The position numbers and the translations under genes were made by a program. Shown piece by piece: positions 1 through 64,000 of a DNA stretch of 64,000 bases (positions within the stretch are counted from its first letter, which is position 1; each line of letters opens with the position of its first letter). The stretch is from Candidatus Micrarchaeota archaeon. GTDB taxonomy: Archaea > Micrarchaeota > Micrarchaeia > Anstonellales > Bilamarchaeaceae. The DNA is taken from the NCBI GenBank assembly GCA_043821365.1, contig JBDRCX010000006.1, positions 256,001 to 320,000 on the forward strand. Direction: 5' to 3'. Under the pieces are notes generated by a model. It made no database searches. It worked only from the letters and a program-made list of their open reading frames with translations, and had not been told where the DNA came from.

Positions 1-168
1 ATGTGAAAAATAGAATCCTCTTTTCAAAAACAAATGAAGTTGATTAGAATGTTTTTTCATCCGTTCTTTTAGTTTTTCATCTATTTTTGCCGTGCCAAAT
101 TGTTTGATTAATTTATCATAATCAACTGCACCATCTACTTCCCATGGTGTAACTGTGAATTTTTCCAT
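1..168 (-). CDS. trpS: Tryptophanyl-tRNA synthetase, archaeal type, N-terminal part (runs off the window edge)
   Basis: Not in the ORF track. Hand translation from ATG at 168 gives MEKFTVTPWEVDGAVDYDKLIKQFG...LHLFLKRGFYFSH, matching the TPW..V...DY.KLI..FG and RG.FFSH motifs of archaeal/eukaryotic TrpRS. Confidence 0.9.
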   Translation of the reverse strand, partial: MEKFTVTPWEVDGAVDYDKLIKQFGTAKIDEKLKERMKKHSNQLHLFLKRGFYFSH

Positions 169-199
169 GAAAGGTTAAGGCTGAAAAGAGATAAAATAG

Positions 200-523
200 T
201 TAGCTAATGACAAGACCGACAACTAGGGTGATTCCATTACAAATAAAACTAATCAAAAATGCCTCTTTCAAAGATAGGTTTTCAAATACAAGTCTATAGA
301 AAATTCCTTCTATAACTATTGCGAATGTTTCTGCAATAACAAGTGTCTCAAACCATCCAAAACCAATAATTGGAAAAACAAACCACACGAATGGAAGGGT
401 TATACTACTAGCCAATATCCCATTTCTAAGTATGCTACCTAATCCATACTGTTTTCTTACTAAAAAATAAAGTGTAATAGACTCGATAATTATTGTGAAC
501 ACATATGCTAAGACAAAGTCCAT
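200..523 (-). CDS. Small multi-pass membrane protein, hypothetical
   Basis: 107 aa with 3-4 hydrophobic segments, directly downstream of 524..1006. Confidence 0.6.
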   Translation of the reverse strand: MDFVLAYVFTIIIESITLYFLVRKQYGLGSILRNGILASSITLPFVWFVFPIIGFGWFETLVIAETFAIVIEGIFYRLVFENLSLKEAFLISFICNGITLVVGLVIS

Positions 524-1006
524 TTACTTTCTCACTAGTACCATACCAACAATCCCAAGTAAAATAAATGCAGTTGTACACCAGCCTGATGTTGAATAGG
601 AACCAGTCTTTTTTCCTGTTTCTACATTGAAGGTAAGTTCGTAATTATCATAACTACTATCGGTTTCAAAATTTTCAGTTCTTTTTTGGGCTCCGTTTAA
701 CTCATATGAGAAATATCCTTGTGGGAAATCAAAACACGGATTAAATTTGTAGTACCATTCGTCATCATTTGTGCAAAGCCCATCAACACAACTAAAGTTC
801 ACAGGGTAAATAGCCATTGTGCTGCTATCAGCATTTTCAACCCCCATACAATGATAAGTTATCCACATTATGGATGTTTCTGGTGTTCCATCTGTCTTTA
901 CTAAGTATACTTTAACAGCCGGAGGCGAAGGGGCAGGACCTATGTCTGCATGAACCAGGCTCATGAAAAATCCACAAACAAGGAACCAAACAAGGATGTT
1001 TTTCAT
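524..1006 (-). CDS. Secreted, membrane-anchored hypothetical protein
   Basis: N-terminal signal peptide (LVHA/D), several Cys, C-terminal Cys plus TM helix plus basic tail (GWCTTAFILLGIVGMVLVRK). Confidence 0.6.
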   Translation of the reverse strand: MKNILVWFLVCGFFMSLVHADIGPAPSPPAVKVYLVKTDGTPETSIMWITYHCMGVENADSSTMAIYPVNFSCVDGLCTNDDEWYYKFNPCFDFPQGYFSYELNGAQKRTENFETDSSYDNYELTFNVETGKKTGSYSTSGWCTTAFILLGIVGMVLVRK

Positions 1007-1088
1007 ATTAAGGATATTGTACCAAGTTTCTTAATTCTTTTAATCCACAAGCCAACTCTTTTAAACACTCCCAACCTTAATTTTGTTG

Positions 1089-1706
1089 ATGAGGTCTTTA
1101 GTTTTTGTCACTGCACTTGCAGTTGCTGTTCATTCAGCCTATGCATTGCCCCCAAAAACTCCAGCTCGTGTTCTTCATGACAAACCACTAATTGAAAGAT
1201 CTTCTTCAAGTTTTTTATCAAAACAAACATGGGCTGGGGGTACTTGCGCAGTTGAAGTAAGGCAGTTTGGCACTGGTCCAAAACATTTTCTTACCTATGA
1301 TTATTCACCTGATCATCATAAAACAGAAACAGTACTTCCTCGTTTGGGCGTGGAAGAATCATTTTTGAGTAAAGAATGCCACGCAGATGCATCTGTTATA
1401 ATTACCAATCAAAATATTTTTGTTTTTCCTGGGGCAAAAAGTTTATTGCTTGATCCAATTGAAGATAGGTCATTTGTTACTTATGCTGGAGATATTAGAA
1501 CACACTTAAATTACAAACCATTAGAATTTGTGGTTTTATTTGGCGATGGCAGAATTTTCTTAGCTAAAATAGTACCAAAAACTAAAGATATTTCTTGGAA
1601 AGAAGTTGCTCATGTAGATCCGAAAGATTTTGGGACTATATCTATAGATGGCACTAATCTTATTGTGAATCTAAAAAATGGAAAAAAAGAAAGATTTGAT
1701 TTATGA
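1089..1706 (+). CDS. Secreted hypothetical protein
   Basis: Signal-peptide-like N-terminus (MRSLVFVTALAVAVHSAYA); ATG at 1089 preferred over TTG at 1083. Confidence 0.55.
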   Translation: MRSLVFVTALAVAVHSAYALPPKTPARVLHDKPLIERSSSSFLSKQTWAGGTCAVEVRQFGTGPKHFLTYDYSPDHHKTETVLPRLGVEESFLSKECHADASVIITNQNIFVFPGAKSLLLDPIEDRSFVTYAGDIRTHLNYKPLEFVVLFGDGRIFLAKIVPKTKDISWKEVAHVDPKDFGTISIDGTNLIVNLKNGKKERFDL

Positions 1707-2642
1707 TCTATCGTATGGTTTGAGTTGGCGTGCCATATGTACTGTATAACTCACTTTGCTATCATCTTGCACCGATTTAAAATCTCTTGTGATATCCCCA
1801 CCATCTTGTGCATATCTCTGTGTTTCATGGCCTCCATCAACTATCCACATATCACGTACTAGGGCATACCCATCTTTTCCTGGTTTACCAACTTCACCAT
1901 AGTTCGTAATTGCAGCTAGTACTAAACCGCGTACTTCGTCCCTAACTGTTTGAGATGATCTTGTTCCAAAAAGATCTGAATCTAGAGGATATAAACGGTT
2001 GTCAGTGCTGATGGCTAATTCTAATACTTTACCATCTGGCATTGGCAATCTTAATTCATACCGTTCTGGCCCATCTGCATGTATAACCCGTTTAATTGTA
2101 GCGTTTTGCCATATATCTTCTCTACCAACAACTCGTTGTAGTCGTGCCATAGCAGCTTCTTCTGTTAATCTTTCTGGTCCTCTTGTTACTGGTGGCCGTT
2201 CTGTTTCTCTTCTGGTTTGCCGTTCTGGTTCTTCAACTCTTCTTGATGGAACTACTCGAGCTACTCGTGTTTCCCCCCGCGTTCCATCCAAGTCCTGTTT
2301 TCTTTCCAACATACCAAGTGCTTGTTCATGCAATCCTGCCAATGCTGCTATGGTTTTTGTTCCAGCCATTCCATCTTCTCTTGATACATTTAGCATCATT
2401 TCTCTTGTTGCGCGTTTCCCCAATTCCTTAACTCCTTCTGCATATCCCCTCTGAAATTTACATAATGCGTCAAACGTTGCCCGGTCAAATCTCCCCGGAG
2501 TCCAGCCTGGGTTTAAAACCCCATGCCTGGTCAGTTCTAGTTGTAATGCGTCAATATCTAATTTCCCAGCCTTTACCTGCCTATCTGTCCATCTTAATGC
2601 AGCATTATAATCCGGTCCAGCTTGTTTTTGTTTTTGTACCAT
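1701..2642 (-). CDS. Hypothetical protein with N-terminal peptidoglycan-binding-like (PGBD) domain
   Basis: LQLELTRHG...GRFDRATFDALCKFQ...EDGMAGTKTIAAL resembles the PG_binding_1 pattern LQ..L...G...G.F...T..AL..FQ...DG..G..T..AL. Confidence 0.55.
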   Translation of the reverse strand: MVQKQKQAGPDYNAALRWTDRQVKAGKLDIDALQLELTRHGVLNPGWTPGRFDRATFDALCKFQRGYAEGVKELGKRATREMMLNVSREDGMAGTKTIAALAGLHEQALGMLERKQDLDGTRGETRVARVVPSRRVEEPERQTRRETERPPVTRGPERLTEEAAMARLQRVVGREDIWQNATIKRVIHADGPERYELRLPMPDGKVLELAISTDNRLYPLDSDLFGTRSSQTVRDEVRGLVLAAITNYGEVGKPGKDGYALVRDMWIVDGGHETQRYAQDGGDITRDFKSVQDDSKVSYTVHMARQLKPYDRS

Positions 2643-2761
2643 GTTTCCACCTTATATATGGTTGTTCAATTTACTTTTAATCCCTTTGGAAATTCCAATC
2701 TCAAGAAAATCGACAGATGCCGATATAAATGTTTTGTGTCTAAAATTATTAACTGGTAAAA

Positions 2762-3643
2762 ATGAATGGTGTGGAGGTAGTACCTGATTTCAAATATGCA
2801 GAGAACAGTATCAGAAATGGCTCTAAAACATTCTATTTTGCTTCTAGTTTTATGAGCAGAAGAAGACGAAATTCTGTTTATGCTATTTATTCATTTTGTC
2901 GTCATACTGACAATCTTGTTGATGATAATGAAGGCAATCCAAAGCTTCAACTGCTTTTGATAACTAATTGGAAAAAACGGCTTTTGGCAGACTACAAAAA
3001 AGGCCAGTCCAAAGACCCAATACTAAACCCGTTCATTTATGTCATGAAAAAAAACAAGATTCCTTTGCGTTATGCTCTTGAACTTATAAACGGAGTTAGT
3101 ATGGACATCTCAAAAAAAGAATACAACACATTCCGTGAATTACGCAAATACTGTTTCAGAGTTGCATCAGTAGTCGGTCTTATGCTCACCTATGTTCTTG
3201 GAATTGATAATATCAAAAAATTCAAAAAATATGCAACAAAACTTGGCATTGCAATGCAATTAACTAATATTTTACGTGATGTTGGTGAGGATGCAAGGAT
3301 GGGCCGGGTTTATTTCCCTAAAAACGAACTCGCAAAATTTGGCCTTACTATCCAAGACATTCTTTCTTTGAAAAAAACATCAAATGTAATAAAATTTCTT
3401 AAATTCCAAGTTGCAAGAGCACGAAGATATTATGAAGAAGCAATTTCTGGTCTTTCTTTAATCCAAAAAGAGGGAAGGGTTGTTGTTGCACTTGCACTGT
3501 CTCTTTATCGTGAAATCCTCGGGGTTATAGAAGAAAACGAATATGAAGTTTTCAAGAAACGTGCATACGTACATCTATTAAGAAAGATCTTAATCTACTT
3601 CAAGGTTGTTTTGTTTGGATATGCCCAACCAAATCTAGCCTGA
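2762..3643 (+). CDS. crtB: Phytoene/squalene synthase family protein
   Basis: SKTFYFAS, CRHTDNLVDD and LGIAMQLTNILRDVGED motifs. Confidence 0.85.
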   Translation: MNGVEVVPDFKYAENSIRNGSKTFYFASSFMSRRRRNSVYAIYSFCRHTDNLVDDNEGNPKLQLLLITNWKKRLLADYKKGQSKDPILNPFIYVMKKNKIPLRYALELINGVSMDISKKEYNTFRELRKYCFRVASVVGLMLTYVLGIDNIKKFKKYATKLGIAMQLTNILRDVGEDARMGRVYFPKNELAKFGLTIQDILSLKKTSNVIKFLKFQVARARRYYEEAISGLSLIQKEGRVVVALALSLYREILGVIEENEYEVFKKRAYVHLLRKILIYFKVVLFGYAQPNLA

Positions 3644-3711
3644 TCCTCTTTCTCTTGTGTTGCCAAGGTTTAAATTTGAATTCGGATAGTTTATTCTTGT
3701 TGGTGTTGATT

Positions 3712-4944
3712 TTGGAATTAGAAAAATATATTTCAGATTTGATTGAGAATGCACGTTCTGCAAGCTATGGCATTGCTAATCTATCATCAGATGAGAAAAA
3801 CAAAATTCTATTGATAATGGCAAGCCAGCTTGAAAGGAATTCCTCTGAGATAATCGAGGCTAATTTAGAAGACAGAAGCCACATCTCAAATTTGACAAAA
3901 GCCATTGAGGATCGTTTAATGCTGGATGAAAAACGCATAGGGGAGATGGTGGAAACTATCAATAAAGTAGCATCACTTCCAGATCCACTTGAGAAAGAAG
4001 AAGACTGGTCTGTTACTCTCGGTCTAAAAATTCGTAAGGTGTCTGTTCCGCTTGGAGTTATTGGAGTTATCTATGAGAACCGTCCAAATGTAACTATAGA
4101 CATCGCATCTCTTTGTATAAAAAGTGGGAATGTATGTATTCTGCGTGGAAGTTCAACTGCATTAAACACTAACAGGGCATTGTTAAAAGCAATCGAACCT
4201 GCCATTCCAGAGTATGCAGTTTCGCTTATTGATAGCGAAGATAGAAAAGCGATTGATATTATGTTAAAAGCAAGAGGAAAACTCGATCTGCTTGTTCCAA
4301 GAGGAGGCACAGAACTAATTAATTATGTTGCTGAAAATTCCAGAGTACCAGTCATAGAAACAGGCATTGGAAATTGCCATATTTTTGTTGATGAAACTGC
4401 TGATCTTGATATGGCAGAGAAAATCATTATTAATGCAAAATGCCAGAGGCCAAGTGTCTGTAATGCAGCAGAAAAACTTCTTGTGCATGAAAAAATAGCA
4501 ACCAAACTAATACCAAAAATAGTTAAGACACTTAAAGAGAAAAAAGTCGAATTACGTGGTTGTGAAAAAACCACAAAACTAATCCCTGATCTTGTTTTGG
4601 CTACCGAAGAAGATTGGCCAAAAGAATATCTTGATTTGATAATCGCAATAAAGATTGTTGCTAATATAGACGAAGCAATTGCGCATATAAACAAATATAA
4701 TAGCAAGCATACGGATGCAATAATTACAAAAAACAAAATAAATATGGAGAAATTCTCCAGGTTTGTTGATTCTGCAGTTATAATCGTCAATGCATCAACA
4801 AGATTCACCGATGGTGGTGAATTTGGATTCGGTACTGAAGTGGGTATAAGTACACAAAAACTACATGCAAGAGGTCCAATGGGTGCAAAAGAACTAACTT
4901 GTACTAAATATATCGTTGAAGGCAGCGGTCAGATAAGAGGATGA
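3712..4944 (+). CDS. proA: Gamma-glutamyl phosphate reductase
   Basis: VPLGVIGVIYENRPNVT, GIGNCHIFVD, catalytic PSVCNAAE, NASTRFTDGGEFGFGTEVGISTQKLHARGPMG. TTG start at 3712 inferred from an upstream GGTG. Confidence 0.95.
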   Translation: MELEKYISDLIENARSASYGIANLSSDEKNKILLIMASQLERNSSEIIEANLEDRSHISNLTKAIEDRLMLDEKRIGEMVETINKVASLPDPLEKEEDWSVTLGLKIRKVSVPLGVIGVIYENRPNVTIDIASLCIKSGNVCILRGSSTALNTNRALLKAIEPAIPEYAVSLIDSEDRKAIDIMLKARGKLDLLVPRGGTELINYVAENSRVPVIETGIGNCHIFVDETADLDMAEKIIINAKCQRPSVCNAAEKLLVHEKIATKLIPKIVKTLKEKKVELRGCEKTTKLIPDLVLATEEDWPKEYLDLIIAIKIVANIDEAIAHINKYNSKHTDAIITKNKINMEKFSRFVDSAVIIVNASTRFTDGGEFGFGTEVGISTQKLHARGPMGAKELTCTKYIVEGSGQIRG

Positions 4945-4948
4945 CCCT

Positions 4949-5707
4949 ATGAGAATTGCTATTGTGGGTGTTGGAAGGCTCGGTGCAATTATTGCAAGAG
5001 CACTATCAGAACATCATGAAGTAATTTTAGTTGACCGCCATCCTGAGAAACTCGTTACTCTTGCAACTGATGTTGGTGCAAAAGCAACTGATGATATGAA
5101 TGTTGCTAAATTTGTTGATATTGTTGTTATCTCAGTGAAACCAACTCAGATGGAAGAAGTAATCAAAAAACTTCCAGAAACAAATCTTCTTGTTTCTTGC
5201 GCTGCAGGAATCCCACTTAGGAAACTTGAAAGTTGGGGTGCCAAAAATGTCATTAGAATTATGCCAAACATCTGTGCAGAAGTAGATCAAGCAGTTATTG
5301 CATATGCTATGCATACTGAAACAGAACGAAAGCAGAAAGTCTTTCTAACTGCTTTTACTGCACTTGGTATGTGCATTAAAGTTGATGAACATCAACTCGA
5401 TCCAATTACTGCAGTTTCTGGTTCTGGCCCTGCGTTTGTTGCATACTTTGCACAGGCAATGATTGAAGAAGCAATTCTTCAAGGACTTTCTGAAGAAGAT
5501 GCAGAGTTAGTAATTGCCCAAACACTTGTCGGAACTGGTACATTGATGAAAAGTGGTTGGAGTGCACAAAAAATAATCGAAACTGTCGCAAGTCCAGGTG
5601 GAACAACAGAAGAAGGACTAAAAATGCTTGAAGAAAAAGGTACGAGCAAGGCAATTCACAATGCAGTTAAATTTGCAACCGCAAAAGCAAAAGAACTAGG
5701 TAAATAA
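4949..5707 (+). CDS. proC: Pyrroline-5-carboxylate reductase
   Basis: GxGxxG, SVKP, IRIMPN, TAVSGSGPAFV and VASPGGTT motifs. Confidence 0.95.
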   Translation: MRIAIVGVGRLGAIIARALSEHHEVILVDRHPEKLVTLATDVGAKATDDMNVAKFVDIVVISVKPTQMEEVIKKLPETNLLVSCAAGIPLRKLESWGAKNVIRIMPNICAEVDQAVIAYAMHTETERKQKVFLTAFTALGMCIKVDEHQLDPITAVSGSGPAFVAYFAQAMIEEAILQGLSEEDAELVIAQTLVGTGTLMKSGWSAQKIIETVASPGGTTEEGLKMLEEKGTSKAIHNAVKFATAKAKELGK

Positions 5708-5727
5708 AAAGGACCAAGGTCCTTTTT
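5706..5727. terminator. Perfect inverted repeat between convergent proC and pelota; possible bidirectional terminator
   Basis: AAAAAGGACC-AA-GGTCCTTTTT, giving a T-run after the stem on both strands. Confidence 0.45.
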
Positions 5728-5743
5728 GAATCCCCTTAATAAT

Positions 5744-6778
5744 TTATTCTGTGATCAGTTTGAACTTCAGTAAAGCAGCAATTTTTCCCATTCCTTTTAG
5801 TTTTACTCCTGCATCTCCTTCAGATGAAAAAACAACTATCTCAGCTTTATTTTTATCTGAAAGATCAACTATTCTTTCAGCTTCTTTATCTGTTCGTAAA
5901 TATTCATCAAGAACAAGCAATTTTTTGATTGCAAATGCTTCCGCAGCTTTTTCTACTTCTTTTATTCCATATGCTGCTCTGCCACTATCTTTATGAACTT
6001 CAATCATAAGTTCTTCAATTAATTTCATCTCATTTTCAAATCTTTCCTCCCCCATTATTTTTTCAATAACTCCACGATTAAAAAGTTCATTCACTCCACT
6101 TCTTTCTGCATAACTAACACTTTCAAAAATTATTTTTTTCAAAAGTTCTGGTTTTCTTTTTTCAATGAATTTTTTTAAATTTTCTTTTGTAAAACCCGGA
6201 CCAGCAACAACAAATTTTTCTGAATGCCTTTCTATCTCAGCCATTATCTTTCCGAAATATTCATTCTGGGTTTTATCGTAGTTTTCGTCTCGTTTGCTTC
6301 CAGAACTATAAAACTCAGCACCATATTCTACTCCAAATGACCGAAGTATAGCATTCAGTGCCTTTTCTTCATCAAGAACAATGATCCTTATTTTTGGTTT
6401 TTTTGATTCTTTTACTGCATCCTGCAGTCTCTTTACTTCGTGGTTTTTCCATTTTTTCGTAACTTTTATGGTGTCTCCCTGACCAACGTCTATGGTGTGG
6501 TATTTTCCCAGTTGGATATATTCCTCTGGTTCTCCCCAAGTTATGGTCCCGAGGATCCTGAGTCTATTCGATGTTTTAGCGAATTCTACTCTTTCAACTT
6601 TCAATTTGACTTTTATGTGTTTTTTTTCCTCTTTTGTACCAACCTTATATGTCCTAAGTGAATGGGATTCTACTTCATCATTTGGTGCAATCACTTTGTC
6701 AAGATGCCAAAGATCATCCAAAGTGTCTGCTTGAATCTTCATAGCTCCAAATTTTTTATCAAAATGAACTATTTTCAT
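5744..6778 (-). CDS. pelA: mRNA surveillance protein Pelota/Dom34
   Basis: DDLWHL, RLRILG.I, YHT, AGPGFTK, AAYG..EV..A motifs; eRF1-like three-domain layout. Confidence 0.95.
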   Translation of the reverse strand: MKIVHFDKKFGAMKIQADTLDDLWHLDKVIAPNDEVESHSLRTYKVGTKEEKKHIKVKLKVERVEFAKTSNRLRILGTITWGEPEEYIQLGKYHTIDVGQGDTIKVTKKWKNHEVKRLQDAVKESKKPKIRIIVLDEEKALNAILRSFGVEYGAEFYSSGSKRDENYDKTQNEYFGKIMAEIERHSEKFVVAGPGFTKENLKKFIEKRKPELLKKIIFESVSYAERSGVNELFNRGVIEKIMGEERFENEMKLIEELMIEVHKDSGRAAYGIKEVEKAAEAFAIKKLLVLDEYLRTDKEAERIVDLSDKNKAEIVVFSSEGDAGVKLKGMGKIAALLKFKLITE

Positions 6779-7210
6779 TTATTCCACCAATTTTTCAACT
6801 AACACAACGAATTTATCAGCAAATTCTAGTATCTGGGCCGATCCCTTCTCATCAGCCATATAATCTGTTTCATACTGTAATTCGTGTCTTGTTTCTCTAT
6901 AGTGGTCTAACAAATATATAGTGTCTAGAGGTATTATGTTCTTGTACTTTTCCTCAAGATATCTTGTAATGCATGCATGACTTCTTTCTCTGTAACCATC
7001 TCTAAACAATATCGAACGAGAAGCATTAAGAACTACGAGGTAAGCCATTAATACTGCAGAATTAAATCGTTTGTCATTATGGCCTGCCTTTGCTTCTTCA
7101 AGAAATTTTTTTGCTTTTTCAATACTTGCAAGAGCCTGATTTTTTGATGGGTGTGTTTTCCTTATCATTCCCTTCTTAATACATTCTTCTAAATCAATCA
7201 AGCCACTCAC
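6779..7210 (-). CDS. HEPN domain protein (putative toxin)
   Basis: 143 aa helical protein with AY....ASR..L..GY....H and R....Y pattern; overlaps the upstream nucleotidyltransferase gene. Confidence 0.8.
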   Translation of the reverse strand: MSGLIDLEECIKKGMIRKTHPSKNQALASIEKAKKFLEEAKAGHNDKRFNSAVLMAYLVVLNASRSILFRDGYRERSHACITRYLEEKYKNIIPLDTIYLLDHYRETRHELQYETDYMADEKGSAQILEFADKFVVLVEKLVE

Positions 7211-7730
7211 CCCCCAAATGATAAGAATTGACTAAGGCAAAATATAATTGTTTATTGTTTTTTTCAAGCTCTCGTAGTTTTTTATCTGTTATGAACATGA
7301 AACTTGGTTCCGTTCCAATCCATCTTCTTATTTTTGCTCTCATTCTTGCGATATGGATTTCATTTGGTTCTGAATTTACCTTTACCCAAAAATCAACATC
7401 ACTGTTTTCATTGTTTGTTCCTTTTACCCAACTTCCATATACCCCAATTCCCAAAGCATCCAATCCATGTGTTATCCTATTGATGTATGGTAATAACTCT
7501 TCTATATTAAGTAAAAATTTCCATGCTCTGGTATATGGGTTATCTCCATCAACTGAATTCCCCCTAACTATCCCACTCTTTTTTAATTTTCTAATAAAAA
7601 TGGAAACAGATGCCACATTTATTTTTAATTTTTTTGCCACTTTCCGTATTATGATTACCTGATTCTCATTTTTGAGTATATATCTGAGTATTATCTTATT
7701 CCTTTTATTCATCGCTTTTAATGTTTGCAT
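7194..7730 (-). CDS. wHTH plus minimal nucleotidyltransferase (MNT antitoxin)
   Basis: N-terminal HTH, then the GVYGSWVKG.....SDVDFWV nucleotidyltransferase motif. Confidence 0.85.
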   Translation of the reverse strand: MQTLKAMNKRNKIILRYILKNENQVIIIRKVAKKLKINVASVSIFIRKLKKSGIVRGNSVDGDNPYTRAWKFLLNIEELLPYINRITHGLDALGIGVYGSWVKGTNNENSDVDFWVKVNSEPNEIHIARMRAKIRRWIGTEPSFMFITDKKLRELEKNNKQLYFALVNSYHLGGEWLD

Positions 7731-7732
7731 TA

Positions 7733-7772
7733 TCTAAACATATTGTTTAGAATATTTAAACATATTGTTCAG
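7733..7772. promoter_or_regulatory. Tandem palindromic operator candidate flanking the TATA box of the MNT-HEPN operon
   Basis: TCTAAACA-TAT-TGTTTAGA (7733-7751) and TTAAACA-TAT-TGTTCAG (7756-7772). Core AAACATATTGTT repeats at a 22-bp offset; minus-strand TTTAAATA lies at 7760-7753. Confidence 0.6.
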
Positions 7773-7777
7773 GTTTT

Positions 7778-8299
7778 CTAGTTTATATTGCCCCATTTTG
7801 TTATTATTGTCTCTAAACTTTCATTTATATTAAACATATCTGTTATTATTGTTCCGTTAACCAGGACTTGAGGGACGTACATCTGTGTCGCGTTCAATCC
7901 ATATTGGCTTGTGAAATCTTTGTATGCATAACTACCATTTGCTGATGTTATGTCATATCTTAGGAAGACTACACCAGCATATTCTGTTTCCATTCTATCT
8001 ATCTCTGGTGCAATTGCCTTACAAGCAGGGCATGTTGGCATGTAAAAATAATATACAATTAATTTGTCATCTTCTGTTGTTATATTTGTAAAATTAAATT
8101 CAGGTATTTCCGGAATTGTATAGTTTGTTAAGACATCATCTGCGTGTCTTTCAAATCCTAGTCCGCTGGTGTTTACGTATTCGGTCTGTCCTGTCCAGTT
8201 TTGTATGATTGCATTGGTTTCGGTATTCCCTATGGTGTTTTGATCGGTACAACCAAGAAAAACCAGACTAATAACTAGCAATAAGATTATTTTATTCAT
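7778..8299 (-). CDS. Thioredoxin-fold lipoprotein
   Basis: Likely start ATG at 8299 (MNKIILLLVISLVFLGC, lipobox-like); CPAC motif and YVPQ cis-Pro loop. Confidence 0.75.
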   Translation of the reverse strand: MNKIILLLVISLVFLGCTDQNTIGNTETNAIIQNWTGQTEYVNTSGLGFERHADDVLTNYTIPEIPEFNFTNITTEDDKLIVYYFYMPTCPACKAIAPEIDRMETEYAGVVFLRYDITSANGSYAYKDFTSQYGLNATQMYVPQVLVNGTIITDMFNINESLETIITKWGNIN

Positions 8300-8423
8300 A
8301 TTAAAATAACACAATAAGGGATTATATTGTTTTTCACTTTTTTCGTTGCTTCTGGTGTGTCTCTCTACAGATATTTTTAGATAAAGAATATATACTACTA
8401 GTAGGTTCTCAGTTGGGGGATGT

Positions 8424-11400
8424 ATGGCACGAACATTGGTTCTATCGATATTATTTATTCTCTTATCTATTTCTTTTGCTTCGTTTTCTCGTCCTTGGTT
8501 AGATGAAAATTGGGTTGATTCCAATCCAAATATATGGACTTATGGGATGGAATACTGGTGGAATCTTCCAGAATTTGACAAAACAATAAATTCTATTGAT
8601 TTTGATCAACTCCCCAACCTACAAAATTATCCAAAAATAAAAAATTATATTGAACAAACTAAAAATTACGGAGAGACAAGCCAGAAAAACATGAATGATT
8701 GTATCTTTGAAGTAATAGTTGCAGTTGGAAGCTTTTCTCCATCAGCAACTTTTTTTTCTGCGTTTGCAAATTCTTCTGATTGCCGTACTTACAAAAAAAA
8801 CTGGGTAAAATCAGTTGATTATGCCCTTCTTGCATTAGAAGAAAGCGATTCAGCAGCCAAGAAGGCCATATCCTCTGCAAGGGCGTCATACGAAAATATC
8901 AAATTTCTTGGTTTGTGTGATAAAGATTATTCTGATTTTGGAAGTGATAATTGCAATAACATCTCCATCATATTTACAATTATTGACAATAATCTTTCTG
9001 AGGGGACATATGGTCAGTATCCCATGTTTTTACAATATCATGATCAAGTACAAGAAGAACTACTAGAACCAACTCCAGATCTGTCTCTTTCCGATTCTAT
9101 GCTTTATCTAATTTTTGGAGATAATGGTACACTCGATGTTTTTGAGAAACTAAAAAATTCCTCTGATAAACTTACTGCTGATGCAGAAAAAGAATTTCAA
9201 TTCAGACTACAGAAGATTTCAATTCAAAAGTCTCAAACAGAACAAAGAATATCCGAACTAAAAAAGGCGGATTTTGGGCTTATAACTGATGGCGTGAAAT
9301 CAAGTTCAACTACTTCGGTAGGTTCTATCTCAGAAATATTTTATGGTCTGGAAAAGGAATCTCAAGACCTAGGTCGAATATATTCAGAAACTATAGTTCA
9401 GCATGGTCATTCAACAGAGCAAAGCTATCTTTCAAATTCATTGTCGATGACAACCTCCATATCTACAAAGTATTCAGATCTCTTTTCTAAGTTAGAATTA
9501 TTGAAAGATGGTGCAGTGGAGGTGCTTTTACAAAAACAACAAGAAGCAGAGGAAGAAATTTCAAATACTGAAGACTTCTTCATGAAAATCGTGCCCAGTC
9601 CAGAAGGGTTGCAAATGTTAGAAACAGCAAAGGAAAAACTTGAAACTGGCAAATCTGCATCGACAGCAGGCACCGCATTTGTATTATATTCCAAATCAGC
9701 TGCTTTCGCTCGGTCTGCTAGAAATACTGGGAAATTCGAAGATCAAGTGCAAACTAATATTTTGATTACCAAATTGGAACACCTAATTCTTATGGCAGAA
9801 AAAGATGGGATCAATGTAGTTGATGAAAAAGAATCACTTACCCTATTAAAGTCGTTGGAGTTTCCACAAAAAGATCAGATCTTACTTGCTTCAATCGATA
9901 ACATTATCCTGAAAGCAAAGAGTAAATACGAAGCAAATCTGCTTATGATGAGGACAGAGATAAAAGAGAAAATTTCCCTAATTGGTCCGGTTGTTGGTTT
10001 AATTTCTAAAGATATGGAAGATTATGAATTTGGTTTAATCAAAGATGATGAAATTATTTTTCCAGATGCTATTGGTTCATTAAAAAAACTTAAATTAAAT
10101 TATGAGAGTGTAGAGTTGGCTCTTGATGAATATACTAGTGTGCTAGTTTCAAATTCAATGACCACAAAAACATCTCCTATTTTCGGACAGGTTTGGTTTG
10201 ATAAACCAACAGATGTTTTCCTCGATATTGTACTAGTGAATGGGCCGTACTCCGCATCTAATGTCAAGGTGCAAGTAGATATTGGTTCGAAAATACCTTT
10301 TTTCTATTCAGATATTGTAACTGGCAAAGACGAAGTTACGAGTTTGTTTGATACTGGAAACCAATTATTCTTTGTTTTGAAAAATGTTGAACCATTTGAT
10401 ATCAAAAGAATAACTCTGCAAAAATCATTGATTATATCACATATCCTCTCCAATGAACATACTGCCGAAGGGGTCGGAAATGGTCTTGTAAGAATTTACG
10501 ATAAAATAAATTTTGAACTTGATTATCAAGTTTCGAAGATTGAAGTTCCTTATGTTATGGAAAATTGTATGATTGATGACCTACCAAATCCCACTTTACT
10601 TTCTACGGGAAAACATGAACTTAGGTGTGAGAAAACAATCTATGGGTATGACCAACAAATAACAAACATTAAAACCAGCATGTCTGGTACAAAAACAAAA
10701 ATTGAATATGAAATAACTATATCGTCAGATTTTGATCTTTCAACATTACTTGTACAAATTGATAATACTACAGGTTCTCAAATTTCATCTTTACAAGCAG
10801 TTGTTTCTGGTGCAACCCTCAAAGAGAAAAAAAATTCTGGTTCACAAGTATCTGTTGTTATTTCAGATGTTAAAAAGGACCAGACAACAACCATGTACCT
10901 TAGTTATCTTGTTGATGATCCAGAAAACTATATCATGGAAAAAATAAACCAGATCCCCAACAATAATCAATCTGAAGTAGAAGACCTTTTGGAAAGTGCA
11001 AAAGAACAATCTGTACTTGGTAATTATGAAAATGCTCTAAAACTTGTTGAGGAAGCAAAAACGACCTCTAATGAATATACAAAACAACAAACAAAATTGG
11101 AAACAAAATATGGTGATCTTAGCAAAAAAGCAACAAATGAAATAAATCTGATTGAAAAAACACTGCCTGATTTTGATGTTAATACCAGTGTATACGAAAA
11201 ACTCAAGACACGAATGTTGGAAATGGAAAAAGTTTTGGAAGATAATTCCACTATGGAGGATAAACTAACATTATTAGAAAGTTTTGATTTCAATTGGCTT
11301 TCAAAAGAGGTAACTTCTTTCAAGAAAGAAGCTTATAAAGAGTTCAATAACCTCAAAGAACGTTTTTATCGTACTGGCAACTTTTCCACCCCACCAGAAT

Positions 11401-12101
11401 TTCTTGCTCTTGAAAATGCAATCATTCAACTTGAAACAACCGGACAAGTTGAATATCTAAGTGACGTTTCAAATGCTTTAGAAAATGCGAAGTTTCTGGT
11501 TGAGAATGAAGAACTGGCTTACAAAAAGTCTCAGGATTCTATAGTTGATTCTTTCAGTCTTATCAAATCCAACATTCTCCATCTCCTAGATTCATATAAT
11601 ACTCAAGCATCAGCTGCAAAAGGCACAGAATATAGTAATTTATTTACTGAAAGCGGAACCAAATTGGTAAAACTTTTGGATGATGCAGAGAAACTCATTG
11701 GAAAAGATGTGGGTCAATTCACATTAAAATTAGACGAAATAACTAAATCCGAAGACAAAATGCAGTTTATTTTGGAGTCATTAAAAGAGGAAACAGAGAC
11801 TAAGATTCTAACTATAAGCTCATTACTAGCTAGCAGACAATTCGATCAGTCAAAAAAACCGGATTTAGAAACAAAATTCCAATCGATGCAAGATCTGGCA
11901 AGTAAGGGGGATTACGTAAACGCTCTTCGTGCTGGCAATATCATTTTGGGGGAATTCGAAGTTAAGGATCCAGAACCAAACAATATTCTTCTATTTAGTG
12001 TTACTGCATTAGCAATTCTTAGTGGTGCTGGTTTTTATCTACTAAACCAGAACAAACCCAAGGAGTTGAAGAAACTTCCAACTGCAGACGAAGCAATTTA
12101 A
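8424..12101 (+). CDS. Large secreted, membrane-anchored surface protein (1225 aa), hypothetical
   Basis: Signal peptide, helical/coiled-coil regions flanking a beta-rich middle, C-terminal TM helix; GGGGGA RBS. Confidence 0.7.
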   Translation: MARTLVLSILFILLSISFASFSRPWLDENWVDSNPNIWTYGMEYWWNLPEFDKTINSIDFDQLPNLQNYPKIKNYIEQTKNYGETSQKNMNDCIFEVIVAVGSFSPSATFFSAFANSSDCRTYKKNWVKSVDYALLALEESDSAAKKAISSARASYENIKFLGLCDKDYSDFGSDNCNNISIIFTIIDNNLSEGTYGQYPMFLQYHDQVQEELLEPTPDLSLSDSMLYLIFGDNGTLDVFEKLKNSSDKLTADAEKEFQFRLQKISIQKSQTEQRISELKKADFGLITDGVKSSSTTSVGSISEIFYGLEKESQDLGRIYSETIVQHGHSTEQSYLSNSLSMTTSISTKYSDLFSKLELLKDGAVEVLLQKQQEAEEEISNTEDFFMKIVPSPEGLQMLETAKEKLETGKSASTAGTAFVLYSKSAAFARSARNTGKFEDQVQTNILITKLEHLILMAEKDGINVVDEKESLTLLKSLEFPQKDQILLASIDNIILKAKSKYEANLLMMRTEIKEKISLIGPVVGLISKDMEDYEFGLIKDDEIIFPDAIGSLKKLKLNYESVELALDEYTSVLVSNSMTTKTSPIFGQVWFDKPTDVFLDIVLVNGPYSASNVKVQVDIGSKIPFFYSDIVTGKDEVTSLFDTGNQLFFVLKNVEPFDIKRITLQKSLIISHILSNEHTAEGVGNGLVRIYDKINFELDYQVSKIEVPYVMENCMIDDLPNPTLLSTGKHELRCEKTIYGYDQQITNIKTSMSGTKTKIEYEITISSDFDLSTLLVQIDNTTGSQISSLQAVVSGATLKEKKNSGSQVSVVISDVKKDQTTTMYLSYLVDDPENYIMEKINQIPNNNQSEVEDLLESAKEQSVLGNYENALKLVEEAKTTSNEYTKQQTKLETKYGDLSKKATNEINLIEKTLPDFDVNTSVYEKLKTRMLEMEKVLEDNSTMEDKLTLLESFDFNWLSKEVTSFKKEAYKEFNNLKERFYRTGNFSTPPEFLALENAIIQLETTGQVEYLSDVSNALENAKFLVENEELAYKKSQDSIVDSFSLIKSNILHLLDSYNTQASAAKGTEYSNLFTESGTKLVKLLDDAEKLIGKDVGQFTLKLDEITKSEDKMQFILESLKEETETKILTISSLLASRQFDQSKKPDLETKFQSMQDLASKGDYVNALRAGNIILGEFEVKDPEPNNILLFSVTALAILSGAGFYLLNQNKPKELKKLPTADEAI

Positions 12102-12108
12102 ACAGTTA

Positions 12109-13266
12109 ATGAAAGTATCTTTTATGGATATAATTGTCACACACCCATTTCTTCATCAGCGAGGGGGAGGGGAAAGGGTTGTTCTTGAGATTGCAAAAAA
12201 ATTTAATCCAACTATCTATTCAATAGTCTATGAACCAGATAAAACTTATTCTGAGTTTAAGGAATTTGATATTAAAATTTTACCAAAATCACTCTTAGAA
12301 AAACCATTTTTCTTCATGAAAGGTGATTCAAGGCGTTCAGATGCAGTTTCTGCTGGATTTAGATATTATTTAACGAAAATTAAAGATGATTATGATCTGA
12401 TAAACGCCCAAGGAGTGCCGAGCGAGTGGATTAGGAATAAAAATGAGAGAGTAAGTTGGTACTGCCATTCACCAAATCGAGAGGCTTTTGATCTATATAA
12501 ATTCAGAATGAGAGATTTGTCATTTCCAAGAAAAATTCTCAATGTTGGGCTTTTGTCTACATTTAAATTTGCAGAATATGGGGTTGTTCCAAAAATAGAA
12601 CAAATACTTACAAACTCAGAAATCACAAACAAAAGAATCAAAAAATATCTTCATCGTTCTGATGCAAGGATTATTCACCCTGGTGTTGATGTTGAACTTT
12701 TCACAAATGGATCTTATGATAACTATTTCTTTTATCCATCTAGAATCGTTCCTGAAAAAAGATTCGAATATGTAATTGAAGCATTTAAGCTGTTTTCTAA
12801 AAAACATAAAAATTGGAAGCTTGTTTTGGCTGGTTTTACACCAAAAAGGGAAAGAGAACAAAAATATCTTGAGAAATTGAAAAAATTATGTTATGGGCTA
12901 AATGTTGAGTTTAGAGTTGATATTGATGATAAAGAAATGAAAAAACTGTATGCGAACTGTTATGCGGTTCTTTTTTCTGCAATCAATGAAGACTGGGGGT
13001 TAATTCCGTTAGAAGCAATGTCAGCAGAAAAACCATGCATTTCTGTTAATGAAGGAGGCCCAACATATTCAATTGTTAATGGAGAAACTGGTTTTCTTGT
13101 AAATTCTGAAAAAGAAATGGCAGATAAAATGATTTATCTAGCTTCTAATTCAGATGAAAATGAAAAAATGGGCAAAGCAGGAAGAAAAAGAGTTCTGAAA
13201 AATTACACATGGAAAATATTTTTAGATAAAATTGAGAAAGAATTTAAGAAAGTTGTAAAATCATAA
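12109..13266 (+). CDS. Glycosyltransferase family 4 (GT-B)
   Basis: GGGERV, SRIVPEKR and EDWGLIPLEAM (EX7E) motifs. Confidence 0.9.
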   Translation: MKVSFMDIIVTHPFLHQRGGGERVVLEIAKKFNPTIYSIVYEPDKTYSEFKEFDIKILPKSLLEKPFFFMKGDSRRSDAVSAGFRYYLTKIKDDYDLINAQGVPSEWIRNKNERVSWYCHSPNREAFDLYKFRMRDLSFPRKILNVGLLSTFKFAEYGVVPKIEQILTNSEITNKRIKKYLHRSDARIIHPGVDVELFTNGSYDNYFFYPSRIVPEKRFEYVIEAFKLFSKKHKNWKLVLAGFTPKREREQKYLEKLKKLCYGLNVEFRVDIDDKEMKKLYANCYAVLFSAINEDWGLIPLEAMSAEKPCISVNEGGPTYSIVNGETGFLVNSEKEMADKMIYLASNSDENEKMGKAGRKRVLKNYTWKIFLDKIEKEFKKVVKS

Positions 13267-13271
13267 TAAAA

Positions 13272-14315
13272 TTATTTTACTTTGTCCCATACCTCCTCAT
13301 AAATCTTTTTACATTTCTTTGCCGCATTTTTCCAGGTGTATCTCTTTGCAATTTCCAATCCATTATTAGCAATTCTTTTCCTAAGTTTTTCATTTTCTAT
13401 CAGTTCTATTATTCTTTCTGACATTGCGAGAGAATTACCTGATTCTACTATTGCGATGTCCTCGTTTTTCAAATCATTAGCTATCCCTACACTTGTGGTC
13501 ACAAGTGCCTTCTTATTCGCCATAGCATCCAATATCGGCATACCAAATCCTTCATATCTAGATGGAACTACTGCCATACCGCATTCTCTATAAAGTGTTT
13601 GCAATTCTTCTTTTGTAATTTTACCAGTAAAATGTATTCCGTCCTCTTTTTTACTAATTACCACATTCATTTTTTCTTTTTCATCATCCCAAATAGGCTC
13701 ACCAGTTATGTATAATTCTACGTTTGGGCATCTTTTTCTTACTATTTTGAAAGCTTCGATTAGGTCTTCAGTGCCTTTCCTCCATAAGAAAGGACTTCCT
13801 ACTGCACATAGTATCTTAGTTGAATCTCCATATTGTGGCCTATAAACTTTTTGGACGCCACACGGGATTATGTCTATTCTTTTTTTCCCATACGCTTTCT
13901 CCAGGTCCATTGCAGCAATTTTGCTTAATGTAGTTACCCGCACTGCGCGTTTGTAACTAAATATCTCCTTTGTTATCAATATTTGTTTCCGTATCCAGCT
14001 GCATTTAGTTTTGGTAAAATCATAATGGTGTATGTGCTCGATGATTGGTTTATTTGGTACTAAAAAAGCCCCAGTGTTGAAGCTGTGGATTATGTCGATA
14101 TCCTTTACGCTTTGTAAACATTTTAACTGAAAATAAAGTCCTCTTCCTGGTACTTTTGGTATTTTTACTTTTACATCTCCTTCTTCTGATTCAGAACTTG
14201 TGATTAGTTTTATGTCTACTCCAAGATCTTCTAGTGCATGTTTTAAGTTATAAACATACACAGAACCTCCCAAAATGTTGGGCGGGTAAAATAGAGAAAC
14301 TATTCCTATTTGCAT
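13272..14315 (-). CDS. Glycosyltransferase family 4
   Basis: YPP..GG, RKG, PSRYEGFGMPILDAM motifs. Confidence 0.9.
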   Translation of the reverse strand: MQIGIVSLFYPPNILGGSVYVYNLKHALEDLGVDIKLITSSESEEGDVKVKIPKVPGRGLYFQLKCLQSVKDIDIIHSFNTGAFLVPNKPIIEHIHHYDFTKTKCSWIRKQILITKEIFSYKRAVRVTTLSKIAAMDLEKAYGKKRIDIIPCGVQKVYRPQYGDSTKILCAVGSPFLWRKGTEDLIEAFKIVRKRCPNVELYITGEPIWDDEKEKMNVVISKKEDGIHFTGKITKEELQTLYRECGMAVVPSRYEGFGMPILDAMANKKALVTTSVGIANDLKNEDIAIVESGNSLAMSERIIELIENEKLRKRIANNGLEIAKRYTWKNAAKKCKKIYEEVWDKVK

Positions 14316-14338
14316 AAAGTCACTCTAGTCCATTGGTT

Positions 14339-15376
14339 TTAACTTATTTTATATGTTTCTAAGGTTTTTTCTACACAATTTTTCCAAGTGAAATGTGCAA
14401 TGTGTTTTTTGTGTTCTGCAGTGAATGTAAATTTATTGTGATAATTTTTTTCTAGTGTTTTTGCCAAATCTTGCTCATCTGAAACTAACATGCAGAATTT
14501 TGTTACTTCAGAAGGGATTCTAGCGTTTTTTCTTACAATAACTGGGGTTTGGCATTTTTGTGCTTCTATGATGGGTAGTCCAAAACCTTCTAGTGTTGAA
14601 GGGAAGACAAAAACATCAAAACTATTGTATATTCTTACAAGATCATCGTCCTTTGCAAATCCTCTGAATTCCACATTCTTTATCCCAAGTTCTTTTGCAA
14701 GTTCCATGCATGGATTGTAGTGTGCACCAGTTCCATAAAGTATCAATTGTGCTTTAATTTTGTTTTGTTTTTCAAAAATAGCATACGCCCGCAATAAAAA
14801 AGGAACGTCTTTATTCCCCGCAAATCCGCCAACATAACCTATCGTAAATTCTTTCTTTTTAATCTTTAATTTTCTAAATCTGTCTGATACCCCAAGTGGT
14901 GTGACAATTATCTTATCTTCTGGTATTCCAAAATTCTCTATTATATCTTCTTTAGTTTGTGATGAAATTGATAGTAATAAATCAGAACTAATGATGGCTG
15001 TTTTTATCGAGTGTTTAATCATCCTAGACGAGAGACTGTTGTCAAAATAAAGTATTGGGTGTAGGTCGTATATTGTCGTCACAATCCTTTTCTTGTAAAT
15101 TTTTTTAAATAGTGGTATGACAAATCCCATCTGTGGAGCAGTTAAATGGTATACACAACTTTTTGTCGGTAACAGTAGTATCTTTAATGGAACAAAAAAG
15201 AAAAAATCAAATGCAGATTTAAGCCGTGACTTCCCCCATCTGAAAGAGTTTATTGTTCTAACAGTTATTCCTTTTTTCATTAGTTCTTTCACTAAGTTGA
15301 CTGAGTAACGTGCAATTCCATGTCCTACTCCCTCATCGAGGTAATGGGAGATTATTGTAATGTCCATTTTAACCAT
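14339..15376 (-). CDS. Glycosyltransferase family 4
   Basis: TIYDLHP and FPSTLEGFGLPIIEAQ motifs. Confidence 0.9.
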   Translation of the reverse strand: MVKMDITIISHYLDEGVGHGIARYSVNLVKELMKKGITVRTINSFRWGKSRLKSAFDFFFFVPLKILLLPTKSCVYHLTAPQMGFVIPLFKKIYKKRIVTTIYDLHPILYFDNSLSSRMIKHSIKTAIISSDLLLSISSQTKEDIIENFGIPEDKIIVTPLGVSDRFRKLKIKKKEFTIGYVGGFAGNKDVPFLLRAYAIFEKQNKIKAQLILYGTGAHYNPCMELAKELGIKNVEFRGFAKDDDLVRIYNSFDVFVFPSTLEGFGLPIIEAQKCQTPVIVRKNARIPSEVTKFCMLVSDEQDLAKTLEKNYHNKFTFTAEHKKHIAHFTWKNCVEKTLETYKIS

Positions 15377-15391
15377 GTTTTAATCTTGTAA

Positions 15392-16549
15392 TCAAAGCTT
15401 TATGTTCTTATAAAATTCAACACCATCTTTTATTATGTCTAAGATTGATTTTGTTGGCTGCCATCCAGTTTTCTCAACAAATTTTGTGTTGTCTCCTATG
15501 AATCCATCAAACAACACATTGCCTCTTTCATATGGTCTTATTCTTGAAGTATCAGTCATGAGCTTTACTTTTTCTTCAAGTCCATTTGTTTTGATGGCTA
15601 ATCTTGCATAATCACCCATTCTTATTCCAACACCTGAACAAATATTGTATGGTTCTCCCTTGTTGCATTTTTCTATGGCCATTATCTGTGCTACTGCACT
15701 TTCGTGTACATGGGTCATGTCTCTAACTGAATTTGGATTTCCGATAATTAACTCTGTTTTTTTGTTATTTAGACATTCAGCAATCTGTGAGGCAACTACT
15801 GCGGTAAAGAATTGTAATCCTCTTCTTGGCCCCTCTTGGTTAAACGTCCTAGTGATAACTGTTGGCACTCGGTACATAAAATAGTATGATCTCCCAATGT
15901 AATCAGTGAATACTTTGGTTGCAGCATAAGTTGAAGTCGGCCTTAGTTCGTGCGTTTCTTTTACTGGAACCTCATCTACGTTATCTATGAATCCATATTG
16001 TTCTGATGAACATGCGAGTTGTACTCCTTCTATCTCTTTTGCATATCTTTTTGTTGCCTCAAGGATATTCACAGTGCTAACACAGTTATTCTCTGTTACG
16101 TGAGCTGGTTGGTCTATACTTGTTGGAACAAATGATTCAGCTGCCTGGTGGAATATTGCATGTGGTTGCACTTCATTTATGACGTTCGATGTCATGTTAT
16201 AATCTCTGAGGTCAACCTCAAATGTTTTTAATTTCCCAGAATTCATGTGTTTTTGGATATATGGGTGGTATGCAATTGCATGCCTTCTTACAATGCCAAA
16301 TAATATTGCACCTGCATCAATTAGTTCATCTGCTATGGTACTTCCAACCATCCCAGAAATTCCAGTAATCAATACTCGTTTACCTTCCCAATGTTTTTTT
16401 GATATTTCTGGTTTTTTGTTATTTTTTAATTTATTTAAATATTTTTCAAACAATTCGTGATTTTTCGTATCTATCAAATATCCTTCTTTTACAAGTTCTT
16501 GCAATGTTTCTGTTGTGTTTTCAAATTTTTCAGTTGGTTCCAATGTCAT
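15392..16549 (-). CDS. GDP-mannose 4,6-dehydratase-like extended SDR
   Basis: LITGISGMVGS, HQAAESFV, SSEQYG, YAATK, GNPNSVRD motifs; about 55-aa N-terminal extension. Confidence 0.85.
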   Translation of the reverse strand: MTLEPTEKFENTTETLQELVKEGYLIDTKNHELFEKYLNKLKNNKKPEISKKHWEGKRVLITGISGMVGSTIADELIDAGAILFGIVRRHAIAYHPYIQKHMNSGKLKTFEVDLRDYNMTSNVINEVQPHAIFHQAAESFVPTSIDQPAHVTENNCVSTVNILEATKRYAKEIEGVQLACSSEQYGFIDNVDEVPVKETHELRPTSTYAATKVFTDYIGRSYYFMYRVPTVITRTFNQEGPRRGLQFFTAVVASQIAECLNNKKTELIIGNPNSVRDMTHVHESAVAQIMAIEKCNKGEPYNICSGVGIRMGDYARLAIKTNGLEEKVKLMTDTSRIRPYERGNVLFDGFIGDNTKFVEKTGWQPTKSILDIIKDGVEFYKNIKL

Positions 16550-16672
16550 AATATATCCCTCAATATAATCCTACTAGTAGGTTTTCATAAACCTATTATA
16601 TTTTACCTCTTTTAAGTATGTCCTTCCATTAGTTTTTTATAATCTGCTTTACTTTATTACTAACTGGTTTTT

Positions 16673-17578
16673 ATGAAGTTTCTTGTTACTGGAGGAGCCG
16701 GGTTTATTGGTTCTAATCTTGTTGAAAGGTTAGTTAAAGAAGGGCACGAAGTCACTGTTCTTGATAATCTACATACTGGTAGTGAAACAAATCTATCTTC
16801 TGTTAAAGACAAAATCAAGTTCATTAATGGAAACGCAAGTAAAATTTCTGAAATTAATGAAAAATTCGATGGTATTTTTCATAATGGTATATACTCATCT
16901 TCACCAATGTACCGAGATGATCTAAGGCTCATTGCACAAGTAATAGATGAATTTATTTCAATACTTGAATATGCAAGAAAACACAATACAAAAGTTGTTT
17001 TCGCATCATCATCTTCTGTTTATAGCGGTCTGATGCCTCCACACAAAGAAGATATGCAAATTAAGGTTACTGATTTTTATACCGAAGCCCGACTTCCTTT
17101 AGAACGATTGGCTGAACTTTACAATAAATTATATGGGACAAAAGTCATCGGATTGAGGTATTTTTCAGTTTATGGCCCACATGAGGAAAGCAAGGGTCAG
17201 TATGCCAATCTAATCACACAATTTTTATGGGCAATGAAAAAAAACGAAGCGCCTGTTATTTTTGGCGACGGCAACCAAAAAAGAGATTTTACATATGTTG
17301 GTGATGTTGTTGAAGCTAATCTTCTTTCTATGAATTCAAAAGTTGATTTTGGAATATTTAATGTTGGTACTGGTGCAACTTATACACTAAATGATATGTG
17401 CAAACTTCTATCAAAGAAAATGTCTAAGGACATCAAACCTACATACGTTCCAAACCCAATCAAAAATTATGTTCAGTATACTCAGGCAGACACCACAAAA
17501 GCAGAAAATATACTTGGTTTCAAAGCAAAACTAACACTTGAAACTGGGATTGAAAAACTTTTAGTTCATTATGGCTGA
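16673..17578 (+). CDS. NAD-dependent nucleotide-sugar epimerase/dehydratase
   Basis: VTGGAGFIGS, FASSSSVY, LRYFSVYGP, RDFTYVGDVV motifs. Confidence 0.9.
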   Translation: MKFLVTGGAGFIGSNLVERLVKEGHEVTVLDNLHTGSETNLSSVKDKIKFINGNASKISEINEKFDGIFHNGIYSSSPMYRDDLRLIAQVIDEFISILEYARKHNTKVVFASSSSVYSGLMPPHKEDMQIKVTDFYTEARLPLERLAELYNKLYGTKVIGLRYFSVYGPHEESKGQYANLITQFLWAMKKNEAPVIFGDGNQKRDFTYVGDVVEANLLSMNSKVDFGIFNVGTGATYTLNDMCKLLSKKMSKDIKPTYVPNPIKNYVQYTQADTTKAENILGFKAKLTLETGIEKLLVHYG

Positions 17579-17583
17579 AAACC

Positions 17584-18561
17584 ATGAAAATTCTTTTTAG
17601 GGTTGATGGCAACCAAAATATTGCCAGGTGTCTTGCTCTAGCTTCTGGTCTGAAAGAAACTGAACCTATCTCTGAAATTTTATTCTGTGGTTCAAATTCA
17701 ATAAAAGACCAAGTATTAGCAAATAATTTCAGTTACAAAGAACTTGGTTCTCCTTTTGAAATTGGTATGGAAGATCTTGAAGCTATAATCGAACAAGAGC
17801 AAATACAAATTCTTATAATTGATTTCAAACGTATCACTGAAAATCATATAAATCACCTTTCAAAAAAAGTTTTGTTAGTTGTTTTTGATGATGGTTCAGT
17901 TGTTCATTGCAACGCCAAAATTCTGGTTAATCCAAATATTTATGCACACCTAATCAGATATACCATGGGAGATGAAACTGAACTTTTACTAGGTACGGAA
18001 TTCTATCCGTTATTAAGCGAATTTGACCAACATGAAGATTTCGAGAGGACAATATCAGATTCAGTAAAACACATACTCATTGATCTTGAAGATGACGGGG
18101 CGATTACTGTCCAGATAATTCAAATTCTAAAAGATCTAAAAGACCATTTCTCAGTTACTATTGTTACTGGTAAAAATTTCATTAAAGGTGAAGACCTTGC
18201 TAAACTTATTGGTTTGGATGGTCGTTTCATAGTTCTCCAGGATCCCGATCCCATAAAGAGATTTTCAATTGCAGATATTGCAATAACCAACCAGAACTGG
18301 TTTAATGAAATTATGTTTTTTCGATTGCCTTCATTGGTTATCGGACCAAAGTCAAATCTCCTTGATTATATTGGAAAGAATGAACTTGCTTTGACTTTGA
18401 TGGGAACACCAAACAACGATGAGATGCGATCTGTAGTCTTTACTCTTTTCAAAGACAAAAACACACGTGAAAATATTTCGAAAAGACTTTTTGAATTAAT
18501 TGATAATCTAGGAAGATTCAGGTTAGCAAACGAAATCCTAGAGTCATATAAATCAATTTAA
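17584..18561 (+). CDS. PseG/SpsG-like GT-B fold protein, degenerate
   Basis: MKILFRVDG...ARCLALA start and FDD, LVNPN, LLGTEF motifs resemble PseG/SpsG, but the GxGH motif is missing. Confidence 0.6.
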   Translation: MKILFRVDGNQNIARCLALASGLKETEPISEILFCGSNSIKDQVLANNFSYKELGSPFEIGMEDLEAIIEQEQIQILIIDFKRITENHINHLSKKVLLVVFDDGSVVHCNAKILVNPNIYAHLIRYTMGDETELLLGTEFYPLLSEFDQHEDFERTISDSVKHILIDLEDDGAITVQIIQILKDLKDHFSVTIVTGKNFIKGEDLAKLIGLDGRFIVLQDPDPIKRFSIADIAITNQNWFNEIMFFRLPSLVIGPKSNLLDYIGKNELALTLMGTPNNDEMRSVVFTLFKDKNTRENISKRLFELIDNLGRFRLANEILESYKSI

Positions 18562-18596
18562 ACTAATTATATGTTTATTTCAGTGATAGTGTTTCT

Positions 18597-20213
18597 ATGG
18601 ATGATCTTTCTCAAACATCAAAAGAAGTTGCAAAAGGCACAATCTGGTCACTTCTAGGAACGCTTTTTTTCAAGCTGTCTTCGTTTTTTTATGTTATATT
18701 GATAGCCAGAGTTGTTTCTCAAGACGACATTGGAATTCTCTATCTTGGTATAAGTATTGCAGGGTTGCTGAGTCTCGCATCAGAATTTGGTATTGTGAGT
18801 GCTTTAGTGCGTTACATTCCCTTTTTCTATGGTAAAAATGATAACCGGAAAATCTTTGACCTAATCAACTTTAGCTATATCACTGTTGTTCTTTCTGTTA
18901 TTGCCGCAATAATACTATTTTGGCAAGCAGATGCGATAGCTGTTTTCTATTCACTCCCCTCTCTAACTATGGCCTTACAGTTGTTTTCCATATTTATCAT
19001 TCTAAGTTCATTCAATAAAATATTTTCAAATATCTTACTTGGTTTTGCTGATGTAAAATCAACACAACTAGCCTCCAATCTCCAGAATTTTTCAAAACTA
19101 ATAGTTACAATCTGCCTTTTCTATTTGTATGGGATCACCCTATTCAATCTTGTTCTTGGTTATATCCTTTCCTTCCTTCCACCTGTTATTCTATTATTCA
19201 TATTTATGAAAAAACAACTATCCAGAATTCCTTCAACTGGGGACAAAATAACACAAAAAGATTTGGTTAATGATGTAGTGCCTTTTGGTTTTATGATAAT
19301 GATCCTAAGTTCATTTTCTCTAATTCTAACTTCTGCAGATAAGCTTATTCTTGGTTATTTACTTGATCCTAGTGAATCTGCGAGTCTGATTGGAATTTAT
19401 TCGATTGCATTTGGTCTTGCTGCGATGATCGCTCTCTTTCCACCAACTATTGGAAGTATCTTTTTCCCAGTTGTGTCAAGACTATTCGGGAAAAATGATA
19501 TGGATGGTATTCGTTCTCTTACTGAAACAGCACAAAGATGGCTTTTATTTATCACGTTGCCAGTTGCAATTGTTTTCCTTGTGTTTGCACGTGATCTTCT
19601 TTCACTTTTTTATGGCGAGTCCTATGCATCTGGGGAAATGGTTGTCATTTGGTATATTCTAGGATTTGTACTAACTTCAATTACCTATGTTATTGGTTAT
19701 GTTCTTGCAGCAATGCGACTTATTAAACTTGAAATTAAAATCCTTGCAATTTCTGCACTTGTCAACGTTATTCTGGCATTTTTACTAATCCCAATTTTTA
19801 GTATTGAAGGAGCTGCTCTTGCTATTATGTTCAGTTCTGTTGTTTCCTTTTTCCTTCTTATATATTATGGACGTAAGGTGTTTAATTATTCTCTCCCAGT
19901 TGAGGTGTACAAATTAGTTAGTGCATTTGTAATCTCTCTTATAGTGCTCTTTTTGTTTAAGCCATATTCGGTATCATTATTTAACGCACTTCCAGTTTTT
20001 GATTCGCCAGTTGTTGATAAAATTTTGAACTTTGGTCTTTTATCTGTCTTTTCATTATTCACATTATTGGTATTTATCTCAATCACAATCCCATTCAAAT
20101 GCTTCTACAAAGAAGATATTTCTCTGATGAAATCTCTCATGAAAAAACTCAGAATCCCTGTAAAATTAATTGATTTTACGACCAAATTAGCCTCATATGG
20201 TGTAAAAATGTAA
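18597..20213 (+). CDS. Oligosaccharide flippase (Wzx/MOP superfamily)
   Basis: About 14 TM segments; D....G, GIY..A and FP..S motifs; lies in the glycosylation cluster. Confidence 0.85.
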   Translation: MDDLSQTSKEVAKGTIWSLLGTLFFKLSSFFYVILIARVVSQDDIGILYLGISIAGLLSLASEFGIVSALVRYIPFFYGKNDNRKIFDLINFSYITVVLSVIAAIILFWQADAIAVFYSLPSLTMALQLFSIFIILSSFNKIFSNILLGFADVKSTQLASNLQNFSKLIVTICLFYLYGITLFNLVLGYILSFLPPVILLFIFMKKQLSRIPSTGDKITQKDLVNDVVPFGFMIMILSSFSLILTSADKLILGYLLDPSESASLIGIYSIAFGLAAMIALFPPTIGSIFFPVVSRLFGKNDMDGIRSLTETAQRWLLFITLPVAIVFLVFARDLLSLFYGESYASGEMVVIWYILGFVLTSITYVIGYVLAAMRLIKLEIKILAISALVNVILAFLLIPIFSIEGAALAIMFSSVVSFFLLIYYGRKVFNYSLPVEVYKLVSAFVISLIVLFLFKPYSVSLFNALPVFDSPVVDKILNFGLLSVFSLFTLLVFISITIPFKCFYKEDISLMKSLMKKLRIPVKLIDFTTKLASYGVKM

Positions 20214-20295
20214 AAACATTTTTACTAAATCGAAATTATTATTTCGATATAGCGTAAAATAGGCGTTTTTAAACAGTTTCGATCAATTCGATAAC

Positions 20296-21144
20296 ATGCT
20301 TGAAGATGTAATTTTTAGCCAACTCACCATGCCAGGTGAACTTGTAAGATTAGTAATTGCCTTTCTGGGTGTTCTAGTTGCAACCTATTATGATCTTTTT
20401 AATAAGAAAAATATTCCAGATCTTTTTTTGTATTCATTTTTACTCATCGCATTTCTGATTAATTTATTATTCTATGAAGAAACTTTATTCATATTCTCAC
20501 TTGCCATTGCTGTTGTGGTATCTGGTATTGGATATATCTTCTACCGTGTCGGTCAGTTGGGCGGGGCAGATGTTTTCATTTTGGCAGGAATAATGCTATT
20601 GCTTCCTATACACCCATCCTTCTCTGAAATGACATTCAACATTCCTTTTGTATTCTCAATTATCATATTTTCTGGAGTGGTATTCGCTCTTTACATGATG
20701 GTTTATTTTGGTTTCAAACTGTTGAATACTGAAGCCAAACCAAATCTACTATATTTGCTTATGTTAGTTCCGTATGGACTATTCGCATATGTCTATCTTG
20801 GCTCATTTTTATTTTCCCCGCTTTATTTTGCTTTTATAACAATCTCCATGTTTGCAATTACTCTTTTCATGATGTTTAAGGAATCTGTAAATAAGCTGCT
20901 TGCAGAAGAGTTGCCTCTTTCTCAACTTGAACCAGAGGATGTTCTTGCACTTGAACTAATGAATAAGGACCTAGTTGAAAAGCACAAGCTTACTCGGCTA
21001 GTAACAGAGAATGAAATCGCGAGATTAAAAAAGGCAAAACTAACCGAAGTCTGGGTCTATACAAAACTCCCCCCCTTCGTTCCATTCATTTTAGTCGGTA
21101 TGGTGATGTCTTTATTTTTCGCCAAACACCTTCTTCTTTTTTGA
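20296..21144 (+). CDS. Prepilin/preflagellin peptidase (A24 family, PibD/FlaK-like)
   Basis: YYDL....IPD and GGAD catalytic Asp motifs; C-terminal PPFVPFI. Confidence 0.85.
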   Translation: MLEDVIFSQLTMPGELVRLVIAFLGVLVATYYDLFNKKNIPDLFLYSFLLIAFLINLLFYEETLFIFSLAIAVVVSGIGYIFYRVGQLGGADVFILAGIMLLLPIHPSFSEMTFNIPFVFSIIIFSGVVFALYMMVYFGFKLLNTEAKPNLLYLLMLVPYGLFAYVYLGSFLFSPLYFAFITISMFAITLFMMFKESVNKLLAEELPLSQLEPEDVLALELMNKDLVEKHKLTRLVTENEIARLKKAKLTEVWVYTKLPPFVPFILVGMVMSLFFAKHLLLF

Positions 21145-21175
21145 ATTTATGTGTTTTATTATAAAGTGATCTAGT

Positions 21176-22360
21176 ATGGACATTATTGCTTTCCTTAACT
21201 ATTCTATTGCGTTCTTTTCATTGTTCTCAGTTTGTGTTTTTTTATTACTTTATATAAAATACTGGAAAGATTATGACAAAAAACCAACAAAACCAAAAAA
21301 AACACCAAAGGTCTCCATAGTGATTCCTGCGTATAACGAATCAGCATATCTAGCAGCATGTCTCAAAAGTGTGCTGTCAATAAACTATCCTCAGAAGCTA
21401 CTCGAAATACTTGTTATTGATGATGGTTCCACTGATGATACCTACAAAATAGCAAAATCATTTGAGTGTGGCAATCTTAAGGTTATAAAAAAACCAAACA
21501 CTGGAAAAGGAGCATCATTAAATTTTGGTATAAAGAAAGCAACAGGAGAACTCATTGCAACTATGGATGCAGATTCCTACCCATCCAAAAACATCCTTTG
21601 GGAGCTCATACCATACTTTAATGACAAAAATGTTATGGCAGTTACTCCAGCCGTAAAAATAAAAGAAAGCAATTCTTGGCTGAAAGAACTTCAACGCGTC
21701 GAGTATTTGATGATCCTATTTTCAAGAAAATTACTAAGTTTCATAGATAGTGTTCCAGTTACACCCGGTCCATTTAGTCTTTTCCGTGCTGTTGTTTTTG
21801 ATAAAGTAGGCGGGTTTGATGAGCACAATCTTGTTGAAGATCAAGAAATAGCCCTAAGGATACAATCTCATAATTTCAAAATAAGGAGTTCAATGACTGC
21901 AGAGGTTTACACGGAACCCCCGGGTAGCATACCTGATTTGCTTCATCAGAGAGTACGATGGCAAAGAGGCGGTATAAGAAACTATTGGCAGTATAAGTTC
22001 TTGATCAAGCCAGAATATGGGGATTTTGGTATGTATTTTGTTCCAATGAATTTCCTTACATTGGGTGCATTTTTCCTTCTTGTTGGTTTATTGGTTTATT
22101 CTCTTTTCTCTTCACCCTATTATATACAATATATTTGGTTGGACACTCTTTCAATGGGAATAACATTATTTACGCTCATAGGAGTTTTTGTTATTCTAGT
22201 TTCAACGATTTTTCTTTATGTCGCTGTTACTAGTTTCAATACAGAAAAAGTCAAATTACGGTACATACTTTCATTCATAGTATTCTATTGGTATTTGATG
22301 CTTGGTTACAATTTCATGTTTCTGATTAAAGAATTGAAGAATGAGGATTATTCTTGGTGA
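21176..22360 (+). CDS. Processive glycosyltransferase family 2
   Basis: PAYNE, DDGSTD, DAD, ED and QRVRW motifs with TM helices. Confidence 0.9.
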   Translation: MDIIAFLNYSIAFFSLFSVCVFLLLYIKYWKDYDKKPTKPKKTPKVSIVIPAYNESAYLAACLKSVLSINYPQKLLEILVIDDGSTDDTYKIAKSFECGNLKVIKKPNTGKGASLNFGIKKATGELIATMDADSYPSKNILWELIPYFNDKNVMAVTPAVKIKESNSWLKELQRVEYLMILFSRKLLSFIDSVPVTPGPFSLFRAVVFDKVGGFDEHNLVEDQEIALRIQSHNFKIRSSMTAEVYTEPPGSIPDLLHQRVRWQRGGIRNYWQYKFLIKPEYGDFGMYFVPMNFLTLGAFFLLVGLLVYSLFSSPYYIQYIWLDTLSMGITLFTLIGVFVILVSTIFLYVAVTSFNTEKVKLRYILSFIVFYWYLMLGYNFMFLIKELKNEDYSW

Positions 22361-22364
22361 GGTT

Positions 22365-23021
22365 ATGAAACGTAATTTGAGTACTCATATATATGTGGTT
22401 GCTTTTGTAATCTCCATTCTTATCTTTGTTATTGGTGTGTATGTTGGGTCTGTTATTGATTCAACAAACCTGAACACCATTTCTAATGAAGTGTCTAATG
22501 TTTCTGGCAGGGTTGCATCTCTACAACTTCTTCTTTTGAGTGAAGGAAACTCTACTTCATTTTGTCCTGTTTATATATCTGAATTACAAAACTTGGACAA
22601 TGAAATAGAAAATATCGGCTACCGGCTTAGTTTCTTAGAAGATGAAAAACAGATTTTTGACAATGAGTTAAAAAGAAAATACTTTGTTCTTGAAACAGAA
22701 TCCTATCTTCTTTCTAAAAAACTCAAAGTCCTTTGTAAGGATGAAAGTATTTTACTAATTCATTTCTATTCAAACAAAAACTGTGGTACAACCTGCACAG
22801 AACAAGGGGCTGCAATTTTACAAGCACGGGATCAGCTTGTCTCTGAAGGGTATGGGGTCAAACTCTTTTCCTTTGATGGTGAGTTGGACAGTCTGGTTGC
22901 TGAAGCACTTGAAACTGAATATAACGTCACTATGTACCCAACAATAGTTATAAACGAAAAAACATACCTTGGTTTCCAGTCAGTTGAGCAGATTAAAAAC
23001 ATATCAAAGGCAGAAAAATGA
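22365..23021 (+). CDS. Membrane-anchored protein with C-terminal thioredoxin-like fold
   Basis: N-terminal TM, CGTTC, YPT loop; start at 22365 after GAGGT. Confidence 0.55.
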   Translation: MKRNLSTHIYVVAFVISILIFVIGVYVGSVIDSTNLNTISNEVSNVSGRVASLQLLLLSEGNSTSFCPVYISELQNLDNEIENIGYRLSFLEDEKQIFDNELKRKYFVLETESYLLSKKLKVLCKDESILLIHFYSNKNCGTTCTEQGAAILQARDQLVSEGYGVKLFSFDGELDSLVAEALETEYNVTMYPTIVINEKTYLGFQSVEQIKNISKAEK

Positions 23022-23266
23022 TTGTAGAAGTTTCTGTTGTTCCAAATTCGAAGAAATTCTCTATCCTAGTTAAAAATAAGCGAGTAAAAGTTGCTTTAAA
23101 AAATAAACCAGAAAACAATAGAGCAAATATTGAACTTGTAGCTGGTTTGTCAAACCTAATGGGGAAAGAAGTAAAACTCATATCTGGTCACAAGTCAAAA
23201 AACAAAAAACTTTCAATAAATATAACTGAATCTGAATGGTTGAATTTTTTGAAAACATTCTGTTAA
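23018..23266 (+). CDS. DUF167 (YggU-like) protein
   Basis: V.V.PNS, P...RAN.ELV, SGHKSKNK motifs. Confidence 0.85.
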   Translation: MIVEVSVVPNSKKFSILVKNKRVKVALKNKPENNRANIELVAGLSNLMGKEVKLISGHKSKNKKLSINITESEWLNFLKTFC

Positions 23267-23290
23267 TTATATTATTGTTCAATATTCTTC

Positions 23291-24205
23291 ATGGCATATG
23301 CTACTCCAATAAGAACTGAAGATTTGCCCCCCTATTATCCAACATTCACTGGCAGAGTTGTTTTTGTATCTGATACTGAATTTCAAAGACCAAATAAATT
23401 GATGGACGATATCATCCAAACAGTTCGATCTGGAGATACTCTTGTTTTTGTTGGAGATATTTTGACTCTTCCTCCTGGATCCAGCACATCTGCTCGAAAA
23501 GCATGGGATGTTGTTATTCCATTTTTTGAAAGATTAAAAGATATGGGGGTCCGTCCTATTGTAATTCTTGGAAATCATGATGGCCCAATGCAAACTGCAT
23601 CTGATGTTCTAAGCCCAGTTGTTGGTCAGTATTATGGTTCTGGCAGTGTTGAAAAAAGTTTTACTTTTATTAATGGCGATATGGCATTCATTTGTTTGTC
23701 TGGTCGTACGCAACATGATCTTGACAGCAGTTATCTTAGGAGAACATTAGTTGATTTAGAAAGTAAAGGTCTGAAAAAAGTGACTATTGTTTCCCACTAT
23801 CCTATAGACCAAATAGGGAAAATGTCGTTATCTGGTCCAAGAATAGGAAGTTCACTATTAGAAGATAAAAAACTCTATGAAATATTGTCTGACTTTTCCT
23901 CAAGATTGGATCTCACGGTGCTTGGTGGTCATCAACATGTTGCATTTTCAGGAGATTATATTTCTAGTGACAGTTTAATCAAAGTTAGAGATATTCATCT
24001 TCCATCGCCAAAAATTGCATATCGTTATCCTAATGGTTCAAGGTCACAAAAAGGATATGCTGTTTTTAGTAGAATGCAATTCTCTCTTCTTTCGCTTTCT
24101 GGCGAACCATTAATCACACCCTCACAAATAAAAGGTACAAAAGGAACATTTAAGTCTGATGATATGGTTGTAAAGACAGAAAAACCAAATTTAAGACTTA
24201 ATTAA
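23291..24205 (+). CDS. Calcineurin-like metallophosphoesterase
   Basis: SD, GD, GNHD, SHYP and GHQH motifs. Confidence 0.75.
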
Positions 24206-24245
24206 CCTTATATATTTATTCTACGCGTTTATTATAGGTGAACAA

Positions 24246-24809
24246 ATGGCACTTGAATTAATCATTGCAGCAGGTTGTATATTGGGTGTTGGTTTACTTT
24301 TGCTACTTTACGTGGTAATGACCTACAATCGCCTTATATCCCTTAGAAATAGAGTAGAAAATGCATGGGCACAGATAGATGTGCAACTAAAAAGAAGGTA
24401 TGATCTAATTCCAAATCTTATTGAGACTGTTAAGGGTTATATGAAGCATGAAAAAAGTACATTTGAAACAATTACAAAATATCGTTCACAACTTATAACT
24501 GGTACTCCAGAAGAGAAAGTAAAGGCAAATAATATGCTTACACAGGCACTAAAATCAGTTTTTGCAGTTGCTGAAAACTATCCCAAATTAGAGGCTAGCC
24601 AGAATTTTAGGATGCTTCAGGAAGAACTTGCAGGTACGGAAAACAAAATTTCATACATAAGAACTGCCTACAATGATTCTGTTCTTGAATATGACAATGC
24701 ACTCCAGATGTTTCCAAGCAATATAATTGCAGGTATGTTGGGATTCAAAGACAAAGAATATTTGGAAGTGCCTGAAGAAGAAAAGAAAAATGTAAAAGTG
24801 CAATTTTAG
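24246..24809 (+). CDS. lemA: LemA family protein
   Basis: YN.LI......[33 protein letters not shown] motifs. Confidence 0.95.
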
Positions 24810-24897
24810 TTTTTTCGAAGGGGGGTAGCCCCTTTGGAACCTCCCGTCTATAACTATGAATTGGAGTCTGAGGGGATTGCCCCTCAAGTGGATAAAA

Positions 24898-25776
24898 ATG
24901 GCAAAAATAAGTTTCTTTGATGCAGCAGATCAGAATAAGCGCAATTCACTTATCTTAGTTGCTGGGATGGTTCTTGTTTTTTTAGCCGTGATATTTGCTC
25001 TTTCCTATTTTTTACGGCTTGGTATCTGCGGTCCAATTATAGGATTATTTGCACTTCTTATATACGGTGTTGTTGTTTACTATCAAGGTGATTCAATGAT
25101 ACTTGCAATGTCTGGTGCAAAAGAAGCTAAAAAAACAGATTATCCATTTCTATATAATGTCGTTGAAGGGTTAACAATTGCATCAAACATTCCAATGCCT
25201 AAAGTATACGTCATAAATGATCCAAGTCCAAATGCATTTGCAATCGGTAGAGATCCAAAACATTCTTCAGTAGCAGTAACAACTGGTCTTCTGTCAATTC
25301 TCAAGAGAGAAGAATTAGAAGGAGTAATAGCCCACGAAGTTTCCCATATTGCAAACTATGATATTAGGTTTGCTATGCTTGCGATTGTTTTTGTTGGCGC
25401 AATAGCGTTGATTGGTGAATTTGCCTGGCGTGCAGCTATCTTTGGTGGTAGGGACAGGCGAGGTGGCGGCGGTGCTTTTGTACTCATTGGGTTGGTTTTC
25501 GTTATTCTTGCACCAATATTTGTACAATTACTCAGATTTGCTTTATCTCGCGAAAGGGAATTCCTAGCTGATGCAAATGGTGCAAAACTTACAAGATATC
25601 CAGAAGGGTTAGCAAGTGCACTTGAAAAAATCAAAAAAGCCCATCTCCCTACAAAAACAGCAAATGATACCACTGCCTCATTATTCTTTTCAAACCCATT
25701 TCCAGATAAAATTGGATTTTTAGGTTCAACTCATCCTAAGATCGAAGACAGAATAAAGAGATTAAGAAGCATGTGA
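24898..25776 (+). CDS. htpX: Zinc metalloprotease HtpX
   Basis: PNAFAIG, HEVSH, SREREFLAD, STHP motifs; follows lemA. Confidence 0.93.
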   Translation: MAKISFFDAADQNKRNSLILVAGMVLVFLAVIFALSYFLRLGICGPIIGLFALLIYGVVVYYQGDSMILAMSGAKEAKKTDYPFLYNVVEGLTIASNIPMPKVYVINDPSPNAFAIGRDPKHSSVAVTTGLLSILKREELEGVIAHEVSHIANYDIRFAMLAIVFVGAIALIGEFAWRAAIFGGRDRRGGGGAFVLIGLVFVILAPIFVQLLRFALSREREFLADANGAKLTRYPEGLASALEKIKKAHLPTKTANDTTASLFFSNPFPDKIGFLGSTHPKIEDRIKRLRSM

Positions 25777-25906
25777 TATTCTTTTGGTGAGATCTACTTT
25801 CAAAACCAACGAGTGCTGGCGAATGCATTGACCAAACCAAAACAATATAAATAGCTCGTGAGTAATCTGAATGAATTCTATTTAGGTAAATTGATGAGGT
25901 GAATTT

Positions 25907-26620
25907 ATGTACGGAGTTTCCCCCCAAGCATATGATCGAGCAATTACGGTGTTTAGTCCGGATGGAAGATTATTCCAGGTTGAATACGCAAAAGAAGCAG
26001 TGAAAAGAGGAGCAACTGCAATAGGTATAACATCAAAGGATGGAGTTGCATTAGTTGCATTCAAATCAATTCATTCTGCGCTAGTTGTGCCAGAATCACT
26101 GAAGAAAGTTTTTGAAATCGATAGTCATATTGTTGTAACAGCGTCAGGGTTAATTGCAGATGCTAGAAGACTTGTTGAAGTTGCACGTGTTGATTCACAA
26201 AGACATAGGATAACTTACAACGAAGCACCAAGTGTTGATTCTATCGCAAGAAGTGCCTGTGATCTTATGCAGGTTTACACCCAATATGGTGGGATTAGAC
26301 CATTTGGAGTTTCTCTTTTGATTGCAGGTGTTGATGATCAAGGACCAAAACTCTTTGAAGCTGAACCAAGTGGTGCTATGACTGCATATACGGCAGACTC
26401 CATAGGTGCAAACAAAAAAGAAGTAGATGAGTACCTTGAGTCTAAATATAGTGCAAAAATGACTTTGGACGACTCAATAAAACTATGTGTTGATGCTTTA
26501 CGAAAAACACAAGAAGCAAAACTTCTCCAGGAAAACGTTGAAATTTCATATGTGACAACAAAGACGAAGAAATGTGTTTCATTACCAGATAAAGACGTTG
26601 GCAAATATTTGAAACCTTAA
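25907..26620 (+). CDS. psmA: Proteasome subunit alpha
   Basis: YDRAITVFSPDGRLFQVEYAKEAV, RPFGVSLL; GAGGTGA RBS. Confidence 0.97.
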   Translation: MYGVSPQAYDRAITVFSPDGRLFQVEYAKEAVKRGATAIGITSKDGVALVAFKSIHSALVVPESLKKVFEIDSHIVVTASGLIADARRLVEVARVDSQRHRITYNEAPSVDSIARSACDLMQVYTQYGGIRPFGVSLLIAGVDDQGPKLFEAEPSGAMTAYTADSIGANKKEVDEYLESKYSAKMTLDDSIKLCVDALRKTQEAKLLQENVEISYVTTKTKKCVSLPDKDVGKYLKP

Positions 26621-26632
26621 TTTTTTTCTAAT

Positions 26633-27307
26633 TTATTTTACTACAGTCCCACTATGAACTTCGCCATTAATCGCCTTCTCAACATCATCTAAATTTTTCC
26701 CACTTACAAAATGCGTTTCAATTTTCGATCTTGCAATAAGTTTACAGGCAAGCAAATCAAATACAAAATTAGTTCCTGCAGTTCTTCTATCACTTTTCAC
26801 AGCAAGATCAATAAGCTCATCATAAGTCATTTTATCGAATTTTTTTGCATCCAGATTTTCTTTTGGATTAGAATCATAAATTCCTGCAGTATTGCTTATA
26901 TTTATCAATCTCCTCGATCTCAGAGCTTCAGCCAAAAGTACAGAATCAGTATCCGTAGTTACTCCTGGTATGGTTCCCCCCATCACAATTACTTTTGCGT
27001 CTGCTTCTTTCCGTGCTTTTTTGAAATCTTTGATTGTTTTTGGGTAAGCCATATCTTCAAAAATATCTGCAACTGTTTGGGCATTCTTCCAGGTGATTTT
27101 TATTGCTGCTTCATCACATTCAAATTCGCTTTTACCTTTATCACGCATTTTTCTTGCCACTTTCCTTGCTCCAAATCCGCCACCAACAACTATGCCGAAT
27201 TTGTTCTCATTCCTAGAAATTATCTCTTTTATTCTAAGTACATAATCTCTATCTGTTCCTTTTTCTGTATTTACTAGGCTACCACCCAAAGATAAGACAA
27301 TGTGCAT
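26633..27307 (-). CDS. pyrH: UMP kinase, archaeal type
   Basis: SLGGS, VVGGG, GGTIPGVTTD, GIYDSNP, FD..ACK motifs. Confidence 0.93.
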   Translation of the reverse strand: MHIVLSLGGSLVNTEKGTDRDYVLRIKEIISRNENKFGIVVGGGFGARKVARKMRDKGKSEFECDEAAIKITWKNAQTVADIFEDMAYPKTIKDFKKARKEADAKVIVMGGTIPGVTTDTDSVLLAEALRSRRLINISNTAGIYDSNPKENLDAKKFDKMTYDELIDLAVKSDRRTAGTNFVFDLLACKLIARSKIETHFVSGKNLDDVEKAINGEVHSGTVVK

Positions 27308-27313
27308 ATCTAC

Positions 27314-27934
27314 CTATCTTCCTGAGGATTTAAATTTTCTTCTCTTAGTTTTTTTCGAACTATGTTTTTTTCTTATGGGTCTTTTCTTTTCTGGTTTTTT
27401 GATGAGGTTCAAAAATCCAAAAACCACGCATGAAACCAAATACCCTTCAATGAGTAGAAGGGTGGCACTTATTATTATTGCAAGAACAGATGCCGGTCTA
27501 TACTGATTGTTAGTACTTATAGCGCAATCATAGCTTTTTTCTGTCATATAATGCTCACAAAAAGGAGTATTCATATATTCACAAGGAACTGGAAGAAAGG
27601 GGTCAATCAGTAGCATTAATTCGGTTAACTCTTTATCATTCCAATACCCGCTCATTTCAATTGCTCGTTCTATTGCTAGTTCGAACCGATGCTTTGTTTG
27701 TTCCTCAATAGTAACATCTCCATAGGCTATAGTGCCTGATTCAATTTCATGGCAAAACTTATTATCCATCATTAGTTCTACTGCCATTGCATACTCTTTT
27801 ACATCGCACATATAACTATCCTGCAACGAACCAAATACGTAGAAATCATTCAAAACAAAGACAAATGTTATTAGCATTATTGTTGGTAAGATGAATTTTC
27901 TCAACTCTGATTTTAAAAAATCCATATTTCTCAA
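27314..27934 (-). CDS. Hypothetical membrane protein
   Basis: N- and C-terminal TM helices, Cys-containing loop, basic tail. Confidence 0.5.
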   Translation of the reverse strand: MRNMDFLKSELRKFILPTIMLITFVFVLNDFYVFGSLQDSYMCDVKEYAMAVELMMDNKFCHEIESGTIAYGDVTIEEQTKHRFELAIERAIEMSGYWNDKELTELMLLIDPFLPVPCEYMNTPFCEHYMTEKSYDCAISTNNQYRPASVLAIIISATLLLIEGYLVSCVVFGFLNLIKKPEKKRPIRKKHSSKKTKRRKFKSSGR

Positions 27935-27975
27935 GTCTCATTAACCATTTAAATTTTTTCCCCTAAGTCTAACAT

Positions 27976-29754
27976 ATGAGATCTTTACTGGTTTTGGCGT
28001 TAATCGTCTTTTTATTCGGATTTGGATGTTTAATTCCTGGTATGTGCGGGGGAGCTGTTTGTGGAAGTGATTGGCAAACTTATGGTGATAAATGCCAAGC
28101 AGAAGCAGCAGGTGTTACTGTTCTAAAAGATGGCCAGTGCGGTCAAAAATGTACTGACAGTGATGGTGGAGATAGCCCAATTGTGTTTGGTACAGCCCAG
28201 TACAAAGGACTTTCCTATAATGATTATTGCCAGGGAAGTAAAATAGTGGAATATTCATGTAGAAACAATGAGTTACAAAGCCAAACATCTGATTGCCCGA
28301 GTGGAACTTGTGAAAATGGAGCGTGTTCTACTGCATCATGTACTGACAGTGATGGTGGTAAAGATCAATATACCAAAGGAACAGCATCAGAAGGTACAAA
28401 TTATACAGATTCTTGCGTTGCATTGAACAAAGTACAAGAATATTATTGTTCTACTAATGGTGTACTTTCTGAAATCATCACATGTTCATCAGGCTTTGAA
28501 TGCTCTGATGGTGCATGTCTTTCATTAACTTGTTCTGATACTGAAACCGGACATGGTGAATATGTTGCAGGAACCGTAACAAAAGGAAGCATGGATTATA
28601 CAGACTATTGTATTGATACCACACAAATCAATGAATTCTATTGTAACAACGGAGTGGTTGTTTCTGCCACTCTAACCTGTCCGTCAGGATATAACTGCGA
28701 TTCAGGGACATGTGTTAGCGTAGGCTGTTCTGATGATGATGGTGGCTCAAATAAGTATTCAAAAGGAACAACAACAAAAGGAGACACAACTTATACTGAT
28801 TATTGTACGAGTTCAAGTGAAGTAAAAGAGTACTATTGTTCTTGGGGTGACATATATTCAAGTACATTAAGTTGTTCTTCAGGATATTCATGTTCTGATG
28901 GTGCATGTATTTCAGGTGATTCATGTGATGATTCTGATGGTGGTAAAGACAGATATGAAGAAGGTACCACCACGAAAGGAGAAGATGAATACACAGACAC
29001 ATGTAAAGATAGCGACACAGTAAAAGAATATTTCTGTGATAATGACGATCTGATTGACTATACAAATCTAGACTGTCCATCTGGTTATGAGTGTGACGAT
29101 GGTGAATGTGTTGTGACTGGTGGAACTCCAACGAGCTGTTCTGATACTGATGGCCAAGATTATGAAACTGTTGGATCTACAAGTGATTCAACTGGTGCAT
29201 CTGGCACAGATAATTGTATCGACGATACTCATGTCAGAGAGTATTTCTGTGATAATAATTTACTAGATTCAGAATCTTATGATTGTAGTGCAGATTCTGC
29301 AGTTTGTGATGGTGGCAGGTGCGTTCCAATATCATGTACTGACACTGATGGTGGAGAAACATACTTTACATTCGGTACAGTGACATTTAGTTATGATGGT
29401 GTAGACACAGATTATGATGACGTTTGTACTGGGCCATTGACATTACGTGAATACTACTGTGATGAGTATGATGTAATGAACTCAACCCAATCATGTTTAT
29501 TTGGGTGTTCTGGAGGCGAATGCCAATCAATCTCTATTCCAACTTGTTCTGATACTGACGGTGGGGATATGCCATATACATTTGGTACAACAACCTACAG
29601 TTATGGTGGCAGCGATACAGATTATGACGACGTTTGTATTAGTCCGGCTACAGTACGTGAATATTACTGTAATGGTTTTATGGTAATGAACACCACCCAC
29701 ACATGTATAAATCTGTGTACTGGAGGAAAATGTAATCCTCTCGTAATACCATAA
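27976..29754 (+). CDS. Lipoprotein with a Kazal-like domain and 8 tandem six-Cys CxDxDGG repeats
   Basis: LFGFGC lipobox; VCGSD..TY...C; eight repeats of about 65 aa with pattern CxDxDGG...D.C......EYYC...C...C..G.C. Confidence 0.8.
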   Translation: MRSLLVLALIVFLFGFGCLIPGMCGGAVCGSDWQTYGDKCQAEAAGVTVLKDGQCGQKCTDSDGGDSPIVFGTAQYKGLSYNDYCQGSKIVEYSCRNNELQSQTSDCPSGTCENGACSTASCTDSDGGKDQYTKGTASEGTNYTDSCVALNKVQEYYCSTNGVLSEIITCSSGFECSDGACLSLTCSDTETGHGEYVAGTVTKGSMDYTDYCIDTTQINEFYCNNGVVVSATLTCPSGYNCDSGTCVSVGCSDDDGGSNKYSKGTTTKGDTTYTDYCTSSSEVKEYYCSWGDIYSSTLSCSSGYSCSDGACISGDSCDDSDGGKDRYEEGTTTKGEDEYTDTCKDSDTVKEYFCDNDDLIDYTNLDCPSGYECDDGECVVTGGTPTSCSDTDGQDYETVGSTSDSTGASGTDNCIDDTHVREYFCDNNLLDSESYDCSADSAVCDGGRCVPISCTDTDGGETYFTFGTVTFSYDGVDTDYDDVCTGPLTLREYYCDEYDVMNSTQSCLFGCSGGECQSISIPTCSDTDGGDMPYTFGTTTYSYGGSDTDYDDVCISPATVREYYCNGFMVMNTTHTCINLCTGGKCNPLVIP

Positions 29755-29785
29755 CCTTTTATCCACTTTCTTTTATTTTCTATTT

Positions 29786-30337
29786 ATGACATTACACGAC
29801 AGTATAGTTGAAATAAACAAAAATCTTTCTTCTAAAGAAGAACAATTGGATAAAATTATGGCGCACAACCGCCAAATAATTCGTTCTTGTTCAAATGCAA
29901 TTAAAGCAATGCATTCTGGCGAACTACCAAAAGCAAAAGAATATCTGGCGGAGGCAAAAAAAGGACTTGCAAATGTTCTAGAATGTCAGACTAATTATCA
30001 ACACCACATGAACCATATTCTTCAAGAGTATACTGAAGCGTGTGTTGTTTTATCTGCAATCGAATCAAAAACAATTCCTGGACAAAAAGAATTAGGTGTT
30101 CCTGATCTTCCATATTTGCTTGGTCTATTGGATACTGTTGGCGAATTAAAAAGAGAGATGTATGAATGTTTACGACAGAAAAACAAAAAAGAGGCAGAAG
30201 AATATTTCAAGCTCATGGAACAAATTTATGATGAACTTCTTTGTCTTAGGTTTTCAAATGCCGTACTTCCTGAGTTCAGACATAAACAGGACTCTGCCAG
30301 ACATCAGATAGAACAGGCCAGGGGAGAGTTAATATAG
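29786..30337 (+). CDS. Translin/TRAX (C3PO-like) family protein
   Basis: QEYTEA and YLLGLLDTVGELKR motifs retain the acidic catalytic residues. Confidence 0.85.
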   Translation: MTLHDSIVEINKNLSSKEEQLDKIMAHNRQIIRSCSNAIKAMHSGELPKAKEYLAEAKKGLANVLECQTNYQHHMNHILQEYTEACVVLSAIESKTIPGQKELGVPDLPYLLGLLDTVGELKREMYECLRQKNKKEAEEYFKLMEQIYDELLCLRFSNAVLPEFRHKQDSARHQIEQARGELI

Positions 30338-30394
30338 TTATAGTTTATATCTAAAAGCGGTAGGTTTAAATAATCCTCAAATCAATTAATTCTT

Positions 30395-31231
30395 ATGTCC
30401 AGTCCGGCGGAACTGTATCTGCATTCCTTATCTATAGCATTTGATATGGTTAAAAATATCCTTGCCACCGTCCGTGCTGATCTTGGTAGGCTTTATCTTG
30501 CTGTTGATGCTGGGTGCGGTCCTGGAAATTATATTAAACCGCTTTTATCAATTATGAGTCCTGGAGGTAAAGTTGTTGCTATTGATTCATCACAAGAAAT
30601 GCTTGATTTATTAAGACAAAAACAATCTCCTTCGAACTTAAAAAAACTATTAATCGCAAATGCCAAGATAGAAGAAATGGATGGTCTGGTTCATGATGCA
30701 GATCTTGTTCTTTGCGCATCTTCTCTTCAGTTTACTGATGTTCCTACTGCATTTAATGCAATATACGCATCTCTTGCTCACCATGGCGTTCTTGTTTTTA
30801 GTATGCCCATGGGTTTAGCAGGAATCTTAGAAGAAAATCCAGAAGGTGCATATGCTGCTTTTCAGGAAGTTTTCCATTACAATCTAAAGGAAGAAGTTTC
30901 AAAAAGAGCACCTGGATATTCATTGGCTAATGTTGCGGTGATGCGTCCAGATAGGACAATCACCCAATTCCTTACACCATGTTCTGATGCTGGGTTTGTT
31001 TTTACTGCAAGTTATGTTGCATTACAGATAGTTCCCGCATCAAAATTAGGTGTTCATCTTTCTGTTCCATGGAGGGTTGATCGTTTTATTCCTGGTCTTG
31101 AGCACAAAATACAACAAGAATGCATGCGTCGTGCAATTGACAAATCACTTAATCACATGAAGTTTGATAAAAATTTTCCATTTAAAAGAGAGATCGGCTA
31201 TGTGGTTGCTAAAAAAGGTCTAGTTAGATAA
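30395..31231 (+). CDS. Class I SAM-dependent methyltransferase
   Basis: VDAGCGPG, AIDSS and DLV motifs. Confidence 0.75.
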   Translation: MSSPAELYLHSLSIAFDMVKNILATVRADLGRLYLAVDAGCGPGNYIKPLLSIMSPGGKVVAIDSSQEMLDLLRQKQSPSNLKKLLIANAKIEEMDGLVHDADLVLCASSLQFTDVPTAFNAIYASLAHHGVLVFSMPMGLAGILEENPEGAYAAFQEVFHYNLKEEVSKRAPGYSLANVAVMRPDRTITQFLTPCSDAGFVFTASYVALQIVPASKLGVHLSVPWRVDRFIPGLEHKIQQECMRRAIDKSLNHMKFDKNFPFKREIGYVVAKKGLVR

Positions 31232-32087
31232 TCTCAGTTACTAATCTTCTAAATTCATCTGGAGCTTCCAAAGCAGGAAAATGTCCTGTTCTATCAATTG
31301 TTCTAAGAACAACCTCAGAGTCATTCCCCATGGTCTCAAATATTCTTGTTGCTGCAATGTTATTATCTATAAAAAGATCATGATGTCCACTGATAACAAG
31401 TACCTTTTCAGGCATCCATATTTTCCCCGCAATAAGTATATTCTCTAATTGTCTTCCTTCACTACACATGGCGTAAAATTCCATTAATGTTGTTCGTTTA
31501 TCATGAGTTTTTGTTTCTCTTAAAAATCTTGCAAATTCTCTTTTTACTTGTTCTTCTGCTCCCAAATGCCTGAAAAGAAAAGGAGATGCTAATTGGAAAG
31601 CAGTTATGGTAAATCCCATATTTCTATATGGTAATTTACCATCTTCTATTGCATTGACAATTCTATTGGCACGCCATCGTGTGAATGCAGATCCAAGTCT
31701 AATAAGTTTATCATCTTTTGGAAAACTTTCTCTTGGATCAGATAATGCGGGGGTTACGAATACAACTGCCTTTGGTCTATGTTGTTCATATCCTGGTTCT
31801 CTAACAAGATTAAGGTATGCGATTGCTGCAAGGCCACCCATACTATGCACCACTAAACAAGGACTTTCTATATTGCGAACTTTCAATTCATCTAAAAGTT
31901 CTCTTGCCAATGTTCTGAAATAACCTGGAACATATCCCTGTCTATCAAACCTAAAAAATCCAAAACCACTTTCACATAACGGTTCAAGAGCGTTCCAGTC
32001 TTTCTTTTTACAAGCCCAACCATTAATAGTAACTATTGTTGTTTTTTGTTCTCTGGCTGGTCGATGGTCTATGTTAGTTACTAACAT
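31224..32087 (-). CDS. Alpha/beta hydrolase
   Basis: HSMGG nucleophile elbow, D (HHDLF) and GHFP catalytic His. Confidence 0.8.
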   Translation of the reverse strand: MLVTNIDHRPAREQKTTIVTINGWACKKKDWNALEPLCESGFGFFRFDRQGYVPGYFRTLARELLDELKVRNIESPCLVVHSMGGLAAIAYLNLVREPGYEQHRPKAVVFVTPALSDPRESFPKDDKLIRLGSAFTRWRANRIVNAIEDGKLPYRNMGFTITAFQLASPFLFRHLGAEEQVKREFARFLRETKTHDKRTTLMEFYAMCSEGRQLENILIAGKIWMPEKVLVISGHHDLFIDNNIAATRIFETMGNDSEVVLRTIDRTGHFPALEAPDEFRRLVTEII

Positions 32088-32113
32088 GTTATAATTTGAG
32101 TTAGATTGAGTAT

Positions 32114-33421
32114 TTAAATATTCTCATTTATTGTTTTTTCTAGCTCTAGTCTACGAAGTTCTAATCTTTCTTTTGATTTGTATTCCATGGTCAGTCTAAT
32201 TATTGGTTCTGTGCCTGATGCTCTTATTAGAAACCACCCATCTTCTTCGTCTACTCTCACTCCATCATCCTGTCTTATCTTTCCTTCCATTCGCAATTCA
32301 GTCACTATTTTTCTTAATCTTTCCATTGCTTTGTGTTTGTTGTTAGTTTTGTATTTTCCTCTGAAAATTGGATTTTGTTTATACTTTTTCTTCAATATTG
32401 AAAATTTGTCATTAGTTGCAAATATCTCTGCAAATTTAGCCACTGCAAGTACTGCATCTGGAACATGCACTCCTTTTTTGTAAATATATTCGCCACAAGG
32501 TTCTCCACCAAACAATGCGCCTTCTCCTTCAAGAACATCTCCAACATATGTACTTCCAACTGGGGTTATGTATATTCTCCCTCCTGCGTTCTCTACAACT
32601 TCTCTTATTACAAGTGATGATTCAACAGTCGTAACTATTTTTTTATTATTGTTTTTTGTAATCTCATGCTCTATCATCATTGCAAGTTGCACATCAAATG
32701 GAAGAATCTCCCCTTTTTCATCTATTATAACGCATCTATCCCCATCTCCATCATGCGCTATAGCAAAATCAGCTTCAATTTCCCTTACAAACTTTGGTAA
32801 ATATGAAATGTTTTCCTCAGATGGCTCTGATTGGCGATTAAAGCCATCAGTTGATGAATTAACACTAATAACTTCACATCCAAGATCTGTTAAAAGATAA
32901 GGAGTTATTGATGCTGCAGCACCGTTACAGTCAACAACAATTTTTGGTTTTTTTCGTGAAATTTCTATACTATCAACCATTTCAATTACTTGATTTTTGT
33001 GTTCTTCGATTATACCTCTATCGTGTATTATTCGTCCACTTGCCCCTCCCTCTTTTTTCCAATTTCGATAGTCTTTTGCTATCTCTTTTTCTAATAATTT
33101 TCCAATTTCCTTACTATGCTCAATTAGTTTCAATCCATTGTATTCTGGTGGATTGTGGGATGCAGTTAGCATTATGCCTCTACAATTATGTTTTTTTGTT
33201 GCAAAAGCAACTGTTGGTGTTGGAGCAATTCCAATATCAATTACATCTGATTGTGATGAGAAAGCACCAACTACTGCTGCTTTAAATAATGATAAACCAC
33301 TTTCTCTTATATCTCTTCCAATGACTAGTTTTCCGTCAGAAAATACTGCAGCTATGCCTGTTGCTAATTCTTCAGTTATTTCTTTACCGTAGACTCCTCT
33401 TATCCCTGATGTACCAAACAT
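32114..33421 (-). CDS. glmM: Phosphoglucosamine mutase / phosphomannomutase family
   Basis: FGTSGIRG, TASHNP, DGDGDR, GGE, IRASGTEP motifs. Confidence 0.9.
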   Translation of the reverse strand: MFGTSGIRGVYGKEITEELATGIAAVFSDGKLVIGRDIRESGLSLFKAAVVGAFSSQSDVIDIGIAPTPTVAFATKKHNCRGIMLTASHNPPEYNGLKLIEHSKEIGKLLEKEIAKDYRNWKKEGGASGRIIHDRGIIEEHKNQVIEMVDSIEISRKKPKIVVDCNGAAASITPYLLTDLGCEVISVNSSTDGFNRQSEPSEENISYLPKFVREIEADFAIAHDGDGDRCVIIDEKGEILPFDVQLAMMIEHEITKNNNKKIVTTVESSLVIREVVENAGGRIYITPVGSTYVGDVLEGEGALFGGEPCGEYIYKKGVHVPDAVLAVAKFAEIFATNDKFSILKKKYKQNPIFRGKYKTNNKHKAMERLRKIVTELRMEGKIRQDDGVRVDEEDGWFLIRASGTEPIIRLTMEYKSKERLELRRLELEKTINENI

Positions 33422-33461
33422 TCCACATGATAGTTTCTTAGAAACGTATTTATTTGTATAG

Positions 33462-34856
33462 ATGGCAAGAATATCAGGTGGTTTCTTGTCAGCTATAGAT
33501 GACGTAATGAAATATATCGCTACAAACGAAATTAGGTGGATAGATCTTCAATTTTTTGACATTAAAGGTTCACTACATAGAGTCAGTGTTTCGAATAGAA
33601 AATTAGAGGAAGCAAGTTTTGGAAGTGGAATTCACGCAGCTGATCTAGGTGAAGTTTTTGGTCCAACTGACCAAGGTGAACTGATCCTCCTCCCAGATCC
33701 TGATACAATTGCAAGACTCCCGTGGGAACCAGCAACTGTCAGACTTATTTGTGATGTTCTTGTTGCAGTTAAAAAAGAAAGATTTCTCAAGGATTCAAGA
33801 TATGTGGCAGAAAGAATGGAAACAAATCTAAGCGCTGCAGGAATCAAGAATTGTTATGTTGGTAGTGAAGTTGATTGTTATTTATTTGATACAACCACTG
33901 TTGATAAGACAAATGGTGCTCGCGGTTCATCTCTTCTTATGGACTCAAGAGAAGCAAAATGGGGGCCATCAGTTATCTCTAATGAAGATACTGGTGCATA
34001 TGTTCCCACGCCACATGATTCAATGTATTCTGCAAGAACACAAATTTCCGAAACATTAGAGGATAGTTTTGGTGTTCTTGTTGATTCACATAGGCATGGC
34101 AAGTCTCCAACAGCACAACAGACATTTGAATTAGGGGCCAGAACTTTGAAATCAGCTGGCGATGCTGTCAATACTCTTAAATTTATCACGAAAAACCTTG
34201 CAACTGCTGTTAACGCATCAACTACCTTCATGCCATATCCTGTTGAAGGTGAAAAAGGAAACTCGTTCTCTGTTTCTGTGAGTTTATGGAAAACAAGCGA
34301 ACAAAACATTCTCTATGATGGAAAAGAATCCTATGGTCAATTGAGCCAGTCTGGAAGATATTTCATAGGTGGGTTACTTGAGCATGCTCAAGCATTATCA
34401 CTGTTTACAGCACCAATTCCAAATTCATATAGAAAACTGGCTGCTGATGATCTAGCTTTTGGCTGGAGTGTGTCTGATCCAAATGCACTTGTGCACGTAC
34501 CATCTTACAAGAAAAACATAAAGGAAAGCAAGAGAGTTGTTTACAAGGCATGTGATCCTTCTGCAAATCCATATCTAGCACAATCTCTTTTAGTTGCAGC
34601 TGGTTTAGATGGTATCAAAAAGAAGATCGATCCTGGTGATCCAACAGAATCTGACAAGAAAAAGAAGCGTGTTCCAAAATCGCTGCCAATCAGCCTTTAT
34701 GAAGCAACAAAAGCTCTTGAAAGCGATACTGCATTCCTTAAAGGAATTGTTTCCACTGAACTTTTGGGTGATTATCTTGATCTCAAACTCAGGCAACATA
34801 AAGAATCTCTAAAAGGAGTTACTGGTTTGGAACTAAGAAATTACTTCAATGTATGA
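33462..34856 (+). CDS. Glutamine synthetase type I-fold protein, probably catalytically inactive
   Basis: IDLQFFD, LPWEP, TFMP, NSY and DPSANPY framework present; most metal- and substrate-binding residues are substituted. Confidence 0.8.
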   Translation: MARISGGFLSAIDDVMKYIATNEIRWIDLQFFDIKGSLHRVSVSNRKLEEASFGSGIHAADLGEVFGPTDQGELILLPDPDTIARLPWEPATVRLICDVLVAVKKERFLKDSRYVAERMETNLSAAGIKNCYVGSEVDCYLFDTTTVDKTNGARGSSLLMDSREAKWGPSVISNEDTGAYVPTPHDSMYSARTQISETLEDSFGVLVDSHRHGKSPTAQQTFELGARTLKSAGDAVNTLKFITKNLATAVNASTTFMPYPVEGEKGNSFSVSVSLWKTSEQNILYDGKESYGQLSQSGRYFIGGLLEHAQALSLFTAPIPNSYRKLAADDLAFGWSVSDPNALVHVPSYKKNIKESKRVVYKACDPSANPYLAQSLLVAAGLDGIKKKIDPGDPTESDKKKKRVPKSLPISLYEATKALESDTAFLKGIVSTELLGDYLDLKLRQHKESLKGVTGLELRNYFNV

Positions 34857-34942
34857 AAGAAACCTACGGTTTCTTTCTAACTTTCTTTTTTTGCCATTTA
34901 AGAAGTGAATAAAAATATAACTAGTAGTAATAGTTTTCCAAC

Positions 34943-35047
34943 GGGCCCATAGTCGAATGGTTAAGACGACGCTCTTACGTCGGTATGCTATTACGGCATA
35001 CGGAGAGAAAACAGCGTAGATTCGCAGTTCGATCCTGCGTGGGCCCA
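34943..35047 (+). tRNA. tRNA-Val(TAC) with a 32-nt intron
   Basis: Acceptor GGGCCCA/TGGGCCC plus A73; D stem GTC/GAC; anticodon stem ACGCT/AGCGT; T arm CGCAG-TTCGATC-CTGCG. Intron hairpin GTATGC/GCATAC at about 34979-35010. Confidence 0.9.
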
Positions 35048-35128
35048 TTTCTATTTCTTTATTGTGTTCATTTATGTCAAAGAAAGGTTTTTATACTAAT
35101 TGTAATAAATATCCACAAGAGGTTACTC

Positions 35129-36280
35129 ATGGATATCGTTTCAAAACCATCTGATATCACGCGGTTAGATCAAACTGCACAATCTTTAGTTGAATGGTCT
35201 TTAGTTCCACTTGGGAGTATTCTACGGACACATGCCTATTCATATCCTAATTGGGGCATTCAAATCACACCAAAAAATATCGAATGGATAATTACAATGT
35301 CTAAATCAGCTTACTATGATGAATGGACAGAGACAGACGCATCAATGAATGATCTTATCGCTAGGGCATGCCGGGCTGCAAATATGCTTGACGCCAATAC
35401 TCTTCTGAATACTAGAATTGGTTTATATGGTGCAGAAGTATTGCAAGCACTTGCACTAGAAAATCCATCTAAGTTATTCGAGGTAGTTGATATTGGAGCA
35501 GGCCCAGGAGGGTCAAGTGCTGCTCTTTTAGATCAACTTAGGAAAAGAGGAGTTTCAAATGTACATCTTACAATTTTAGATCCGTCTAATAAACGTCTTG
35601 ATAGTGCGATGGAACGTTTGGGACAGTACGTGGATGTGTGTCGTGTTGATAGATGTATAGGCACAGTTGCTGATATCGATAGGTTCCATCGGCATTCTGC
35701 TGATCTTATCATTACAAATGCAGCAATACATCACGAGTCATTTAATACTCACCTCCCAGCAATTCTTAGAGTTTTAAAACAAGGGGCAAAACTTGTCAGT
35801 GGGGATTGGCATGAAGGAACCTATGAGAGTCCTGCGAGGTCTTATTGGGTTTATTATGTTCTTCAGCATCCATTTGAAGATCACTCTGATATCTATGCAT
35901 TTATAAAAGAAGGAAAAAATCTAAGGAAATTTCATGAAAGAAACGAGTTGAAAGATTTTCGTTTGTTATTTCAACTTAGTAAAGATGATGTTCTCAGTGC
36001 GTTTACTAACCTAACTCCTAATGAAAGAGCTGCATGCGCAGGTGGTATAAGATATTGGCATGAGATGGGAAAACATCTTGCACTAGAAGGAAGAAAGAGA
36101 ATGTCACCAGAGGTTCTTATCCAATGCCATGAACGAGTTGCAAAACGTTTAGAAGCATTAAGAAATGCTGGTTTTACTTTTGATAGAGAGGATTTGTCTA
36201 AATATAGAGAACTTCTAAAAAGAAGGGGATATGGAGAATTAACTGCCGTTATGGTTGCTAGGAGGAGTTTGACTAGGTGA
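35129..36280 (+). CDS. SAM-dependent methyltransferase-like protein
   Basis: VDIGAGPG, ADLIITNAAIHH. The start is probably ATG at 35129, because the longer ORF overlaps the tRNA. Confidence 0.7.
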   Translation: MDIVSKPSDITRLDQTAQSLVEWSLVPLGSILRTHAYSYPNWGIQITPKNIEWIITMSKSAYYDEWTETDASMNDLIARACRAANMLDANTLLNTRIGLYGAEVLQALALENPSKLFEVVDIGAGPGGSSAALLDQLRKRGVSNVHLTILDPSNKRLDSAMERLGQYVDVCRVDRCIGTVADIDRFHRHSADLIITNAAIHHESFNTHLPAILRVLKQGAKLVSGDWHEGTYESPARSYWVYYVLQHPFEDHSDIYAFIKEGKNLRKFHERNELKDFRLLFQLSKDDVLSAFTNLTPNERAACAGGIRYWHEMGKHLALEGRKRMSPEVLIQCHERVAKRLEALRNAGFTFDREDLSKYRELLKRRGYGELTAVMVARRSLTR

Positions 36281-36874
36281 TCTTTTCTGGTTTTTTCTAC
36301 CTCTAGTTACAAAACCAACTATTTGCAAAACAACTGTTGCAGCTCCTAAAACTATCAAAGAAACTTCAGCTAAATTAATGGAATTTCCTTTGAAAAGTCC
36401 ATTGGCTTTCATTACGAAGTGTATTGTCACTAGAATAAAAGCCAGATAATTGAATTGCTGAATTCTTTTCCACCAAACCGCACCAAGCTTTTTTATGGCA
36501 AAATCACATGATGTTATTGTTAATAAAAATAACAAAATCAGTGCTACCGTTCCAATAGCCATTGGAGGCACTGAGAATATACCATTAATATCCCAGCTAA
36601 AATAATGTGCCATTGAGAGGAAAACATGCAATAATACAAATACAAAACTTGCTATTCCAATTGCTCTTCTTGGTTCGACAATTTGTGCAAATTCCTTTGG
36701 CCAGAGTGTAACGAGAGGACCAATTAACAAAGTTATACACAAGAGTAAATAGGCTGCCAATGCAGAGAATCTTACGAATGCAACTGTTGTGGATTCTGAG
36801 TTCATTGTCTCATAAAAACCCAACAAAACCATTCCAATTATTATTAATAAAAATAAAAAACTAGATTTTTGCAT
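36239..36874 (-). CDS. Ferric reductase-like transmembrane heme protein (MsrQ/YedZ-like)
   Basis: RRAIG, LH, LTITS, WKRIQ...Y and H motifs; about 6 TMs. Confidence 0.8.
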   Translation of the reverse strand: MQKSSFLFLLIIIGMVLLGFYETMNSESTTVAFVRFSALAAYLLLCITLLIGPLVTLWPKEFAQIVEPRRAIGIASFVFVLLHVFLSMAHYFSWDINGIFSVPPMAIGTVALILLFLLTITSCDFAIKKLGAVWWKRIQQFNYLAFILVTIHFVMKANGLFKGNSINLAEVSLIVLGAATVVLQIVGFVTRGRKNQKRSPSQTPPSNHNGS

Positions 36875-36877
36875 TTT

Positions 36878-37234
36878 TTATCCCACTATTCCAATTGTCA
36901 TATTAAGTAATTTTTGTCTTGCATCGTAGTCATGTTTTGAATCAAATATGTCACTGACATCGTTACCACAATTTGGTGCAAACATTCCACCTGCATGATT
37001 TTCTGCAAATACCTCTGGTATGCTAGCAACCATGTTATCAACAACCACCCAACAATCATCTGTTGTATTGTGTTTTGCAACATCATTCATTGTTAGTTTA
37101 CTCAGGTTAGCTGAGTTATTCTGCACTACCACCGTAGTGTTATCAAATGCCTGATTATTATTCTGTTCGACTGTGGCACATCCAAGCAGCAGTAGTGCTG
37201 CAGCTATTAAAATCAAATATTTCATATAAGCCAC
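36878..37234 (-). CDS. Cytochrome b5-like heme-binding lipoprotein
   Basis: LLLGC lipobox; HNT.DDCWVVV, HAGG, CGND...F...H motifs. Confidence 0.8.
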   Translation of the reverse strand: MAYMKYLILIAAALLLLGCATVEQNNNQAFDNTTVVVQNNSANLSKLTMNDVAKHNTTDDCWVVVDNMVASIPEVFAENHAGGMFAPNCGNDVSDIFDSKHDYDARQKLLNMTIGIVG

Positions 37235-37273
37235 CCGCTTCTTTTTCCTGGCTAATATTTATAATTCTCCCTA

Positions 37274-37831
37274 CTATCTCATGAATCTTGGTTGAAATGG
37301 TGGTTTTGTAAATAAGTAATATTTTTCTTTCCCTTCTAGTTCACTCATTATTCTTTGTACAAATACCCCTGTTGGGTCTGCTAAACTCGGAACTCTTTTG
37401 TGAAGATCAGCTATGGATTCAAATGGTTTTATTTCTCTTTCTTTGAGTATTGCCTCCATATTCTTTTTTCCTATACCAGGCAGCAAATCAAGAGTGTGAA
37501 CTCTTATTGATATTGGCTTTGCATTATTTATGAATTTTATGAAATCCATTTCTCTTTCAACTACTGCTTTTTTTACCATACTTGGAAGAAATTCTCTGGC
37601 TCCATTGGTAAGGTCGTTATAGCTTAATCTCCCTTTTATGTGTGATATTTCTTTTCTTCCTTCTCTTCCAACACAAACTTTTTGGCCAAGGACTATGGTT
37701 GCTTGTGCTGTAACTGTAGCTTCAAGTAATGTAAAAAATTGTGTACCTAGGAGTTGAACTATGGGTTCTATCTTTATTGCGTCTGCTCTTCCTGCTGATA
37801 AATACTCCACCACCCATGCATAATCTTCCAT
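37274..37831 (-). CDS. DUF655 family putative RNA-binding protein
   Basis: EDYAWVVEYL, FFTLLE, LDLLPGIGKK; conserved position next to rpo4 and rpl21e. Confidence 0.9.
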   Translation of the reverse strand: MEDYAWVVEYLSAGRADAIKIEPIVQLLGTQFFTLLEATVTAQATIVLGQKVCVGREGRKEISHIKGRLSYNDLTNGAREFLPSMVKKAVVEREMDFIKFINNAKPISIRVHTLDLLPGIGKKNMEAILKEREIKPFESIADLHKRVPSLADPTGVFVQRIMSELEGKEKYYLFTKPPFQPRFMR

Positions 37832-37844
37832 AAGCTTCCCCTCC

Positions 37845-38171
37845 TTACGCCAATTCTTTAAGGATTTTCTCTATCTCTTCATCTGTCATCTCTATCCTAT
37901 ACTTTACTAGGATTGCCTTTAAAGTTGCTGGGTTTTTTGGATGTATATCAACTATCTTAACAGCCAAGTCTTCGTTTATTTTTTCATTCTTCTTTAAATT
38001 TTCAACTAGTTTCTTTGCTTTATCCTCATCTATAGTTGAAAATCTTTGAGAGTTTTCTAAAGCCTGGTTCTGTTCATATCCAAGCTCACCCTCCTCATTT
38101 CTTTTTGTTAATATCTCTTTTGCTTCACCAACTAAGGTTGGTTTAGAAGATTTGATTTCCATTAATATCAC
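37845..38171 (-). CDS. rpo4: RNA polymerase subunit Rpo4 (RpoF)
   Basis: ELGYEQ..AL, KIVDIHP motifs; synteny with rpl21e and DUF655. Confidence 0.9.
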   Translation of the reverse strand: MILMEIKSSKPTLVGEAKEILTKRNEEGELGYEQNQALENSQRFSTIDEDKAKKLVENLKKNEKINEDLAVKIVDIHPKNPATLKAILVKYRIEMTDEEIEKILKELA

Positions 38172-38455
38172 CCCGATAATTTTAAGTGTACCGCACCCAC
38201 AACTATGTCTTTGGTCGTTTTGAAGTCCCTAACCTTGACAACATATCCTCTGCCTCTTTTTTCAATAACAACGCCGTGTTTTCCGGTATATCTCAAATGA
38301 GGCAGTCCAGTATATTTTGCCATAGGGCTAATAATTACCTTATCTCCGACGTTGAACTTTTGTACAAGCTTTGCTACGCTGGTTCTGCTCTTTCCCCTGA
38401 GCTGTCGTGTCCTTTTACTAAATGCGCCTTTTGAAGGTTTAACCATTGTGATCAC
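38168..38455 (-). CDS. rpl21e: 50S ribosomal protein L21e
   Basis: SKG...RTR, GLPH.RY.GK.G.V, HLK motifs. Confidence 0.95.
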   Translation of the reverse strand: MITMVKPSKGAFSKRTRQLRGKSRTSVAKLVQKFNVGDKVIISPMAKYTGLPHLRYTGKHGVVIEKRGRGYVVKVRDFKTTKDIVVGAVHLKLSG

Positions 38456-38546
38456 AGAAATTAGTTTGTACGATGTTGATGAGAGAAAGTCTTTTTAAAC
38501 AATTGCCTCCTTTATAAATGTTAAGTTTAGTCTTATAGGTGGTATT

Positions 38547-39107
38547 TTGGCAAAACAACCTGATTTTGTAATTACGAATATGGTAGCGTCTGCATCGCTT
38601 GGTCTAGAACTTGATCTTTATGCTTTAGCAAACAAGATTCCAGAGATAGAATATGAACCAGAACAATTTCCTGGCGCTATTCTAAAATTCAAGGATCCAA
38701 AAGCATCCTTACTTCTTTTCAAGAACGGAAAAGTTGTTTGTGTTGGGTGTAAGAAAAGAGAATTGATTGAAAAAACAATACAAAAAACAATCAAAATGTT
38801 AACTCCCTATGCAAAAAGAATTACTAAAACAAAAAAACCACACATCGAAATTACAAATATTGTTGCATCTGCAGCACTTAATCTTGATCTTGATCTTTAC
38901 AAAATTGCTTATAAAATAAAAGATGTTGAATATGAACCAGAACAATTTCCTGGCGCTATTCTAAAATTCAAGGATCCAAAAGCATCCTTACTTCTTTTCA
39001 AGAACGGAAAAGTAATCTGTGCAGGGGCTAAGAATGAGAAGGAAATTCGTATTGTGCTAGCAAAGGCAAAAACTCTTCTTAAGCCATATGCTGAAAAACC
39101 ACGTTAA
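38547..39107 (+). CDS. tbp: TATA-box binding protein
   Basis: Two repeats of I.N.VAS....LDL...YEPEQFPG...LLF.NGK..C.G; TTG start after AGGTGG. Confidence 0.95.
   Translation: MAKQPDFVITNMVASASLGLELDLYALANKIPEIEYEPEQFPGAILKFKDPKASLLLFKNGKVVCVGCKKRELIEKTIQKTIKMLTPYAKRITKTKKPHIEITNIVASAALNLDLDLYKIAYKIKDVEYEPEQFPGAILKFKDPKASLLLFKNGKVICAGAKNEKEIRIVLAKAKTLLKPYAEKPR
38649..39013 (+). repeat. 86-nt perfect direct repeat inside tbp (38649-38734 and 38928-39013)
   Basis: Base-by-base comparison shows identity over 86 nt at an offset of 279 nt (93 codons). Confidence 0.95.
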
Positions 39108-39118
39108 AAGGGGTATAT

Positions 39119-39703
39119 GTGAGACTACTGGCAATAGTATTCCTCTTCATATACTTTTTATCAGTTGTAAATGGTGCCCTTGGTCTTACTACTGTTTATG
39201 ATTGCGAAACAAAAAGAGATGGTGCTGGGCATCTAGTCTATTATACGGATTCTCTAAAAATCAAATGTTATCACTCAGCTGCCATGACATCTGCTTACAT
39301 TGGGGATGTTGGCCAGGCAAAAGTCATATGTGAGTCTATCTGGATGGATTTTGGTAGTGCGATTGCACCAGACGGAAGCGATCTAAAAAAATCAGCAGAA
39401 CTTGAATCCAATGCATGTTATTATGACGTTGCTAAAATAGTAAGAGATCCTGTAATATGCCAGCGTATAACCAAAAAGTACGATTACAATACTGAGTTGT
39501 TTGGGGATGTAGTCAATCAGGATAACTGCATTCAGGAAGTTTGTAATCTTGCTCAGATAGTTCCACAGAATTATTATGGTGCTGCGGTTCCAACTACTAC
39601 GAGTGGTCTTTGTCCTGCGATTGCTAATACATCTGACAATCTGTGCAGTGTGCTATTTGTGTTGCCTCTATTTTTTCTTGCTATCTGGAGATTTAGTAAT
39701 TAA
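39119..39703 (+). CDS. Secreted Cys-rich, membrane-anchored hypothetical protein
   Basis: Signal peptide, about 9 Cys, C-terminal Cys plus TM helix. Confidence 0.6.
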   Translation: MRLLAIVFLFIYFLSVVNGALGLTTVYDCETKRDGAGHLVYYTDSLKIKCYHSAAMTSAYIGDVGQAKVICESIWMDFGSAIAPDGSDLKKSAELESNACYYDVAKIVRDPVICQRITKKYDYNTELFGDVVNQDNCIQEVCNLAQIVPQNYYGAAVPTTTSGLCPAIANTSDNLCSVLFVLPLFFLAIWRFSN

Positions 39704-39709
39704 TAAAAT

Positions 39710-39997
39710 TTATTCTAGATCCATCAGTTCCAAGGCTTTCTTAACACTCATTCCTTCTCTTATGCCCAGATCCTCAGCCCATGATGTTGCTACTCTTATC
39801 TTTGCTCTTTTCATATCATCAAGGCATTTTACTCCAGTTACAAATGCTGCAATATCCCCAACTTTCTCTGCTGTTTCTTTATCTATGTAACTGCATGCTA
39901 TGTATCCTTTTTTTGCTTTCACAACAATTAGTGGTAGATTTCCTATGTCCTGTCTTAATGCAATATATTTCTTTCCCTCAAAGGAAATTTCATCCAT
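39710..39997 (-). CDS. YunC/DUF1805 family protein
   Basis: KGYIACSY, AAFVTGV, GIREGM...AL; start at ATG 39997. Confidence 0.85.
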   Translation of the reverse strand: MDEISFEGKKYIALRQDIGNLPLIVVKAKKGYIACSYIDKETAEKVGDIAAFVTGVKCLDDMKRAKIRVATSWAEDLGIREGMSVKKALELMDLE

Positions 39998-40238
39998 ACA
40001 TGTCCCTCTCTCTGCGGCGTTGCGCTTGTTGTTTTTTCTTTTCAAATATTTTTCTATGTTTTGCGCAACTAATGCAATAATACACATCTCTAAATCCAGT
40101 GTAAGTTACATTACCTTCTTTGAGATCGGTAGTAAAATGTGTTCTTGTATTGTATTCAACTGCTTTATCACGTGGAACTGATCTACCACATGATGAACAT
40201 GATTCCAGTCGTTCTCTGCCGCGTCTTTTATTTCCCAT
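39990..40238 (-). CDS. rps26e: 30S ribosomal protein S26e
   Basis: CSSCGRSVPRDKA and YCISCAKH zinc motifs. Confidence 0.93.
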   Translation of the reverse strand: MGNKRRGRERLESCSSCGRSVPRDKAVEYNTRTHFTTDLKEGNVTYTGFRDVYYCISCAKHRKIFEKKKQQAQRRRERDMYG

Positions 40239-40247
40239 ATGGTCGCC

Positions 40248-41012
40248 TCATATTTTAAATTTCCCAAGACAGATGCCACTCAGGCGAAATAACAATGCAT
40301 CGTTGAGTTTAAATAGTTTGTTATTAATCAGAGGTCCAAATTTTGTTTTTCCGTCGTTATTTATTGGTGTTCCAATGACCGGATTGAAAGCAGGCATTAA
40401 AATAAATTTTATTTTTTTATTGAATTTTTTATAATATTTTTTTATATTTTCTTCATCTACATCTGCAACAACCCAGACTGGTTCAATGTGTTTTTTACCA
40501 AATGCATCTTGGTTCGATATCATTGGGTGTTGGTGCCCTGCAATCAAATATTTACAACACATAAGTTCTTTTGCTGGCCAAGAGTGTCCGTGGATTAGCC
40601 CAAGTCCTTCATATACAAATCCACCTGCTGGTTTTACTTCTACATTACCACAGTTTTCAATTCCGCCATGGAGCGAACGGCTATCCGTTCGCGACAGTCG
40701 GAATTGTTTCTCAATTCCGCCATCATGATTTCCCTTCACTATTATGATTTTGCAAAGCATGGATAATTTTGCCAATATATTTTCTGTTGTTCTATCTAAC
40801 ATTGTTATATCCTCTTTCACATCTCCCAGCAGAATTAGTGTTTTTACTTTATGTCCAATTATCAAATTTTTTAATTTTTGAAAAAGCCTGTTACTGAAAT
40901 CACTATCATATATGCCTTTTCGTAATAGTTTATTTTCCATTCCAAAATGGGTATCACCAACAACTAGTGCGCCTTTGTGAAGAATGGCAGGGGCATCATA
41001 AATAATTTTCAT
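40248..41012 (-). CDS. Metallophosphoesterase (archaeal ICC-like), with an 18-aa in-frame insertion
   Basis: GDTH, GD, GNHD, HGH, GHQHP and MPAFN motifs. Confidence 0.85.
   Translation of the reverse strand: MKIIYDAPAILHKGALVVGDTHFGMENKLLRKGIYDSDFSNRLFQKLKNLIIGHKVKTLILLGDVKEDITMLDRTTENILAKLSMLCKIIIVKGNHDGGIEKQFRLSRTDSRSLHGGIENCGNVEVKPAGGFVYEGLGLIHGHSWPAKELMCCKYLIAGHQHPMISNQDAFGKKHIEPVWVVADVDEENIKKYYKKFNKKIKFILMPAFNPVIGTPINNDGKTKFGPLINNKLFKLNDALLFRLSGICLGKFKI
40657..40723. repeat. 54-nt insertion bounded by a 13-nt direct repeat, with an internal perfect 8-bp hairpin
   Basis: TCAATTCCGCCAT at 40657-40669 and 40711-40723; GCGAACGG-CTAT-CCGTTCGC at 40673-40692. Confidence 0.85.
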
Positions 41013-41065
41013 TATTTTTTATTTACCTATTACAACTTTAATTCATTCTCATCTTAATTGGTTTT

Positions 41066-42910
41066 ATGGTCCTTCATTTCAGACATGATGTTGTGCGATC
41101 TTCACAAAAAGAACTGATGCAAGATATTTACGATTCAATTTCAAATCGTCAAAATTTTATGGCCCAGGCGCCTACGGGCTCAGGAAAAACAGATGCCAGT
41201 ATCTCAGCAGCACTTTCATATGCACTTGAAAATGATCTTACTGTGTTTTTTCTAACTCCAAAAATATCTCAACATAAAATAGCTATTGATGTGGCAACAG
41301 GAATTGCAAAAAAACACAAACTAAATATTCGTTCAGTTGACATTCTTGGCCGCGCTCATTGTTGTATTGATAATTCCCTGCGTGAGTTGGATGCTGATGG
41401 ATTTCAAAGTGCATGTATGAAAAAAAGAAAAGACAAAACATGCCCATATTATATTAATGCACACGGTTATTCCCGTTTGGATCAAGCAAAGGCAGAAACA
41501 AAATTCAAAGCAATTTTGGGAGATTATGGAAGTGGTAAAGGCCATCATGAGCTTATTGATCTTGGAAAAGATTCTAGTTGCTGTCCATATGAGTGGTTAT
41601 TGAAACTCGGTTCGATTTCCAATCTTATTGTTGCTGATTACTATCATTTGTTGGTGCCACATATTCAAGTGCAATTTTTATCTAAGATAAAAAAATCAAT
41701 TGACAAATCAATAGTGATAGTTGATGAGGCTCACAATCTTTCAGCAAGAATACGTTCAAGTTTATCAAGAAGAGTGAGTAGTTTTAGTTTTTCACGTGCT
41801 GCGAAAGAGTTGAGAGCTCTTAAATTCAATCCAGGAAAATTAGATACTGAGTTTGACAGATGGGCAGAAAACATTCTGAAAGGAAAGAAAGAAATTGCAA
41901 TTTCAATGGAAGATTTTCATAGGATGATTGAAGGTTTGGGGGTGTCAAGCGATGAACTTGCCATGAAACTTGAAGAGGTTGGTTTGGAAATAATTATGAA
42001 TACCGGCAAAAAAAGTTCTTCTCTTCACCTGGCTCATTTTCTTAATGATTGGCCAACTGGTGATCAAAATTCAGTAAGGATTCTGAAAACAGATGGGAAA
42101 TATTTTTTTCTGTCTAAAAAAACTCTTGATCCGTCACCTGCAACTGGAGTGCTAAATGATTTTTATTCATCTGTTCTCATGAGCGGTACGCTAGTACCCC
42201 TCCATATGCACAGAGATGTTCTGGGTCTTGATCCTGAAAGAACCATTATGAAAACTTATTCATCTCCATTTAGTGAATCTAACACTGTCAATATTATTAC
42301 AAGAAATATTACAACAAAATATTCTTCAAGAGGGCCACAAAGCTACCTATCAATTGCAAAAAAGATAGATGCAATAGTTTCAAAAACACCTGGAGGCTCT
42401 GCCATCTTTTTCCCTTCATATAAAGTCATGAATGAAGTTCTTGAACTTATATTCACTCAGAATCTACATATCCAAAAACCTGATATGAAACCAGCAGATA
42501 TCCGTCAACTAATTAAAAATTTTAAACACGGTGGGGTGTTGTGCGGAGTTCAGGGAGGGTCACTTTCAGAAGGGGTTGACTATTGTGATGGAGAAATAAA
42601 AACAATCATAATAGTTGGGCTTGCATTGGATGAAATGAGTTTGGAAATCAAAGCACTTATTGATTATTACGATCAGAAATTCGGCCGTGGTTGGGACTAT
42701 GGTTATCTTTATCCTGGTACTCTCAAGGCATTACAAGCAGCTGGAAGAGCCCTTAGGAAGGAAACTGATAGAGTGGCAGTTGTCTATATGGATGAAAGAT
42801 TCAATTGGCCGAAATATAATATAGTTTTCGATAAGAAAACTAAATTCCTACTTACAAACAAACCTGAAGAACTTGTTGATGATTTTTGGAAAAACAAATA
42901 CCATTTATAA
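41066..42910 (+). CDS. xpd: XPD/Rad3-family Fe-S DNA helicase
   Basis: APTGSGKT, Cys cluster (C...C...CPY...CPY), DEAHN, SGTL, SEGVD, QAAGRALR motifs. Confidence 0.9.
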   Translation: MVLHFRHDVVRSSQKELMQDIYDSISNRQNFMAQAPTGSGKTDASISAALSYALENDLTVFFLTPKISQHKIAIDVATGIAKKHKLNIRSVDILGRAHCCIDNSLRELDADGFQSACMKKRKDKTCPYYINAHGYSRLDQAKAETKFKAILGDYGSGKGHHELIDLGKDSSCCPYEWLLKLGSISNLIVADYYHLLVPHIQVQFLSKIKKSIDKSIVIVDEAHNLSARIRSSLSRRVSSFSFSRAAKELRALKFNPGKLDTEFDRWAENILKGKKEIAISMEDFHRMIEGLGVSSDELAMKLEEVGLEIIMNTGKKSSSLHLAHFLNDWPTGDQNSVRILKTDGKYFFLSKKTLDPSPATGVLNDFYSSVLMSGTLVPLHMHRDVLGLDPERTIMKTYSSPFSESNTVNIITRNITTKYSSRGPQSYLSIAKKIDAIVSKTPGGSAIFFPSYKVMNEVLELIFTQNLHIQKPDMKPADIRQLIKNFKHGGVLCGVQGGSLSEGVDYCDGEIKTIIIVGLALDEMSLEIKALIDYYDQKFGRGWDYGYLYPGTLKALQAAGRALRKETDRVAVVYMDERFNWPKYNIVFDKKTKFLLTNKPEELVDDFWKNKYHL

Positions 42911-42940
42911 ATATTATTAACCACACTCCTTCCTGATAAA

Positions 42941-43606
42941 ATGGTTATTCTTAGATGTAGGGCTGACCAAGTTGGTACTGGCGCACTATCAACTGTCTAT
43001 TATAAATCACATGGAACTAGAGTGGTTGCACTATTCCGAAGATACCACGGGAATGGTGGTCGTTGGGATGGGTTACTTCAGCTTGGGCCAGGTGGTATTG
43101 CAAGAAATGGAGAAACTCCAAGGGCCACTCTTTGTAGGGAATTCCCAGAAGAACTTCCACAGCTTACGCGTTTTATGGAAACAGGAAAAGTGAAAATTTA
43201 CGGTTTTGATAATGATGGTGTCCTTGGTATACCTGCATTTGTTACTGCCAATCCTCGTAGACCACCTTTCAATGTTCATATGTTTTTAGTTGAAATCTCT
43301 CCAGAAGCAGCGGCTGTTCTCTCTAGCGGAATACCATCTGACCTGGCTGTTTTAGCTAATAGGATGGTTAGTTCACTTTCCAATTACAGGGCAATGGAAA
43401 CAGAATGGACCCTCAGTGTCATCAATTCGATAAAATTATTATTTGAAATTATACCTCCAGCATCTGAGGAGCTATCTTTTCCTTTATTTGTTCCTACTGA
43501 TTTAGTTAGTTTGATGATTAAATATTCTCCAGGTAGTTTTATGCCACATTATTCTGCATCATGTCAGCACGAAACTAATTATGATTTGTTGATGAAAACA
43601 AAATAG
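42941..43606 (+). CDS. Nudix-motif protein, divergent
   Basis: G-IARNG-E-TPRATLC-RE-FP-EE fits GX5EX7REUXEE. Confidence 0.55.
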   Translation: MVILRCRADQVGTGALSTVYYKSHGTRVVALFRRYHGNGGRWDGLLQLGPGGIARNGETPRATLCREFPEELPQLTRFMETGKVKIYGFDNDGVLGIPAFVTANPRRPPFNVHMFLVEISPEAAAVLSSGIPSDLAVLANRMVSSLSNYRAMETEWTLSVINSIKLLFEIIPPASEELSFPLFVPTDLVSLMIKYSPGSFMPHYSASCQHETNYDLLMKTK

Positions 43607-43621
43607 TATTGCAACAGAAGA

Positions 43622-44626
43622 TCAACTCTTTATCGGATAATACTTCTTTCCCATTGGATAATAAGTATATGTGTGCTCATGAAAAACTAGGAGCGAATCA
43701 TAGCTTTTTATCAAATTTGAAAAATTTGTCCTTAGTTCCAACATTAATTTTCTAAATGAGTCATAATTGTCGATTTCAACATCAAGTTCTATGTTCCAGT
43801 CTCCCAAGCAAAGGTCAATGTCAATTATGTTGGGGTGTTGGGTAACGTGATTTAGAAATCGATTCAATTCCTTTCCGTCAAATGAGTCAACTCTTACTAG
43901 TACTTTATAACTTAAGAAATTAATTTTGTTTCTGTCAAGAACAACTCTGGCTCCTTGTATTATGCCACTTTCCTTCATTTTCTTTATCCTGTAACTTACT
44001 GCAGTTGGTGTTACTTTCAATTCCTTTGCAATATCAACTAAGCGATTTCTAGCATCTTTTGATAGAATTGCAAGTATCTTTTTATCAAGTTCATCTATTC
44101 TCGGATTTGGATCTACTTCCCCACCAAATAATGGTACTTCCGCCCTAGTTCTTTCACCAATAAGATAGCCACGTTTTGAATTGTATGCTGTTTCTACGAT
44201 TGAAACAGATATGTTTTCAAAATATTTTCCATATCCCCCAAAAAGTTCCCTATAAACTTTGTAAAGATGATGGGTGTCATTTGCCCATACGCCTATGAAC
44301 ATATCAAAACGCCCATCACAGGTGTCTACAAGTCCAACATCAAGATGGTTACTAAAAAATTCTATGATTTCATTTTCTAATTTTTTGTCAACATTTTTAT
44401 ATTTAAGATAGAATTTGAAAAACGTATATCCTAATTTTGCTTCGTTTACGATCACACAACAGCGTCGTAAAACTCCTCTTCTTTGCATTTCTGTAATTCT
44501 ATATCCAACTACTTGTTTTGAAAGCCTTGTTTTTTTGGCTATTATTGATGCGGGCTGGAATCCATTCTCATCAAGATGAAACAGAATCTGTCTATCTTTC
44601 CAGTCTATCCCTCCAAAAGGCTTCAT
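43622..44626 (-). CDS. Tandem Lrp/AsnC-family transcriptional regulator
   Basis: Two wHTH plus ligand-binding units (D..ILFHL..N..., D.LDKKILAIL..DAR). Confidence 0.9.
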   Translation of the reverse strand: MKPFGGIDWKDRQILFHLDENGFQPASIIAKKTRLSKQVVGYRITEMQRRGVLRRCCVIVNEAKLGYTFFKFYLKYKNVDKKLENEIIEFFSNHLDVGLVDTCDGRFDMFIGVWANDTHHLYKVYRELFGGYGKYFENISVSIVETAYNSKRGYLIGERTRAEVPLFGGEVDPNPRIDELDKKILAILSKDARNRLVDIAKELKVTPTAVSYRIKKMKESGIIQGARVVLDRNKINFLSYKVLVRVDSFDGKELNRFLNHVTQHPNIIDIDLCLGDWNIELDVEIDNYDSFRKLMLELRTNFSNLIKSYDSLLVFHEHTYTYYPMGKKYYPIKS

Positions 44627-44777
44627 ATATTGTTTTTGTAAAAAATCAATATAAGCTTATTGAATCACATATGTTCCTTGGTTTTTTGTTTTTAATATAA
44701 TTTTTAGCGAATTTTTATTGTTTAGTAAAAAAATTTGTTAAGTTATTTAATATAGTATTTGTGTTAATAAATCTAAT

Positions 44778-46343
44778 ATGGTGGGCAATAAAATAGTTCT
44801 TATTCAACCGGAGATCAAAGCTGGAAGTTCATTAGGTGTAAGAAAAACTCCAGCGTCAATACAGCACCTTGGTGGTCAATTACAATCAGAAGGATTTAAT
44901 GTATTCTTGAAGCACGAACCAGTAACAGAAGGCCTTGTACGTTCAATTATCGATACTGGTACAAATGCAGTTGGTATCTCAACCATGACTTCAAATTTTA
45001 GGGAAGGGGAAAAACTTGCATTTATGCTTAAACAAGCAGATCCATTGTTAACTATTATAATTGGTGGGTGGCACCCATCTGGCTGTGCAAGATCCTACCT
45101 TTCTGGGCAGGAATCAGAATCAATTAATGAAGTTCTTAGTCCAAACACTCCTTTTGATTTGATGGTTTTTGGAGAAGGTGAGTTAGTTCTACCAGAAATT
45201 CTAAGGTGCCTATCTAATGGCAGATCTATAGACTTTCCTGGTGTTGGTATTTTCAAGGATGGTAGAATAAAAATTACAGGACCTGTAACTGTTCAATTAG
45301 ATTCAGTTGCCGATCCAATTTGGGGTAGTCTAGATATCAATAGCTATAGAGATCTACGTAGTGGTGCTTTGGATCTAAGCATACATACACAGCGTGGCTG
45401 TCCTTGGGGCTGCGGATATTGTTCTACTCCCATTGTTTCTGGCAAGGCACTGCGAAGTTTAAGTATTGAGAAAGTGATCGCTCAGTTAATTGAAGTTGCA
45501 GAAAAATTCAAACCACAAGTGATCACATTTACTAATGAAGATCCACTCCTCAATCTATCCTATTTCAGAGAATTAGTTGCCAGATTGAACATGATCAATT
45601 TCTCACAAAGGTATGGGGTCTCAATAGATATATTCGCTAGTATTGTCGATATTCATAGATTAATGTCTGAACCAAAATATCAAGGAATGGTAGATGAGAT
45701 AAAAAATGCTGGAATATCTAGTTTCACCATTGGTATTGAAAGTTTCAATCCAAAAATTTTGAGAAAATATGGTAAGTTGGCTATGATCACAGCAACAATG
45801 ACAAGAGAAGAAAGGTCCAGGTTCAAATCTTTAGATGAAAAAACTCAAGATGCCATGCTTGTCAAACATTATTTCGATAGGGTTCGGGCAGCCATAACAT
45901 TCTCTCAACAGCACGGTATTCTATGTGTTGGAGATTATATGATCGGAAATCCTGGCGAAACTACTGAAGAAGTATTAAGAGGGTTTTCAATGTTTTCTGC
46001 CATCAAAGGATTGCATGTGGCATACATCCCCCAATTCACTCCATTTCCAGGAACTCAAATCTGGTCTGAGTGTTATCCAGACGTCAAAAGAATTGATGGT
46101 AAGATAGCCTGGGAACTATTTGATGCAAGTCATAGCGTCTATTCAAGTGGTATGCCAGAAAACTTACGAGAAATGCTTGAGGTAGAATTTTATACTTCAG
46201 AAAGGTATCTATCTGATATGCATATTGCAATTAATGCTGGGTTTTTACCATCGCAATTTTTCAAAAATCGGTTTGATTTTATGCAACGAACCTTTGGAAA
46301 TTCTGAAAAACTAGATGCTATTCTACGATCACTTCAGTCATAG
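44778..46343 (+). CDS. Cobalamin-binding radical SAM protein
   Basis: N-terminal B12-binding-like domain (GISTMT, IIGGWHP); TQRGCPWGCGYC; GIES; FTPFPGT. Confidence 0.85.
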   Translation: MVGNKIVLIQPEIKAGSSLGVRKTPASIQHLGGQLQSEGFNVFLKHEPVTEGLVRSIIDTGTNAVGISTMTSNFREGEKLAFMLKQADPLLTIIIGGWHPSGCARSYLSGQESESINEVLSPNTPFDLMVFGEGELVLPEILRCLSNGRSIDFPGVGIFKDGRIKITGPVTVQLDSVADPIWGSLDINSYRDLRSGALDLSIHTQRGCPWGCGYCSTPIVSGKALRSLSIEKVIAQLIEVAEKFKPQVITFTNEDPLLNLSYFRELVARLNMINFSQRYGVSIDIFASIVDIHRLMSEPKYQGMVDEIKNAGISSFTIGIESFNPKILRKYGKLAMITATMTREERSRFKSLDEKTQDAMLVKHYFDRVRAAITFSQQHGILCVGDYMIGNPGETTEEVLRGFSMFSAIKGLHVAYIPQFTPFPGTQIWSECYPDVKRIDGKIAWELFDASHSVYSSGMPENLREMLEVEFYTSERYLSDMHIAINAGFLPSQFFKNRFDFMQRTFGNSEKLDAILRSLQS

Positions 46344-46582
46344 TTCATTATCAATTTTATCATTTTTACTTTTCTTGATTTGCATTTCTGACACATGGGG
46401 AGTAAGTTTGTTTTGAACATTCCACCACACTTGCACTTTTTTGGTGTGGGTTCCCCTCTTTCAACACCCTTCAATTCATCACATAATTCGCAACGGTATG
46501 CCTCTATGGTAAATGTGCCGCCTTCATGGGCTTCAAATTTGTTTTTACATTTTTCACATTCAAATTCAGCAAGATGACCCAT
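46334..46582 (-). CDS. Small zinc-ribbon protein
   Basis: Four Cys pairs (CEKC, CELC, CKC, CQKC). Confidence 0.6.
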   Translation of the reverse strand: MGHLAEFECEKCKNKFEAHEGGTFTIEAYRCELCDELKGVERGEPTPKKCKCGGMFKTNLLPMCQKCKSRKVKMIKLIMNYD

Positions 46583-46673
46583 AACTAACCCCTACTCTAA
46601 TTATCTATAAATATATATCCTCATTTCCGAAGCAAGATATTAAATCACTTCAACCCAAGTACCTATAGGTTAA

Positions 46674-47849
46674 ATGTTACTCACGATAAAATACGCCCCG
46701 AAGAAAATAGAAGATCTTTTGGGGAACCATGAAAAACTGGAACACATAAGACAATGGATTCTCCAGTGGATTAGTGGTAAAACTAGAAAGCCATTATTGA
46801 TCTATGGTTCACCTGGAGTTGGTAAAACATCACTTGTTTACGCCCTAAAAGAGCAGTATGACCTTGAGATAATAGAAATGAATGCAAGCGAGCTTCGAAA
46901 TAAGGGGAGGGTTGAGAGAATACTTGGACAATCTGCCCTTGCAGGAAGTCTTTTTGGAAAAACACGTTTAATCCTGATTGATGACGCTGATGTTCTAGCT
47001 GGTAGGAAAGATAGTGGTGGAGCAACTGCAATCAAAAATTTTCTATCTATTTCACCATGCCCAGCAATAGTTACTGCAACTGATGCTTGGAATAAGTCTC
47101 TTTCAGCTATCAGATCAGAATGCGAACTTATTGAATTTAAAAAAATCAGTAAACTTTCAATAAAAAAACACTTGGAAAAAATAGTAAAATTGGAGAAATT
47201 ACCTATCTCATCAGATACTATAGACGCAATAGTAGAAATGGCAGATGGTGATGTTAGGGCAGCACTCAATGATCTCCAGTCATTTGGCCCAAGTTCAAGG
47301 ACACATGAAAAAGATATATTCCAAATAGTGCGTGGCATTCTCAAAGGAGAAACATATTCCTCTGTAAAAGAAATCATGGGCGGCGATGTTGATTATAATA
47401 TGATTAAACTCTGGATTGATGAAAACATTCCATATGAGTACGAAACTAAAGAGGATGTTGCAGCTGGTTATGATTCTCTTTCCAAAGCAGATATCTTCGA
47501 TGGTAGGATAAAAAAAACCCATTGGCAGATGCTCAAATATTCAATTGATTTGGCTACTGCAGGCGTTGCTCTGGCTAAAAAAAATGTTTATAGGAAATTT
47601 ACAAAATATAATTTTCCAAATTATTTGAGGAGCATGTCTCGCTCAATTGAAAGAAGAGCGATGCTAAAATCCATTGGAACTAAAATTGGGAAACATGTTC
47701 ACACAAACTCAAAAGATTCTTTAGTTTACCTTCCTTTGCTTAAAGAATATGGAAAATCAGACATACAAAAACTAAGAGTATTTTATGATTTTAGTGACGA
47801 AGAACTAGCATTTATTTTAGAAACTAGCGTCAGCAAAGTGAAAAAATAA
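46674..47849 (+). CDS. rfcL: Replication factor C large subunit
   Basis: KYAPK, GSPGVGKT, EMNAS, DDAD, GDVRAALNDLQ, WIDEN; no intein. Confidence 0.93.
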   Translation: MLLTIKYAPKKIEDLLGNHEKLEHIRQWILQWISGKTRKPLLIYGSPGVGKTSLVYALKEQYDLEIIEMNASELRNKGRVERILGQSALAGSLFGKTRLILIDDADVLAGRKDSGGATAIKNFLSISPCPAIVTATDAWNKSLSAIRSECELIEFKKISKLSIKKHLEKIVKLEKLPISSDTIDAIVEMADGDVRAALNDLQSFGPSSRTHEKDIFQIVRGILKGETYSSVKEIMGGDVDYNMIKLWIDENIPYEYETKEDVAAGYDSLSKADIFDGRIKKTHWQMLKYSIDLATAGVALAKKNVYRKFTKYNFPNYLRSMSRSIERRAMLKSIGTKIGKHVHTNSKDSLVYLPLLKEYGKSDIQKLRVFYDFSDEELAFILETSVSKVKK

Positions 47850-49334
47850 CTAATAATCAGTCATTTTTGTTTGCCCTTTTGCTTTTTTAACCCCACTATG
47901 CTCTTTTTTCTCACCTTTATTCTTTTGCATTTTTGTCAATATGCTCTTCATCTTTTTCTCTTTGTTATTAGCTGCATAATAGTAATATTCATCTCGAGTT
48001 CCTTTTGTCATTAAGACAATTACCTGGCCTTCCTTTAGTCTGGCAGCTCTTCCTCTTCTTTGTATGCTTCTTATTTCACTTGGCACCGGTTCATAGAAAA
48101 TAACAACATCAACAGCTGGTATATCCAACCCTTCTTCCCCGATGCAAGAAGCAACCATAACATCAAATTTTCCTTCTCTGAATTCAGCAATTGTTTGTTC
48201 TTGTATTTTTTTCGTTACACCATCTTTTTTACCTACAAACTGCTTTGCACTAATCTCATTTTCTTTAAGCACATCTTCGATTCTTGCAATTTGAGCCCGA
48301 TATTGTACAAATACAATGATTTTCTTTCCAGCTAATTTTTTTATAACATCAATAAGGATTTTCATTTTCGGGTGATCCTCATCTTTTTGACAGAGAATGG
48401 TTACTGTTGAAATTCCTGGTTCTGATAATAAAATTTTAGCAGATTTACTTTCTTTTTCTTTTAGTTTTTCCAAATATGAGCGCATTGGATATATGCCTTG
48501 TGTTTCCAGAAGTTCTGTCATGTGAAGAAGATGAAGTAGAATAGAGTATTGTACAAGTGCGGGGTATTTGATGCTATGAGGGATATTCAAGATACGCTGA
48601 CGAAGTGCCATAAACCTGCCCTTATGTTTTAATGGAGGTGGAAAGCCCATTCCAGCTAATCGTTCTGCATATTTTGATGTTAGTTTGTTGAGTTCTTTTC
48701 GTATATCTTTGAAATGATCTGAAAGCTCAACTGGTATCCAACTTATGGTGCTTTTTTGGACATATGGGGCAACGTCAACGTCATTCTGGTCTCTTATTTC
48801 AACATTGTCAATTTTCAAAGTAGTCATTACTTCTCTTATTCTATCGTGCCTGCCTCCCGGTGATGCAGTTAGACCAACAAAAAGAGTTTTACCATCAGAA
48901 TATTCATGGAGTTTTTCTGAAACATAAGTGTATGCATAGTTTCCAATCGACCTATGGCATTCATCAAAGACAACTAATGAAAAATGCGGTTCCAACACTT
49001 TTTTTTCAATGTCATTTTTGATAGTTTGCGGAGTACTAATAATTATGTCTGTGTTGTACATTTCCTTTCTTTTTTTTGGTGCAACTTCACCACTAACTAA
49101 TGCAACATTTTTCTCACTAAGTTCAAGAGTTTTTATCACTGATGCAAAATGCTGTTTGGCAAGTGGTTTTGTTGGTGTTAAAAACAAACACCTGCCTTCT
49201 TTCATTTTATCTTGAATTAGCATAAGTGCAATGAGTGTTTTCCCAATTCCAGTTGGCAGTACAACTAGTGTGTTCCCATGCTGTTTTATCGAATTATATA
49301 TTGATAGCTGGTAAGCTCTTGGAACTAATTGCAC
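47850..49334 (-). CDS. hef: Hef/FANCM-like SF2 helicase, no ERCC4 nuclease domain
   Basis: PRAYQ, LPTGIGKT, DECHRS.GNYAY, TASPG, EEGLDIP, QRRGR motifs. Confidence 0.9.
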   Translation of the reverse strand: MQLVPRAYQLSIYNSIKQHGNTLVVLPTGIGKTLIALMLIQDKMKEGRCLFLTPTKPLAKQHFASVIKTLELSEKNVALVSGEVAPKKRKEMYNTDIIISTPQTIKNDIEKKVLEPHFSLVVFDECHRSIGNYAYTYVSEKLHEYSDGKTLFVGLTASPGGRHDRIREVMTTLKIDNVEIRDQNDVDVAPYVQKSTISWIPVELSDHFKDIRKELNKLTSKYAERLAGMGFPPPLKHKGRFMALRQRILNIPHSIKYPALVQYSILLHLLHMTELLETQGIYPMRSYLEKLKEKESKSAKILLSEPGISTVTILCQKDEDHPKMKILIDVIKKLAGKKIIVFVQYRAQIARIEDVLKENEISAKQFVGKKDGVTKKIQEQTIAEFREGKFDVMVASCIGEEGLDIPAVDVVIFYEPVPSEIRSIQRRGRAARLKEGQVIVLMTKGTRDEYYYYAANNKEKKMKSILTKMQKNKGEKKEHSGVKKAKGQTKMTDY

Positions 49335-49443
49335 ACTCCCTTTACTTATTTTACCTTTTTAACAATGTCTAAGTGGTAAAACATGGTTTTAAAAGGCGTT
49401 TTATGCATATATTTAGTGGGTATTTGAAAGAAGGAGGGGTATC

Positions 49444-50688
49444 ATGCGTACTTTACAAGGTGGGAAAGTTTCTCAGGCAATTACTAGAACACGAGAACGC
49501 CTTAGAACCAGATTACACGAATTCATGGATTTATTCTCTGATCCCTTTACTTTAGCTCCAAATTATGCTCTCCCTGGAGGTGGAGCAATTCGAGCTTTAC
49601 CTGACCCAAAAATGTCAGGAATAATGTTTTTTGATACTGGAAAATCTCACCCAAGCAAATCAGCATCAGATCAAATTTCAAAATGGAATTCATTGGGTGT
49701 TCTCTTACCTGGTGAAAAACCAGATAAAGAAAAAAGATACATGGTTTATTCACGAGCACAAAAAGAAATATCTAGAATTTTGAAACAAGAAACTGCATGC
49801 CATGAATATCTTGCTTATGAATCAGCAAAATTGTTGGGTTCTGATCCTATGGTTGCAAGATATACTGCTCATCTTGTTGTTGGTGCTGGTGCAGAAGATT
49901 TTGTTTTTATGCCAGGTGGCAAATTAACTAATATCTGCCTTACTGATCCCGCGGTTTTAAAAACAAAAAATGCTGAGCTTGCAGCTGCGCTTAAGTTAAT
50001 GCCAAGAGAGAAACCAACATTTTTCGGGACCATGCTTCACGTTGTTGCTGCTTTAGGTAGATTTTTCACTAATAATAGGGCAGACCTTGATGCTTTAAAT
50101 CGTCCTTATTTTGCACATTTTTACGATGGAAATAGTGGTTTGAATATGATGGATGGTGAGTTGAAATTTCAAAGTGCACTAAGCAGAATAAAACTATACT
50201 GGGAGTTTGCTTCAAGTCTTTATAAAAAAAATGACATGCCAAATACATTCACTGCACTTGGACATATCATGCATTTAGTTCAGGATCTTCATGCACCTGC
50301 TCATGTTCATAATGATACTCATGGTCCAGGAAATCGTGATTCTTTAGAAGCTTGGACAACTCGTAGTGATTATCTTCACATTGCCAGGTTATCAGATGAA
50401 CCAAACGTTAGGATCTGGAATGGAAAAACTCTTTCACCTCCAAAACCAGATGAGAGTTGGACTCCTGAAAATCTCAGTTCAAAACTTACTGAGTTTATTG
50501 ATGCAATGGTAAGAAATACACAAAGATTCAGAAGTGTTGATGCAGTGGGCACTGATCCTGGGCAAGATATGCAGGGTAAGCTGACTGCTCAGGAATGTTA
50601 TGACCAGGCAAAAGTTCTCATACCAGCTGCAATCGTAGATGCTGCACAATTAGTTGCAAATTTCCTTGATTTCCATAGAAGAAACTAG
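49444..50688 (+). CDS. Zn-dependent phospholipase C / P1-nuclease-like fold protein
   Basis: HE.LA, HFYD and LGHIMHLVQDLHAPAH zinc-ligand pattern. Confidence 0.6.
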   Translation: MRTLQGGKVSQAITRTRERLRTRLHEFMDLFSDPFTLAPNYALPGGGAIRALPDPKMSGIMFFDTGKSHPSKSASDQISKWNSLGVLLPGEKPDKEKRYMVYSRAQKEISRILKQETACHEYLAYESAKLLGSDPMVARYTAHLVVGAGAEDFVFMPGGKLTNICLTDPAVLKTKNAELAAALKLMPREKPTFFGTMLHVVAALGRFFTNNRADLDALNRPYFAHFYDGNSGLNMMDGELKFQSALSRIKLYWEFASSLYKKNDMPNTFTALGHIMHLVQDLHAPAHVHNDTHGPGNRDSLEAWTTRSDYLHIARLSDEPNVRIWNGKTLSPPKPDESWTPENLSSKLTEFIDAMVRNTQRFRSVDAVGTDPGQDMQGKLTAQECYDQAKVLIPAAIVDAAQLVANFLDFHRRN

Positions 50689-51558
50689 TTACATTAAGTT
50701 CTTGTAAAGAACAGAGACATCACTTTTATCCAAATCATGATGTGCTAGTGGTTCTTCTTTTATTTGTGGAAGATTATCCTCATAGGTAGGTCTGTTTTCC
50801 TTGTAGAAAATACCTATGGGTAACTTTTCATAATCTGTTTTTTCAGCTTCAAATGCCTTTTCCAATGCCATCATTCTATCTGAACTATTATGGCAGGCTT
50901 CTTCGAGTTTGTAAACTCTTTTTGTGAAGAAATCATAGGTATTCAGCCTATTGAATGTGACGCATGGCTGTAACACATCCAAAAGTGCAAATCCCTTGTG
51001 CGCAATTGCTTCTTTCATGAGCATTTTCATATGATTCATGTCGCCAGCATATGCTCTTGCTACAAATGTTGCTCCACCTACAATACCCATTGTTATTGGA
51101 TTGAATGGGGTTTCAATAACACCTTTAGGTGTTGTTTTTGTTTTCATCCCAAGCTGCGAAGTTGGTGATGCCTGCCCTGTTGTAAGTCCATAGATCTGAT
51201 TATCATGAACTATGTAAGTAAGATCATAATTTCTTCTCATAATGTGGACAAAATGGCCCGAACCAATTCCATAACCATCTCCATCTCCACCCATTGCAAT
51301 TACTGTGAGTTTATTATTTGCAAGTTTTATTCCAGAAGCAACTGGAAGTGATCGTCCATGCAATCCTTCGAATCCATATGTGTTAAGATAATGAGGGCTT
51401 TTCCCGCTACATCCTATTCCGGATGAAATTGCCACATTGTATGGTTCAATACCAAGTTCTACTATTGCACTTTTTAGTCCAGCTATTATTGCATGGTCCC
51501 CACAACCAGGACACCATTGTGATTTATCCTTTACATTCAATTCAGTAATTTGAACCAT
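50689..51558 (-). CDS. korB: 2-oxoacid:ferredoxin oxidoreductase beta subunit
   Basis: WCPGCGD, SGIGCSG, GGDGDGY.IG..H, YGLTTGQ.SPT, QPCVTFN motifs. Confidence 0.93.
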   Translation of the reverse strand: MVQITELNVKDKSQWCPGCGDHAIIAGLKSAIVELGIEPYNVAISSGIGCSGKSPHYLNTYGFEGLHGRSLPVASGIKLANNKLTVIAMGGDGDGYGIGSGHFVHIMRRNYDLTYIVHDNQIYGLTTGQASPTSQLGMKTKTTPKGVIETPFNPITMGIVGGATFVARAYAGDMNHMKMLMKEAIAHKGFALLDVLQPCVTFNRLNTYDFFTKRVYKLEEACHNSSDRMMALEKAFEAEKTDYEKLPIGIFYKENRPTYEDNLPQIKEEPLAHHDLDKSDVSVLYKNLM

Positions 51559-51566
51559 AAGATCAC

Positions 51567-53399
51567 CTACAATCCGTATCTACTTGGAGAATAATACTCC
51601 ATATCGTCTTTTTCCAGAACAACAATTTCCTTTGGTCCTTTGTATTCTGCATTTTTCAATTTTTCAATTTCATCTGCAATTTGTTCTGGCAAAAACGGTC
51701 TTCCGTTGAATTTTAAAAGATGGAAATCCATTTCAACAGAAGCAGTTTCCCTTAACACTCCTGCAAATTGCGCAGTTGAATTATTTTCTATCATTATTGT
51801 TACTTTTGCCCCTCTCACTGCTTTTTTCACTGTTTTCTCGTCAAGAGGGTAAAGATGAGTAAAATGAACAAATTTTGCTTTTATTCCTTTTTTCTCCAAT
51901 AATGGAAGAGCATCAATTACTGATAGTTTCTGTGATCCCCACCCAAGCAAAACAACATCTGCATCTTTTGCTGTTGAACCATATGTTTCTGGTTGATCGA
52001 GTTCTTTCATTAATGATGTGAGTTTTTTTGCTCTTTTTTGTACCTGCATTGTCCTCATACTAAAACTTTCTGAACTAAATCCATGCTCATCATGTTCGTA
52101 TGATGATGCAACATGATTTCCATTCGGTGTTCCTGGAAAAACTCTTTCAGATACTCCATCATCAGTGAATGCATATCGTTTCCATCTTGTCATTGGAGGC
52201 AATGTCGGAAGTTCTTTTACGATTTTCCCTCGTTCTATTTTCACTTTTTTATGTTTGAATTCTTCAGTTGAAAATACACTTTCCCCAAGATGTTTATCAG
52301 TTAGTATGATTACTGGAATTTGGTATTTTTCAGCAAGATTAGCTGCCTTTGCAGTAAGTTCAAAACATTCAGTTACATCTCCTGGTGCCAAAACAACTCG
52401 TAAAAATTCGCCTTGTGATGCATGGAGTGCAAATCTCAAATCTCCTTGTTCTGTCCATGTTGGCATACCTGTGCTTGGTCCAACCCGCTGTGCAATAGCA
52501 ACAACAACCGGTGTTTCGCTAATTGCAGCAAGGCCAAGTGCTTCTGTCATAAGAGCAAATCCACCGCCTGATGTTCCTACCATTGCACGTGCTCCTGCAA
52601 ATGCAGCTCCAATTGCATAATTCATTGCTGCAATTTCATCTTCTGTTTGCTTTACAACCAAGCCAAATGTTTGTTCGTTCTCAATCATATAATGGAGTAT
52701 TGTCGAAGCTGGAGTCATGGGGTATGCTGAATAGAATTTCACACCGCCTTGTATTGCTCCAAGTGTTACTGCTTCATTACCGGTTATTACTAATTTTCTC
52801 TTATGTGAAATTGGCTTTATGTTCTTGCCATTTATGTTGTTGTTTTTTACAAAATCATAGCCAACTTTTGCTGCATTAATATTTGCCTTTACGATTTCTG
52901 GACCTTTCCTTCCAAATTCATCCTGCATAATTTCGGTTAACATATCAAATGGATAATCAACAACTGCCAGCGCTGCCCCGAGTGCAACTGTGTTTTTCAT
53001 TTGTTCTGTTCCGCCAGCATCTTGTGTTAATTTTGAAAGTGGCACTGGGTGCATCTTCACATCTGGCCGAATCTTGAATTTGCTAATATCTATAAGCTGA
53101 TCATAAATGATCATCCCACCATTTGCTACTGTTCCCATGTGGTAAAAAACAGCGTCTTTGTTGAGTGCAATTACTAAGTCTTGTTCTTGGACTGGTGAGT
53201 TTATTTCCTTATCACTGATACGTATTTGGACCGTGTTATGCCCTCCTCTTATCAATGATGGATATTCTGGATATCCAACTGCATTGTATCCTCCTCTTGT
53301 AAAGCATTTGATCATGAGTCTTCCGGTTGTCATTACTCCGGCCCCGGCGCGGCCAGCAATCTTACATGTAAATTCCATATTATCATTCCTACTAGTCAT
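51567..53399 (-). CDS. korA: 2-oxoacid:acceptor oxidoreductase alpha subunit (gamma-alpha fusion)
   Basis: YPSLIRGGH, YPMTPA, QTEDEIAA, TSGGGF.LM.E, R.GPSTGMPT motifs. Confidence 0.93.
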   Translation of the reverse strand: MTSRNDNMEFTCKIAGRAGAGVMTTGRLMIKCFTRGGYNAVGYPEYPSLIRGGHNTVQIRISDKEINSPVQEQDLVIALNKDAVFYHMGTVANGGMIIYDQLIDISKFKIRPDVKMHPVPLSKLTQDAGGTEQMKNTVALGAALAVVDYPFDMLTEIMQDEFGRKGPEIVKANINAAKVGYDFVKNNNINGKNIKPISHKRKLVITGNEAVTLGAIQGGVKFYSAYPMTPASTILHYMIENEQTFGLVVKQTEDEIAAMNYAIGAAFAGARAMVGTSGGGFALMTEALGLAAISETPVVVAIAQRVGPSTGMPTWTEQGDLRFALHASQGEFLRVVLAPGDVTECFELTAKAANLAEKYQIPVIILTDKHLGESVFSTEEFKHKKVKIERGKIVKELPTLPPMTRWKRYAFTDDGVSERVFPGTPNGNHVASSYEHDEHGFSSESFSMRTMQVQKRAKKLTSLMKELDQPETYGSTAKDADVVLLGWGSQKLSVIDALPLLEKKGIKAKFVHFTHLYPLDEKTVKKAVRGAKVTIMIENNSTAQFAGVLRETASVEMDFHLLKFNGRPFLPEQIADEIEKLKNAEYKGPKEIVVLEKDDMEYYSPSRYGL

Positions 53400-53525
53400 G
53401 GTACGGACTTTATCGATTGAGTTCGTAGCTAATTTAAAAGTATCTAATAGCTAATCGACAGCTGTCGTGCTATAAAATATGCTATTAATTACGTCTTTTT
53501 ATATCTTTTGCAACATAATAAAACC

Positions 53526-54704
53526 ATGACAAATCCTACTGTTCATAGAATTCAGTTTGGTAAAATTGTTCTTCCAGGTCCTTCAACTTGCTGTGGCGAT
53601 ACTGGCCATGTGATGGGTTTTGGGAAAAAACCAGCTGGCGCAAGAAAATTTTTGTCTTTGGTTGGTGGTCAAGAAGATCCTGTTTTTAGACAATTAAAGG
53701 AAGGGATGGGGATTTTAAGATCAAATCGTCTTCCAGCCAATACTTTGTATTCTGAGAATGATCCTGCAGTTGTTGCTTTTACAAGTGCACTTGCACATGG
53801 AACTGTTCAAGGGGATTTGTATGCTTTAATTGAACGCCTTATCGATACTCGCCCAGATCTAATGATTGATACTCCATCCGGACAAAGAATTGTTGATCTA
53901 GAGTTTGAAGTACAACATCCAAGACCATTTGAATCAGGGTATCACTTTCGTCTTGATAGTGAGTTTCATGTTCCTGATATATTACCAACTGCGGCCGTAT
54001 TGCTAAATCAATCAGAAAGAAGGTTTGGAGAGTTGGGTTCAGGTGCTGAATTGATTATGCAAGCACATATTACCGAACCATATATTCTTGCAGTTTCTGT
54101 TCTTCGTCATTTTGGCTATGATGCATACCCAGCTCAGGCAGTTGTTCCAAATAATGCAAACACAGTTCGTTTTCATCCAATAATTACTGTTATTGATCAG
54201 GACAAAGAATACCCACTTACAACGTTTGATCTTTTGCGTATTCATCCACCAATGGGCTCAATTGATATTATCAGTGATGTTGCTATGGTAGGTGCAACGT
54301 ATGCTGCATTAGCCGAAGCAAGAGTTAGGCATTTAACTGTTGAAATGCTTCGTCAGCATAAAGAAGGAAGAGAACTTTCAATGGATGAACTAACAAATCA
54401 ATTACGAAGAATTGCAGATGTACTTTTTGAAGCACATAAAAGATGGCCGGGGTGTCATTACATTAGCAATGCTTTGGTTTATGCATTTGAAGATTTTTCA
54501 AATACATTATTTACGATTAATCATGCAAATTTACAAGCTGAACTAGTCAAAACCCAACAATCCGGCAAGAGTCTTGGTTTTGATTTACAAGCTACAGTTG
54601 GGAAGTTCGCAGTAGAAGCAAGAATCACTGCTGAAAGATTTGCTAATTTTGTAAGATCCGTACTTGCACAAAAAATAGATCAATATGAAGCAACCAGTAA
54701 ATAA
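53526..54704 (+). CDS. Hypothetical protein, weak transglutaminase-like segment
   Basis: AVSVLRHFGYDAY...FHP resembles the LR..G.....H helix-strand motif, without the catalytic Cys. Confidence 0.45.
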   Translation: MTNPTVHRIQFGKIVLPGPSTCCGDTGHVMGFGKKPAGARKFLSLVGGQEDPVFRQLKEGMGILRSNRLPANTLYSENDPAVVAFTSALAHGTVQGDLYALIERLIDTRPDLMIDTPSGQRIVDLEFEVQHPRPFESGYHFRLDSEFHVPDILPTAAVLLNQSERRFGELGSGAELIMQAHITEPYILAVSVLRHFGYDAYPAQAVVPNNANTVRFHPIITVIDQDKEYPLTTFDLLRIHPPMGSIDIISDVAMVGATYAALAEARVRHLTVEMLRQHKEGRELSMDELTNQLRRIADVLFEAHKRWPGCHYISNALVYAFEDFSNTLFTINHANLQAELVKTQQSGKSLGFDLQATVGKFAVEARITAERFANFVRSVLAQKIDQYEATSK

Positions 54705-54708
54705 AATT

Positions 54709-54806
54709 CGGGCCCGACGGGATTTGAACCCGTATCCCGAGGTATCTCCTACAATTAGGAGGGGCATTCGAAGCCTCGTCGGTTATCCAGGTTGCCAAAC
54801 GGGCCC
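54709..54806 (-). tRNA. tRNA-Arg(TCG) with a 24-nt canonical 37/38 intron (54744-54767)
   Basis: Acceptor GGGCCCG/CGGGCCC plus G73; D loop CCTGGATA (A20); anticodon stem CGAGG/CCTCG; T arm ACGGG-TTCAAAT-CCCGT. BHB with CTTC/GGAG helix and 3-nt bulges GAA and ATA. Confidence 0.92.
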
Positions 54807-55532
54807 TTTTTCTATCTTTATTTCTTTCCGTAGTATTGATAATCGTTCTGCATAAGTTGTATTTGGTGGGCAATGACCATATCTCATCCAAATGTCATAT
54901 CTACTAGATTTCACATGATTATTCATACCTATCATGTTCATCCATTTAATTGCTCTACCCCCAGTTATCCAAATTCTATATGCATTTGACCATTTTGAAT
55001 TTTGAGGGTATACAATATCGCTACAATGTCTAATCTCTAGACTATTAAGAATATCTTTTGTTTCATCAAAAAGAGATTTGGACGTAGTGGTCAAATTTAT
55101 CACTGGATAATAATGGCATGTTCTTTTGAATTCACGGTATTTTCCAGTACTTCGTTTGAACGAAAGTGATCCATCGGTATCAACTAAACCCCTTAAAAAA
55201 GCACATTTGATTTGCAAGCTTTGGGTCTTCATTATAAATTTGGGAATTGAAACAATGTAGCTTTTTCTACCATAAGGAAATCCTAGTGAATGCATTTTTT
55301 CTATTATTTTCTTCTCTCTAATAACGAATCCATATGTGCTTCGTTTAGGAAAAATTCTTCCATTGATTACAGTTCGAAAAACTTTACTAAATAGCGGAAT
55401 TACTATATTTCTATAGTAAATCTCTTCTTCTAATGAACCACTCACATCCAGCTCCCTATTATGGTTCTTATTTCTCAAATGGCCATCTCCAGCATGGATT
55501 CCACATATCTCTGCAAGTTCTATATCCCCCAT
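54783..55532 (-). mobile_element. Free-standing double-motif LAGLIDADG homing endonuclease; last 24 nt overlap tRNA-Arg
   Basis: LAEICGIHAGDG and AFLRGLVDTDGS motifs. C-terminal GPVWQPG* is encoded by tRNA positions 1-22 (stop TAA in the D loop). Confidence 0.9.
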
Positions 55533-55575
55533 ATCTGATACACAAATCCATAACTTATCTATTTTTCGGGGGACA

Positions 55576-55608
55576 CATCATTTCCTAGATGGTTTAGACC
55601 ACGGACCC
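55576..55608 (-). pseudogene. tRNA 5' fragment (acceptor 5' strand plus D arm), putative displaced tRNA-Arg start
   Basis: GGGTCCG-TG-GTCT-AAACCATCTAGGAAA-TGAT-G; GGGTCCG can pair with the tRNA-Arg 3' acceptor strand (one G-U); TATA-like TTAAATTA at 55643-55636. Confidence 0.55.
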
Positions 55609-55693
55609 TTGAGTTGATTGGCTGTGTAATGTTCTTAATTTAATCATCCTTGTGGTAGAGTGGTTAAAAATGTTTTTATATACTGATTGTATT

Positions 55694-56395
55694 ATGCGTT
55701 TTAGAGACATTACTGCCACTGGAAAACATAGGTCATGGCTACCTGAATGGGGCAAACCCTATTCCCCTGGTTTCAAACATGCTGAAGTTCGTCCACTTTT
55801 AGAGGAAATGGACAGAAAAGGAATGCTTGGTAGAATGTTCTTAGATTGTGGTAGTGGCAGCAAAAAATCTGATTTTTATCCTGTAAATGGTAAGCGTGTA
55901 ATTCGTGTGGATGTTGGTATGCCTTATGGGTATTCAAGAGATGGTAATGTTCTTGAACTTAGGGTAGATGTCGAAACACTAACATTGGCCACACTGGTTG
56001 ATCTTTACCGTAGTCTTCCTAAGGAATGCCACTTTGCCGGTTCAGCTATTAATATTGTGCCAGATACTCTCATAGTGGTTGATCTCCTTAACTATGTTAA
56101 TTTCAGAGATGTCATACCACGACTTATGGATATGCTTCGTTATGGTGGTAGGGCAGTTATCAGTAACTTTGCTGGCATGGGAATTACAGAATTACTTTCA
56201 CAGGATGGAGTGAAAAACAATTTACAATTTTTAGAATTCTTATCTGAGTGTAAATTCAGACTCGAACATCTTACTTTTCCGCCTTTATTTCCACCGTCGT
56301 GGGTTCCACGTTCTGAACCACCTGCTCCATATCCGTCAATAGCTACTACTCTGAGAGATAATGGGAGCATGATATTGGTTCTGGTGAAAGATTAG
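55694..56395 (+). CDS. Methyltransferase-like hypothetical protein
   Basis: FLDCGSG motif I; start at ATG 55694 follows TTTTTATA. Confidence 0.5.
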   Translation: MRFRDITATGKHRSWLPEWGKPYSPGFKHAEVRPLLEEMDRKGMLGRMFLDCGSGSKKSDFYPVNGKRVIRVDVGMPYGYSRDGNVLELRVDVETLTLATLVDLYRSLPKECHFAGSAINIVPDTLIVVDLLNYVNFRDVIPRLMDMLRYGGRAVISNFAGMGITELLSQDGVKNNLQFLEFLSECKFRLEHLTFPPLFPPSWVPRSEPPAPYPSIATTLRDNGSMILVLVKD

Positions 56396-57292
56396 CTATT
56401 TTGTTAAAACTTCGCAACCATCTTTTGTTACCAAAATTGTGTGCTCTGCTTGTGAAACCAGCCCTCTACTAACTTCTCTTAAAACAGGATAGCCTCGTAT
56501 GAATTGGTTTTGCAACAATTCTTTCAGCGCAGCACTCACAAGCAATTTTGATGGGAATTCCTTTCTCACCCATCGTTCAGCAAACGGAAGCATTCCGTAA
56601 TTTTTTATTACATAATCAACTATCTTTCTTGACTGCCTCATTCTTACATTTGCTGGGGAATAAAGAGAAAATATTTCTACCTGTTCCAAATCTTCAACAT
56701 ATCCACTCCCAGTTGTTGCAAAAGGTTCAACAGCAAAAATATCTCCTTCTTTGAGTTTGTAAATATCTTTTGTTCTTATGTTTGGTATCTCAACACCAGC
56801 ATGCAATTGGTTTGATTTTATCATATGTCCTGAAAGATTTGAGATTGGTTTGAAACCGTACTTGTTTATTGTTTCTTCTATCAAACCCCCAATTTCACCA
56901 ACTCCTACGTCTGGTTTAATTGCGTCTATTGCATTCTGAAGAGCTTCTTCTGATGCTTTAACAAGAGTTTCATTTTTTCCACTCATATCAATTGTGTAAG
57001 CAGTATCTGAAAGCGCACCATCGATTTCTATTCCAAGGTCTATCTTTACTAGGGCATCATCCTCCATCAAACGTTCTGAATCAAATTCTGGAGTGTAATG
57101 TGCTGCTATTTCATTAATTGAAATATTTACCGGAAATGCTGGTTTTCCTCCTTCATCCTTTATGCTTTGCTCTATCATATCAGCAATGTCCAATAATGAT
57201 TCCCCTACCATTATCAAACGTTTACTTTCTTCACGTATTTTTGCTGCTATTTTTCCCGCAGTTCTAAATTTTTCTAATTCATCATCAGACAT
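56396..57292 (-). CDS. map: Methionine aminopeptidase type II
   Basis: AFPVNISINEIAAHYTP, KIDLG, DTAYT, NLSGH, AVEPF, QAEHTI motifs. Confidence 0.96.
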   Translation of the reverse strand: MSDDELEKFRTAGKIAAKIREESKRLIMVGESLLDIADMIEQSIKDEGGKPAFPVNISINEIAAHYTPEFDSERLMEDDALVKIDLGIEIDGALSDTAYTIDMSGKNETLVKASEEALQNAIDAIKPDVGVGEIGGLIEETINKYGFKPISNLSGHMIKSNQLHAGVEIPNIRTKDIYKLKEGDIFAVEPFATTGSGYVEDLEQVEIFSLYSPANVRMRQSRKIVDYVIKNYGMLPFAERWVRKEFPSKLLVSAALKELLQNQFIRGYPVLREVSRGLVSQAEHTILVTKDGCEVLTK

Positions 57293-57392
57293 GAGTATCA
57301 CGTTTAATATGCTGTTTTCAGTTTAAAAAATGCGTCTATATTGATGAATTTATGTGACACATGTTTAAATATAAAAATCAAGCGTTTATCTC

Positions 57393-57662
57393 ATGGAACT
57401 TTGTTTTCGTCAACGTGGTTCTACAGAGCGAAGTACGAAACGCCCAGTTCCAATCATAAAAGCAATAAAAAGGATTCCAGTTCCGGATTTTGATCCAAAT
57501 TGGGTACCTCCTGGAGCACTTGAAAAACTTAGAAAAGAACAGCAGCCTCCAAAAGAGGATCGTCCGCGATTGGAATTACCACTTTATGATGAACCACCAC
57601 CAGGATGGCAACCAAGAAATGAAACACCAAAAGAAGAGCGTGGTGTTGTTATTCAAATCTAA
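57393..57662 (+). CDS. Small Pro-rich hypothetical protein
   Basis: 89-aa ORF after TTTAAATATA that fills the intergenic gap. Confidence 0.4.
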   Translation: MELCFRQRGSTERSTKRPVPIIKAIKRIPVPDFDPNWVPPGALEKLRKEQQPPKEDRPRLELPLYDEPPPGWQPRNETPKEERGVVIQI

Positions 57663-57663
57663 T

Positions 57664-58569
57664 CTATCTCATTACAAGTCGTCTTTTTACTTCATACAAT
57701 TTTCCTAAGTCAGGAACATCAAATCTTGGCGGTCTAAATGGTTTGACTGACCCTATCTCTCTAATCCATGGTACTTTGTCAGGAGGATCAATTATCCTGA
57801 TCTCTCGTGGTCCTGTTGTTACAAATCTTCCCTCTTCATCTCTTTGTACATTTGGTATACTTATTTTCCCTCGCACAAGGCGTCGGTCTATTACTTTTCT
57901 TGCCTTTCTCCATTCATGCGATTCAAGAATACTATAATCAAGCAATAAAAGTACATCTACAGTTGCACATCTCATTACTGTTCTCAAAAATCTTCCTGCT
58001 GCTTCTAATGTGGCACCAGTCATCACATCATTTTCCAAAAGCAAAATTCGTTTACCTTCAAGCGATTCTGTTATGTGTTCAATTGGTGCCACCTTTCTCA
58101 ATGTATCAGAGTTCATTCTTTTTGTTAGTATATTTGTAACATCCCATCCGACCAAATCAAAAATATAACTAAGCCAAAGTCCTTTGACTGCATTTCCAAC
58201 AGCACAATCATATCTTTCACGCAATTCATGCGCAGCTGTCCATGTTGCTTCAATATTACCTACTTGCGATGCATATGGATATTGAAATGTTCCAATCCTA
58301 TTGTGTGCATCTCTAAGAATTCCTATTTCTTCATCTGTGATAGCTCGTCTATCGATTGCAGTTGTAACTATCTCAACTAACTTTGTTTGTACTCCTTCGA
58401 GATATTCTCTAAATTTTCTCTCGAATTGTACCATCAAATCTGTTAATCCACGTTGTGCCAGTCCTTCCTGAGTGTAATATGCTTCTCGTGGCATCTCTGA
58501 TGGTGTTCCTTTTGTGCCCATATTTATATACGTATTACCATATCTTTTTATTGCTATCCTTATCCTCAT
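57664..58569 (-). CDS. Hypothetical protein with a phosphoribosyltransferase-like PRPP loop
   Basis: ILLLENDVMTGATLEAA resembles VLLVDDV.TTG.TL. Confidence 0.5.
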   Translation of the reverse strand: MRIRIAIKRYGNTYINMGTKGTPSEMPREAYYTQEGLAQRGLTDLMVQFERKFREYLEGVQTKLVEIVTTAIDRRAITDEEIGILRDAHNRIGTFQYPYASQVGNIEATWTAAHELRERYDCAVGNAVKGLWLSYIFDLVGWDVTNILTKRMNSDTLRKVAPIEHITESLEGKRILLLENDVMTGATLEAAGRFLRTVMRCATVDVLLLLDYSILESHEWRKARKVIDRRLVRGKISIPNVQRDEEGRFVTTGPREIRIIDPPDKVPWIREIGSVKPFRPPRFDVPDLGKLYEVKRRLVMR

Positions 58570-58592
58570 TAATACTTCTTCACATAATTAGT

Positions 58593-61148
58593 ATGATGCC
58601 AAGCGTAGCAGAATTAATCCGAGAAAGGTTTGGCGAGCTTACCCCCATTCAAAAAATTGCCATGCCCAATGTTCTTGCTGGAAAAAATGTCCTTATTTTA
58701 GCTCCAACTGGTTCTGGGAAAACTGAAAGTGCACTTTTGCCCATCCTAGAAAAGATCAAACTCAACAAAGACAAGACACCTGGTATTAGGGCACTGTACA
58801 TAACTCCACTCCGTGCACTTTCACGTGATCTTAAACAAAGGTTCAACTGGTGGTGTGACAGATTAGATATTTCACATGACATCAGAACTGGCGATACAAC
58901 AATGGCAGAAAGGGCAAAACATAGACGCAATCCCCCCCAAATCCTTCTTACAACTGTGGAATCATTACAGGCACTTTTGCTCGGACGAATAATGCGCAGA
59001 CATCTTTCAACAATTGAATTTGTTATTGTTGATGAGATTCATGATATTTTAGACAATAAACGAGGTGCACAACTTTCGCTTGGTCTTGAACGTCTTAACG
59101 AAATTGCCAAATTCCAAAGACTTGGTATAAGTGCAACAGTTGCAAATGAGTCAGAAGCAGGAAAACTTCTTTTTGGTGATCGTGAATTTCAACTTTGTGA
59201 AAGTGGTAAAAATCGGAAAATGGATTTTAGTGTAGAATCACTTTCAAATGAAAAACGTTTAGAAAGAATAAAAAAATTATCAGAACAAAACCGGTCATTG
59301 GTTTTTGTAAATACGCGAAGTACAGCAGAAGAGATCGGTGCGTCATTGAAAAAAATGAAAGCATCAATAGGGGTTCATCATGGTTCCCTTGCAAAAGAAG
59401 TTAGATTAACTACAGAAGATGATTTCAAAAGCAGCAAGATCAATTCTATCCTATGCACATCTTCTCTTGAATTAGGAATTGATGTTGGGGATGTTTCATT
59501 AGTTTTGCAATATGGTTCTCCTCACCAAGTTTTTCGTTTAATACAAAGAGTTGGAAGATCTGGCCACAGTCTTGAGAAAACACCCAAAGGAATTATTTTC
59601 AGTTCAGATTTTGATGATAATCTTGAAAGTGAAGTAATAACAGTACTTGCAAAAAACGGGTGGATGGAAGATAAAAAAGTCGAGAGGGGTGCATTAGATG
59701 TCATTGCACACCAGATTATTGGAGTGTGTATTGATTTCGGAAGAATAGAACTTTCAAAAATACACCAAATACTTTCACGATCATATGCATATGGTATTGA
59801 TTTCAATAAACTAAGGATGGTTGCGCTTCAGCTTTTTTCTGAAGGACTAATATATTATGATGAAACTCCTAAGGATGTTCTAGTCAAAACAACCAGAAGA
59901 GCAATAATCTACTATTCCACATTTATCAGTACTATACCAAAAACTAAAAAATTTCTTCTTCGTGATATATCTGCCAACCGATTTATTTCAAGTTTAGATG
60001 AAGAATTTGTTGTTAATCTAGAGGCAGGATCAAGTTTTCTTTCCCATGGTCTTCCATGGCACGTGATAGATATTACAGAAAAAGAAGTGCTTGCAGAACC
60101 AACATCTGGTTTGGACATAATGATACCTTCTTGGACTGGGGAAGATATCCCTGTTTCTTTTGATGTTGCACAAGAAGTTGGAAAGATGCGTTCAGTTAAA
60201 GCGATTTCTCCCCTTCCTGATCATAAGATCATCGTCATAGAGCTAGTTGAAGACTTGATTGTTGTTCATGCTTGTTTTGGTACAAAAGTAAATGAAGCGA
60301 TTGCACGTGTGTTCTCAAAACAAATTTCCAGTTTAATTGGGGAAAGTGTGATCGCAGTTTCTGATCCATATAGAATTATGATAAAATTGCCATTTCCACT
60401 AAAAGAAGAAAATATACAAAGTGCTTTTGAAAATGTCAGGAATGTCAAGAACCAATTGTCTGATGCACTCGAACATTCTTCAATGTTAAAATTCAAATTC
60501 CTTCATGTTGCGAGGATGTTTGGTTTGCTTTCAGTTGAAGGAACCATGAATTCAAGATATATTCAGATGCTCCGACACTCAGTTGTTTATGAAGAAACAA
60601 TACGTTCTATTTTTTTCAGATATTTTGATGTTGAAAAAACTGAAGAAATTTTGAAAGATACTAGAAATGGAAAAATAAAATTAATTTACGATGTTAGAAA
60701 AAAACCAAGTTTCTTTGCACAAATAGGTCTTGAAAGAATGTCCGGGGCAGATTCTGTTGGTGCATTTGAACCTCGTGAAAGAATAGTTTCTGCATTTAAG
60801 GAGAATGTTCTCTCGAAAACAGTACGCTTAATCTGTCTTAATTGCAAAGCAACAAGATTTATGCATCTTGCTGGTGCACCTGAAAAAATTGTTTGCCATA
60901 AATGCAATCAACCTTCGTTGGCTATTGTAAATAAAGAGGGTGAGCCAAAACATGATGCGGAATTTTCTGCAGGCTTAATCCGTGCTTACGGAAAAAAAGC
61001 ACTTATTGCTCTTTCTACTTATGGTATTGGTCCACAAACAGCTGATCGTGTTCTAAGACGATTGCATAAAACAGAAGAAGCGTTTTATCTTGATCTGATT
61101 GAAGCACAAAAGAATTTTATTAAAAATAAAAAATATTGGAAATTGTAA
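58593..61148 (+). CDS. lhr: Lhr-like SF2 ATP-dependent helicase
   Basis: APTGSGKT, YITPLRAL, DEIH, HHGSL, SSLELGIDVG, QRVGRSGH; C-terminal CxxC...CxxC and HhH; start at about 58593. Confidence 0.92.
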   Translation: MMPSVAELIRERFGELTPIQKIAMPNVLAGKNVLILAPTGSGKTESALLPILEKIKLNKDKTPGIRALYITPLRALSRDLKQRFNWWCDRLDISHDIRTGDTTMAERAKHRRNPPQILLTTVESLQALLLGRIMRRHLSTIEFVIVDEIHDILDNKRGAQLSLGLERLNEIAKFQRLGISATVANESEAGKLLFGDREFQLCESGKNRKMDFSVESLSNEKRLERIKKLSEQNRSLVFVNTRSTAEEIGASLKKMKASIGVHHGSLAKEVRLTTEDDFKSSKINSILCTSSLELGIDVGDVSLVLQYGSPHQVFRLIQRVGRSGHSLEKTPKGIIFSSDFDDNLESEVITVLAKNGWMEDKKVERGALDVIAHQIIGVCIDFGRIELSKIHQILSRSYAYGIDFNKLRMVALQLFSEGLIYYDETPKDVLVKTTRRAIIYYSTFISTIPKTKKFLLRDISANRFISSLDEEFVVNLEAGSSFLSHGLPWHVIDITEKEVLAEPTSGLDIMIPSWTGEDIPVSFDVAQEVGKMRSVKAISPLPDHKIIVIELVEDLIVVHACFGTKVNEAIARVFSKQISSLIGESVIAVSDPYRIMIKLPFPLKEENIQSAFENVRNVKNQLSDALEHSSMLKFKFLHVARMFGLLSVEGTMNSRYIQMLRHSVVYEETIRSIFFRYFDVEKTEEILKDTRNGKIKLIYDVRKKPSFFAQIGLERMSGADSVGAFEPRERIVSAFKENVLSKTVRLICLNCKATRFMHLAGAPEKIVCHKCNQPSLAIVNKEGEPKHDAEFSAGLIRAYGKKALIALSTYGIGPQTADRVLRRLHKTEEAFYLDLIEAQKNFIKNKKYWKL

Positions 61149-61149
61149 T

Positions 61150-61572
61150 CTATTCTATTCTTGCTCGCATCAGAGGTTCTTTGGAATATAATAATGCTAA
61201 AACCAACACTGTTCCAATTATGGTTTCTATCCACATTCCTAATCCAGCCAACACCCCGATTGATGCAGTTACCCAAATTGCAGCAGCAGTTGTTATCCCA
61301 GATGGTTTTGCCATGCCCTCTTTCCAAATAACAGCAAGTCCAAGAAAACCAACACCAGCAACTATCTGGGCTATCACCCTTGTTGGGTCATAACTGTTGC
61401 TATATGGTAGAAACATATCTGCAACTGAAACTATTGTGAATACAGCAGAACCTAGTGAGATCAATGCAAATGTTCTCACTCCTGCTGGTTTGTGCTTTCT
61501 TGATAAACCTATTAACAGTCCTATGGCCACAGCAGCTACAAGTCTTATTACTGCTTCCAATTCACTTACCAT
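61150..61572 (-). CDS. mgtC: MgtC/SapB family membrane protein
   Basis: AGVRTF, DPTRVIAQIVAGVGFLG, GITTAAAIW motifs. Confidence 0.92.
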   Translation of the reverse strand: MVSELEAVIRLVAAVAIGLLIGLSRKHKPAGVRTFALISLGSAVFTIVSVADMFLPYSNSYDPTRVIAQIVAGVGFLGLAVIWKEGMAKPSGITTAAAIWVTASIGVLAGLGMWIETIIGTVLVLALLYSKEPLMRARIE

Positions 61573-61673
61573 ACTCGATATTCTGTGACAGTGCTTTATA
61601 AACTTTCATCGAACCACGTTAGCCATGCCAAGAACGTCGAAACGTTCTTGAGTATCGTAACCGGAGGTTCTCA

Positions 61674-62252
61674 ATGCACAGACAAGTTGGTTTGGTACAA
61701 TCAGGTGGAAACAGCGGAAATAAATTCCGTCAATTCACTTTACGTGCTGAAGGCATCCAAGTTCTTCCTCAAAATACAGTAGAAAATATGGTGCATACAC
61801 TTCATCGTCGTTCCGCTCATTCAATTCTGTCAAGATATTCTGCTGCAAAAAAAACATTACAAGAACAATTTGGTGGTGTTGTTGAACTGGTGCAGGTTCA
61901 TAATGGTGCAATAAGAATAGCTGCTAGACTTGAATTCCTTACTGACCATTTACGGCTTGATGAAAAATTACATTCACTTGTTGTTGGTATGGGTTTTGAT
62001 TTGGTACTTCATCATAGGGTTAGACCAACAGAAGAGCATGTATATATCATAAGTGAAAGTAGGTACAAATCAACCGCTGACTTTTCAGCAGTTGCACATA
62101 TTACTGAAAATCTTCTTCGTCTTGCAAAGATGTTGGAACAATATACTGTTGAATTGCCAGATAATGTAGTGAGACTTCCTATTGGTGAAACAACTCCAAC
62201 TTCTGTTCGAAGTTGCACATTCGAGAACCGGAGGGTGGCACTAGGCACATGA
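61674..62252 (+). CDS. Hypothetical protein
   Basis: 192-aa ORF with a GGAGG RBS at 61663-61667. Confidence 0.5.
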   Translation: MHRQVGLVQSGGNSGNKFRQFTLRAEGIQVLPQNTVENMVHTLHRRSAHSILSRYSAAKKTLQEQFGGVVELVQVHNGAIRIAARLEFLTDHLRLDEKLHSLVVGMGFDLVLHHRVRPTEEHVYIISESRYKSTADFSAVAHITENLLRLAKMLEQYTVELPDNVVRLPIGETTPTSVRSCTFENRRVALGT

Positions 62253-62280
62253 TTATTAATTTTATCTAAGTGCACATATA

Positions 62281-62832
62281 ATGCGTTTGCCAAGTTTTAT
62301 TATCTATGCTCTATTTGCACTTATATTTGTTCTAATGCTCTTTATGGCATTTAATATTTTTGATCATACTTTATTACTTATTCTTATCACAATCGATATC
62401 CTATTATTTTTCTGTCTTCTCTATCTGTTCATCACTCAAAGATTATCAAAAGAAATAGATTTTACAAAATATCCAATTGAGGTTCCAGTGCTTGGCATGC
62501 ATGAAAGAGCAAAAATTCTTCCAGATTTTATCCTACAAGAGGATGTTAGTGGAGTTGCTCCGAAAATGGTTTTCTTTCAAGATCATTTTGAGTTCAATCC
62601 AAGTGCCATTGGTATCAGACCAAGAAATAAGCGTTATTCTGAAGTTGAATTGGTAGATGTTACTCATTTTTTGTTTATGGATACAGTTAAATTTACCTTC
62701 AAAGGCAATCTCGCTCTTTCTATTCAACTATTACACAAGAAAAATCTTATCCTGCTTCTTAAATTTCTTAACAAAAAAGGATGCATATTTTCTCCAAAGA
62801 CAAAAAAACTGCTAAAACAAAATCCTTCCTAA
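62281..62832 (+). CDS. Hypothetical membrane protein (two N-terminal TMs)
   Basis: Hydrophobic N-terminus and soluble C-terminal domain. Confidence 0.55.
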   Translation: MRLPSFIIYALFALIFVLMLFMAFNIFDHTLLLILITIDILLFFCLLYLFITQRLSKEIDFTKYPIEVPVLGMHERAKILPDFILQEDVSGVAPKMVFFQDHFEFNPSAIGIRPRNKRYSEVELVDVTHFLFMDTVKFTFKGNLALSIQLLHKKNLILLLKFLNKKGCIFSPKTKKLLKQNPS

Positions 62833-62861
62833 TTTTAATTTCTTACTCTCTTTATCCTATC

Positions 62862-62924
62862 ATGTTCAAACAAACAATTGTTGTTCGTGCTGATCTAAAG
62901 ATGAACCGCGGAAATGACGTCTAA
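62862..62924 (+). pseudogene. pth2: pth2 5' stub: 17 Pth2-like codons, then 3 unrelated codons and a stop
   Basis: Translates MFKQTIVVRADLKMNRG-NDV*; 12 of 17 residues identical to the downstream Pth2 N-terminus. Confidence 0.85.
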
Positions 62925-63909
62925 TCCTGTTTATAAACGACCAAAAATCTATTTTTTTATGAAACGATATTGGGATAAGAAATATTTGAAAAAACAATTA
63001 CGTGCTGGCAAGACTTATCTAACCATTGCTAAAGAAAATAATATCTCTAGTACTACTGTTCAAAGAGCATTAAATACATATGAGCTAACGAAACCAAGGT
63101 ACGATTGGAATCAGAAAGAACTCGCTCTTCTAAAACGATACTACTGCCGCACATCCTATCCAAATCTGATTCTACCTCATAGGACTTTAAGTTCTATCTA
63201 CCATAAAGCTACTCGTCTTGGTCTGAAAAGTTCTAATCATTTTAGGAAATATAAAATTAACACAAATTTTTTCAAAAAATGGACAAAATCGATGGCATAT
63301 CTGCTTGGATGGATGTTTAGTGATGGGAATATGGCGGATGATTGCCGTTCATTCAGATTAAAATTGGCGATTAAAGATCAAGGAATTTTATATGTCCTTA
63401 AGCGTGCCATGAACGCAAATGTTCCGATACGTGTTCATTCACAATTAGTTCCCTCTAAAAAATATTATGCTCAGTATGCTAATCTAAGAGTTACTAATAT
63501 CGAAATGTATAATGATCTCGTTCGCCTTGGGTGCACTCAAAACAAAGTGCACAAATTTATTCCACCCAACATTCCGCCAGTTTTTGTTAGTCATTTCATC
63601 CGTGGATATTTCGACGGAGATGGGTCTATCTATTTTAATAAACCTAATACTATCAGAATTAGATTCGTTGGTTCCAATCGTACTTTCATTCTTTGGCTGG
63701 CTACTTATTTTAATAAAAAATTGTGCTGTCCATTTAACTTCAAAAAAACTCCAATTGCAAAAAAATTATGGCAATGCGAGTATTATGGCGATAATGCACG
63801 TAATCTATGCAAGTGGATGTACCGTGGTTGTGAGAATCTTTATCTTAAACGAAAACGAAAACGCTTTATTGACCATCTGAAAAAGAGAATGTTATGTTCA
63901 AGCAGATAA
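62914..63909 (+). mobile_element. Free-standing double-motif LAGLIDADG homing endonuclease with N-terminal HTH-like region
   Basis: AYLLGWMFSDGN and HFIRGYFDGDGS motifs. The ATG overlaps the end of the stub; the stop overlaps the first 16 nt of intact pth2. Confidence 0.92.
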
Positions 63910-64000
63910 TCGTTATGCGGAAAGATCTCAAAATGTCTGTGGGTAAGCTTTTAGCACAATCTTCTCATGCGTCACTTTCAGCTTACAAAAAAGTCTCAAA
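63894..64000 (+). CDS. pth2: Peptidyl-tRNA hydrolase Pth2, N-terminal part (runs off the window edge)
   Basis: Hand translation [35 protein letters not shown] matches the Pth2 pattern KQ.IV.R.DLKM..GK..AQ..HA. Confidence 0.92.

Follow-up and report, generated by a model that had tools for sequence, protein, structure and literature searches.

Both LAGLIDADG endonuclease genes in the window (the whole stretch of 64,000 nucleotides of Candidatus Micrarchaeota DNA that was analysed) probably belong to free-standing cassettes that sit in the 5' part of their target genes, pth2 and tRNA-Arg, and move by intronless homing with replacement of the target's 5' end. Sequences of related genomes strongly support such a putative replacement at pth2 and weakly support one at tRNA-Arg. 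Direct observations comprise the anatomy of the loci, the invariable position next to pth2, the repeated presence of target-gene stubs, the allele-specific variants and the mosaic history of the gene. To our knowledge, homing endonucleases are thought to persist inside essential genes only by means of self-splicing introns or inteins; other homing endonucleases lie between genes, or replace the 3' end of a gene in organelles. A literature search found no description of homing endonucleases that supply a new 5' end in archaea. The family of the pth2-linked enzyme (endonuclease B), which accompanies a single essential archaeal gene in several DPANN lineages, would have solved this problem at the DNA level, by a new 5' end.

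Anatomy of the two loci

The host is an ultra-small groundwater archaeon. Contigs from three metagenome runs of two studies cover both loci with zero differences and bridge the junctions between stub and cassette. The pth2 locus comprises the following features:

62830 to 62841, forward strand: TATA-like box of native pth2, still present ahead of the stub; upstream sequence identical to that of the endonuclease-free genome G015
62862 to 62903, forward strand: pth2 stub covering codons 1-14 of an allele of the endonuclease-free type, with its frame running to a stop at 62924
62906 to 62915, forward strand: CCGCGGAAAT motif at the left end of cassette B, present also upstream of the endonuclease in G016, G017, G048 and L111
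62929 to 62938, forward strand: TATA-like box of cassette B itself, a putative promoter some 21 nt ahead of the probable start codon; the distance between motif and box is conserved across loci
62959 to 63909 (likely start) or 62914 to 63909 (longest ORF), forward strand: endonuclease B (Pfam LAGLIDADG_3), 316 aa, with two N-terminal HTH-like units and a double LAGLIDADG core
63894 to 64000, with 244 nt more beyond the window end, forward strand: complete pth2 restart, 116 aa (PTH2 Pfam E 4e-42)

Endonuclease B and pth2 overlap by 16 nt and are read in different frames. The endonuclease is free-standing, its ORF lying outside any intron or intein with its own stop codon and its own ATG, which at the likely position (62959) aligns with the starts of relatives. 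The stub, MFKQTIVVRADLKM, agrees with the endonuclease-free pth2 starts of G015 and G024 at 40 and 38 of 42 nt, respectively, against 30 of 42 for the restart of its own gene, and its A10 is shared by 21 of the 25 endonuclease-free alleles. Apart from the stub and restart copies, no match in the genome exceeded 27/42.

The tRNA-Arg locus has a similar layout on the opposite strand:

54709 to 54806, reverse strand: complete type-2 tRNA-Arg(TCG) with a 24-nt intron at 54744-54767 (Rfam 36.4 bits)
54783 to 55532, reverse strand: endonuclease A, 249 aa, two LAGLIDADG motifs (Pfam LAGLIDADG_3, E 5.6e-10)
55555 to 55586, reverse strand: promoter-like module of cassette A, AGGAAATGA plus an A/T-rich box, a degenerate copy of the genus motif
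55584 to 55608, reverse strand: tRNA-Arg 5' stub, approximately nt 1-24, degenerate after nt 17
55636 to 55643, reverse strand: TATA-like box, a candidate promoter, 27 nt before base 1 of the tRNA stub

Here endonuclease and target overlap by 24 nt. ARAGORN reads the unspliced tRNA as Ser(CGA); without the 24-nt intron (position 37/38) it folds as tRNA-Arg(TCG), the identity that the first-pass annotation had assigned after intron removal. The same annotation had described both LAGLIDADG ORFs, their overlaps with complete downstream genes and the two upstream stubs, all of which are present in the sequence; its pth2 coordinates need only small changes, the stub starting at 62862 and the endonuclease probably at 62959. 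Its suggestion that the elements use the host promoter is not supported: the cassettes appear to carry a promoter-like module of their own, composed of GCGGAAAT and a TATA-like box, and could do without that of the host. The CCGCGGAAAT motif occurs at 15 of 27 other endonuclease loci of the genus.

Endonuclease proteins

Both proteins have a pair of LAGLIDADG motifs that each contain a catalytic acidic residue. The translation of endonuclease A shows them as GIHAGDGH and GLVDTDGS. In endonuclease B the catalytic Asp residues, D122 and D221, do not vary among 28 homologues. For the latter protein an AlphaFold2 model (pLDDT 92) predicts the double alpha-beta-beta-alpha-beta-beta-alpha core; its best PDB matches by Foldseek, among the matches listed, are I-Tsp061I, I-AniI and I-SceI, and the top PDB matches (best 50 of 78, E <= 0.001) belong to LAGLIDADG endonucleases, maturases or the endonuclease domains of inteins. 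As members of this family, both enzymes would be predicted to make site-specific double-strand cuts in targets of 18-24 bp. To call the two enzymes unrelated, as had been done, is too strong because both are LAGLIDADG proteins, though of different subfamilies, and have the promoter module in common.

A pth2-linked family across DPANN archaea

All 15 loci examined for the endonuclease B family have the enzyme gene immediately 5' of pth2, in unrelated neighbourhoods across DPANN archaea, with an overlap of 8-58 nt at the nine loci with full gene calls. At this one fixed genomic target the family is patchily present among close relatives, in 4 of 40 genomes of the genus and 6 of 176 of the order. 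A 14-21-codon pth2 stub with its putative native promoter precedes the endonuclease at six of the 15 loci (G000, G048, G100, L107, L112 and L113, with an upstream TATA-like box at each) and at none of 24 endonuclease-free loci (hypergeometric p = 0.0015, the related genomes not being statistically independent). At these six the endonuclease lies next to a duplicated gene end whose displaced copy survives as a fragment, which is the arrangement of a terminal gene-end replacement, here at the 5' end. The other nine loci, including G016 and G017, have no recognisable stub. G017 resembles its sister G048 minus the stub, and most of the endonuclease is gone in G100, which does not support the earlier expectation that such elements would be hard to delete.

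Within the genus, the only pth2 columns that separate linked from free alleles are codons 10, 15, 16 and 20 (K10, S15, V16 and L20 in the restart of the window), and stubs that reach codons 15-21 differ there from their own restart. In a tree built from codons 23-116, monophyly of the linked alleles is rejected (AU p 1e-5); over codons 1-22 the linked alleles are closer to one another than to each allele's body neighbour. Carrier and empty alleles differ at the presumed cut site, and its flanks appear to be co-converted. These shared variant codons on non-monophyletic gene bodies suggest that the element and the new 5' end move together, and since the target is always pth2 in about ten unrelated upstream contexts, spread cannot depend on upstream homology. 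For pth2 the data support the first-pass annotation in placing the element within the 5' coding region (junctions at codons 14-21), bringing a variant 5' end and leaving the native promoter and start behind as a stub.

Ordinary intergenic free-standing endonucleases just upstream of their target, like seg and mob of T4, would offer another account, in which the stubs are incidental scars and 5'-end replacement is no strategy of insertion; in G000, the resident enzyme would have cut an incoming G015-like endonuclease-free fragment, of which the left part was then captured beside the cassette. A 565-bp patch that ends exactly at the G000 stub fits this account, being 88-93% identical to G015 (ca. 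78% in the flanks) and holding a 183-aa ORF found in G000 and G015 only; it suggests that this particular stub may derive from incoming endonuclease-free DNA cut by the resident enzyme. The loci without recognisable stub (G016, G017 and seven others) fit it too. Against this, the unrelated upstream contexts always adjoin pth2, six species possess stubs, each with its native promoter, and G017 looks like G048 with the stub deleted, which makes incidental scars rather unlikely. Both scars and 5'-end replacement require a cut at the same site.

The strict operon-like linkage to pth2, together with a weak Pfam match of WhiA type (E 0.038) and a match to HTH_23, could also point to a domesticated LAGLIDADG-HTH regulator (WhiA-like) that is co-transcribed with pth2, the stubs then stemming from an unrelated duplication or an assembly error. 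The patchy distribution with its one degraded copy, the invariant catalytic residues, the mosaic pth2 alleles, the stub-free controls and the junctions confirmed in three metagenome runs render such a regulator highly improbable.

Intron and intein signatures

The stub might be exon 1, with the endonuclease inside a spliced bulge-helix-bulge or group I intron of the pre-mRNA or pre-tRNA; tRNA introns are numerous in this lineage, and at L120, in another family, a related endonuclease does occupy a tRNA intron. However, the longest helix between the element ends measured 6 bp at pth2 and 5 bp at tRNA-Arg, which is chance level (p 0.8-0.99), against a perfect 10-bp helix in L120 as positive control; this simple helix test is narrower than a full bulge-helix-bulge motif search. 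Rfam covariance models (E <= 5) gave no group I intron core in either locus, the only matches being the tRNA itself and others at chance level (E 0.56-1.4). Furthermore, the stubs contain stop codons and show decay, the genes downstream are full-length, and conservation of the pth2 restart extends to loci without stub, so that we give splicing hardly any credence. The notion that an upstream exon is needed to complete the gene was rejected, as both downstream genes are whole and stub-free loci exist. With regard to inteins, pth2 contains no in-frame insertion (the endonuclease is in another frame with its own stop, and pth2 restarts at its own ATG), and no Hint-domain Pfam match was found. End pairing, Rfam, Pfam and reading frames agree with the initial statement that there are no intein motifs and no recognisable intron core.

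tRNA-linked endonucleases

The tRNA-Arg stub, 76 nt before the start of endonuclease A, matches the type-1 tRNA-Arg of the endonuclease-free, syntenic genomes G024 and G015 at 13 of 15 nt and is the unique best match genome-wide to the 5' end of type-1 tRNA-Arg. As a putative displaced 5' end it is a single but non-random case that rests on one stub of 15-24 nt. Orthologues of endonuclease A precede tRNA-Arg in G012, G108 and G099. The type-2 sequence of the 'restart' is also found in six relatives without endonuclease; at tRNA-Arg, recoding as immunity is therefore no more than a possibility. The genus has 27 free-standing LAGLIDADG loci, nearly all abutting tRNA genes, and the tRNA-Arg of the window is the only one with a tRNA-like stub. 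In tRNA-Glu, a 32-nt D-arm insert, which probably needs splicing, occurs exclusively in endonuclease-linked alleles. The predicted excess of upstream stubs over endonuclease-free loci consequently holds for pth2 and fails for the tRNA-linked enzymes, and a general strategy that includes tRNA genes, as had been proposed, is not sustained.

Proposed mechanism

In the course of events that we infer, from cleavage, cut site and direction of transfer to the immunity of the new allele and the function of its promoter, the enzyme would cut endonuclease-free alleles, at pth2 within codons 14-21 (the conserved MGKGK region) and at tRNA-Arg in the D-arm. The right-hand end of the break would be repaired from an endonuclease-bearing donor through homology in the gene body, and this repair would copy the donor 5' end, the endonuclease ORF and the promoter module of the cassette. 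The left-hand end would join the left border of the cassette independently of homology, because the upstream flanks differ between lineages. The product would read native promoter, dead stub, cassette and complete gene, with the start of the latter overlapping the endonuclease stop codon. Sequence differences from native alleles at the presumed cut site would protect the imported 5' end from cutting; RNA or protein splicing would be unnecessary, and the stubs would later decay or be deleted.

Wider significance

Endonuclease B and a site of ca. 24 bp in pth2 codons 14-21 form a candidate enzyme/target pair, and the family provides compact new LAGLIDADG scaffolds with an extra HTH-like domain as well as a natural marker for tracing gene flow among ultra-small, uncultured archaea. 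The endonucleases may be linked to the unusual abundance of tRNA inserts in these genomes. A more far-reaching idea, which we hold to be doubtful, is that free-standing LAGLIDADG cassettes are a main force reshaping the 5' ends of translation genes in DPANN archaea, with targets restored in three ways: 5'-end replacement (pth2, tRNA-Arg); a short spliced insert (tRNA-Glu D-arm); and a move into an intron (L120). Together these would form a complete series from free-standing to intron-encoded genes for archaeal bulge-helix-bulge introns, and would account for the emergence of many non-canonical tRNA introns there.

Comparison with known systems

One of the closest precedents is the 'intronless homing' of the free-standing endonucleases SegB, SegF and MobE of T4-like phages (PMC2330249, PMC2988022, PMC2790892). 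Like the window cassettes, their genes lie outside introns and inteins beside the target and are patchily distributed. Their flanks are co-converted and donor immunity arises from differences in sequence, as would be the case at pth2; one of them, SegB, likewise acts in the region of a tRNA gene. The phage enzymes, however, are of the GIY-YIG or HNH type and their genes lie between genes, whereas the cassettes are LAGLIDADG elements of cellular archaeal chromosomes that sit inside the target's 5' end, overlap its start, duplicate that end and leave a promoter-bearing stub.

In fungal mitochondria, partial C-terminal copies of cob and atp6 are flanked by LAGLIDADG or GIY-YIG ORFs (PMC6279837). 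These insertions likewise lie near a gene terminus, supply a replacement gene end and keep the displaced end as a pseudogene fragment. Allomyces atp6 is a further fungal mitochondrial case of an endonuclease insertion with a duplicated 3' gene end. The window cassettes are the mirror image: the 5' end is replaced, so that start codon and transcription must be restored, and this in archaea and possibly in a tRNA gene.

Collaborative homing pairs a free-standing endonuclease with the intron next to it (Zeng, Bonocora and Shub 2009, as cited in PMC6279837; F-CphI, PMC6083498). As proposed for the window cassettes, the neighbouring gene of the carrier has a disrupted target site. The two window loci differ in having no intron-like insert at the disrupted site, so that immunity would come from substitutions; the tRNA-Glu elements probably fit collaborative homing better. 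An insert in archaea would be of the bulge-helix-bulge type rather than group I. Finally, the intron- and intein-encoded LAGLIDADG enzymes of archaea, such as I-Tsp061I (the best structural match among the matches listed) and I-DmoI, and those of group I introns in DPANN rRNA genes (PMC6125680), share the fold and the phyla; they reside inside spliced elements of rRNA or protein genes, whereas those of the window are free-standing with their own promoter-like module.

Structure and assembly support of the two loci

The window spans C6:256001-320000 of the genome G000, which measures 1.2 Mb, has 36% G+C and is 87% complete; only about 20 tRNA genes are detectable in it, many of them with large or odd inserts. 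The window sequence is represented in metagenomes from groundwater and from biofilm, and both endonuclease loci match contigs of three runs (two studies) without a difference. The architecture reported by the first-pass annotation was borne out at both loci: the ORFs, their overlaps with complete downstream genes, and the upstream stubs are present, and metagenome contigs bridge the junctions between stub and cassette. None of these contigs joins a stub to a gene body as an endonuclease-less allele would, although contigs cannot prove such an allele's absence. The pth2 locus is organized as follows:

62862-62903: pth2 stub, an additional pth2 start of 14 codons, preceded by a TATA-like box
62906-62938: conserved TTTCY-GCGGAAAT-GA..G module, followed some 15 nt on by a TATA-like box; also at genus loci L044-L068, about 52 nt before the starts of many unrelated LAGLIDADG genes
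62914..63909: endonuclease B ORF, longest form, 331 aa
62959: likely start of endonuclease B, an ATG aligned with the starts of its relatives
63894: start of the complete pth2 restart (116 aa), overlapping the last 16 nt of the endonuclease B ORF

Endonuclease B has an HTH-like N-terminus followed by two LAGLIDADG motifs, and its residues D122 and D221 do not vary among 28 homologues. Its AlphaFold2 model (pLDDT 92) finds its best PDB matches in I-Tsp061I, intein endonuclease domains, I-AniI and I-SceI.

The pth2 stub and its allele types

We compared 29 pth2 alleles of the genus, four of them endonuclease-linked. The endonuclease-free N-terminus reads M[YF]KQTIV[VI]RADLxMG[KR]GK and the linked motif ..RKDLxMS[VCS]GK; the two types are separable only at codons 10, 15, 16 and 20. 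The stub in G000 belongs to the free type: it agrees with the related genome G015 at 40 of 42 nt and with its own restart at 30 of 42, and the 40 nt upstream of it are identical to G015. Judged by its sequence, the stub is what is left of an allele that had no endonuclease. Within the 3' coding end of the endonuclease, a TATA box serving pth2 could not be distinguished from the A/T-rich background.

Homologues of endonuclease B occur in 4 of 40 genomes of the genus and in 6 of 176 of the order (one a 46-aa remnant), and public data hold about 65 full-length relatives (the family numbers roughly 250 members in all), with source names that include Candidatus Micrarchaeota archaeon and Nanoarchaeota archaeon. 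All ten diverse members that we checked lie directly 5' of pth2 and overlap its start, in unrelated neighbourhoods; the overlap amounts to 8-58 nt in the nine members with locus coordinates. Across all loci with DNA examined (15/15) the family is found at pth2. The endonuclease B family is tied to this gene.

Besides G000, pth2 5' fragments of 14-21 codons, each with its own TATA-like box, stand upstream of the endonuclease in G048, G100, L107, L112 and L113; G017, the sister of G048, resembles it minus the TATA box and stub. The same pattern scan detected no stub in 24 endonuclease-free loci. The comparison with such loci that had been proposed shows enrichment of stubs: 6 of 15 loci with the endonuclease have one and 0 of 24 without it (hypergeometric p 0.0015, with related genomes being non-independent). 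Those stubs that reach codons 15-21 differ there from their own restart, which marks these codons as the probable target site and the probable place of the immunity changes.

Apparent co-transfer of element and 5' end

In a maximum-likelihood tree of pth2 codons 23-116 the linked alleles fall at three separate positions, and a single clade of linked bodies is rejected (AU p 1e-5, same codons). Over codons 1-22 every linked allele is nearer to the rest of the linked set than to its neighbour in the body; the relation is reversed in the body. On this evidence, the endonuclease element and the new pth2 5' end appear to travel together. A patch of 565 bp (62340-62904, within the region 62281-62904 that holds an ORF, the pth2 promoter and the stub) ends at the stub and is 88-93% identical to G015; its flanks reach about 78%. 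Among 40 genus genomes only G000 and G015 have this ORF, which is 183 aa long and membrane-like. The high identity and the restricted ORF suggest that a patch with its end at the pth2 stub was acquired laterally and recently, and on these grounds the G000 stub may have been captured from endonuclease-free DNA that came in. Whichever way the transfer at pth2 went, the cut would fall at one and the same place.

Introns, inteins and promoters

The absence of intein motifs and of a recognisable intron core, noted at first pass, was upheld. Rfam searches of both loci at E <= 5 returned tRNA and chance-level matches only, with no group I intron family; an explicit helix test of the insert ends gave 6 bp (pth2) and 5 bp (tRNA-Arg), not beyond chance, and recovered a perfect 10-bp helix in the positive control L120, where a related endonuclease lies inside a tRNA gene. 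Endonuclease B moreover differs from pth2 in frame and has its own stop codon. Stub-less loci retain a restart that is both complete and conserved, so that no splicing is needed.

At the pth2 locus of G000, CCGCGGAAAT comes immediately after the stub, with a TATA-like box 13 nt on and the start codon about 21 nt further. A CCGCGGAAAT-type module also precedes the endonuclease in G016, G017, G048 and L111, and 15 of 27 other free-standing LAGLIDADG genes of the genus (about 0.05 expected), as a rule at a distance of some 52 nt from the start; it was not found before endonuclease-free tRNAs. Because the cassettes at pth2 and at other genus loci appear to carry their own motif and TATA-like box, the proposal that the elements use the host promoter is unsupported; read-through from the retained native pth2 promoter is possible. 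We rejected the idea that GCGGAAAT is a promoter element of genes in general or of tRNAs, as it shows no genome-wide enrichment (30 found, 26 expected) and is absent 5' of endonuclease-free tRNAs. The TTTCY-GCGGAAAT module is partly palindromic (TTTCCGCGGAAA). Copies in G000 lie at C6:186948(+), C6:707611(-) and C6:37995(-); among the genes that follow the module there are an 86-aa ORF and one further gene, both behind a GGTACCTTTTT..AAAAAGGTAC hairpin.

The tRNA-Arg locus

54783..55532, minus strand: endonuclease A, a 249-aa LAGLIDADG ORF
55608: start of a tRNA-like 5' stub, 76 nt before the endonuclease A start

The tRNA that overlaps endonuclease A by 24 nt folds as Arg(TCG) after removal of its 24-nt intron. 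Two variants of its 5' end exist: type 1 in the syntenic, endonuclease-free genomes G024 and G015, and type 2 in G000 and G012, both with endonuclease A. The stub equals type 1 at 13 of 15 positions and is the unique best match to it in the G000 genome; by local alignment the stub is not significantly similar to its own restart. Type 2 also occurs without the endonuclease in six relatives, and no clear stub was seen at the orthologous loci of G012, G108 and G099. At 27 endonuclease loci of the genus, local alignment of stub and restart did not exceed the cross-locus null, and a search by regular expression for 5' ends of tRNAs at tRNA-linked loci found the G000 stub only. Upstream of tRNA-Arg, G015 cannot be aligned with the 247-aa ORF of G000, so that the tRNA stub has no close empty-site comparison. 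Given type 2 without endonuclease, orthologues lacking stubs and no other tRNA-linked stub, we consider 5'-end replacement at tRNA-Arg somewhat probable, and an isolated case.

Other tRNA-linked endonucleases

Almost every free-standing LAGLIDADG gene of the genus adjoins or overlaps the 5' end of a tRNA. One tRNA concerned is:

G000 C6:463170-463307 (L003:2171-2308): tRNA-Glu(TTC) with insert, also in G024 and G015

Its 32-nt D-arm insert (D-loop to 3' D-stem strand) is present in all three linked alleles, with the endonuclease stop inside it, and in none of 16 parsed endonuclease-free alleles; in six of these the D-loop has an insert of another kind. These elements resemble collaborative homing with an insert that would need splicing, unlike splicing-free replacement.

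Locus L120 comes from G270:C21, a genome of the same class but of another family. On its reverse strand, at about 1388-2240, a tRNA-Phe-like gene is interrupted by a LAGLIDADG ORF that shares 34-37% identity with endonuclease A; the 5' exon is upstream of the ORF and the T-arm 822 nt downstream. With its paired insert ends, it looks like an endonuclease-bearing bulge-helix-bulge tRNA intron, of which we found no literature description. A third free-standing LAGLIDADG gene of G000, C6:321608-322243(-), lies 1.6 kb past the window end and 17 nt before a doubly interrupted tRNA-Phe-like tRNA; its position is conserved in several genus genomes (syntenic in G045, G051, G010, G009, G055 and others). 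At C6:672778-673617(+), a 279-aa LAGLIDADG ORF stops 4 nt short of the start of rtcB, in which a frame break after ..CMPDGH could be an intein or mini-intron. A conserved hairpin leader of about 60 nt (..TTCGCGAAAAT..TTTTCACGA) stands directly 5' of several tRNA genes, including tRNA-Leu and tRNA-Pro:

G000 C3:26727: tRNA leader site
G000 C6:327294: tRNA leader site
G000 C6:368881: tRNA leader site

The endonuclease-free tRNA-Arg alleles L074, L077, L079, L085, L088 and L097 of the genus have D-loop inserts of 30-50 nt, and the 3' end of every such insert repeats the stretch of D-loop that precedes it; earlier cassette insertions may have left these inserts behind.

Comparison with known systems

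The earlier interpretation, splicing-free homing by replacement with a recoded 5' end, is largely right for pth2 and plausible for tRNA-Arg; it was over-generalised for tRNAs, as other tRNA-linked loci are stub-less. One solution shared by protein and tRNA genes as a general strategy did not emerge among the 27 genus endonuclease loci, where the only tRNA stub is that of tRNA-Arg in G000. Our literature search, which covers few subscription-journal papers, found no prior description of free-standing archaeal LAGLIDADG genes linked to pth2 or flanking tRNAs. The closest known systems are intronless homing in phages (PMC2330249, PMC2988022) and the mitochondrial 3'-end duplications beside endonuclease genes (PMC6279837), of which the present elements are a mirrored, archaeal variant.

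Follow-up and report, generated by a model that had tools for sequence, protein, structure and literature searches.

A LAGLIDADG homing endonuclease gene that runs into tRNA-Arg(UCG), and the probable replacement of the resident tRNA allele, in a DPANN archaeon

The locus downstream of map

The window, meaning the whole stretch of 64,000 nucleotides that was analysed (G000:C6:256001-320000), comes from a 1.2-Mb genome of 36% GC that is 87% complete and belongs to a DPANN archaeon; reads matching the locus occur in groundwater and biofilm metagenome runs, with no RNA run among those listed. On the minus strand the methionine aminopeptidase gene map (57301-56396) is followed by an opposite-strand ORF (55652-56395), an AT-rich promoter-like stretch, a short tRNA-like 5' end that we call the stub, an endonuclease gene and tRNA-Arg(UCG). 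The interval between map and the tRNA-Arg(UCG) locus downstream of it varies from 1 to more than 1400 nt across the genus. The opposite-strand ORF (plus strand, 247 aa) has no Pfam match, and its LDCGSG motif hints at a SAM-binding fold; homologues (38-40%) occupy the same map-tRNA interval in genomes G023, G063 and G019.

Contigs from an independent 2016 study match 55358-55663 (the stub and the start of the gene) and 54699-55160 (the gene tail and the tRNA) with 0 differences, which argues against an assembly artefact at these junctions, and no single independent contig across the whole interval was found. Contigs joining the flanks as an empty allele were absent from four DNA runs, a result that is uninformative on empty alleles since rare variants are dropped.

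The endonuclease gene (54783-55532, minus strand) is a free-standing, double-motif LAGLIDADG gene with an intact frame of 249 aa that matches PF14528 (LAGLIDADG_3, E 5.6e-10). In a structure model with pLDDT 94, the two LAGLIDADG helices (residues 3-16 and 106-120) end in the presumptive catalytic acidic residues D16 and D120, and D16, D118 and D120 are invariant among 40 homologues. The top Foldseek matches are I-Tsp061I (2dch), which is the best PDB match, the TliVMA intein endonuclease and I-DmoI; the best match has E 1.3e-11 and TM 0.64/0.76, at 18% identity and with a profile search E of 0.0012. Motifs, acidic residues and the modelled LAGLIDADG fold together place the protein in the double-motif class. 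With dN/dS of 0.14 against the nearest orthologue (79% identical), the gene is intact and under purifying selection.

WhiA structures are among the fold matches as well, and purifying selection together with a conserved leader motif (described below) would also suit a WhiA-like DNA-binding regulator, domesticated at the tRNA locus and no longer a mobile nuclease. We regard this as improbable, given the invariant catalytic residues, the patchy distribution of the gene (2 of 40 congeners), the degenerating relatives at other tRNAs, and the stubs and allele swaps, which point to DNA breakage.

The tRNA gene (54709-54806, minus strand; Rfam RF00005, 36.4 bits) is the only UCG copy found in the genome and forms a complete cloverleaf without the stub. 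It has a canonical bulge-helix-bulge (BHB) intron of 24 nt at 37/38 (54744-54767, minus strand; central helix 4/4 plus flanking helix). ARAGORN called this gene Ser(CGA) because it ignored the intron, and we rejected the call in favour of Arg(UCG). The first-pass annotation had the endonuclease tail encoding tRNA positions 1-22, and this is confirmed: ORF 55532-54783 ends in GPVWQPG and stops in the D-loop, its TAA being tRNA positions 20a-22, with an overlap of 24 nt. It had also singled out U9 and the U10-G25 pair as atypical. Both are present, but they are no peculiarity of this gene, as U10-G25 or C10-G25 marks a class of alleles, called class A here, found at 16 of 40 related loci. In the model the C-terminal residues that the tRNA encodes are without secondary structure, and among homologues the tail changes with the allele that is read through (GPVA, GPVW, GPVR, GPVV, GP or GL); the tRNA-derived peptide would then be a by-product.

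ARAGORN miscalls most anticodons of the tRNA genes of this genome, many of which have long or multiple introns (to ~180 nt) and inverted repeats with T/A runs. Elsewhere on the contig, C6:111852-112172 (plus strand) matches archaeal RNase P RNA over its full length but below threshold (37.5 bits against a cut-off of 84; E 1.6e-9) and is a divergent candidate.

A TATA-like element (TTATCAATA, 54834-54842, minus strand) lies within the endonuclease coding tail and starts 36 nt before tRNA +1, and the earlier statement that no clear TATA stands upstream of the intact tRNA is probably wrong. The same 9-mer occurs in the same place, near -36, in all 9 Micrarchaeota-like orthologues listed. Across 122 loci of the family, whose sequences are related and so are no independent sample, TATA-like hexamers peak between -40 and -26 from tRNA +1 (17, 45 and 35 loci per 5-nt bin), against 0-12 loci in most other bins and 18 at -10; with the same reservation, the Leu codon at the TATA-like site is TTA in 75 of 92 genes, compared with 43% in the remainder of those genes. 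We infer that the tRNA promoter is carried in the last codons of the endonuclease. A promoter so placed would fix the spacing to the tRNA and put tRNA +1 about 30-36 nt further on, so that the ORF enters the tRNA and has to borrow its stop codon there. As a speculation, an endonuclease transcript reading through the tRNA would lose that stop codon on 5' processing.

On the other side of the gene, ~54 nt before the ATG, is a degenerate TTTCC-NN-GGAAA palindrome with TGA..GTC (55572-55589, minus strand). Its core (GGAAAT) precedes 22 of 30 related endonuclease genes, mostly 48-82 nt upstream, and occurs in 5.9% of random windows. We call this the leader motif, and the unit from the motif through the tRNA the cassette.

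The stub and the allele it resembles

The first base of the stub is 55608, which places it 802 nt upstream of the tRNA and 28-35 nt after TTAAATTA (55643-55636). This sequence belongs to a TATA-like element (55631-55643, minus strand), ~30-35 nt before the stub, that is a candidate part of the original tRNA promoter; AT-rich boxes stand at the same spacing before the endonuclease-free tRNA-Arg genes of congeners G024, G015, G035 and G011. The first-pass annotation had reported a tRNA-like 5' stub ~800 nt upstream and 28-35 nt after a TATA-like sequence, and the stub is real. It had been read as the displaced original positions 1-26, including a self-consistent D arm (GGAAA TGAT G); the displacement holds up, as set out below, but its extent does not. 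The apparent 3' strand of the D arm is the conserved leader motif and no tRNA sequence, so the stub ends at position 15 (55594-55608, minus strand).

G024 and G015 are the closest congeners, forming a clade with G000 and genome P0002 on the MAP tree (support 100/99); for the unlinked EF-2 the match to G024/G015 is 91%, other full-length matches reaching at most 88%. We looked for the endonuclease in both genomes and it was absent. Their tRNA-Arg(UCG), downstream of map, has the D stem GCCT/GGGC (class B), and the present tRNA has TGGC/ACCG (class A). Among 2.4 million genome positions, the stub is the sole 13/15 match to the tRNA 5' end of these sister species, and both mismatches are C to T; endonuclease-free close relatives thus resemble the stub over positions 1-15, as had been anticipated. 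The stub matches the present tRNA at 9 of 15 positions, and the present tRNA matches G024/G015 at 10 of 15. The D-stem strand of the stub pairs 4/4 with the 3' strand of G024/G015 but 1/4 with that of the present tRNA.

The nearest orthologous cassette, L053 in P0002, has a stub 14/15 identical to that of the window with the same 4-nt spacing to the leader motif. Here the tRNA 1-15 stub lies one base past the map stop, a site occupied by cassette-free tRNAs in G001 and G005, and it is directly followed by a TTTCC-TA-GGAAA palindrome, the endonuclease gene and a tRNA whose exons are identical to those of the window. The unique genome match and the conservation in L053 exclude a chance match. 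Possibly the stub formed a single time, in a donor lineage, and was then carried along by the cassette. In the closely related cassettes L055, L056 and L059 the leader motif is present and the stub absent, so the stub is no fixed part of the cassette. The two nearest orthologous cassettes (L053:3226-3330; L015/L032) have an extra D-loop tRNA intron that holds the endonuclease stop codon.

From their sequences, the stub and the present tRNA do not appear able to be spliced or paired into one tRNA. If the 800 nt were a large D-loop BHB intron, like the archaeal rRNA introns that encode endonucleases, the stub would be spliced onto the remainder of the tRNA; the nearest matches of the protein are the intron-encoded I-Tsp061I and I-DmoI, and D-loop introns are common in tRNA-Arg(UCG) (9 of 40 loci). 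However, a BHB was not found at the D-arm junctions, the two weak candidates at positions 7-8 come from acceptor self-similarity, the D stem of the spliced product pairs 1/4, and the downstream gene is already a complete cloverleaf. We consider such an intron very improbable, and an I-DmoI type of BHB-intron-encoded endonuclease is largely refuted by the junctions and the chimeric D stem.

Split tRNAs are known in DPANN archaea, and in a genome that is 87% complete a partner might be missed if the stub were the 5' half of a tRNA joined in trans. An orphan 3' half, which the first-pass annotation had named as the counter-evidence to look for, is nevertheless absent among 54 T-arm candidates of the assembled genome, similar 3' acceptors all have 5' halves of their own, and a 15-nt piece has no anticodon arm. 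A split tRNA, like a chance match, is scarcely credible. We also rejected a tRNA-targeting integrative element: the only ORF is the PF14528 protein, with no integrase, and at 9/15 the stub and the tRNA are not the near-identical repeats of an att site.

The present tRNA differs from that of G024 at 19 exon positions: 5 of them fall in positions 1-15, 8 in 22-31 and 6 in 38-52, and the T loop and the acceptor 3' strand are identical. This pattern points to a replaced tract that starts at the 5' end and reaches roughly the variable loop; the right crossover probably lies in the T arm, and nearly a whole foreign tRNA allele appears to have been delivered with the cassette. The proposal that the element supplied a new acceptor and D arm was therefore right about a replacement but too narrow, as the anticodon stem, intron and variable loop are donor-type as well.

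A class A gene with only 5 changes from the present tRNA exists in G007, which has no endonuclease: the same positions 1-26 stand next to map with no cassette or visible relic. The present 5' end is thus an ordinary circulating allele that the coding tail did not invent. An endonuclease-free relative with this 5' end had been named in advance as evidence against displacement, and formally G007 is one; the reading is kept because the nearer relatives are class B, so that the G007 allele is not shown to be ancestral here. Forcing G000 and P0002 together with G007 on the MAP tree was rejected (p-AU 8e-7).

The chief alternative is that the cassette entered a gene already of class A, at the junction of promoter and tRNA, the stub being older debris at the cassette's left end and the allele diversity ordinary gene exchange. 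G007 fits this, as do the 16 of 40 loci that are class A, nearly all of them without an endonuclease gene, and the ~90% of family members that are stubless. Against it, two unlinked markers give class B genomes as the nearest relatives, the stub lies at the ancestral tRNA position and promoter distance, and the stubless L055, L056 and L059 do not suit debris carried at the cassette end. We judge it unlikely, though worth keeping in mind.

The endonuclease family and the diversity of tRNA-Arg(UCG)

In all, 285 homologues were found, from Micrarchaeota, Iainarchaeum, Woesearchaeota, Pacearchaeota, Aenigmatarchaeota and Nanoarchaeota. In the related-locus search an alignment as query gave matches, and a single-sequence query matched nothing in two collections. 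A credible tRNA 5' end is present at 114 of 129 distinct full-length loci, and 113 of 114 homologues are tRNA-linked, with the tRNA overlapping the ORF in 85 and within 45 nt in 28; 93 of the tRNAs were called UCG. The endonuclease family is thus tied to tRNA-Arg(UCG) across DPANN archaea.

Upstream tRNA 5' stubs were called at ~12 of 109 loci on the basis of a score gap (12 loci at 14.2 or more, the rest at 6.4 or less), in a scan with a high control tail that probably reflects real tRNAs in the control windows; L199 had its own tRNA mis-assigned and the stub of L105 fell outside the filter. L172, L173, L175 and L176 are related, so independent stub events are fewer than ~12. Ten of the stubs are clearly unlike the downstream tRNA (8-11 of 15). 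Judged by eye, the stubs of the family stop at about positions 13 to 26 and none extends further; in L148 an entire class A-like D arm survives ahead of a different allele. At L061 and L122 stub and replacement agree at 15/15 and 14/15, and in L061 19 identical nt (1906-1924) are a plain duplication; any immunity there cannot come from positions 1-15 and must lie further 3'.

Cassettes with the leader motif are also found at tRNA-iMet, Phe, Glu and Arg(CCU), and at pth2 in this genome. In congeners, divergent (24-34%) LAGLIDADG genes (L033-L052) stand directly before or run into tRNA-iMet, Phe, Lys(CUU), Arg(CCU) and Glu, and in L033, L035, L039, L048 and L050 the gene lies on the opposite strand, tail-to-tail with the tRNA. 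G000 has further cassettes before tRNA-Phe, into tRNA-Glu(UUC), upstream of tRNA-iMet (where the frame stops after ~80 codons) and at pth2 (C6:321665-321904, minus; C6:462895-463134, plus; C6 ~37996, minus; window 62900-64000); the leader motif GCGGAAAT is common to three of them, and the motif core precedes those at pth2, tRNA-Glu and tRNA-iMet. At C6:707612 (minus) and C6:186947 (plus), a good leader motif with a TATA-like box has no endonuclease ORF behind it; these copies are possibly relics of lost cassettes or sites for a host regulator.

The 40 related sequences of the tRNA-Arg(UCG) locus contain 11 D-stem combinations with compensated pairs, in three classes (16 A, 13 B and 11 C). A parse of the G37 alleles as Arg(CCG), which would mean an anticodon switch, was rejected, since they re-parse as Arg(UCG). 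Only one D-stem 5' strand each was seen in the genus for Lys(UUU), Lys(CUU), Ile(GAU), the UAU-anticodon tRNA, Arg(UCU), Arg(CCU) and Val, read by eye among the rows listed (about half of the rows). The Arg(UCG) D stem is thus hypervariable in the genus, unlike the other tRNAs compared; Arg(CCU) also has cassettes, yet its D stem does not vary. Sisters on the MAP tree can differ in class (G007 A and G004 C; G032 A and G027 C). Mapped on this tree, allele class needs 16 changes against 17.6 when shuffled (235 of 1000), which is no signal in a test of low power, as 18 of 37 forks are unresolved. This endonuclease is found in 2 of 40 congeners and class A alleles at 16 of 40 loci; spread of the class with the cassette would require that cassettes were lost, that co-conversion left the cassette out, or that alleles moved by some other route.

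D-loop introns occur in 9 of the 40 loci and T-loop introns in several. The G003 assembly has the same class A tRNA-Arg(UCG) twice (C7:2133-2220 and C91:2329-2442), one copy next to map. Many congeners have a tRNA (Ile) with the UAU anticodon, which is uncommon in archaea (for example G027:C39:5391-5429 and G061:C8:583457-583495).

Proposed invasion and its precedents

We propose, with a probability of roughly 0.7, that a one-gene homing cassette invaded the resident tRNA-Arg(UCG) gene downstream of map, left its 5' end behind as the stub and supplied a replacement allele. The cassette would consist of the leader motif, its own promoter region, the LAGLIDADG endonuclease, a tRNA promoter in the coding tail and the tRNA-Arg(UCG). 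The enzyme would cut a sensitive, cassette-free allele in the D arm or at the start of the anticodon arm, a region suggested by the range over which family stubs end. At the right end, recombination repair in the conserved T arm and acceptor of the donor tRNA would copy in the donor allele, which resists cutting. At the left end, which has no homology, the leader would be joined non-homologously to the cut and trimmed resident gene. The old promoter and positions 1-15 would be left as a dead stub that later decays, and the replacement tRNA would be transcribed from the TATA box within the last codons of the endonuclease.

More tentatively, and with somewhat less than even odds in our estimate, intron-less LAGLIDADG cassettes across DPANN archaea may be in an arms race over the single essential tRNA-Arg(UCG) gene, each carrying an allele that it cannot cut, overwriting others and shuffling D-stem and anticodon-stem variants, possibly with D-loop introns, among species independently of host phylogeny. 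If this is so, a selfish nuclease would account for the unusual diversity of an RNA central to translation, and the idea gives a testable reason why one tRNA has 11 D-stem versions, in three classes, within one genus. Homing endonucleases in essential genes normally survive by splicing out, as introns or inteins; this family seems to destroy the resident tRNA gene and to hand over a replacement with what is probably its own promoter. The locus provides a before-and-after comparison, in which sister species show the state without the cassette, the stub preserves the start of the old allele and the present tRNA is a foreign one. It adds this sister-species control, whole-allele replacement, a promoter signal in the coding tail and D-stem hypervariability specific to one tRNA. 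Exchange of DNA between DPANN cells would be implied, and the family would offer many natural sets of enzyme, sensitive allele and resistant allele for studies of LAGLIDADG specificity. A literature search with subscription journals mostly outside its reach found no description of LAGLIDADG cassettes at DPANN tRNA genes or of tRNA D-stem variation of this kind.

In fold and two-motif architecture the enzyme resembles the archaeal monomeric LAGLIDADG enzymes I-Tsp061I and I-DmoI, at 18% identity. These reside in spliced introns of rRNA genes, whereas the present gene lies outside any intron.

The mobile ORFs (mORFs) of fungal mitochondria, in atp6 of Allomyces macrogynus and in atp6, atp9, cox2 and nad3 of Glomus, are intron-less endonuclease ORFs in essential genes that bring a foreign replacement terminus, the displaced native terminus being nearer to close relatives (PMC3630166). 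Here too, an intron-less endonuclease ORF lies between a native remnant (55608-55594) and a duplicated tRNA terminus, and the stub is nearer to the relatives' allele (13/15) than the replacement is (10/15). mORFs displace the 3' terminus of mitochondrial protein genes, whereas this cassette displaces the 5' end of an archaeal chromosomal tRNA gene, replaces nearly the whole gene and apparently keeps the tRNA promoter inside its coding tail. By analogy, the cassette would work like an mORF, though it is no member of that class.

Free-standing endonucleases of T4-like phages, such as SegB in a tRNA cluster, SegF and SegG, spread by intronless homing, in which the other allele is cut and its flanks are co-converted, and host promoters lying within the endonuclease gene help to retain it (PMC2988022). 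The cassette endonuclease likewise lies in no intron or intein, but it is a LAGLIDADG enzyme and those of T4 are GIY-YIG or HNH. SegB sits between genes and cuts intergenic DNA of the tRNA cluster, whereas the stubs would place insertion of the cassette within the D arm, and it overlaps the replacement of the tRNA gene it breaks into.

In its layout, the closest archaeal parallel appears to be tRNA-Thr(GGU) of Caldiarchaeum subterraneum, with a 1.9-kb insert of possible plasmid origin whose ORF was read as a recombinase (PMC3293823). The Caldiarchaeum ORF does not overlap the tRNA, and LAGLIDADG is unmentioned in that report; at both loci a fragment of a tRNA 5' end lies upstream, an ORF immediately precedes the intact tRNA, and the version of the tRNA has changed.

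Follow-up and report, generated by a model that had tools for sequence, protein, structure and literature searches.

The start of pth2, the essential gene for peptidyl-tRNA hydrolase, in a DPANN archaeon (Candidatus Micrarchaeota) harbors a homing endonuclease gene (HEG), which very probably belongs to a free-standing LAGLIDADG cassette that occupies the 5' end of pth2 without the involvement of an intron or an intein. Comparison with related loci shows the presumptive mobile unit to consist of the endonuclease gene and a diverged replacement of pth2 codons 1 to approximately 17-20, whose own start codon overlaps the endonuclease stop.

Layout of the locus

The window, i.e. the whole 64-kb stretch of DNA that was analyzed, contains the following features at its 3' end:

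62398-62903, + strand: left flank tract, comprising the 3' two-thirds of a 183-aa ORF, the presumed intergenic promoter and stub codons 1-14
62830-62841, + strand: TATA-like box TAATTTTAATTT, putative native pth2 promoter, centered about 27 nt before the stub ATG
62862-62924, + strand: pth2 stub, in which native codons 1-17 and the first two bases of codon 18 (62862-62914) are followed by NDV and a stop
62914 (or 62959)-63909, + strand: free-standing LAGLIDADG gene with N-terminal helix-turn-helix modules, assigned from Pfam and family comparison
63864-63871, + strand: candidate internal TATA-like element CTTTATTG within the conserved RF-I-x-HL codons near the C-terminus of the endonuclease, with the restart ATG about 27 nt downstream
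63894-64000, + strand, on past the window end to about 64244: predicted functional pth2, with a diverged replacement for codons 1-17

The stub, which is 20 codons long and begins with the ATG at 62862, reads MFKQTIVVRADLKMNRGNDV up to its stop at 62922-62924, and the restart, whose ATG lies at 63894, overlaps the end of the endonuclease gene by 16 nt. The complete pth2 read from the restart encodes 116 aa (2595-2945 of locus L001, running past the window end), and its identity is indicated by full-length similarity to the PDB entries 2zv3 (E 4.4e-35), 1q7s, and 1xty; PF01981 is carried by the neighbor genes at related loci. A duplication of the pth2 start around a LAGLIDADG gene had been claimed in a first-pass annotation of this DNA, and the sequence is as described there, with the coordinates reproduced and all of its counts exact upon recounting: stub and restart are identical at 34/53 nt and 12/17 aa, 7 shared residues use different synonymous codons, and GC3 is 4/15 in the stub, 7/14 in the restart, and 4/18 in the remainder of the visible pth2. 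As a six-frame scan of the entire window found no 17-mer other than the stub with 8/17 or more residues identical to the restart, the likeness of the two is not due to chance.

Origin of the stub and the restart

Judging from the relatives, the stub is the native 5' end of pth2 at its native locus. Stub and promoter taken together agree at 69/71 nt with G015, a relative that lacks the endonuclease. In a separate count, 40/40 nt upstream and 40/42 of the first coding nucleotides agree with G015, and the stub matches the native pth2 starts of both G024 and G015 at 44-45/53 nt, compared with 32-34/53 for the restart. Consistent with that, a tree of residues 1-22 places the stub of the present genome (G000) nearest to G015, G012, G090, and G024, which are also the relatives of the gene body. 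The G015 match and this placement bear out the earlier proposal of a native stub, which has changes of its own at codons 15-16, codon 15 having already changed from Gly to Asn. The same TATA-like box is found at the same distance upstream of the endonuclease-free pth2 of relatives and presumably functions as a promoter, the spacing of about 27 nt to the ATG implying a leaderless or near-leaderless transcript.

The restart carries the signature RKDLxMSxGK, in which codon 15 is changed from GGN to TCN and codon 10 to AAR (K10/S15). This combination is present in 6/6 endonuclease-linked alleles of the Micrarchaeota family, and the MGKGK type is found in 78 of the 84 alleles that lack it. Relative to G024 the restart is identical at 32/53 nt, compared with 224/294 (76%) for the pth2 body. 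Separate trees for the two parts of the gene, as proposed in the first-pass annotation, place the stub with the body relatives and the restart with other linked restarts. In the body tree (residues 23-116), the endonuclease-free G024 comes out as the sister of G000, and the six linked alleles are scattered, requiring 5 changes, with a single clade being rejected (p-AU 6e-7). In the N-terminal tree (residues 1-22), which rests on 22 columns, the restart is nearest to the linked restarts of G016, G017, G088, and G111, and the linked restarts require 2 changes, with monophyly not rejected (p 0.47). The restart therefore appears to travel with the endonuclease as a part of the element, the orphaned copy being native, and the idea of an imported, recoded restart gains support from the signature in all six linked alleles and from the rejected body monophyly. 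Part of the sharing of K10/S15 could stem not from co-transfer but from convergent selection for resistance. Six alleles with S/T15 have no endonuclease (G128, G129, G142, G150, G151, and G121), and neither stubs nor endonuclease remnants were found in the 330-500 nt upstream of each. The earlier GC3 argument for a foreign restart was dropped, as the counts are too small (25/99 in the body and 87/322 in the endonuclease, set against the 14 positions of the restart).

The endonuclease

The ORF opening with the ATG at 62914 encodes 331 aa, or 316 aa if read from Met16 (62959). The latter is likely to be the true start, as it corresponds to the public gene call of 316 aa and to the position at which homologs begin. 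The ATG at 62914 that was earlier described as overlapping the break is present, but since homologs start at Met16 the overlap is perhaps incidental. The Pfam match to LAGLIDADG_3 is marginal (23.0 bits vs a cut-off of 22.5), and HTH_23 is matched as well. The two motifs, LLGWMFSDG (D137) and IRGYFDGDG (D236), contain aspartates that are invariant in 22 homologs. The AlphaFold model has a pLDDT of 89, with residues 1-16 being of low confidence or poorly modeled, and a Foldseek search with it gave a probability of 1.00 to I-Tsp061I (the best match), I-AniI, I-SceI, and I-OnuI, and also matched the bI3 maturase. Model and matches agree in the tandem alpha-beta-beta-alpha-beta-beta-alpha fold, which points to a monomeric two-motif LAGLIDADG homing endonuclease. 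From the invariant D137 and D236, the confident predicted fold, and a dN/dS of 0.13 for the G088 copy compared with that of G017, the enzyme looks active.

A Pfam search found no intein or Hint domain, and a scan of the 4.2-kb locus L001 found no Rfam family, introns included, at E<=1; the gene appears to be free-standing, borne neither by an intron nor by an intein. The family it belongs to comprises about 65 full-length proteins. Its nearest relative in the databases is only 57% identical, so that a donor cannot be named, and the copy in G000 may be old and vertically inherited. The genome itself contains one copy of the endonuclease, besides which there are only weak intein-like matches.

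Distribution, junctions, and decay

Sixteen family members, which are 38-57% identical and come from Micrarchaeota, Nanoarchaeota/Woesearchaeota, and Diapherotrites, were examined, and every one of them abuts or overlaps pth2. Their stubs range from intact to deleted, being found in G088, G100, L042, L047, L048, L050, and G111 and wholly lost in G017, G016, L044, L049, L051, and L052. As the stub is absent at several loci in which pth2 is intact, translation of pth2 at these loci must begin at the restart. The first-pass annotation had placed the break inside the codon for Lys18, an active-site residue of archaeal Pth2. This holds for the Micrarchaeota elements of G000, G088, G017, G016, and L048, which share a break after GGN AA and before T, but not for the other lineages, where stubs extend to about codons 22-32. 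Because the junction differs among lineages, a tie to the catalytic role of Lys18 is only conjectural, and there may have been more than one insertion point. For the stub of L050, nucleotide local alignment against the restart supports homology to codon 18 only, the longer stub (to about codon 28) coming from a less certain in-frame codon comparison.

In G111 and L048, stub and endonuclease are joined in one reading frame. A series of decay stages is represented by G100, with a 46-aa endonuclease remnant between stub and restart, by L048, with a frameshifted endonuclease, and by G112, with a 31-codon stub and the endonuclease absent. G016 was considered as a pseudogene and rejected, the flagged TGA lying at the upstream edge of the match and the ORF of 313 aa being intact. 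Taken with the trees, these comparisons suggest that the element, which is present across DPANN lineages, was gained several times within one Micrarchaeota family.

Exchange with a co-occurring population

The left flank tract (62398-62903) is 93.5% identical to G015 (473/506 nt, dS 0.16), compared with 71.8% over the 1 kb further left, a dS of 0.60 in the 5' part of the same 183-aa ORF, and 74% in the pth2 body. The 506-nt tract stops at the junction, where the stub leaves native sequence, and it is best read as a young recombination event, i.e. a recent exchange, the direction of which between G000 and G015 cannot be told from the tract. Ordinary recombination limited by heterology would likewise end at the junction. 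The uninterrupted allele of the G015 type co-occurs in the same metagenomes (loose ends, X1 and X3).

Proposed mechanism

In the model proposed here, the enzyme would cut an endonuclease-free pth2 at the conserved ATG GGN AAR GGN AAR YTN GCN GCN CAR (codons 14-22), and the break would be repaired from a cassette-bearing allele, by which the endonuclease and the replacement start would be copied in, so as to separate the native 5' end from the gene body. The native 5' end would be left behind as a dead stub, still on its native promoter. Since the replacement differs at the presumed target (codons 10 and 15), the rebuilt gene would be immune. The linked alleles all differ from the endonuclease-free ones at the conserved codon 15, which is indirect evidence for the postulated site-specific cleavage of the endonuclease-free allele.

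The captured pth2 promoter probably drives the endonuclease gene, with reinitiation after the short stub ORF as one route for its translation, and a translational coupling of the two is plausible. Synthesis of Pth2 would probably begin at the restart ATG, made possible by coupling to the endonuclease stop, a Shine-Dalgarno motif, or an internal promoter within the 3' codons of the endonuclease. From the loci without a stub, the orphaned stub is presumably absent from the Pth2 product. The TATA-like element at 63864-63871 might act as such an internal promoter element; the GC-richer loci G017, G088, G016, and G111 have A/T-rich TATA-like hexamers at an equal distance, and other loci have GGAG-like Shine-Dalgarno motifs in their place. 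With later decay, stubs would erode and the endonuclease degenerate, with the replacement start persisting.

Alternative explanations

The cassette could instead be a domesticated or vertically inherited relic, in which the LAGLIDADG/HTH protein no longer homes and is kept for read-through expression of pth2 or as a DNA-binding regulator of pth2. This is considered improbable, although the lack of any endonuclease closer than 57% to that of G000 would suit it, as would the co-divergence of the G088 and G017 copies with their pth2 genes (dS 0.77 vs 0.68) under purifying selection (omega 0.13), and the broad endonuclease identities, which roughly follow those of Pth2. The restart moreover overlaps the endonuclease stop at every locus, so that a simple deletion would endanger the essential pth2. 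Against a relic speak the invariance of both catalytic aspartates, the patchy distribution with its 5 changes on the body tree, the degenerate copies in G100 and L048, and the young recombination tract adjoining the junction. The endonucleases of G111 and G016 are 63% identical, their Pth2 proteins only 53%, and the endonuclease-free alleles, which lack the restart signature, are not simple losses.

If the insert were an intron of the BHB or group I kind, or else a translational-bypass element, the stub would be the true first exon, joined at 62914/63947 to give the peptide MFKQTIVVRADLKMNRGK. Archaeal LAGLIDADG genes are classically intron-borne, the stub retains the native promoter and start, and the homology stops cleanly within codon 18. 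Even so, this is very unlikely given the Rfam result, a complete in-frame replacement start, and the Gly to Asn change in the stub. The stub is, moreover, deleted, start-less, or interrupted, with pth2 intact, in G017, G016, G100, G088, L044, L049, L051, and L052, and such loss or breakage at many loci makes an archaeal BHB intron unlikely. Less likely still is an assembly artefact fusing two co-occurring populations over a shared 5' region, for which it may be said that in the same samples the G000 and G015 types have a node of 70 identical nt in common (62818-62887) and that Logan contigs break there. The stub has its own changes at codons 15-16, however, and in the independent G015 assembly the uninterrupted allele is joined to the other type of left flank. 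A chimera, which the first-pass annotation had named as fatal to its reading, was not seen: contigs from 3 public runs of 2 studies bridge both the stub-endonuclease and the endonuclease-restart junctions with 0 differences, and the same arrangement is found in 15 other assemblies, which together exclude it.

Wider implications

If the replacement cassette is read correctly, a HEG that has neither intron nor intein can inhabit an essential protein gene on a cellular chromosome by carrying a replacement for the part it displaces. To our knowledge, terminus replacement had previously been documented for 3' ends in fungal mitochondria; in the 5' version, the element must solve transcription and translation initiation for itself and for the host gene. 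A general, splicing-free "5'-end replacement homing" into essential genes of DPANN archaea, in which the promoter is captured, a cut-resistant start is supplied, and the cassette is hard to lose because expression of the essential gene depends on it, is put forward tentatively, as somewhat short of probable.

The arrangement would account for odd DPANN annotations, such as LAGLIDADG genes overlapping pth2 and pth2 genes with truncated starts (GCA_043800955), and the chimeric 5' ends of pth2 are better excluded from phylogenies. The family of about 65 would represent natural meganucleases, presumably recognizing variants of one conserved site. Populations of the G000 and G015 types, present in the same groundwater and biofilm samples, could constitute a live carrier/non-carrier pair and, as such, a field system for homing in uncultured archaea.

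An unrelated LAGLIDADG gene (54783-55532) lies at a tRNA gene 8 kb away, possibly in the same layout. ARAGORN missed the tRNAs beside homologs of this second endonuclease, and Rfam found one, in G099. If the layout is indeed the same, the strategy would be common to several endonuclease families and not a one-off.

Comparison with known systems

By analogy, the arrangement resembles a 5' mirror image, on archaeal chromosomes, of the C-terminus-replacing elements of fungal mitochondria. Such mobile endonuclease ORFs (mORFs) with a replacement gene terminus are described in atp6 of Allomyces macrogynus, in atp6, atp9, cox2, and nad3 of Glomus, in atp9 of Rhizopus, and in cox2 of Mortierella (PMC3630166), and partial atp6 and cob duplications are described in Endoconidiophora (PMC6279837). 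Shared with them are a free-standing LAGLIDADG (or GIY-YIG) gene in a conserved protein gene with no intron or intein, a gene end duplicated on either side of the insert, an orphaned native copy nearer to the relatives than the inserted copy is (see the 53-nt comparison above), a hybrid gene that stays functional (for pth2, as its sequence predicts), and a patchy distribution suggestive of horizontal transfer. Unlike the fungal elements, which replace 3' ends in an organelle, the pth2 cassette replaces a 5' end in a DPANN archaeal chromosome and so has to bring along a new start codon and initiation signals, itself inheriting the host promoter, and the whole endonuclease family, as far as examined, is dedicated to pth2 across several phyla.

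The free-standing HEGs of T4-like phages, the seg and mob genes, spread by "intronless homing" (PMC2988022, PMC2790892). Like these, the pth2 endonuclease gene is free-standing and adjoins its presumed target, and a T4-type spread through double-strand-break repair with co-conversion of the flanks would apply here by inference. The phage genes, however, are intergenic, neither duplicate nor replace their target, and encode GIY-YIG and HNH enzymes, whereas the pth2 element encodes a LAGLIDADG enzyme and is inserted within the coding region of an essential cellular gene.

Among archaeal intron and intein enzymes, I-Tsp061I, I-DmoI, and the TliVMA intein endonuclease share the two-motif, monomeric form predicted for the pth2 enzyme, the closest folds being 2dch (E 3.6e-7) and 7qsu. 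The pth2 enzyme differs from these in having no surrounding intron or intein, in the approximately 100 residues of N-terminal helix-turn-helix modules, and in its presumed target, the 5' end of a protein gene in place of an rRNA or intein site. In the "fractured genes", a free-standing endonuclease gene lies between gene halves that are joined by split inteins (PMC2677866), which likewise puts an endonuclease gene inside a conserved gene of uncultured microbes; pth2, in contrast, involves neither split inteins nor a split product, and the gene would be restored at the DNA level by the replacement start.

Arrangement of the locus

Reading of the window from 62400 to 64000 (the whole window being G000:C6:256001-320000 in the coordinates of its own genome, G000), together with a listing of its ORFs, bears out the first-pass annotation, which had described a pth2 start present twice around a LAGLIDADG endonuclease gene:

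ATG 62862, stop 62922-62924: pth2 stub ORF, 20 codons, MFKQTIVVRADLKMNRGNDV
62914-63909: endonuclease ORF, 331 aa
ATG 63894: pth2 restart, 16 nt inside the end of the endonuclease ORF

The complete pth2 (the last ORF of the adjoining DNA, L001) encodes a 116-aa protein that matches solved Pth2 structures end to end (2zv3, E 4.4e-35; human Bit1; S. solfataricus 1xty). The earlier hand counts for stub against restart were exact on recomputation (34/53 nt, 12/17 aa and 7 synonymous codon differences), as were those for GC3 (4/15 in the stub, 7/14 in the restarted segment and 4/18 in the rest of the visible gene), and in six frames across the whole window only the stub yields a 17-mer that matches the restart at 8 or more of 17 positions. 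An assembly chimera, named in the first-pass annotation as a possibility to be checked, is countered by Logan contigs from three metagenome runs (X1, X2 and X3; groundwater and biofilm, two studies), which bridge with no differences both the stub–endonuclease junction (X2, 62818-63250; X1, 62858-62942; X3, 62858-62976) and the endonuclease–restart junction (X1, 62918-64000; X3, 63080-64000; X2, 63288-64000); one of the three may be the sample behind the window assembly. The feature is real and the core of the first interpretation is supported, with the arrangement very probably explained as a mobile cassette, comprising the endonuclease gene and a replacement pth2 start.

Native stub and linked restart

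The stub is natively placed: its 40 nt of upstream sequence are identical to those of the endonuclease-free relative G015, as are 40 of its first 42 coding nt, and a TATA-like TAATTTTAATTT is centred about 27 nt before its ATG with the same spacing in relatives, a distance that would imply a leaderless transcript. Against the native pth2 of G024 and G015, which are nearest to G000 by gene body, the 53 nt of the stub are identical at 44 and 45 positions, respectively, and those of the restart at only 32 and 34; the body matches G024 at 224/294 nt (76%) and 88/98 aa. Across 90 genomes of the family, 78 of 84 endonuclease-free alleles read R-[ANTS]-DL-x-MGKGK and all six endonuclease-linked alleles read RKDLxMSxGK, every linked allele having TCN in place of GGN at the conserved codon 15 and a change to AAR at codon 10. 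Separate trees for the N-terminus and the body gave the predicted result, the stub lying near G024/G015 and the restart near linked alleles. In the body tree (residues 23-116), G000 is sister to endonuclease-free G024, and the six linked alleles need five changes, a single clade being rejected (delta lnL 172, p-AU 6e-7); in the N-terminal tree (residues 1-22; 22 columns, weak alone) they need two, and a single clade is not rejected (p 0.47). Over these 22 residues the rows nearest to the restart are G016, G150, G017, G088 and G111, and those nearest to the stub are G015, G012, G090 and G024.

That the linked alleles fall in five separate places speaks for repeated gain of the cassette, and the endonuclease-free alleles, most of which do not have the restart signature, are not simple losses. 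Some of the sharing of that signature could be due to convergent selection for resistance. Six endonuclease-free alleles carry the signature of the linked ones (S/T15, mostly with Lys10; L150 in G129, L153 in G128, L154 in G142, L161 in G150, L167 in G121 and L183 in G151), with no endonuclease, stub or remnant in the 330-500 nt upstream; loss may have left them behind as resistant alleles, or gene conversion may have created such alleles. For the endonucleases of G088 and G017, a dN/dS of 0.13 and a dS of 0.77 (pth2 dS 0.68) indicate purifying selection and vertical descent in that pair, and across genera the endonucleases of G111 and G016 are 63% identical, their Pth2 proteins only 53%. In G091 (L134, G091:C7:60547-61452), the pth2 match covers residues 24-116 only and the upstream frame reads unrelated residues, so that this 5' end may be frameshifted or rearranged; the same contig has a different LAGLIDADG ORF about 2.5 kb from pth2.

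Recurrence at pth2

Endonuclease homologs of 50-54% identity lie directly upstream of, and overlap, pth2 in G017, G088 and G016 (same genus) and in G111 (another genus of the order), and in G100, of a third genus, 46 aa of the endonuclease C-terminus remain between stub and restart. More distant members (38-46% identical) take the same position in MAGs of Nanoarchaeota (L042), Diapherotrites (L047), Woesearchaeota (L050, L051) and Micrarchaeia (L048), in the archaea L044, L049 and L052 and in the further contigs L206-L208; all 16 family members examined abut pth2.

Table. State of the pth2 stub at endonuclease-linked loci
G000: 17 codons
G088: 15 codons followed by a 27-nt insertion and CGC GGA AA
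G100: 14 codons, without start codon
G111: 6 codons, in-frame fusion to the endonuclease
L048: 17 codons, in-frame fusion to a frameshifted endonuclease
L042, L047: about 22-23 codons
L050: 18 codons (nucleotide alignment) or perhaps 28 (in-frame comparison)
G017, G016: CGGAAAT remnant only
L044, L049, L051, L052, L206-L208: none recognisable

Loci that have lost the stub still have an intact pth2, so translation has to begin at the restart ATG, and a need for splicing is thereby ruled out. In G112 (L144, G112:C29:31800-32981), a 31-codon stub precedes an intact pth2 by 238 nt and the interval holds no endonuclease, so that the locus looks like the footprint of a lost cassette; the similarity of this stub is to the native alleles of G109, G110 and G113, and that of the pth2 in use, from codon 18 onward, to the linked G111 allele. 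The public pth2 call in G088 (L043, GCA_043800955.1) starts at the internal Met14 (MSCGKM...), a miscall, since the true start overlaps the endonuclease gene, and hence an annotation artefact caused by the cassette.

Breakpoint and flanking exchange

The first-pass claim that the break falls inside the codon of Lys18 holds for Micrarchaeota elements, to which this junction is common, as the stub ends in GGN AA followed by T in G000, G088, G017, G016 and L048. Stub homology runs further in other lineages, to about codon 22-23 (L042, L047); it extends to codon 31 in G112 and perhaps to 28 in L050. Lys18, reportedly an active-site residue of Pth2 (Fromant et al. 2005, a paper cited in PMC4929431), aligns with the Lys of GKGK in S. 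solfataricus Pth2. Codons 14-22 hold the most conserved nucleotides among endonuclease-free alleles, which fits a candidate endonuclease target there.

Table. Identity between G000 and G015 along the locus
About 1 kb left of the tract: 71.8%; dS 0.60 (5' part of the same ORF)
Tract, 62398-62903: 473/506 (93.5%); dS 0.16 (coding part)
Final 71 nt of the tract, 62833-62903: 69/71
pth2 body: 74%
Downstream gene: 75%

The high-identity tract, which stops where the stub departs from native sequence, is a young recombination tract, with either direction between G000 and G015 possible. Its origin fits co-conversion during homing from a G015-like donor, and it also fits an ordinary exchange halted at heterology. 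Other contigs of X1 and X3 match 62858-62903 with two differences and continue into GGAAAAGGAAAGCTTGCAGCACAATGTTGC, the uninterrupted G015-type allele, so that carrier and non-carrier populations co-occur. The G015-type left flank (variants at 62737-62817) is likewise present in the groundwater and biofilm metagenomes that hold the cassette-bearing population. By blastn coordinates, pth2 of G015 (L009, G015:C8) is separated from the Ser-hydrolase gene downstream by about 900 nt that are missing in G000.

The endonuclease and its expression

The window endonuclease matches LAGLIDADG_3 (23.0 bits, cut-off 22.5) and an N-terminal helix-turn-helix in Pfam, with no intein domain found there, and across the 4.2-kb locus Rfam (E<=1) returned neither an intron nor another RNA family. 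Among 5.8 billion proteins, some 65 are full-length relatives at E<1e-40, with identities of 38-57%, from MAGs labelled Micrarchaeota, Nanoarchaeota or 'archaeon', and both motif aspartates, D137 (LLGWMFSDG) and D236 (IRGYFDGDG), are invariant in an alignment of 22 relatives. The matches to its structural model (pLDDT 89) are monomeric LAGLIDADG enzymes with two domains; I-Tsp061I, from an archaeal intron, ranks first, ahead of bI3 maturase, I-AniI and an intein endonuclease.

The true start is probably 62959 (Met16), since conservation and the public call of this protein (P0001, 316 aa) begin there and the confidence of the model is low over residues 1-16. The ATG at 62914 does overlap the stub, as first noted, but with homologs starting at Met16 the overlap may be incidental; the stub stop lies 10 nt after that ATG and 35 nt before Met16. 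The cassette would keep the native promoter joined to the stub, and the in-frame stub fusions in G111 and L048 suggest that the endonuclease exploits the promoter and start of pth2. Two types of candidate signal precede the restarts within the conserved C-terminal codons of the endonuclease (RF-I-x-HL-KKR), a TATA-like hexamer at a distance of about 27 nt from the restart ATG (G000, G017, G088, G016, G111) and GGAG-like motifs at 6-10 nt (G100, L047, L048, L050, L051).

Generality and comparison with known systems

A second, unrelated LAGLIDADG ORF, free-standing and with two motifs, is present in the window (region 54709-55650; L197):

54783-55532, minus strand: LAGLIDADG ORF, 249 aa
54709-54806: tRNA gene, its 5' end overlapped by this ORF by 24 nt
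about 60 nt upstream of the ORF: possible tRNA 5' stub (GGGTCCGTGG...)

It has homologs in G012 (67%), G108 and G099, and as the one in G099 also overlaps a tRNA (Rfam, 42.6 bits), the layout may be more general than pth2.

No published description of the pth2 arrangement was found in full-text searches, incomplete in coverage, on homing endonucleases with Micrarchaeota, DPANN or free-standing archaeal enzymes. Among known systems, the nearest are the mobile endonuclease ORFs of fungal mitochondria, each of which brings a foreign segment for the C-terminus of a gene and orphans the native one downstream (PMC3630166; PMC6279837), as in Allomyces atp6 and in Glomus atp6, atp9, cox2 and nad3 (PMC3630166). 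The pth2 cassette differs from these in being their mirror image, affecting the 5' end instead of the C-terminus, in residing in archaeal chromosomes and in having a whole endonuclease family dedicated to one gene.
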